From assembly GCF_003334785.1 (NCBI RefSeq), contig NZ_QOWV01000040.1: a DNA stretch of 5,816 nt; one strand, given 5' to 3'. Below are positions 1-5,816 of this stretch, one piece after another. The translations under genes and the position numbers were made by a program. This DNA comes from Escherichia coli. Its GTDB lineage: Bacteria > Pseudomonadota > Gammaproteobacteria > Enterobacterales > Enterobacteriaceae. How positions within the stretch are numbered: position 1 is the first letter of the stretch; each line of letters begins with the position of its first letter. The notes below the pieces were generated by a model. It was given only the letters and a program-made list of their open reading frames with translations, was not told where the DNA came from and did not search any database.

Positions 1-607
<607 letters not shown>

Positions 608-619
608 CAGGAGAACAAC

Positions 620-1717
620 ATGCGTGAAATGAATTTCAGTCAACGGCTGAGGCGTTTCATTGTCAGAAAAACGTTCAGCGCCCCCTACAGGGTGCAGTTT
701 TACGAAGCCCTGCGTTTTCTGATGGAAAATAAACAGCCATTAAAGACCGCACTGGAACAGATGCGGGATGCCTGGACAGACTTTGGACGAAAATGGCATC
801 CCTTTGCTGAACTGGCCACAGACTGCATTGAGTCTCTTCGTGAAAACAGTGGCGAAAATTCTCTGGAATATACTCTTAGTTTATGGGTTCCTCAGGAAGA
901 GGCCGCAGTAATCAGCGCCGGGATAAGAAGTGGTTCAATTGTGGATGCACTGCAATTCGCCACCACTCTTACAGATGCAAAAGAACAAATCCATCAGGCT
1001 ATATGGCAAATGGCTATTTATCCGGTGGGATTGTTAATCATGATGACGGGGACATTATATGTTCTGAATACAGAGCTAATACCTGAACTGAGCAAAATAA
1101 GCTCCCCTGATTCATGGAGTGGTGCTCTTGGTTTTCTTTATGGATTATCTGTTTTTGTCGATAAAAACGGCGCTATATGTGTCGTTCTTTTTGCAGTGAT
1201 CACAGATTTAATATCATGGTCTCTGCCAAACTGGAAAAGCCCTGACAGTGTTCGTACTTTTGCCGACAATATAATGCCATGGAGTATTTATCAGGATATA
1301 CAGGGAGCAACATTTCTCCTGAATATGGCTGCACTTCTGAAAGCCAAAATGACGACGCTCAACTCACTAAACATTCTTCAGGAGTTTGCATCACCATGGT
1401 TAAGCACACGTCTTGACAGCATTATTTACCGCGTCCGCCAGGGGGATCATCTTGGACTGGCTTTGCGTCAGTGCGGTTATCAGTTCCCATCCAGGGAAGC
1501 AGCCAACTTCCTGTCTTTATTACAGGGAGATGGCGCAACAGAGCTAATCAGCAATTATGGTCAACGATGGCTTAGTCAAACACTTCAACGTGTAAAGAAA
1601 CGGGCAAACGTGATTCGTTTAATTATACTGATATTTCTTGTCATGTCTCTCATGTTACTGGTTTTTGCCATTATGGATATTCAGTCTATTAGTGACAACA
1701 GCATGGGTAACTTTTAA
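620..1717 (+). CDS. pilR: Polytopic inner-membrane pilus platform protein, GspF/PilC/TcpE-like (PilR-like)
   Basis: ATG at 620 with AGGAG at 609-613 (6 nt spacer). 365 aa with a soluble N-terminal region and three long hydrophobic segments (AIYPVGLLIMMTGTLYVL, ICVVLFAVITDLISW, VIRLIILIFLVMSLMLLVFAIM). It sits directly after the ATPase and before the prepilin, as in R64 pilQ-pilR-pilS. Confidence 0.7.
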   Translation: MREMNFSQRLRRFIVRKTFSAPYRVQFYEALRFLMENKQPLKTALEQMRDAWTDFGRKWHPFAELATDCIESLRENSGENSLEYTLSLWVPQEEAAVISAGIRSGSIVDALQFATTLTDAKEQIHQAIWQMAIYPVGLLIMMTGTLYVLNTELIPELSKISSPDSWSGALGFLYGLSVFVDKNGAICVVLFAVITDLISWSLPNWKSPDSVRTFADNIMPWSIYQDIQGATFLLNMAALLKAKMTTLNSLNILQEFASPWLSTRLDSIIYRVRQGDHLGLALRQCGYQFPSREAANFLSLLQGDGATELISNYGQRWLSQTLQRVKKRANVIRLIILIFLVMSLMLLVFAIMDIQSISDNSMGNF

Positions 1718-1734
1718 ATAAAACGAGGATATTT

Positions 1735-2349
1735 ATGTTAGTAGAAAATATTAATACCACTTTAACTGGAAATAATAAGAAGAATGAACCTCATGATAAA
1801 GGATGGGCAATTTTGGAGCAGGGAACAATAGCGCTCGTTGTTCTTTTTGTTATAGTCGTTGTTCTGGGTAGTTTGTATGCGTTGCGTACAAGAGCCAATG
1901 TGGCAACTGAAACTGCAAATATACAAACAATTATCACAAGTGCCCAGAGCCTGCTAAAAGGTAGCGATGGATATACATTTACCAGCAGTGCCAAAATGAC
2001 AGGTGACCTCATTCAGATGGGTGCCATTCCCTCTGGGATGACCGTACAGGGCGACAAAACATCTGGTACAGCAACGCTCTATAACGCATGGGGCGGTGCT
2101 GTAACTGTTGCCCCGGCTTCAACATCAGGGTTCAACAACGGTTTTACCGTTACCTATGATAAAGTCCCACAGGATGCCTGTATCCAGATTGCCACACGAA
2201 TCAGTAAAACTGATTTGACTAACGGCATTACCCTGAACAGTACTGCTCACAGTGATGGAAAAGTCACTACTGAAGAAGCCAGTACGCAATGCAAGGCAGA
2301 TAATGGCAGCACTGGTACAAACAAACTTATCTTCACCATCAATGGTTAA
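1735..2349 (+). CDS. pilS: Type IVb prepilin, major pilin subunit (PilS-like)
   Basis: GAGGA at 1725-1729, ATG at 1735. Class III signal: a 23-residue hydrophilic leader ending in Gly (…PHDKG), followed by WAILEQGTIALVVLFVIVVVLGSLYAL, giving Trp at +1, Glu at +5 and a hydrophobic alpha1 helix. Two Cys about 36 residues apart near the C-terminus (DACIQ…TQCKAD) match the pilin D-region disulfide. The mature protein would be about 181 aa. Confidence 0.85.
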   Translation: MLVENINTTLTGNNKKNEPHDKGWAILEQGTIALVVLFVIVVVLGSLYALRTRANVATETANIQTIITSAQSLLKGSDGYTFTSSAKMTGDLIQMGAIPSGMTVQGDKTSGTATLYNAWGGAVTVAPASTSGFNNGFTVTYDKVPQDACIQIATRISKTDLTNGITLNSTAHSDGKVTTEEASTQCKADNGSTGTNKLIFTING

Positions 2350-2358
2350 GGAGTTTTA

Positions 2359-2919
2359 ATGTCAGGGAGTACAATACCCCTCAGACTTATTTTGTTAATC
2401 CTGCTTATTTCTCTTATTTCACCCGCCCGAGCTTCATACGTAGCCCCCAAACAGATCTGGACCAACAAGTGGGACAATTGCTTTGCCGCTGCCGGCGCGC
2501 GCTATCAAATTGAACCATTATTATTGAAGGCCATTTCTGCCGGGGAATCTTCGTTGAGGCCGGGCGCAATTAATATAAATAAGGACAAAAAAACAGGTAA
2601 AGCCAGTAGCACGGATTATGGGCTGATGCAAATAAACTCAACCCATATTCCAAAGCTGATAAATATGGGCGTAATAAAAAAGTCTGAGGATTTAATTACC
2701 AAACCATGCCTTAATATCCATATAGGAAGCTGGATACTGGCAAGACATTTTCAGATATGTGGCGTCAGCTGGAATTGCCTTGGGTCATACAATGCCGGAT
2801 TCCGTAAGGACAGACATGAAACAAGAGAGCAATATGCCAATAAAATATGGAGAATTTATCGTGACATGAAAGGGATATGTCTTCCCGGACAGGGAGGCAG
2901 GAAATGCAGACAATCGTAG
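2359..2919 (+). CDS. pilT: Periplasmic lytic transglycosylase, SLT domain (PilT-like in R64 nomenclature; not the retraction ATPase)
   Basis: AGGAG at 2349-2353, ATG at 2359. Sec signal peptide with ARA/S cleavage motif (…LISPARA-SYV). SLT family motifs in order: catalytic-Glu motif GESS, then DYGLMQIN, then SYNAG. Confidence 0.8.
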   Translation: MSGSTIPLRLILLILLISLISPARASYVAPKQIWTNKWDNCFAAAGARYQIEPLLLKAISAGESSLRPGAININKDKKTGKASSTDYGLMQINSTHIPKLINMGVIKKSEDLITKPCLNIHIGSWILARHFQICGVSWNCLGSYNAGFRKDRHETREQYANKIWRIYRDMKGICLPGQGGRKCRQS

Positions 2920-3560
2920 GCATAAGTCTATCCCCTGTTTATATACTGCCATTGATGTTCACATTTTCCATTATTGGACGAACTCTGCTATTCAGAGTTC
3001 GTTATTTTTTATCTGATACGGGACATCTCTGGTATAAGACACACCCTGCTGTTCTGTCAGGAATATGGCTATACAGTATAGCTGTGGCGTTAATTATTTT
3101 ATCATCATCACCACTGCTCTACCGTATTCATGCTGTCCTTATTCTTTCGTTCATACTGCAAATGGCGGTAACGGATGCACTGACAGGTTTATTACCAGGA
3201 ACATTCACCCGGCGTTTTTTAATTGCAGGAATGCTATCACAAATCACGACTAATATATGGTGGTTCCGTACAACAGAATTTGCCACTGCTGCAATTGTCT
3301 TATTCTGCCTTCATAAATTAGTTAACCGCCATCGTCTTAATATTGGCACTGGAGACCTGTGGCTTATTGCAGGTATTACCGCATGGTCAGGGTTATATAA
3401 CGCCATATGGTGTGTGTTGCTGGGCACAGGAGGATTTGTCTTATGGCATTCAACATGGTGCATAAAAGGGCATAAAGAAGGCCCTCTGGGTCCATGGCTA
3501 TGTTTGGGCCATGTCCTTTTGCTGCTGGATAATCTTTATCAACCACTATGGGTAATCTGA
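2904..3560 (+). CDS. pilU: Prepilin peptidase, A24 family, short form without an N-terminal Cys-rich domain (PilU-like)
   Basis: Polytopic membrane protein. Contains [11 protein letters not shown] (a D…LLP motif like the first catalytic Asp of PilD/TcpJ) and [18 protein letters not shown] (a GxGDxxL…G motif like the second catalytic Asp). I prefer ATG 2904 with GGGAGG at 2892-2897 over the ORF-track start at 2877, which has no well-spaced SD. It overlaps the pilT 3' end. Stop TGA at 3558-3560. Confidence 0.72.
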
Positions 3561-4129
3561 TGAAAAAATATGACCGAGGCTGGGCATCGCTGGAAACTGG
3601 CGCGGCTTTATTGATTGTTATGCTCCTGATTGCCTGGGGAGCGGGCATATGGCAGGACTATATTCAAACAAAAGGATGGCAAACTGAAGCACGTCTTGTC
3701 AGCAACTGGACCAGTGCGGCCCGCTCTTATATAGGGAAAAACTACACGACTCTCCAGGGCAGTAGTACCACAACAACTCCTGCCGTTATCACGACAACCA
3801 TGCTGAAAAATACCGGCTTTTTGTCCAGCGGGTTTACTGAGACAAACAGCGAGGGGCAGCGGTTACAGGCATATGTGGTTCGAAACGCCCAAAACCCGGA
3901 ATTACTACAGGCAATGGTTGTATCCAGTGGTGGCACACCTTATCCAGTGAAAGCACTTATCCAGATGGCTAAGGATATTACCACTGGTCTTGGTGGATAT
4001 ATCCAGGACGGCAAAAAAACTCATCAACGGTCGTCAGATAAACCCGACACCACTGCAGGTCCGTTACCCACAAGGGGTAAGAGAAGTTCTGGGGATAATG
4101 AGCGAACAATTAGCCATATCCACCGCTGA
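3560..4129 (+). CDS. pilV: Minor pilin / pilus-tip adhesin N-terminal module (PilV-like), as encoded in the present frame; it may continue into 4016..4772 (see findings).
   Basis: ATG at 3560 overlaps the pilU stop (TGATG); an alternative ATG lies at 3548. Class III signal: short leader MKKYDRG, then [24 protein letters not shown] with Trp +1 and Glu +5. Thr/Ser/Gly-rich pilin-like body. No Cys in this frame. The last 36 codons before TGA 4127-4129 are low-complexity and Arg-rich. Confidence 0.65.
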
Positions 4130-4772
4130 TTTAACCCGAATCCTGCTTGAGGATGCTCTTCATAATATGTTTATGCCTGCGGATAACACCACAGGAAACA
4201 TAATAAGCAGAATTGAATACATCATGCTGTCGCATGATATAAATGCGCCATTACTGGCAACATTGCTGTCGCCATGGAATATCCGCTCCACGGTTATACA
4301 GGACCCGGCCAGACTTGCAGACTATCTTTCAGCTGACGCTCTCGAACATCTTGCTGAATGTTTTAATCTCAATCCGGACTGGCTGAATGGCCATGAAAAC
4401 TATCCGATAGCGTTGTCCGGTGAATGGCCAGATACTGCTGATAATTTCAGAATGCTTATTAATGATAGCAGCAACACTGAAGTTATTTTCTGGCATAGTT
4501 TCCCCTTCGCAGGAAACACGAAAAGAGAATATTGCGGGGTAATATTGAGACAGAAAAAAGAAATAAATGGTTCTGTAATATATCCGGCACTATCATTATC
4601 ACCAACACTTCTGAACGATGAAAAAAGAAAATGGTTAACTGAATATACAACCAGGCAGAATACAACAATGTCTTTGCGACGCGTCACGTTGAGACCTGGC
4701 CTTGCCGGGAACCTTATTACGGGGAAAACACTACCTGTTAGCTTATTTAATACGTCTTTATTACCCTGGTAA
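4098..4772 (+). CDS. Hypothetical protein with no recognisable motif; alternatively the C-terminal domain of a longer PilV if the frames are joined near 4013-4019.
   Basis: Long open frame (ORF track 3990..4772, TTG start; first ATG at 4098). No signal peptide or transmembrane segment. Looks helical and acidic in the first half ([31 protein letters not shown]), with two Cys (AECF, EYCG). The 3' half is AT-rich. There is no well-spaced Shine-Dalgarno for ATG 4098: GGGGA is 2 nt upstream and AAGGGG about 20 nt upstream. Confidence 0.5.
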
Positions 4773-4857
4773 ATACCAGATAGTACCAAAGTAAAAAATT
4801 ACGGCACATCCGTGTTATAGCGTTGTTTTGTCTAAATTCTGATAAACAGGAAATTAA

Positions 4858-5730
4858 ATGATGAAGAAAAATCATATTACCCGCACCATCATTGCATCTG
4901 CTGTATTATTTTCCTTTAACGCTGCAGCAGCGACGTCATATTTTGAAGCACGTAACGATGCAATGGGGGGCACCGGGGTAGCATCTTCCCATTATGGTGT
5001 GGCACCTCTGGCAAACCCAGCTTTACTGACAAAGCACAACAGCAATGATGATTTCAGCCTTCTTCTGCCGTCTGTCGGGGCACAAGTTGCTGATCCTGAT
5101 GATGTATCAAATAAAGCTGATGATGTTAAAGATGACTGGGATTTGTTTGATAGTGCTGTAGATAACCAGCATGGCGTACAACAGGCAGCAGCAAATCTTA
5201 AACATCGTCTGCAGGAATTCCGCAATATCAATGCAGATGCTCAGGTAGGTGTATCAGCTGTAGCAGCCATGGCAAATGACACTCTGCCGTTTGCCCTTAT
5301 GGTCAAGTCTTACGGAACTGTCAGCGTAAACGGAAAAGTAAACGATGCAGACCTGGATTATCTGGACAAAGTTGCCAATGGAACAATTACCGACGTCGAT
5401 AAGAATGCCCTGACCTCACGCGTATTCGGGCGTGCAGCTGTAATTACCGACGTCGGAATTTCATTTGCCAAAGAACTGGAAACGGCCGGACAAAAATGGT
5501 CTCTTGGCGTCACACCAAAATATCAGCGTGTGGACCTGTTTAACTACAACGTAACGGTTCGTGATTACGACAAAGACGATTTTGGCGGTGACAAGTACCA
5601 CAACACGAAAAACGGATTCAACGCCGATATTGGTGCTTATACAGACCTGAATGACAACTGGACTGTCGGTCTTGTTGCCCAGAACATCATTCCACGCAGT
5701 ATTGACACTAAAGTCGTCAATGGCTTGTAA
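4858..5730 (+). CDS. Secreted outer-membrane protein, putative beta-barrel with a FadL/TodX-like or TraF-like N-terminal signature; possibly truncated.
   Basis: AGGA at 4848-4851, ATG at 4858. Sec signal peptide (MMKKNHITRTIIASAVLFSFNAAAA-TSYF). The mature N-terminus YFEARNDAMGGTGVASS…LANPALL follows the x-E-x(5)-G-x-G-x-A…NPA-L pattern seen at the start of FadL-type barrels. Alternating hydrophobic beta-strand-like segments (WTVGLVAQNII). It ends …VNGL with no terminal aromatic residue. Confidence 0.55.
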   Translation: MMKKNHITRTIIASAVLFSFNAAAATSYFEARNDAMGGTGVASSHYGVAPLANPALLTKHNSNDDFSLLLPSVGAQVADPDDVSNKADDVKDDWDLFDSAVDNQHGVQQAAANLKHRLQEFRNINADAQVGVSAVAAMANDTLPFALMVKSYGTVSVNGKVNDADLDYLDKVANGTITDVDKNALTSRVFGRAAVITDVGISFAKELETAGQKWSLGVTPKYQRVDLFNYNVTVRDYDKDDFGGDKYHNTKNGFNADIGAYTDLNDNWTVGLVAQNIIPRSIDTKVVNGL

Positions 5731-5816
5731 GCGACTCGTCAGAACCGTATTGATATTTACTGAGAGCTCAGATCAACTTTCCAGGGCAACAGATCGCGTA
5801 CCCGGTTTGCCGGCCA

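Follow-up and report, generated by a model that had tools for sequence, protein, structure and literature searches.

The closest described relatives of the locus analysed here are the thin-pilus systems of the IncI1 plasmids R64 and ColIb-P9, studied by the Komano laboratory, in which pilS, pilT, pilU and pilV follow one another in the same order as here. Work on R64 between 1997 and 2005 established that cleavage falls at a Gly↓Trp bond, that processing of PilS and PilV depends on PilU, and which Asp residues are catalytic; A24 enzymes consisting of the peptidase only are a recognised class. In a review, confirmation of both Asp residues of R64 PilU is credited to Akahane 2005 (PMC10191384); cleavage of prepilins after Gly-1 by this enzyme is ascribed to Akahane 2005 (PMC10191384) and to Kim & Komano 1997 (PMC6232867), the latter being credited there also with G↓W cleavage of PilS-type pilins.

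Prepilin peptidases of the PilD/PppA/BfpP/CofP type (A24A with A24_N_bact) carry, beyond the peptidase, a cytoplasmic CxxC-21aa-CxxC zinc-finger loop. Reviews assign this Cys4 module (IPR010627) to SAM-dependent N-methylation, for which, unlike cleavage, zinc is required (PMC4471445, PMC10191384); a preliminary description of this DNA had made the same association. Several other enzymes are, like PilU, peptidase-only and devoid of the Cys4 methylase loop: TadV and FppA of type IVc systems, archaeal FlaK and PibD, and GspO of E. coli K-12 (225 aa, likewise without CxxC and PF06750). TadV is described as lacking the methylase domain (PMC10191384). PilU differs from these single-module peptidases in serving a type IVb pilus, with pilins of ~180 aa when mature and with Trp at +1, and in having kept transmembrane helices TM1 and TM2.

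The window, by which we mean the whole 5,816-nucleotide stretch analysed, matches E. coli plasmid NZ_AP022179.1 at 100% identity; IncI1 plasmids match it at ~99% across 77-4016 and 4015-5730 (blastn). In an intact IncI1 locus (L002), these two blocks correspond to 501-4440 and 7493-9207, respectively. The features are as follows.

1..76, no strand: end of an IS100 (IS21-family) insertion, which severs the 5' part of pilQ
77..607, + strand: pilQ 3' fragment, assembly ATPase, pseudogene (RefSeq: ATPase, T2SS/T4P/T4SS family, N-terminus missing)
620..1717, + strand: pilR, GspF-type platform protein, intact ORF, 365 aa (NCBIfam GspF/ComGB-like matches)
1735..2349, + strand: pilS, type IVb major prepilin, 204 aa (R64 identity, 1Q5F homology, motif scan)
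2359..2919, + strand: pilT, lytic transglycosylase with SLT domain and signal peptide (IagB-like match, 1.5e-36)
2904..3560, + strand: pilU, single-module A24 prepilin peptidase, 218 aa (PF01478 only; 99% identical to R64 PilU)
3560..4016, + strand: pilV 5' fragment, shufflon tip adhesin/minor prepilin, first 152 codons (RefSeq pseudogene, C-terminus missing)
3975..4772, + strand: traE with a hybrid 5' end made by the deletion (RefSeq CDS; junction inside the intact plasmid's traE)
4015..4016, no strand: deletion junction, with a 2-bp overlap at the joint (blastn against L002, and L002 annotation)
4858..5730, + strand: traF 5' fragment, severed by ISCro1 (RefSeq: TraF C-terminus missing, then ISCro1 transposase; IncI1 match stops at 5730)
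5731..5816, no strand: end of an ISCro1 copy, IS66-family (annotation and blastn against IncI1)

What the window holds is a broken leftover of a well-studied operon, that of the IncI1 (R64) conjugative thin pilus. Positions before 77 have no match in intact IncI1 plasmids, and the istA gene of IS100 lies directly upstream in the source plasmid. Relative to intact IncI1, 3052 bp are lost at the deletion junction, comprising the remainder of pilV, the shufflon segments, rci and the first ~67 nt of traE. Unlike R64, this plasmid holds a fragment of the operon only, with pilQ (517 aa when intact in R64) cut by IS100, pilV cut at codon 152, and traF cut by ISCro1. The intact pil ORFs are pilR, pilS, pilT and pilU alone; no pilI-pilP genes, including that of the PilN secretin, occur anywhere on the 94-kb plasmid, which also lacks rci and, but for traE and the traF fragment, the IncI tra/trb genes. 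A functional R64-type thin-pilus system needs pilK-pilV, the "twelve pil genes" in the title of Yoshida 1999. The plasmid does not hold that complete set; because pilQ and pilV are truncated and pilI-pilP and rci are missing, no pilus can be built. Nor does pilV have the make-up of a full-length shufflon adhesin, in which a constant region is joined to an exchangeable C-terminal segment and accompanied by a shufflon and rci.

It is likely, given these truncations and losses and the carrier itself (an IS-riddled IncFII virulence plasmid with eatA, a T6SS and CS-type fimbriae), that the ORFs of this plasmid are non-functional relics, whose features are inherited and uninformative on present function. 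Against this, pilR, pilS, pilT and pilU remain intact ORFs, PilS and PilU are 98-99% identical to their R64 counterparts, and PilU, if transcribed, could yet act on PilS or work for an IncI plasmid in the same cell. That the ORFs are relics is, however, a statement on context, and it is compatible with the identification of the proteins proposed below. For annotation, this copy should be regarded as a decayed remnant and not taken for a working conjugation pilus.

Both prepilins have the N-termini that the preliminary description had attributed to them, with Trp at +1 and Glu at +5. PilS begins MLVENINTTLTGNNKKNEPHDKG23↓W24AILE28, followed by a hydrophobic stretch; its leader spans 1735-1803, with Gly23 encoded at 1801-1803, Trp24 (+1) at 1804-1806 and Glu28 (+5) at 1816-1818. 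Since no other start codon lies upstream of this leader or within it, its length is 23 residues. PilV, read from the RefSeq start at 3560, begins MKKYDRG7↓W8ASLE12, with Gly7 at 3578-3580, Trp8 (+1) at 3581-3583 and Glu12 at +5. This start is backed by a TGATG in which the pilU stop and the pilV start overlap, and by relatives with the N-terminus M-[KR]-K-x-D-R-G-W. Against the R64 reference (NC_005014), identity is 98% for PilS, 99% for PilU and 100% for PilV residues 1-152, with PilV diverging thereafter, and the G23↓W24 and G7↓W8 sites and the 218-aa peptidase are common to both plasmids.

When all six frames of the window were scanned for G-x4-E with a hydrophobic stretch after it, four matches were found, among which only the PilS and PilV N-termini reach 19-20 of 21 hydrophobic or small residues. 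Further, there are six independent loci, with a PilU no more than 30-60% identical, in which both pilins again have [KR]G↓W. As the scan singles out PilS and PilV and the six loci repeat the motif, its occurrence here is not due to chance. PilS has the properties of its family (PF08805, which is present in PilS homologs): Gly-1, Glu+5 and ~20 hydrophobic residues, together with globular-domain homology to S. Typhi PilS 1Q5F (E=6.4e-46 over residues 55-204) and a C-terminal Cys pair, Cys149 and Cys186. At least 57 of 80 PilS homologs have G↓W at the cleavage site, a lower bound for Trp in that the heuristic used to place +1 chose the wrong Gly in a few homologs (e.g., ...MEQG↓A). NCBIfam returned no family for PilS, and for PilU one weak spurious match only.

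The second element of the preliminary description, a peptidase with two Asp motifs and without CxxC...CxxC, likewise holds. The predicted catalytic codons of pilU are those of Asp91 (3174-3176, in AVTD91ALTGLLP) and Asp151 (3354-3356, in GTGD151LWL); the only other Asp residues are 38 and 209, and the Cys residues, at 135, 170, 186 and 200 only, form no CxxC. A corrected upstream start had been named as a way in which a Cys-rich domain might yet come to light. This is excluded: the maximal ORF begins at 2877, adding 9 codons free of Cys, and an in-frame stop lies four codons before it. The annotated start at 2904, within a 16-nt overlap with pilT, has a GGAGG Shine-Dalgarno sequence 6 nt upstream. 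Peptidase_A24 (PF01478) matches PilU over residues 79-174 (i-Evalue 3.7e-07), and A24_N_bact (PF06750/IPR010627) gave no match to it even at E<=10. PF06750 was found in none of 73 PilU relatives, of which the full-length ones are 211-227 aa and the others fragments.

The comparison with bifunctional enzymes that the preliminary description had called for leads to the same result. We aligned 12 sequences, including GspO and, as bifunctional comparators, CofP (TCP/CFA-III-type), BfpP, E. coli PppA and a 289-aa Vibrio vulnificus enzyme. PF01478 matches all 12, whereas PF06750 matches four, namely these comparators, which are also those with CxxC...CxxC; it is absent from PilU, six PilU relatives and E. 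coli K-12 GspO. The methylase module is thus missing from PilU in the alignment, while its Asp motifs (xxxD...LP and GxGD) and C-terminal GP align with those of the PilD-type enzymes; D91, D151 and the GP motif are invariant both in this set and in an alignment of 50 PilU-family sequences. The AF2 model of PilU (pLDDT 85.2, pTM 0.81), a predicted structure, has 8 helices, as do the eight-helix bundles of PilD-type enzymes, but its H1-H2 loop, at the site of their Cys4 loop, is only ~8 residues long. PilU therefore has what characterises peptidase family A24 (PF01478, two conserved Asp residues, a membrane bundle of ~8 helices) and lacks what characterises the bifunctional PilD type (the PF06750 module, with CxxC...CxxC in the first cytoplasmic loop).

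In Foldseek searches with the model, PilU-type proteins of 205-230 aa rank first, with PilU of Y. pseudotuberculosis among the matches, and most enzymes annotated as bifunctional (250-290 aa) align with PilU over only ~172-182 columns; the exception is two Rahnella entries, which align over ~265-269 columns, gaps counted. Against the PDB, Foldseek gave nothing significant, the best match being presenilin/gamma-secretase (E=0.3); neither FlaK nor any solved prepilin peptidase of bacteria was among the matches, and a PDB sequence search with PilU gave zero matches. When plasmids were searched with BfpP (tblastn), 502 records were returned, CofP and other PilD-like enzymes among them, and no IncI1-type PilU appeared among the 40 matches listed, although the window's DNA occurs in ~4,400 records. 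PilU is thus distant in sequence from PilD-type enzymes.

In the six loci with a PilU 30-60% identical, the order pilQ-R-S-T-U-V is kept throughout. The preliminary description had remarked on the very different leader lengths of the two substrates; the lengths, 23 and 7 residues, are correct, but their contrast is not conserved among relatives and is hence unremarkable. PilS leaders span 12-23 residues in the six loci and reach 27 among wider PilS homologs, PilV leaders span 7-13, and just before the cut only [DH][KR]G is constant. This spread (12-27 against 7-13) rules out the length contrast as a family feature. SPI-7/Yersinia pseudotuberculosis-type and other R64-like pil clusters share the order pilQ-R-S-T-U(-V) and a short PilU, but their pilins begin with Met/Phe, Phe/Phe or Val/Ile rather than Trp/Trp: the +1 residues of PilS and PilV are M/F in a Salmonella locus (L017), F/F in L018 and V/I in L019, with PilU proteins of 212-222 aa that match PF01478 only. 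A link between Trp+1 and loss of the methylase, whether as consequence or correlate, accordingly fails as a strict rule, since M, F, V and I also occur with short peptidases. Trp+1 is lineage-typical, not obligatory.

The region is very probably the substrate/enzyme pair of an IncI1 (R64-type) type IVb conjugative thin pilus, with a PilU peptidase that lacks the methylase module. PilU would be a family A24 aspartyl protease with eight membrane helices, which has kept the first two TM helices as well as the peptidase core (Asp91, Asp151), and which would be without the ~50-70-residue cytoplasmic Cys4 loop that confers SAM-dependent N-methyltransferase activity on PilD-type enzymes. It would cut both prepilins at the cytoplasmic face, after the Gly of [DH][KR]G, leaving Trp as the +1 residue of PilS (the major pilin) and of PilV (the minor pilin/adhesin), with Glu+5 presumably retained for helix packing in the fibre. 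The cleavage site and catalytic Asp residues of this copy are inferred from experiments on the R64 proteins, which are 98-99% identical. One observation sits less easily with this explanation: Trp+1 is not universal in pilins served by short PilU-type enzymes.

The lack of the methylase module makes it almost certain that Trp+1 is not N-methylated by PilU itself, and the suggestion in the preliminary description that PilU would cleave without canonical N-methylation is a sound one. Pelicic's review counts TM1 and TM2 within the "methylase domain", and PilU keeps both. With these helices in place, PilU might conceivably have a residual or different transferase activity. A Cys-less XpsO reportedly still methylates, in work by Pepe & Lory, which weakens any simple equation of missing Cys with missing methylation; XpsO, though, keeps the rest of the loop, and PilU does not.

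Yoshida et al. in 1998 reportedly found the N-terminal amino group of processed R64 pilin to be modified, and if PilU is no methyltransferase, the N-terminal block in the mature pilin would come from another activity or chemistry. One candidate is a host bifunctional enzyme, such as E. coli PppA, acting in trans to N-methylate Trp+1 after or instead of cleavage by PilU. K-12 PppA, with its CPHC...CRDC, is one of the four PF06750-positive sequences, and related clusters that have no peptidase of their own depend on host PilD: in PAPI-1 the host PilD does the processing (PMC3984277), an arrangement matched by one related cluster in our set, which has no peptidase gene of its own but pilins with the canonical N-methyl motif, G↓FTLIE. 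However, pilU adjoins pilS and pilV in all nine PilU-bearing loci examined, and the +1 to +5 residues in PilU loci are non-canonical, in contrast to G↓FTLIE in the peptidase-less cluster, which suggests different processing rules for the two groups. In K-12, moreover, the chromosomal pppA and gsp genes count as cryptic or silent (annotation), and we found no evidence of PilD-type enzymes accepting Trp+1. Methylation in trans is therefore very improbable, even though E. coli hosts do carry PppA with the module and it could act in this way in principle.

Possible, if on the less probable side, is that the block on Trp+1 is a distinct, non-methyl change (e.g., acylation, or a Trp-specific or spontaneous reaction), made by another pil or host enzyme and for which Trp+1 was selected. 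The strict conservation of Trp+1 in both pilins of PilU lineages down to 30% identity speaks for selection on the residue, and the absent methylase module and the modified amino group mentioned above are in keeping with it. An archaeal precedent exists in N-terminal pyroglutamate (PMC4471445). Yet the equally short peptidases of sister lineages go with M, F, V or I at +1, so that no Trp-specific chemistry could be general; no candidate transferase is present in the window or in flanking pil genes; and artefacts of preparation, too, can block an Edman cycle. This proposal overlaps the PilU-based explanation favoured here rather than competing with it. Its broader form is more doubtful: that methylase-less type IVb conjugative pilins as a group bear a non-methyl modification of Trp+1, through another enzyme or Trp-specific chemistry, and that what keeps Trp/Trp conserved is selection, either on this modification or on an S1' pocket of PilU specific for Trp.

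The observation from which this analysis started is confirmed, with all its elements in place. Trp+1 pilins served by a methylase-less PilU are established R64 biology and not new; correct annotation apart, the finding contributes little. Reviews nonetheless still term the role of pilin N-methylation enigmatic, and the R64 family offers a natural type IVb system without the methylase module, beside peptidase-less sister clusters that retain the canonical methylation motif. As far as we searched, the literature holds no resolved chemistry for the blocked Trp N-terminus and no cryo-EM structure of an IncI thin pilus; the nature of the block is an easily testable question.

Some minor observations concern the copies in this window. 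That pilV is a fragment of 152 codons had been overlooked in the preliminary description. An alternative pilV ATG at 3548 would give a leader of 11 residues. PilU differs from its R64 counterpart by two residue changes, N117 for D and L201 for F.

The pilin and peptidase genes of this window form a textbook R64 thin-pilus pair, which is already known. What the preliminary description observed of them is confirmed, and its main inference, cleavage without canonical N-methylation, is reasonable. PilS, PilU and residues 1-152 of PilV are 98%, 99% and 100% identical to their R64 counterparts (NC_005014), and over residues 55-204 PilS matches the Salmonella Typhi type IVb pilin of that name, whose structure is solved (1Q5F, E=6e-46). 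The gene map combines the RefSeq annotation of the source plasmid with an ORF listing.

Features of the window
1-76: end of IS100, which cuts pilQ
between IS100 and pilR: pilQ, 3' fragment
620-1717: pilR
1735-2349: pilS
2359-2919: pilT, lytic transglycosylase
2904-3560: pilU
from 3560 (frame 3560-4129): pilV, 5' fragment
3975-4772: traE, RefSeq hybrid CDS
3' of traE: traF, 5' fragment, cut by ISCro1
5731-5816: end of ISCro1

Both pilins carry, as claimed, Trp at +1 (the first residue after the predicted cleavage) and Glu at +5. PilS begins MLVENINTTLTGNNKKNEPHDKG23/W24AILE28QGTIALVVLFVIVVVL (slash, predicted cut), and neither the ORF listing nor a sequence scan gave an alternative start upstream or within the leader. 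From its annotated start at 3560, PilV begins MKKYDRG7/W8ASLE12; an ATG at 3548 would lengthen it by four residues, and relatives start at the same M-[KR]-K-x-D-R-G-W. When all six frames were scanned for G-x4-E ahead of a hydrophobic stretch, four matches emerged, of which only the PilS and PilV N-termini had 19-20 of 21 positions hydrophobic or small. The PilV start overlaps the pilU stop (TGATG, 3558-3562), and pilT shares 16 nt with pilU (2904-2919), which suggests translational coupling along pilT-pilU-pilV; a one-base pilU/pilV overlap also occurs in one relative (L009).

PilU, 218 aa read from 2904 behind a GGAGG Shine-Dalgarno sequence 6 nt 5' of its start, indeed lacks a CxxC...CxxC N-terminal region: its only Cys residues (135, 170, 186, 200) form no CxxC, and it holds Peptidase_A24 (PF01478) alone, with no further Pfam domain even at E<=10 and no PF06750 (A24_N_bact, IPR010627), the methylase module of PilD-type enzymes. 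It had been allowed that an upstream start might reveal a hidden Cys-rich domain; the longest possible pilU ORF begins at 2877, with an in-frame stop four codons before, so this is excluded. Among 5.8 billion proteins searched, 73 relatives turned up, 211-227 aa when full-length and otherwise fragments; most hold PF01478 alone, for a few no domain is recorded, and PF06750 is found in 0/73. Four Asp residues are present (38, 91, 151, 209). Compared with R64 PilU (L003:31215-31871), there are two differences, N117 for D and L201 for F; some PilU substitutions strongly lower transfer, according to an E. coli W paper (PMC3032704).

The absence of the methylase region from the PilU family is borne out by a 12-sequence alignment of PilU, six relatives, BfpP (EPEC pMAR2), CofP (ETEC CFA/III), E. 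coli PppA, a 289-aa Vibrio vulnificus enzyme and E. coli K-12 GspO. D91 and D151, the Asp residues of the two motifs described in PilU (AVTD91ALTGLLP and GTGD151LWL), are invariant across it, as is the C-terminal GP motif. CxxC-(~21 aa)-CxxC occurs in four PilD-like enzymes, namely BfpP (CNNC...CGYC), PppA (CPHC...CRDC), CofP and the Vibrio vulnificus enzyme, and a per-member Pfam scan placed A24_N_bact in exactly 4 of the 12 sequences. K-12 PppA (269 aa), unlike PilU, has both loop and domain; GspO (225 aa, L006:10544-11221), the 'cryptic' T2SS peptidase, resembles PilU in lacking both, so a methylase-less A24 enzyme already resides in the host chromosome. A24 enzymes of the peptidase-only kind are already recognised as a class (TadV, FppA, archaeal FlaK), to which GspO, by its sequence, belongs together with PilU. 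The short PilU of a Salmonella pil locus (217 aa, L017:6080-6733) has a CxxC (Cys199, Cys202) near its C-terminus, in PWLCxGC; lying outside the N-terminal loop, it is not the zinc-finger module.

The AlphaFold2 model of PilU (50 family members; pLDDT 85.2, pTM 0.81) has eight helices, with helices 1 and 2 linked by only ~8 residues, at the position of the large cytoplasmic zinc-finger loop of PilD-type enzymes (PMC10191384). Its nearest neighbours (Foldseek, AFDB50), 205-230 aa long, are of the PilU type and come from Salmonella, Yersinia pseudotuberculosis, Y. ruckeri and Dickeya, among other sources. Of the annotated leader peptidase/N-methyltransferases (250-290 aa), most align over ~172-182 columns only, and two Rahnella entries over ~265-269 columns, gaps included. 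No solved structure matched PilU by sequence, and none significantly by fold (Foldseek).

PilU is most likely a peptidase-only A24 aspartyl protease that acts at the cytoplasmic face of the membrane, where D91 and D151 would serve to cleave both PilS and PilV behind Gly-1. The N-terminal amino group of the processed R64/ColIb-P9 pilin is reportedly modified, as Yoshida et al. are said to have described in 1998; literature and structure searches found no publication or pilus structure identifying the modification. According to reviews, the two Asp residues of R64 PilU were confirmed (Akahane 2005), the methylase is the Cys4 zinc-finger module IPR010627, and zinc is required for methylation, not for cleavage (PMC4471445; PMC10191384); on these grounds we infer, with good foundation, that PilU does not N-methylate Trp+1.

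An implied tie of Trp+1 to methylase loss fares less well. At six loci whose PilU is 60, 45, 40, 33, 30 and 33% identical to that of the window, the order pilQ-R-S-T-U-V is retained and both pilins have [KR]G/W (6/6); G/W occurs in at least 57 of 80 PilS homologs. Yet with more distant PilS homologs, equally methylase-less PilU proteins (PF01478 only, 3/3) accompany other residues: G/MSADA in PilS and G/FVAMS in PilV at the Salmonella locus, G/F in both at L018 (PilU 222 aa), and G/V and G/I at L019 (PilU 212 aa). An R64-like cluster (L020:5001-7970), in contrast, encodes pilins (PilS, PilV) that carry the canonical G/FTLIE motif (PF07963, N_methyl) and has neither peptidase nor transglycosylase gene; in their place is a second ATPase (320 aa, T2SSE family), possibly a retraction ATPase. 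PAPI-1 offers a parallel, its PilS2 being processed by host PilD (PMC3984277). In these pairings, a dedicated short peptidase accompanies non-canonical pilin N-termini, and clusters with canonical N-termini rely on a bifunctional enzyme of the host; Trp+1 is typical of the lineage, not a requirement.

Nor is the leader contrast of 23 versus 7 residues, singled out as notable, remarkable, since only [DH][KR]G right before the cut is constant: PilS leaders span 12-23 residues at the six loci (up to 27 among wider PilS homologs) and PilV leaders 7-13. Across the N-termini from L009-L014 and L017-L019, PilV +5 is Glu in IncI1 and at 60% PilU identity, drifts to Asp at 45% and 40%, and is Ser at 30-33% and in the Salmonella locus; PilS Glu+5 is retained in Trp-type loci. 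Tip or initiator minor pilins typically lack Glu+5, and its loss fits PilV as a tip adhesin.

The true oddity of the window, absent from the preliminary description, is that it is a decayed operon fragment on a mosaic virulence plasmid. It is 100% identical to NZ_AP022179.1 positions 45792-51607, reverse strand (plasmid pWP7-S17-ESBL-04_2, E. coli WP7-S17-ESBL-04), and hundreds of IncI1 plasmids match it in two blocks at ~99% identity. The source plasmid, read whole, is a 94-kb IncFII virulence plasmid, rich in IS copies, which carries eatA, a CS-type chaperone-usher fimbrial operon and a T6SS cluster that is nearly complete but has a frameshift in tssM; nikAB is its sole further IncI1 remnant. 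Because pilI-pilP (including the PilN secretin), intact PilQ and rci are absent from the whole plasmid, the pil genes of the window are a relic, unable to make a pilus by themselves. Against an intact IncI1 locus (L002), window 77-4016 corresponds to 501-4440 and window 4015-5730 to 7493-9207 (blastn), a 3052-bp deletion with a 2-bp overlap (microhomology) at 4015-4016. The missing DNA comprises the entire shufflon and rci, as well as pilV codons 153 onward, with the PilV adhesin domain, and the opening ~67 nt of traE. The joint fuses pilV codon 152 to the traE 5' end, after which the PilV frame continues for 37 unrelated codons, and TraE as called by RefSeq is a hybrid that starts inside pilV.

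Follow-up and report, generated by a model that had tools for sequence, protein, structure and literature searches.

Inherited operon packing in a probable IncI1 pil fragment stranded between insertion sequences on an Escherichia coli IncFII plasmid

Tight or overlapping junctions between genes are a normal mark of bacterial operons. What such junctions can tell us at a locus that may no longer be whole is the question raised by the window considered here, by which we mean the entire 5,816-nucleotide stretch of Escherichia coli DNA analysed (contig NZ_QOWV01000040.1, assembly GCF_003334785.1). A preliminary description read its pil genes as a single polycistronic transcript with coupled translation, followed by an outer-membrane protein gene for which a promoter of its own seemed plausible.

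Between the window and E. coli plasmid NZ_AP022179.1 identity is 100%. The window also matches hundreds of IncI1 plasmids at about 99% identity, in two pieces split by a deletion; alignment to many of these covers 97% of the window at 99.1-99.3%, and the gene order agrees with plasmid pSTM709. The gene names pilQ-R-S-T-U-V were rightly assigned, as judged from near-identical annotated plasmids, RefSeq and profile matches; the identities are based on the near-identical plasmids, NCBIfam giving only sub-threshold family matches for several of the ORFs. RefSeq annotates a pilQ pseudogene, a prepilin peptidase, a pilV pseudogene, traE, a traF pseudogene and flanking IS elements, and scanning the sequence against Rfam gave no match. 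Elsewhere the plasmid carries an IncFII repA, eatA, fimbriae, a T6SS and nikAB, and no other pil or tra genes were found there. IS100 and ISCro1 enclose the fragment, and the plasmid that carries it is an ETEC-type virulence plasmid with an IncFII replicon (Table 1). As a whole the window is probably a piece of an IncI1 (R64/ColIb-P9-type) transfer region, pilQ'-pilR-pilS-pilT-pilU-pilV' and then traE'-traF', a fossil with inherited operon packing. Compared with the pil operon of R64, ColIb-P9 and pESBL (pilI-pilV, type IVb thin pilus), it shows the same pilQ-R-S-T-U-V order at about 99% nucleotide identity and identical junctions (+12, +17, +9, -16 and -1 nt, overlaps being negative). Unlike that operon it is a fragment: it lacks pilI-pilP and the 5' part of pilQ, pilV keeps nothing beyond codon 152, the pilV-shufflon-rci arrangement has been lost by deletion of the shufflon and rci, and the replicon is IncFII.

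Table 1. Features of the window (positions count from its first nucleotide; a prime marks an incomplete gene; SD, Shine-Dalgarno sequence)
Feature	Position	Strand	Remarks
IS100 (IS21 family) terminal part	1..76	-	IncI1 homology starts exactly at 77
pilQ' pseudogene, assembly ATPase 3' third	77..607	+	stop TAA 605-607
pilR, type II secretion F-family platform protein	620..1717	+	12 nt past pilQ; SD AGGAG 609-613
pilS, major type IVb prepilin	1735..2349	+	17 nt past pilR; SD GAGGA 1725-1729
pilT, lytic transglycosylase	2359..2919	+	9 nt past pilS; SD AGGAG 2349-2353
pilU, A24 prepilin peptidase	2904..3560	+	start 16 nt inside pilT; SD GGGAGG 2892-2897
terminator-like hairpin inside pilU	2977..3013	+	terminator scan
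TGATG, pilU/pilV stop/start overlap	3558..3562	+	sequence
pilV' pseudogene, tip adhesin first 152 codons	3560..4016	+	RefSeq 'missing C-terminus'
deletion joint in A7 run	4013..4019	.	comparison with IncI1 plasmids
traE', without own start	4020..4772	+	RefSeq models chimeric CDS from 3975
traE-traF ancestral spacer, 85 nt	4773..4857	+	84/85 identical to intact IncI1 plasmid L002
traF', 289/400 codons; signal peptide, probable beta-barrel	4858..5726	+	RefSeq; weak PorV/PorQ match
ISCro1 (IS66 family) end, terminus GTAAGCG	5727..5816	-	identical to end of the plasmid's other ISCro1 copy

Among the single genes, pilQ' is labeled 'T2SS/T4P/T4SS ATPase, missing N-terminus' in RefSeq and has weak GspE/PilB C-terminal matches; the intact pilQ of L002 has 1554 nt. 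The translated PilS leader (...HDKG/WAILEQG) includes the Gly(-1) and Glu(+5) of a prepilin, PilT has an NCBIfam IagB-like match (E 1.5e-36), and PilU matches Pfam Peptidase_A24 (PF01478, E 3.7e-7).

Decay has reached both ends of the cluster and its interior. IS100, whose istA RefSeq annotates on the minus strand 9 nt outside the left edge of the window, has cut pilQ (window 1-76), and ISCro1 has cut traF at 5727, contributing the TAA that closes traF'. Between them, 3,145 bp have been deleted, taking away the 3' part of pilV together with the shufflon, rci and about 22 codons from the start of traE; of 1408 matching plasmids, only 1 has the resulting joint contiguous. The PilV' translation matches PilV of L002 to ...GYIQDGK and then diverges, its frame running on past the joint to a stop at 4127-4129; an in-frame pilV-traE fusion protein was considered and rejected, as the two parts lie in different frames. 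This pilV'/traE' joint at 4013-4019, not the 85-nt gap, is the main discontinuity in the window. In R64, according to PMC4288162, which cites Yoshida 1999, twelve pil genes are needed for pilus biogenesis; the set is incomplete here, with pilI-pilP absent and pilQ and pilV pseudogenes. Neither pilI-pilP nor the traABC regulators occur anywhere on the plasmid. No pilus can be made, because the upstream promoter region and the secretin and assembly genes are gone and both ATPase and adhesin are truncated.

The same losses bear on the reading of the window as a polycistronic operon still active in this plasmid, followed by a separately promoted outer-membrane protein gene with its promoter in 4773-4857. 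The 85-nt gap was correctly delimited (TAA 4770-4772, ATG 4858), and that reading gains from its being the longest non-coding stretch in the window and from its conservation in intact IncI1 plasmids (84/85). A consensus scan, however, found no sigma-70-like + strand site, and no promoter-like hexamers on that strand, in 4773-4857, where a promoter had been thought plausible; promoter-like sites across the whole window are at chance level (13 found vs 12.1 expected), and the spacer fold is unremarkable (z -0.48). If the relic is transcribed at all, a weak -35/-10-like site at 72-99 would be a candidate origin. The ORF before the gap is 5'-truncated traE and no pil gene; traE and traF were never part of the pil operon. 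Against activity of the operon itself, both ends of the segment are IS-cut, pilV and traF are pseudogenes, and the plasmid has neither the pil promoter region nor the traABC activators, all of which makes an active operon with a separately promoted neighbor very unlikely. The supposed outer-membrane protein gene is traF, which is truncated by ISCro1 and encodes a probable beta-barrel.

The overlaps from which coupling had been proposed are real. The pilT stop (TAG 2917-2919) and the pilU start (ATG 2904) share 16 nt, and the pilU TGA (3558-3560) and pilV ATG (3560-3562) share one base. Each of the other gaps holds an SD at the place described, but their lengths, given as 11-17 nt, are 12 nt at pilQ/pilR, 17 nt at pilR/pilS and 9 nt at pilS/pilT; the pilT SD even overlaps the pilS stop, the first A of AGGAG being the last base of the pilS TAA.

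Two of the starts call for a choice. The pilU ORF has in-frame ATGs at 2877 and 2904, and sequence features point to 2904 as most likely the start: SD energy is -11.1 kcal/mol there vs -4.2 at 2877, RefSeq begins the gene there, and a lineage whose PilU is 39% identical has the MQTIV/MRTII start with its 16-nt overlap as well. For pilV the start is most likely 3560, since in the Enterobacter and IncI2 lineages, too, the protein opens with MKK(Y/H/T)D. Were translation to begin instead at another in-frame ATG, at 3548, the two genes would overlap by 13 nt. The starts at 2877 and 3548 are both conserved within the IncI1-like clade; they were rejected for weak or no SD and for their absence from distant relatives. 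Among the SDs, that of pilU is the strongest and that of pilV the weakest (-3.7 kcal/mol). Opening the translation initiation region (TIR) of pilU takes 17 kcal/mol vs ~5 for pilR and pilS, and the minimum-free-energy fold places the pilU SD in a paired region (z -2.25); fold z-scores at the junctions are modest. In E. coli at large, spacings of -8 to +6 nt account for 24% of co-directional gene pairs and spacings of +9 to +12 nt for another 7%, and almost every pair in this second group is on a polycistronic transcript (PMC10666635); PMC4288162 and PMC5801416 treat the IncI1 cluster as the 'pil operon'. The junctions are ordinary operon geometry with no statistical oddity; the tight packing of the IncI1 pil operon is already known, and finding overlaps in it is ordinary.

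The geometry extends well beyond this relic. Spacing of +12/+17/+9/-16/-1 is found in the window and in its relatives L002, L007 and L010, and unites IncI1, IncIgamma/K and a Salmonella lineage of 77% identity; the pilU/pilV TGATG is identical in L002, L007, L010 and L012. In the Enterobacter/Citrobacter and Serratia lineages ATGA takes its place, with pilT/pilU and pilU/pilV at -16/-4 in five Enterobacter/Citrobacter loci (PilU identity 39-41%) and at -1/-4 in Serratia. Conservation in relatives as diverged as these shows that the junctions have been inherited and maintained. An exact-pattern scan of species-representative genomes for the IncI1 pilU/pilV junction gave no match, and a degenerate PilV N-terminus pattern returned only three further members of the Enterobacter/Citrobacter lineage and no intermediate lineages. 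The IncI2 (R721/TP114-type) cluster agrees in gene order and has both a PilV tip adhesin and a shufflon (PMC9045228), but differs from the window in its relaxed junctions, without overlap at pilT/pilU (+3) or pilU/pilV (+12), and in a 120-nt pilS-pilT spacer holding a canonical intrinsic terminator.

In favor of the single transcript first proposed, the junctions are too short for a promoter plus terminator; that an active single polycistronic transcript comes from the relic cluster of this plasmid is doubtful. Papers on TP114, PAPI-1, pMS7163B and pESBL contain no pil transcript maps, and for the pil genes we infer co-transcription and coupling: judged from sequence, the geometry most plausibly fits one transcript with coupling chiefly at pilT/pilU and pilU/pilV. 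The E. coli pair trpB-trpA is an example of termination-reinitiation (TeRe) at an ATGA/TGATG overlap. TGATG is a canonical junction for this process (PMC6728339, PMC10666635), and pilU/pilV resembles the pairs tested by Huber et al. (2019/2023) in having its start beside the stop and in joining co-directional genes for components of one machine. Coupling requires overlaps or very short gaps; the range shown experimentally to support efficient TeRe is -8 to +6 nt, and efficiency falls 40-80% at +14 nt (PMC10666635). The pilU/pilV junction (-1) lies inside that range. The pilT/pilU overlap (-16) is longer than this class allows, the +9, +12 and +17 gaps also fall outside it, and the dependence of pilV on pilU would be that predicted from sequence. 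The SD contribution to coupling differs from gene to gene (PMC6728339); at the two overlaps, the candidate SD in the upstream coding sequence is strong for pilU and weak for pilV. For pilT/pilU a parallel may be E. coli atpH-atpA, where, according to PMC6728339 citing Rex et al. 1994, upstream translation unfolds the downstream ribosome-binding site. As there, the upstream gene contains the downstream start signals, here the pilU SD and AUG, which the predicted fold shows paired; unlike there, the case is a prediction with a modest z (-2.25), and the pairing partner is different in the 77%-identical lineage.

The ancestral pil operon, then, would have been one transcription unit with its promoter upstream of the missing pilI-pilP. 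The three junctions with gaps, each with its own SD, can support independent initiation, and pilR, pilS and pilT would probably initiate largely alone. From pilT to pilU, the final 10 codons of pilT contain the SD and AUG, both in the predicted hairpin, which ribosomes ending pilT would melt, exposing the very strong pilU SD; alternatively, they might re-initiate 13 nt upstream of the stop. From pilU to pilV, classical termination-reinitiation at UGAUG would operate with only a weak SD, and the output of the minor pilin would therefore equal that of the peptidase at most.

It is also conceivable that the overlaps are neutral by-products of genome compaction, pilT having been extended into pilU by loss of a stop codon, for example, and each cistron initiating at its own SD on a shared transcript without functional coupling. 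All downstream starts have some SD, the strongest in the window being that of pilU, which could initiate independently given this strength. The pilT codon after the pilU ATG, TGC, is one substitution from ATGA (-4), which fits extension by stop loss, a model described in PMC10666635. Relatives in IncI2 and in Yersinia ruckeri pYR4, the latter with 20-205-bp spacers (PMC6232867), work without overlaps, so overlap is not needed for pilus assembly. Yet the -16 geometry is retained between lineages at only ~40% PilU identity, pilV combines a very weak SD with a canonical TGATG junction, structure is predicted in the pilU TIR, and translation was strictly coupled in 13 of 14 overlapping pairs tested (PMC6728339). 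Neutral overlap consequently seems to us unlikely, if deserving of some weight, and coupling at the two overlaps is the reading kept here.

A further observation concerns pilU itself. A terminator-like hairpin (2977-3003), 73 nt into the gene, has an 11-bp stem and a 5-nt loop and is followed by UAUUUUUUAU. It is the top match of the terminator scan in the window, and has the predicted form of an intrinsic terminator, a stable stem-loop then a U-tract (-15.5 to -16.3 kcal/mol).

This hairpin is a possible internal attenuation point on the predicted fold, and a reason to think that some transcripts may end early. Transcription would then be uneven, the hairpin and U-run acting as a translation-sensitive attenuator or 3'-end stabilizer, with pilQ-pilT, including pilS, expressed above pilU/pilV. 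Its fold z-score is -5.4, only 0.6% of synonymous recodings fold as well, and a comparable site arises in 11 of 400 shuffles (2.75%). The hairpin is kept in L010/L012 with one compensatory pair, a 77%-identical lineage showing it with a longer U-run and one U-A to C-G double change, and the canonical terminator directly behind pilS in IncI2 gives the family an instance of attenuation downstream of the pilin gene. On the other hand, covariation is not significant (162/500 shuffles reach it, with three distinct sequences only), L010 has lost one of the stem pairs, the Enterobacter lineage does not keep the hairpin, and the site lies in translated sequence, where ribosomes normally suppress folding. 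Taken together, uneven transcription by this route appears improbable.

A broader proposal would have conserved mRNA structures, not overlaps alone, set pilus-machine stoichiometry in IncI1-type pil operons. The candidates are a predicted stem, 581-592 with 646-657, in which the end of pilQ pairs with pilR codons 9-13 and so encloses the start of pilR (covariation not significant, three distinct sequences only), a predicted hairpin, 2887-2897 with 2930-2940, that sequesters the pilU SD lying in pilT, and the terminator-like hairpin in pilU. The last would end transcription whenever pilU is not translated, and pilU/pilV mRNA levels would therefore depend on coupling from pilT. As a model this is decidedly improbable.

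A corrected annotation should be useful in describing the window as an IS-bounded, internally deleted IncI1 transfer-region relic on an ETEC-type IncFII plasmid, whose pil genes ought to be left out of any count of functional conjugative pilus or adhesin loci. If true, a translation-sensitive pilU terminator would be a simple way to keep peptidase and tip adhesin below the major pilin, and it would act in a clinically important plasmid family, IncI1.

The whole window has one perfect match by megablast, on the minus strand of the plasmid pWP7-S17-ESBL-04_2 of Escherichia coli WP7-S17-ESBL-04 (NZ_AP022179.1, 45792-51607). Hundreds of IncI1 plasmids match 77-5730 at 99.1-99.3% identity, always in two pieces that span ~8.8 kb versus 5.65 kb in the window. 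The ancestral order, as in the intact IncI1 plasmid pSTM709 (L002), is pilN-O-P-Q-R-S-T-U-V, shufflon, rci, traE, traF. Peptidase_A24 in PilU is confirmed by Pfam; PilQ, PilR, PilT and TraF match their expected relatives in NCBIfam, mostly below threshold, and an Rfam scan of the window returned no family match.

Features of the window, with RefSeq annotation where available
Feature	Position	Description
IS100 end	1-76	truncates pilQ; IncI1 homology begins exactly at 77
pilQ		T2SS/T4P ATPase, 5'-truncated (RefSeq)
pilR		T2SS-F protein (RefSeq)
pilS		major type 4 pilin (RefSeq)
pilT		lytic transglycosylase (RefSeq)
pilU		prepilin peptidase (RefSeq)
pilV		pseudogene, 'missing C-terminus' (RefSeq)
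traE	3975-4772	RefSeq CDS; codon at 3975 is ATA, within the pilV remnant
traF		pseudogene (RefSeq)
ISCro1 (IS66-family) end	5727-5816	starts GTAAGCG; truncates traF at 5726 and gives its TAA stop

Because IncI1 homology starts only after the IS100 end, two-thirds of pilQ and everything upstream of it have been lost. The pilV remnant follows the sequence of intact PilV through codon 152 (...GYIQDGK), after which the frame is lost. Comparison with pSTM709 places a 3,145-bp deletion in the A7 run at 4013-4019, with loss of rci and the shufflon together with what remained of pilV and ~22 codons from the start of traE. As a result, pilV codon 152 is followed by traE from codon ~23, in a different frame; the traE annotated by RefSeq, which starts within the pilV remnant, is thus a chimeric ORF that lacks the authentic TraE N-terminus (MRLNTTGIAARMMLSLDKKAIGE). 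Among 1408 matching PLSDB plasmid records, just one, that of this plasmid, is contiguous across the joint. An identical ISCro1 end is present elsewhere on the same plasmid. The rest of NZ_AP022179.1 (L001/L008/L009) carries an IncFII repA, eatA, a CS-type chaperone-usher fimbrial operon, IncI1 nikAB, an almost complete T6SS gene cluster with a frameshifted tssM, umuDC/imp remnants and >15 IS copies; pilI-pilP, traABC and other tra/trb genes are absent from it. The plasmid is an IncFII-replicon mosaic and appears to be of the ETEC virulence type, with absorbed IncI1 fragments; it cannot make a thin pilus. Here, the gene overlaps describe a dead remnant.

The overlaps themselves are correctly observed, ordinary and of an already known kind. 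As read from the sequence, the TAG of pilT occupies 2917-2919, pilU has two in-frame ATGs (2877 and 2904), and the A of the pilU TGA (3558-3560) is the A of the pilV ATG (3560-3562); the Shine-Dalgarno (SD) motifs at 609-613, 1725-1729 and 2349-2353 are likewise in place. The remaining gaps, put at 11-17 nt in the preliminary description, are 12, 17 and 9 nt, its only numerical slip. Both pilU starts had been left standing; 2904 is the better and 2877 the poorer by SD energy, RefSeq and distant relatives. The pilU SD (GGGAGG, 2892-2897) has the strongest anti-SD pairing of the window (-11.1 kcal/mol, compared with -4.2 for the 2877 start); RefSeq places the start at 2904; and PilU of the Enterobacter/Citrobacter lineage (39-41% identity; MRTII...) begins at the same place, 16 nt within pilT. 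For pilV, 3560 is the better start, giving an MKK(Y/H/T)D N-terminus common to the Enterobacter and IncI2 lineages; the ATG at 3548 is all the same kept within the IncI1-like clade.

The two overlapping junctions suggest different modes of coupling. The pilU SD and AUG fall inside the last ten pilT codons, and in the predicted fold (MFE -24 kcal/mol, z -2.25) the SD pairs with 2930-2940, with CUUCCC at 2881-2886 as an alternative partner; the predicted cost of opening the initiation region is ~17 kcal/mol for pilU versus ~5 for pilR and pilS. Ribosomes ending pilT would hold this region open, a structure-dependent mode like that of atpHA. The pilU/pilV UGAUG, with the weakest SD (pilV, -3.7 kcal/mol), is a canonical junction with the classical termination-reinitiation arrangement. 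We infer that these are the most likely modes for pilU and pilV. Each of pilR, pilS and pilT has its own SD in a 9-17-nt gap and could initiate de novo; in the E. coli pairs that were tested, re-initiation is 40-80% lower at +14 nt (PMC10666635). 'The pil operon' is a plain label in later IncI1 papers (PMC4288162, PMC5801416), and for the ancestral IncI1 operon the proposed polycistronic, coupled reading seems reasonable.

Such junctions are no rare events. Among E. coli co-directional pairs, 24% lie between -8 and +6 nt and a further 7% at +9 to +12 nt, with 194 of the 201 that have data on polycistronic mRNAs (PMC10666635); overlapping pairs make up ~15% in most prokaryotic groups (PMC6728339). 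Comparison across lineages adds evidence that the pil junctions are maintained (negative values, overlaps; positive, gaps): pilT/pilU and pilU/pilV are -16 and -1 nt in IncI1, in IncIgamma/K and in Salmonella plasmids of 77% nucleotide identity, -16 and -4 in five Enterobacter/Citrobacter loci, -1 and -4 in a Serratia plasmid, and +3 and +12 in IncI2. Spacers are 20-205 bp throughout the Y. ruckeri pYR4 cluster (PMC6232867). The tight adjacency of pilT, pilU and pilV is thus old and widely kept, yet not obligatory for such a pilus. The 16-nt overlap may have arisen by stop-codon loss, since pilT continues past the ATG of pilU with the codon TGC (ATGC; window 2904-2907; 4929-4932 in L004, of the Enterobacter/Citrobacter lineage) in the IncI1 and Enterobacter lineages alike, one substitution from ATGA, and the Serratia junction is TGATG.

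The 85-nt gap at 4773-4857 is as long as described, but the suggestion of an internal promoter there finds no plus-strand promoter-like site in a consensus scan. This stretch is the spacer that separated traE and traF in the ancestor, matching pSTM709 at 84/85 positions; its folding is unremarkable (z -0.48), and it is not a pil operon boundary. The only candidate hybrid promoter reading into the remnant would be GTGACA-16-TACGAT at 72-99, a weak (9/12) sigma-70-like match across the IS100/pilQ' joint; promoter-like sites in the whole window are at chance level (13 versus 12.1 expected).

A 12-bp stem (z -2.9) is predicted between the pilQ 3' end (581-592) and pilR codons 9-13 (646-657), with the pilR SD and AUG enclosed. 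Among relatives, L010 (the 77%-identical lineage) has one compensatory double change, C-G to U-A, and L007 one C.A mismatch, without significant covariation.

A hairpin at 2977-3003 (11-bp stem, 5-nt loop, then UAUUUUUUAU; 2977-3013 with the U-run), 73 nt into pilU, ranks first among the terminator-like sites of the window. Its stability is unusual both for its composition and for the peptide it encodes: the fold has a z of -5.4, just 0.6% of same-peptide synonymous recodings fold as well, and a site as good occurs in 11/400 dinucleotide shuffles. The 77%-identical Salmonella lineage keeps it with a longer U-run; there one pair has changed from U-A to C-G on both sides, a compensatory change, and another pair is broken. 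Covariation across the three distinct sequences is not significant, and the hairpin is absent from the Enterobacter lineage. The pilS-pilT distance is 9 nt in IncI1 versus 120 nt in IncI2, where the spacer contains a canonical intrinsic terminator (GGATAAGCGCC-TTCG-GGCGCTTAT then T7; L003, plasmid pHLJ109-16, ~4262-4292); the Serratia counterpart of this spacer holds a hairpin as well. With such a terminator in IncI2, attenuation past the pilin gene would be plausible in the family. The pilU hairpin could possibly be a translation-sensitive attenuator, the only mildly novel lead here.

Follow-up and report, generated by a model that had tools for sequence, protein, structure and literature searches.

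The PilV adhesin of IncI1 plasmids has long been studied, and its recipient specificity resides in the shufflon-encoded C-terminus and not in the N-terminal loop. The C-terminus of PilV is swapped by DNA inversion, and no such swap is known to take place in the type IVb minor pilins TcpB or CofB. Full-length PilV resembled TcpB of V. cholerae (7w63) and CofB of ETEC (4qs4) in carrying extra C-terminal beta-rich domains behind the pilin domain. However, the sequence identity of PilV to these two proteins and to the major pilins CofA (9iuf) and TcpA (8uhf) was only 5-11%. The stretch of DNA analysed here (5,816 nucleotides from Escherichia coli, referred to as the window) contained a Thr-rich stretch that was identical, residue for residue, to that in PilV of R64 and ColIb-P9, the shufflon-controlled tip adhesin of the thin pilus. 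However, the window copy of the protein ended after codon 152 when compared with R64 PilV. The Thr-rich stretch was best explained, with a probability of about 0.8, as the ordered start of the alpha-beta loop in the type IVb pilin domain of PilV, in which the Thr residues are structural or space-filling and which is almost certainly without function in the truncated window copy. The following features of the locus were identified:

74-607: pilQ remnant, the 3' third of the assembly ATPase gene, cut by IS100; RefSeq pseudogene without the N-terminus
3560-4015, plus strand: pilV remnant of 152 native codons (blastn and translation against R64); RefSeq pseudogene without the C-terminus
3560-3580, plus strand: putative prepilin leader MKKYDRG, read from the sequence, with G/W cleavage followed by WASLE and a Glu at mature position 5
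3758-3799, plus strand: Thr-rich stretch (by translation), PilV precursor residues 67-80, corresponding to mature residues 60-73 after the putative G7/W8 cleavage
4013-4019, plus strand: deletion junction GGCAAAAAAACTC; R64-like pilV sequence extends as far as 4016, traE-internal sequence runs from 4015
4016-4129, plus strand: last 37 codons of the fused ORF, reading through traE DNA in the wrong frame, with the stop at 4129
4858-5727: traF remnant, 290 of about 400 codons; RefSeq pseudogene without the C-terminus

The whole window was an exact substring of NZ_AP022179.1 (plasmid pWP7-S17-ESBL-04_2), which originated from E. coli of a Tokyo water reclamation plant and was typed in PLSDB as IncFIA, mobilizable and not conjugative. 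Positions 77-4016 matched the region for the thin pilus (pil) in R64, an IncI1 plasmid, with 99.1% DNA identity in blastn, and the gene order pilR-pilS-pilT-pilU-pilV was the same in the window and in R64. The genes pilI-pilP and most of pilQ were absent from the locus, indicating that the thin pilus cannot be assembled. Three incomplete pseudogenes (pilV, pilQ and traF) were annotated in RefSeq. What the window holds is the decayed remains of an IncI1 transfer region, bounded by IS elements and located in an IncFIA plasmid, from which no thin pilus can be made. Positions 1-76 of the window had no match in R64 and adjoined the istA gene of IS100 in NZ_AP022179.1; at the other end, the cut traF was followed in the same record by an ISCro1 (IS66-family) element.

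Approximately 3,973 bp were missing from the window when compared with R64 (locus L002, 5470-9442); with them went pilV codons 153-474, all of the shufflon, rci and codons 1-22 of traE. pilV had lost its C-terminal two-thirds: the other 209 residues of the constant region were gone, as were the C-terminal adhesin segments that the shufflon encodes and the sfx sites. In the AlphaFold2 model, the pilin domain itself was also affected by truncation at residue 152, losing strands 153-181 and helix 183-199. This truncation was absent from the preliminary description of the sequence. The join fell within short A-runs on both parental sides (GGCAAAA / GGCGAAAAA), and a search of 72,556 plasmids and 5,426 complete E. 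coli genomes gave the junction in a single record. A deletion mediated by Rci at sfx sites was considered and rejected: the shufflon of R64 begins only after codon 361, a long way downstream of the breakpoint at codon 152, and the join falls in A-runs distant from any shufflon recombination site. A complete constant region, alternative shufflon C-termini and a downstream rci, which mark members of the PilV family, were not found in the window; the window copy is a remnant of a PilV family member and not a functional one. Because pilV was cut after codon 152 with loss of the adhesin domain, the shufflon and rci, and because pilQ and traF were truncated by IS elements, the Thr-rich stretch is almost certainly functionless in this copy. 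The RefSeq CDS of TraE (3975-4772) was found to begin with an ATT start inside pilV-derived DNA, in a different frame. The first 14 or so residues of that CDS were a chimeric artefact of the deletion, replacing 22 native N-terminal residues.

The first 152 PilV residues of the window were all identical to R64 PilV (152/152), and the window protein matched Pfam Shufflon_N (PF04917) with an E-value of 6.1e-58 and a score of 197, although only over profile positions 1-122 of 324. These two results bore out the assignment of the region to a PilV pilin module in the preliminary description. A prepilin leader and an adjoining prepilin peptidase gene, which likewise mark the PilV family, were both present. 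A class III signal motif is an established feature of type IV prepilins; judging from this motif, the precursor is probably cleaved between G7 and W8. The stop codon of the prepilin peptidase gene pilU (TGA, 3558-3560) overlapped the annotated start codon of pilV (ATG, 3560-3562) within TGATG (3558-3562), a layout typical of translationally coupled genes. A further ATG in the pilV frame was present at 3548; ORF calling from it added four residues (MGNL) to PilV, and the longer form occurs in some database entries. No family scored above the cut-off when the window protein and full-length R64 PilV were scanned against NCBIfam, the sole match (below threshold) being to a prepilin-peptidase-dependent protein on the N-terminal helix.

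Codon G67 began at 3758 and T80 ended at 3799, whereas 3800 was the first base of the next codon (ATG, M81). A Thr-rich stretch had been placed at 3758-3800; the stretch itself was recovered, its end being set one nucleotide too far. Seven Thr and two Ser were counted among its 14 residues (67-80). In 20,000 protein shuffles, at least seven Thr within 14 residues occurred with p = 0.019, both for full-length R64 PilV and for the 152 native residues, and a run of four Thr had p = 0.02-0.03 in protein shuffles. The clustering of Thr is real and only modestly unusual.

The AlphaFold2 model of full-length R64 PilV, computed from a 78-sequence alignment, had a mean pLDDT of 85, with block means of 96-98 over residues 61-100. 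DSSP assigned helix 8-60, helix 62-68, loop 69-74, strand 75-77 and helix 79-84 in this model. The same elements were obtained in an independent AlphaFold2 model of PilV residues 1-200 (37 sequences; mean pLDDT 93.8, pTM 0.85). On the plus strand of the window, the predicted elements were positioned as follows:

3581-3763, plus strand: N-terminal pilin helix alpha1 (8-60) and its continuation (62-68), with G67 and S68 as the last residues (DSSP, pLDDT 91-98)
3764-3781, plus strand: loop S69-T70-T71-T72-T73-P74 (models and alignment)
3782-3790, plus strand: short beta strand A75-V76-I77 (models and alignment)
3791-3814, plus strand: T78, then short helix 79-85 (TTMLKNT), with the helix end at N84/T85 (models and alignment)

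The order in both models, helices 8-60 and 62-68 and then the stretch, agreed with its earlier placement shortly after the N-terminal helix. The elements of a type IVb pilin fold were all found, namely a long N-terminal helix, an alpha-beta loop, an antiparallel sheet and structural similarity to solved type IVb pilins. A search of PDB sequences with the window protein returned no solved homologue and only chance matches to influenza PB2 (E ~0.07). The PilV fold therefore rests on prediction, as the sequence search found no experimental structure of a shufflon PilV in PDB; the literature search likewise yielded no paper on the structure of the R64 thin pilus. From the models, the alpha-beta loop of the type IVb pilin domain is predicted to open with this stretch, within the N-terminal constant region of PilV.

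In the proposed arrangement, G67-S68 would end the long N-terminal helix. S69-P74 would form a short loop where nearly any small residue is acceptable within the family and for which IncI1 plasmids happen to use Thr, and A75-I77 would make a short strand. T78, standing directly before the short helix (T79 to N84/T85), would cap that helix, which in turn would pack back onto the pilin core through I77, M81 and L82. I77 and L82 are predicted to be buried and T70-T73 to be exposed to solvent. On this view the Thr residues belong to an ordered loop and are regarded as structural or space-filling; they are taken neither for a linker nor for a slippage tract, nor for a site of demonstrated glycosylation.

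A word-indexed search for homologues gave 15 matches, mostly fragments and frameshifted copies, and an exhaustive search was needed to capture the diversity of the family. With a single protein standing for each 50%-identity cluster, the exhaustive profile-free search returned 1,523 proteins (E <= 1e-3), and R64 PilV was aligned with the N-terminal parts of 84 cluster representatives (n = 85). The family consensus was A-A-x-x-Y-I-x-D-N-Y-a-x-L-l-a-s-A-t-a-T-t-P-a-x-I-T-x-a-m-L-k-x-t-G-Y-L-P-x-G-F. Columns 67-73 (GSSTTTT in R64) were occupied by small residues (A/S/T/G) in 62-92% of cases, and identity to R64 over these residues was 21%, compared with a domain mean of 29%. Of the 85 aligned sequences, 12-27% had gaps at loop columns 70-73. 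L65 and I77 were separated by the R64 spacing in 51 of the 85; across the alignment this spacing varied between 4 and 12 residues. Residues 74-82 had 43% identity to R64, compared with the same 29% mean. P74 was kept in 59 of the 76 sequences with a residue there, position 77 was I or V in 74 of 85, position 78 was T or S in 68 of 85, and L82 was kept in 78 of 85. Segment 74-82 was above average and not among the most conserved, ranking 51 of 185 nine-residue segments. The entropy of the stretch as a whole (2.33 bits) equalled the domain mean.

Closer relatives were more uniform in length. The length of the stretch was fixed in the sampled IncI1 and IncI-gamma/K plasmids and in relatives with 58-59% identity, and each of the 33 tblastn rows sampled with full coverage, the lowest at 58% identity, spanned exactly 435 nt. 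The natural variants were the substitutions G67A and T72S, found in IncI-gamma/K plasmids. PilV of a P. aeruginosa plasmid, only 33% identical overall, retained the peptide across the stretch. In a C. freundii homologue, 13 residues of the stretch region were unchanged despite synonymous codon changes, indicating selection on the protein. Length variation among homologues, a comparison proposed in the preliminary description, was observed in the loop half (67-73) of distant relatives and was absent among the sampled IncI-complex plasmids. An invariant stretch lying within a folded core, which had been named there as evidence against its reading, was largely what we found for the second half only, this half being conserved and part of the fold.

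These data bear on two other views of the stretch. A flexible Ser/Thr linker between the N-terminal helix and the globular head, as had been suggested, would be in keeping with the low-complexity composition and with the indels in the loop half of distant homologues. However, the pLDDT of 96-98, the strand and the helix within the stretch, the constant length in the sampled IncI1 and IncI-gamma/K plasmids and 58-59%-identity relatives, and the conservation of P74, I77, T78 and L82 all argue against it, as does an entropy at the domain mean and not above it. With a defined secondary structure, a fixed length and conservation at the domain average (above it in the second half), a linker is extremely unlikely, and the suggestion was not upheld. 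The Thr richness might also be a compositional accident, neutral and without a specific role in IncI1 plasmids, the loop needing small residues only. A, S, T and G are broadly accepted at columns 67-73; homologues read ATSSTTT, SATSTTA, ASATATT or AAAGPTT there or are without the loop altogether, and the shuffle p was only about 0.02. However, Thr was the commonest residue at three loop columns (70, 72 and 73) across the whole family, and the second half of the stretch was clearly constrained. As an explanation in its own right, such an accident is unlikely; for residues 67-73 it agrees with the ordered start of the alpha-beta loop and is for the most part covered by it. The frequency of Thr at columns 70, 72 and 73 hints at some preference going further than small size, which the ordered-loop reading leaves unexplained.

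The preliminary description had further proposed that the repeated ACN codons could promote slippage. Such a contingency locus, with the codon tract giving rise to length variants, would draw on the seven ACN codons within 42 nt. However, Tandem Repeats Finder returned 0 arrays at a minimum score of 30. The Thr codons were mixed (ACC ACA ACA ACT ... ACG ACA ACC), and the longest triplet repeats were AGTAGT and ACAACAAC, with a maximum of 8 nt. The variants actually seen, G67A and T72S, were substitutions. Two synthetic alleles only, with one ACA codon either removed or added, were compared by megablast with approximately 1,328 plasmid copies. Neither allele had a full-length match above 98.2% among these copies, the same figure as for the wild type with a 3-nt gap, while the wild-type query matched 774 records with at least 99% identity. 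Seven records were at least 99% identical to the synthetic alleles; these were taken as partial matches, the number being the same as that of the records covering less than 80% of the query. With no tandem repeat, mixed codons and neither one-ACA length allele among the roughly 1,328 copies, the probability of slippage is virtually nil.

The last suggested role was O-glycosylation, for which the alpha-beta loops of glycosylated type IVa pilins, P. aeruginosa group IV PilA with TfpW and Neisseria PilE with PglL/PglO, serve as precedents. PilV is likewise hydroxyl-rich at mature residues 61-66. However, it is a type IVb minor pilin with no cognate transferase gene annotated, and the likeness is positional only. 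According to bioRxiv 10.1101/2020.04.19.049825, the P. aeruginosa group IV pilin carries D-arabinofuranose on Thr64/Thr66. TfpW is encoded directly downstream of pilA. Enzymes of the PglL/PglO type use serines in Ala/Pro-rich low-complexity regions as acceptors (PMC9239064). Thr/Ser 68-73 (mature 61-66) of PilV could be O-glycosylated in the periplasm in the manner of Thr64/Thr66 or of the serines targeted by PglL/PglO. The loop is hydroxyl-rich and lies at the start of the alpha-beta loop in the models; its mature positions 61-66 are close to the Thr64/Thr66 given in the bioRxiv report, and the consensus A-S-A-T-A-T-T-P-A resembles the Ala/Pro-rich low-complexity acceptor regions (PMC9239064).

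Several observations stood against this reading. Glycosylation of the TfpW type requires a transferase gene adjoining the pilin gene, and no glycosyltransferase, oligosaccharyltransferase or O-antigen-ligase-like gene was annotated in the record region of the window or in the R64 pilI-pilV operon. No general O-oligosaccharyltransferase is known from E. coli K-12 or Salmonella, in which R64 pili work. A full-text literature search found no report of PilV glycosylation, glycosylation being mentioned together with PilV and the shufflon only in what is, by its title, a survey of mcr-1 plasmids; a term search of the literature on TP114 PilV found nothing on protein glycosylation or on the stretch region. 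PglL-type enzymes target serine (PMC9239064), whereas the loop is mostly Thr, and the protein is truncated in the window anyway. O-glycosylation of the stretch was unsupported, and an acceptor loop at these residues is very unlikely. By analogy with the glycosylated pilins, the Thr cluster at mature residues 63-66 of intact PilV might form an O-glycan or hydroxyl-linked site on the IncI tip adhesin, modified by a host-encoded enzyme, with the A/S/T-rich loop ending in Pro as the acceptor motif; we consider this highly improbable. If glycosylation were true for intact PilV (not the window copy), it would add an extra layer of modification to the conjugative-pilus adhesins that spread resistance plasmids.

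The stretch is ordinary and already known, being located within the curated Shufflon_N domain of a pilV pseudogene already flagged in RefSeq. It matters little and should not be pursued further as a possible linker, phase-variable tract or site of glycosylation; the useful outcomes are the negative ones.

A promoter scan of positions 3400-4300 gave no promoter-like site. Five terminator-like matches were counted in the same interval, compared with 0.7 expected, all of them weak and all inside coding sequence. The terminator-like hairpins on the minus strand at 3797-3780 and 3829-3812 were rejected; they were weak and inside coding sequence, and their T-rich tails were the complement of ACN/AAA codons. 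An ORF on the minus strand at 3742-3936 (64 aa, GTG start), without supporting evidence, was rejected as spurious. When the model of full-length PilV (R64 locus L002, 5013-6434), whose C-terminal part is absent from the window, was searched with Foldseek, matches were obtained to the receptor-binding tip of the phage lambda central tail-fibre protein gpJ (E = 4e-4) and to the carbohydrate-binding modules CBM35/36 (E ~1e-2), with low TM-scores for both gpJ and CBM35/36. These model-based matches would fit an LPS-binding beta-sandwich adhesin head for the PilV C-terminus.

Follow-up and report, generated by a model that had tools for sequence, protein, structure and literature searches.

A traF reading frame that ends in the terminus of ISCro1 on an IncFII mosaic plasmid of Escherichia coli

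What brings to a close, after only 290 codons, a reading frame whose N-terminus has the look of an outer-membrane barrel protein of the FadL/TraF type? The frame in question, at 4858-5730 on the + strand, begins with ATG and specifies a product with the C-terminus ...KVVNGL*. It lies in the window, as the whole stretch of 5,816 nt analysed here is termed. An earlier note, made from the letters of the DNA, had judged it short for such a barrel and suspected a truncation or a frameshift at 5728-5730, with a genuinely shorter protein or the start of a different gene downstream as its other suggestions. There is little doubt in our minds that it is a dead remnant of an IncI1 traF, abutted by ISCro1 after nt 869, whose distal part was lost together with the rest of the transfer region, most likely via insertion and then rearrangement.

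Over its full 5816 nt the window is identical (100%) to part of plasmid pWP7-S17-ESBL-04_2 of E. coli WP7-S17-ESBL-04 (NZ_AP022179.1, 45792-51607, reverse strand), the host plasmid of the account that follows. In this region RefSeq annotates pilQ' (N-terminus missing), homologues of pilR, pilS, pilT and pilU, pilV' (C-terminus missing), traE, an incomplete TraF and ISCro1. As the RefSeq label for the identical plasmid segment, 'conjugal transfer protein TraF, incomplete, missing C-terminus', makes plain, the truncation was already known; it is a routine IS-truncated pseudogene, a case of ordinary gene decay.

The end of identity with IncI1 traF

The gene is identified by 99.3% nucleotide identity with traF of ColIb-P9 over nt 1-869, the first 72% of its length. 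Intact ColIb-P9 traF has 1203 nt and encodes 400 aa with the C-terminus ...AMAQLQFTF; traF of pESBL is of equal size. Aligned base by base, the window and ColIb-P9 agree through ...GTCAATGGCTT, the traF-like identity ending in ...AATGGCTT at window 5726, beyond which the window reads GTAAGCGACTCGTCAGAACCGT... and ColIb-P9 reads TAAAGAAACCTTC.... The BLAST match runs on to 5730, but its last few bases agree by chance, the true limit of identity being 5726. From 5727 onward the window is GTAAGCG..., the right terminal inverted repeat of ISCro1, and it is this IS terminus, not recognised in the earlier note, that is the actual cause of the truncation. The features concerned are listed here, the last codon of the ORF having been read from an alignment of the window, ColIb-P9 and the host plasmid, with the IS boundary given by comparison of two copies of the element.

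4848..4851, + strand: putative Shine-Dalgarno-like AGGA, 6 nt 5' of the traF start codon, read from the sequence
4858..4932, + strand: putative Sec signal peptide, residues 1-25, MMKKNHITRTIIASAVLFSFNAAAA, assigned by inspection from its n/h/c layout
4858..5726, + strand: traF' remnant, IncI1 traF nt 1-869 of 1203, being codons 1-289 and the first two bases of codon 290
5725..5730, + strand: hybrid last codon TTG (Leu) made by the junction, and TAA stop; the G and the TAA come from ISCro1
5727..5816, - strand: right end (IRR side) of ISCro1, IS66 family, 2699 bp, with terminus GTAAGCGACTCGTCAGAACCGT; the element extends past the window end
5757..5816, - strand: 3' end of the ISCro1 transposase gene (TnpC), ...WPANRVRDLLPWKVDLSSQ*, stop codon 5759-5757, from translation and the RefSeq CDS

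What had been described as a clear signal peptide does have the expected layout at the N-terminus, and this putative assignment fits with a pLDDT of less than 50 for residues 13-24 of the intact TraF model discussed below. The junction itself is rare. Some 1,000 replicons in the complete E. coli records and about 1,700 PLSDB plasmids, of IncI1 type, match the query only to about window 5730, and of the 20,395 E. coli and 72,556 plasmid records a single one has the proximal junction of traF with ISCro1.

Were traF otherwise complete, with a frameshift or point nonsense mutation near 5728-5730 and the remainder in another frame, support would come from other + strand frames that are open after 5730 or 5764. 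Such frames, which the earlier note had reported as running from about 5730 and 5764 to the window end, do exist (frame 2 is stop-free from 5702 or earlier, with open stretches in frame 0 from 5754 and, once more, in the traF frame itself from 5764); none has TraF homology. The proposed check for homology continuing past 5730 in another frame came out negative, TraF residues 291-400 being found in no frame of the window: the best tblastn match over its six frames (E = 0.98) lies elsewhere, at 2621-2686, and is unrelated. Over the whole plasmid the best tblastn match to these residues has E = 0.16 and falls inside IS1203, and traF nt 868-1203 have no blastn match anywhere on the 94-kb molecule. 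The absent distal part of the gene amounts to 334 nt, or 110 codons. DNA identity to intact traF stops abruptly at 5726, with the ISCro1 terminus there instead, and to a frameshift or nonsense mutation, refuted as it is by alignment, blastn and tblastn, we accord a vanishingly small probability. The suspicion that the ORF was truncated or frameshifted holds in its first half; there is no frameshift, and the stop is IS sequence.

ISCro1, its flanks and the rearrangement

The element that meets traF' is a complete ISCro1 on the opposite strand, with tnpA, tnpB and tnpC annotated in order. RefSeq gives its TnpC (WP_000381395.1) as 'IS66-like element ISCro1 family transposase', and the full protein scores 477.9 bits against the NCBIfam IS66 transposase model NF033517 (cutoff 180), which places it in that family. 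The idea of a different gene starting downstream was right in that other DNA follows, but what follows is an ISCro1 end with a transposase gene ending on the opposite strand. Extension beyond 5816, which had also been proposed and was done on the host plasmid, passes through the rest of ISCro1 and then enters a DDE transposase gene fragment of the IS3 family, which adjoins the far (left) end of this ISCro1; it meets no distal traF. Past the IS3-family fragment come IS1203, hok/gef and then an F-type trbC fragment, a patchwork of IS-bounded pieces of different plasmid backbones.

Where precisely are the ends of the element? An inverted-repeat search gave no IS ends, the repeats being too imperfect, and they were set by comparing the two copies of ISCro1 on the host plasmid, which are 100% identical over exactly 2699 bp. 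The termini are IRL GTAACCGGCTCATTTAAACCGT and IRR GTAAGCGACTCGTCAGAACCGT, both starting with GTAA, and GTAACCGGCTC.../GTAAGCGACTC... form imperfect inverted repeats. These boundaries are validated by the other copy (record 6206-8904), since it has a perfect 8-bp target duplication, CTTGAAAA. An ISCro1 of 2699 bp, the same length as here, with an 8-bp target duplication has been reported (PMC12115866). The traF-adjacent copy (record 43183-45881, its right terminus being window 5727) is flanked by AAGCCATT on the traF side and by CATTCTGG on the other. Comparison of both flanks reveals no matching 8-bp target duplication, and this copy is therefore not a simple insertion; the absence of a duplication indicates a secondary rearrangement, during or after the insertion, and does not tell against the identity of the element as ISCro1.

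No other ISCro1 end with the complementary half-site was found on the plasmid by an exact-match scan. There is a third, partial ISCro1-like right end (record 79089-79178), with 97.8% identity over 90 nt to window 5727-5816 and annotated as an IS66-family transposase fragment; the first 14 bases of this end are not an exact match to IRR, and the half-site scan passed over it.

The order of events can, we infer, be reconstructed along the following lines. ISCro1 would first have inserted in traF at the target AATGGCTT, its terminus GTAAGCG completing a Leu codon and supplying an in-frame TAA, with the 290-aa ORF as the outcome. The other end of ISCro1 would then have been joined to the unrelated IS3-family fragment, either through homologous recombination of one ISCro1 copy with another or through an adjacent deletion mediated by the IS. 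The traF copy would have no target duplication because this later deletion or recombination replaced its far flank. That ISCro1-mediated recombination can delete a transfer region has been shown experimentally, IncHI1 Tra1 being lost in pT28R-F3 (PMC12115866).

Might the assembly rather than the plasmid have been rearranged? A mis-join across the identical 2699-bp IS copies would mean that in reality the IS is simply inserted, distal traF lying beyond it. Two 100% identical ISCro1 copies on one plasmid, the traF-adjacent one without a target duplication, are compatible with the swapped flanks expected of repeat collapse. However, the record is complete, with the plasmid closed into a circle, and distal traF occurs nowhere on it; the other ISCro1 copy, with its own perfect target duplication, is not the swap partner. 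Nor is the chimeric reciprocal junction (the left end of ISCro1 with IRL, then AATGGCTT and distal traF) present, at a coverage of at least 80%, in any of 20,395 complete E. coli records (0/20,395), the other replicons of this strain included. Even with a mis-join traF would still be IS-interrupted at 5726/5727. We consider this explanation very unlikely, and insertion followed by rearrangement remains the reading adopted here. Among complete E. coli records no ancestor was found in which ISCro1 is simply inserted at this point, with both junctions and the AATGGCTT duplication.

Lengths of relatives and the predicted fold of intact TraF

Could a protein of this length nonetheless be functional as a genuinely shorter TraF_2/FadL-like protein, with a smaller barrel formed from residues 25-290? 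In its favour the ORF has an intact start, an RBS-like motif and a signal peptide, and nothing else. That it is short for a FadL/TraF-type barrel, as the earlier note had it, is borne out by the 290 aa here against 400 aa for intact TraF and 398-405 aa for complete close homologues, most shorter entries being marked partial or residing on contigs that reach a few kb at most. An exhaustive search of 1.84 billion cluster representatives returned 1256 relatives, and among the best 150 of these none ends near residue 290: 136 have 372-564 aa and match through query residue ~385-400, and the remaining 14, all shorter, are fragments that end at scattered positions. The lengths of 116 diverse relatives (28-60% identity) range from 372 to 447 aa with a median of 398.5. 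All 116 extend through the C-terminal strand, the last 11 columns of their full-length alignment being occupied in 116/116, and conservation in this set, expressed as the majority fraction, is greater for residues 290-400 (0.49) than for residues 25-289 (0.41).

Intact ColIb-P9 TraF matches Pfam TraF_2 (PF13729) with E = 5.4e-73 over residues 50-318, covering the whole model (1-264). In the window copy this domain is cut at residue 289, and its product falls short of the ~400 aa, the whole domain and the C-terminal strands of a full-length member; going by the sequence, the window copy is to be classed as a pseudogene fragment of the TraF_2 family. As the last codon's G and the stop codon are themselves IS sequence, and residues 1-289 of the model hold only ~7 strands, a naturally short family member is effectively refuted by homologue lengths and strand count, and we give it next to no credence. 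The ORF is too short on account of truncation by a mobile element, and is neither frameshifted nor naturally short.

The FadL-like N-terminal signature that had been pointed out is recognizable by profile as well as by fold. Over residues ~23-72 the profile of the 116 relatives has weak matches to PorV, CymD, TodX and TbuX (E between 2e-4 and 2e-2), these PDB profile matches being confined to ~45 hatch residues with E no lower than 2e-4. At the sequence level intact TraF stays below the curated thresholds for FadL/PorV membership: it scores 55.7 bits with NCBIfam PorV_fam (curated cutoff 90) and 26.1 with T9SS_OM_PorV (cutoff 250), and no Pfam match to a FadL-family model is listed for it.

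An AlphaFold2 model of intact TraF, built from the alignment of the 116 relatives, has a pLDDT of 93.3 and a pTM of 0.87 and consists of an N-terminal helical hatch and ~14 strands, which fall on the two sides of the break as follows.

Residues 66-78, 125-138, 145-160, 188-209, 212-233, 248-263 and 268-283: strands before the break (AlphaFold2 model)
Residues 293-307, 311-318, 333-342, 346-355, 362-370, 376-385 and 389-399: strands beyond the break (AlphaFold2 model)

The best Foldseek matches of the model in the PDB are TodX, TbuX and FadL, followed by PorV, all with a probability of 1.00, the best chain of each having an E-value between 7.5e-10 and 1.3e-6 and a TM score of ~0.46-0.56. As modelled, intact IncI1 TraF shows itself to be a 14-strand FadL/PorV-like outer-membrane barrel with a hatch.

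What would be left to the remnant? Counted on the full-length model (residues 1-289), it still has its signal peptide and hatch together with ~7 of the 14 strands. Canonical outer-membrane barrels are closed, with strands in an even number of 8 or more, and the BAM complex recognises a C-terminal aromatic signal. The remnant has neither such a strand number nor a C-terminal aromatic beta-signal (...KVVNGL). The beta-signal lost from intact TraF is of the F-x-F type, and the earlier note was right to suspect a truncated barrel without its terminal aromatic residue, intact TraF ending in F as do 98 of the 116 diverse relatives. Because the C-terminal beta-signal and ~7 strands are gone, the remnant is predicted to be unable to form a barrel and is expected to be degraded: if translated, it would be exported by way of its signal peptide, would not be folded by the BAM complex and would be broken down in the periplasm.

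A decayed IncI1 module and its known counterparts

The host plasmid is a 94-kb IncFII mosaic with eatA, a chaperone-usher fimbrial operon and a T6SS gene cluster, and with many IS copies (ISCro1 twice, ISEc47 twice, ISEc22, IS1203 four times, IS100, IS600, an IS110 family member and IS1414). Its IncI1 content is reduced to nikA/nikB and the pil/traE/traF relics; traG, traH-traY and trbA-C are absent. From this gene content the plasmid may be mobilisable, but would not be self-transmissible via the IncI1 system.

Two further scars lie in or at the edge of the window. One is a pilV'-traE' fusion (window 3548-4129 and 3975-4772) with its junction at about 4009-4016: identity with ColIb-P9 pilV ends at window 4016 and that with ColIb-P9 traE starts at 4015 (traE nt 68), inside a common GGC(A/G)AAAAA microhomology. 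This deletion took approximately two-thirds of pilV, all of the shufflon, rci and 22 codons from the start of traE, and its junction occurs in 1 of 72,556 PLSDB plasmids. The other concerns pilQ, the T4P ATPase gene, at window 1-607, whose N-terminus is gone (the RefSeq CDS is at window 74-607); on the host plasmid istA of IS100 lies close outside the start of the window, which makes this a second truncation associated with an IS at the border of the IncI1 relic. With pilQ'/IS100, the pilV'-traE' deletion and traF'/ISCro1, the window has the scars of a decayed, non-functional IncI1 pilus/transfer module on an IncFII virulence-type plasmid.

Would the loss of TraF have mattered? Tn-seq of the IncI1 plasmid pESBL classed TraF as non-essential for transfer and maintenance with a probability of 1.00 (PMC4288162), and the traF transcript is co-regulated with other tra genes (PMC5712592). 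In the present plasmid the loss of TraF is without separate consequence because the whole IncI1 mating apparatus is missing, and the truncated ORF is, to all appearances, a non-functional relic. That a 290-aa TraF' is still expressed and retained for a role, be it as a periplasmic or envelope-stress-inducing fragment or through interference with the TraF of co-resident IncI1 plasmids, strikes us as extremely improbable, and nothing in the data suggests it.

The import of the locus extends little beyond annotation, where the proper label for the ORF is an IS-truncated traF pseudogene and not a short outer-membrane protein; a by-product is a confident model of intact IncI1 TraF as a FadL/PorV-like 14-strand barrel. 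Public names for the intact protein are inconsistent, and include 'conjugal transfer protein TraF', 'F pilus assembly', 'type IX secretion system membrane protein PorP/SprF' and 'opacity protein-like surface antigen'.

How does the remnant compare with what is known elsewhere? With the IncI1-type TraF (Pfam TraF_2, PF13729) of ColIb-P9, R64 and pESBL it has in common the signal peptide, an N-terminal hatch with an NPALL motif and a position directly downstream of traE in the IncI1 transfer region. The order pilQ'-pilR-pilS-pilT-pilU-pilV'-traE'-traF' on window and plasmid fits rci-traE-traF-traG-traH of ColIb-P9, and the context is an IncI1 one. Unlike these intact proteins, the window copy is without codons 291-400, and with them without ~7 of the 14 barrel strands and the ...QLQFTF beta-signal. 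At position 290 it has Leu in place of the Phe of intact TraF, and there are two further substitutions relative to ColIb-P9 TraF, A189V and D243G.

Set beside FadL, TodX and TbuX, and PorV of the T9SS, the intact TraF model is likewise a 14-strand barrel with an N-terminal plug or hatch, but at a sequence identity of 10-15% only and a TM score of ~0.5, and with extra helical insertions at 83-121 and 163-173. The likeness is one of fold and is no demonstration of membership in the family or of hydrophobic-substrate transport.

As for the element, it shares with the ISCro1 described earlier (PMC12115866) the length of 2699 bp, the tnpA-tnpB-tnpC content, the GTAA... termini and, at the undisturbed copy, the 8-bp target duplication. 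The outcome too is like that in pT28R-F3, a plasmid transfer region beside the IS having been lost. The event in the window differs in being a historical one of which a single junction survives, and with this junction homologous recombination, adjacent deletion and cointegrate formation are all compatible.
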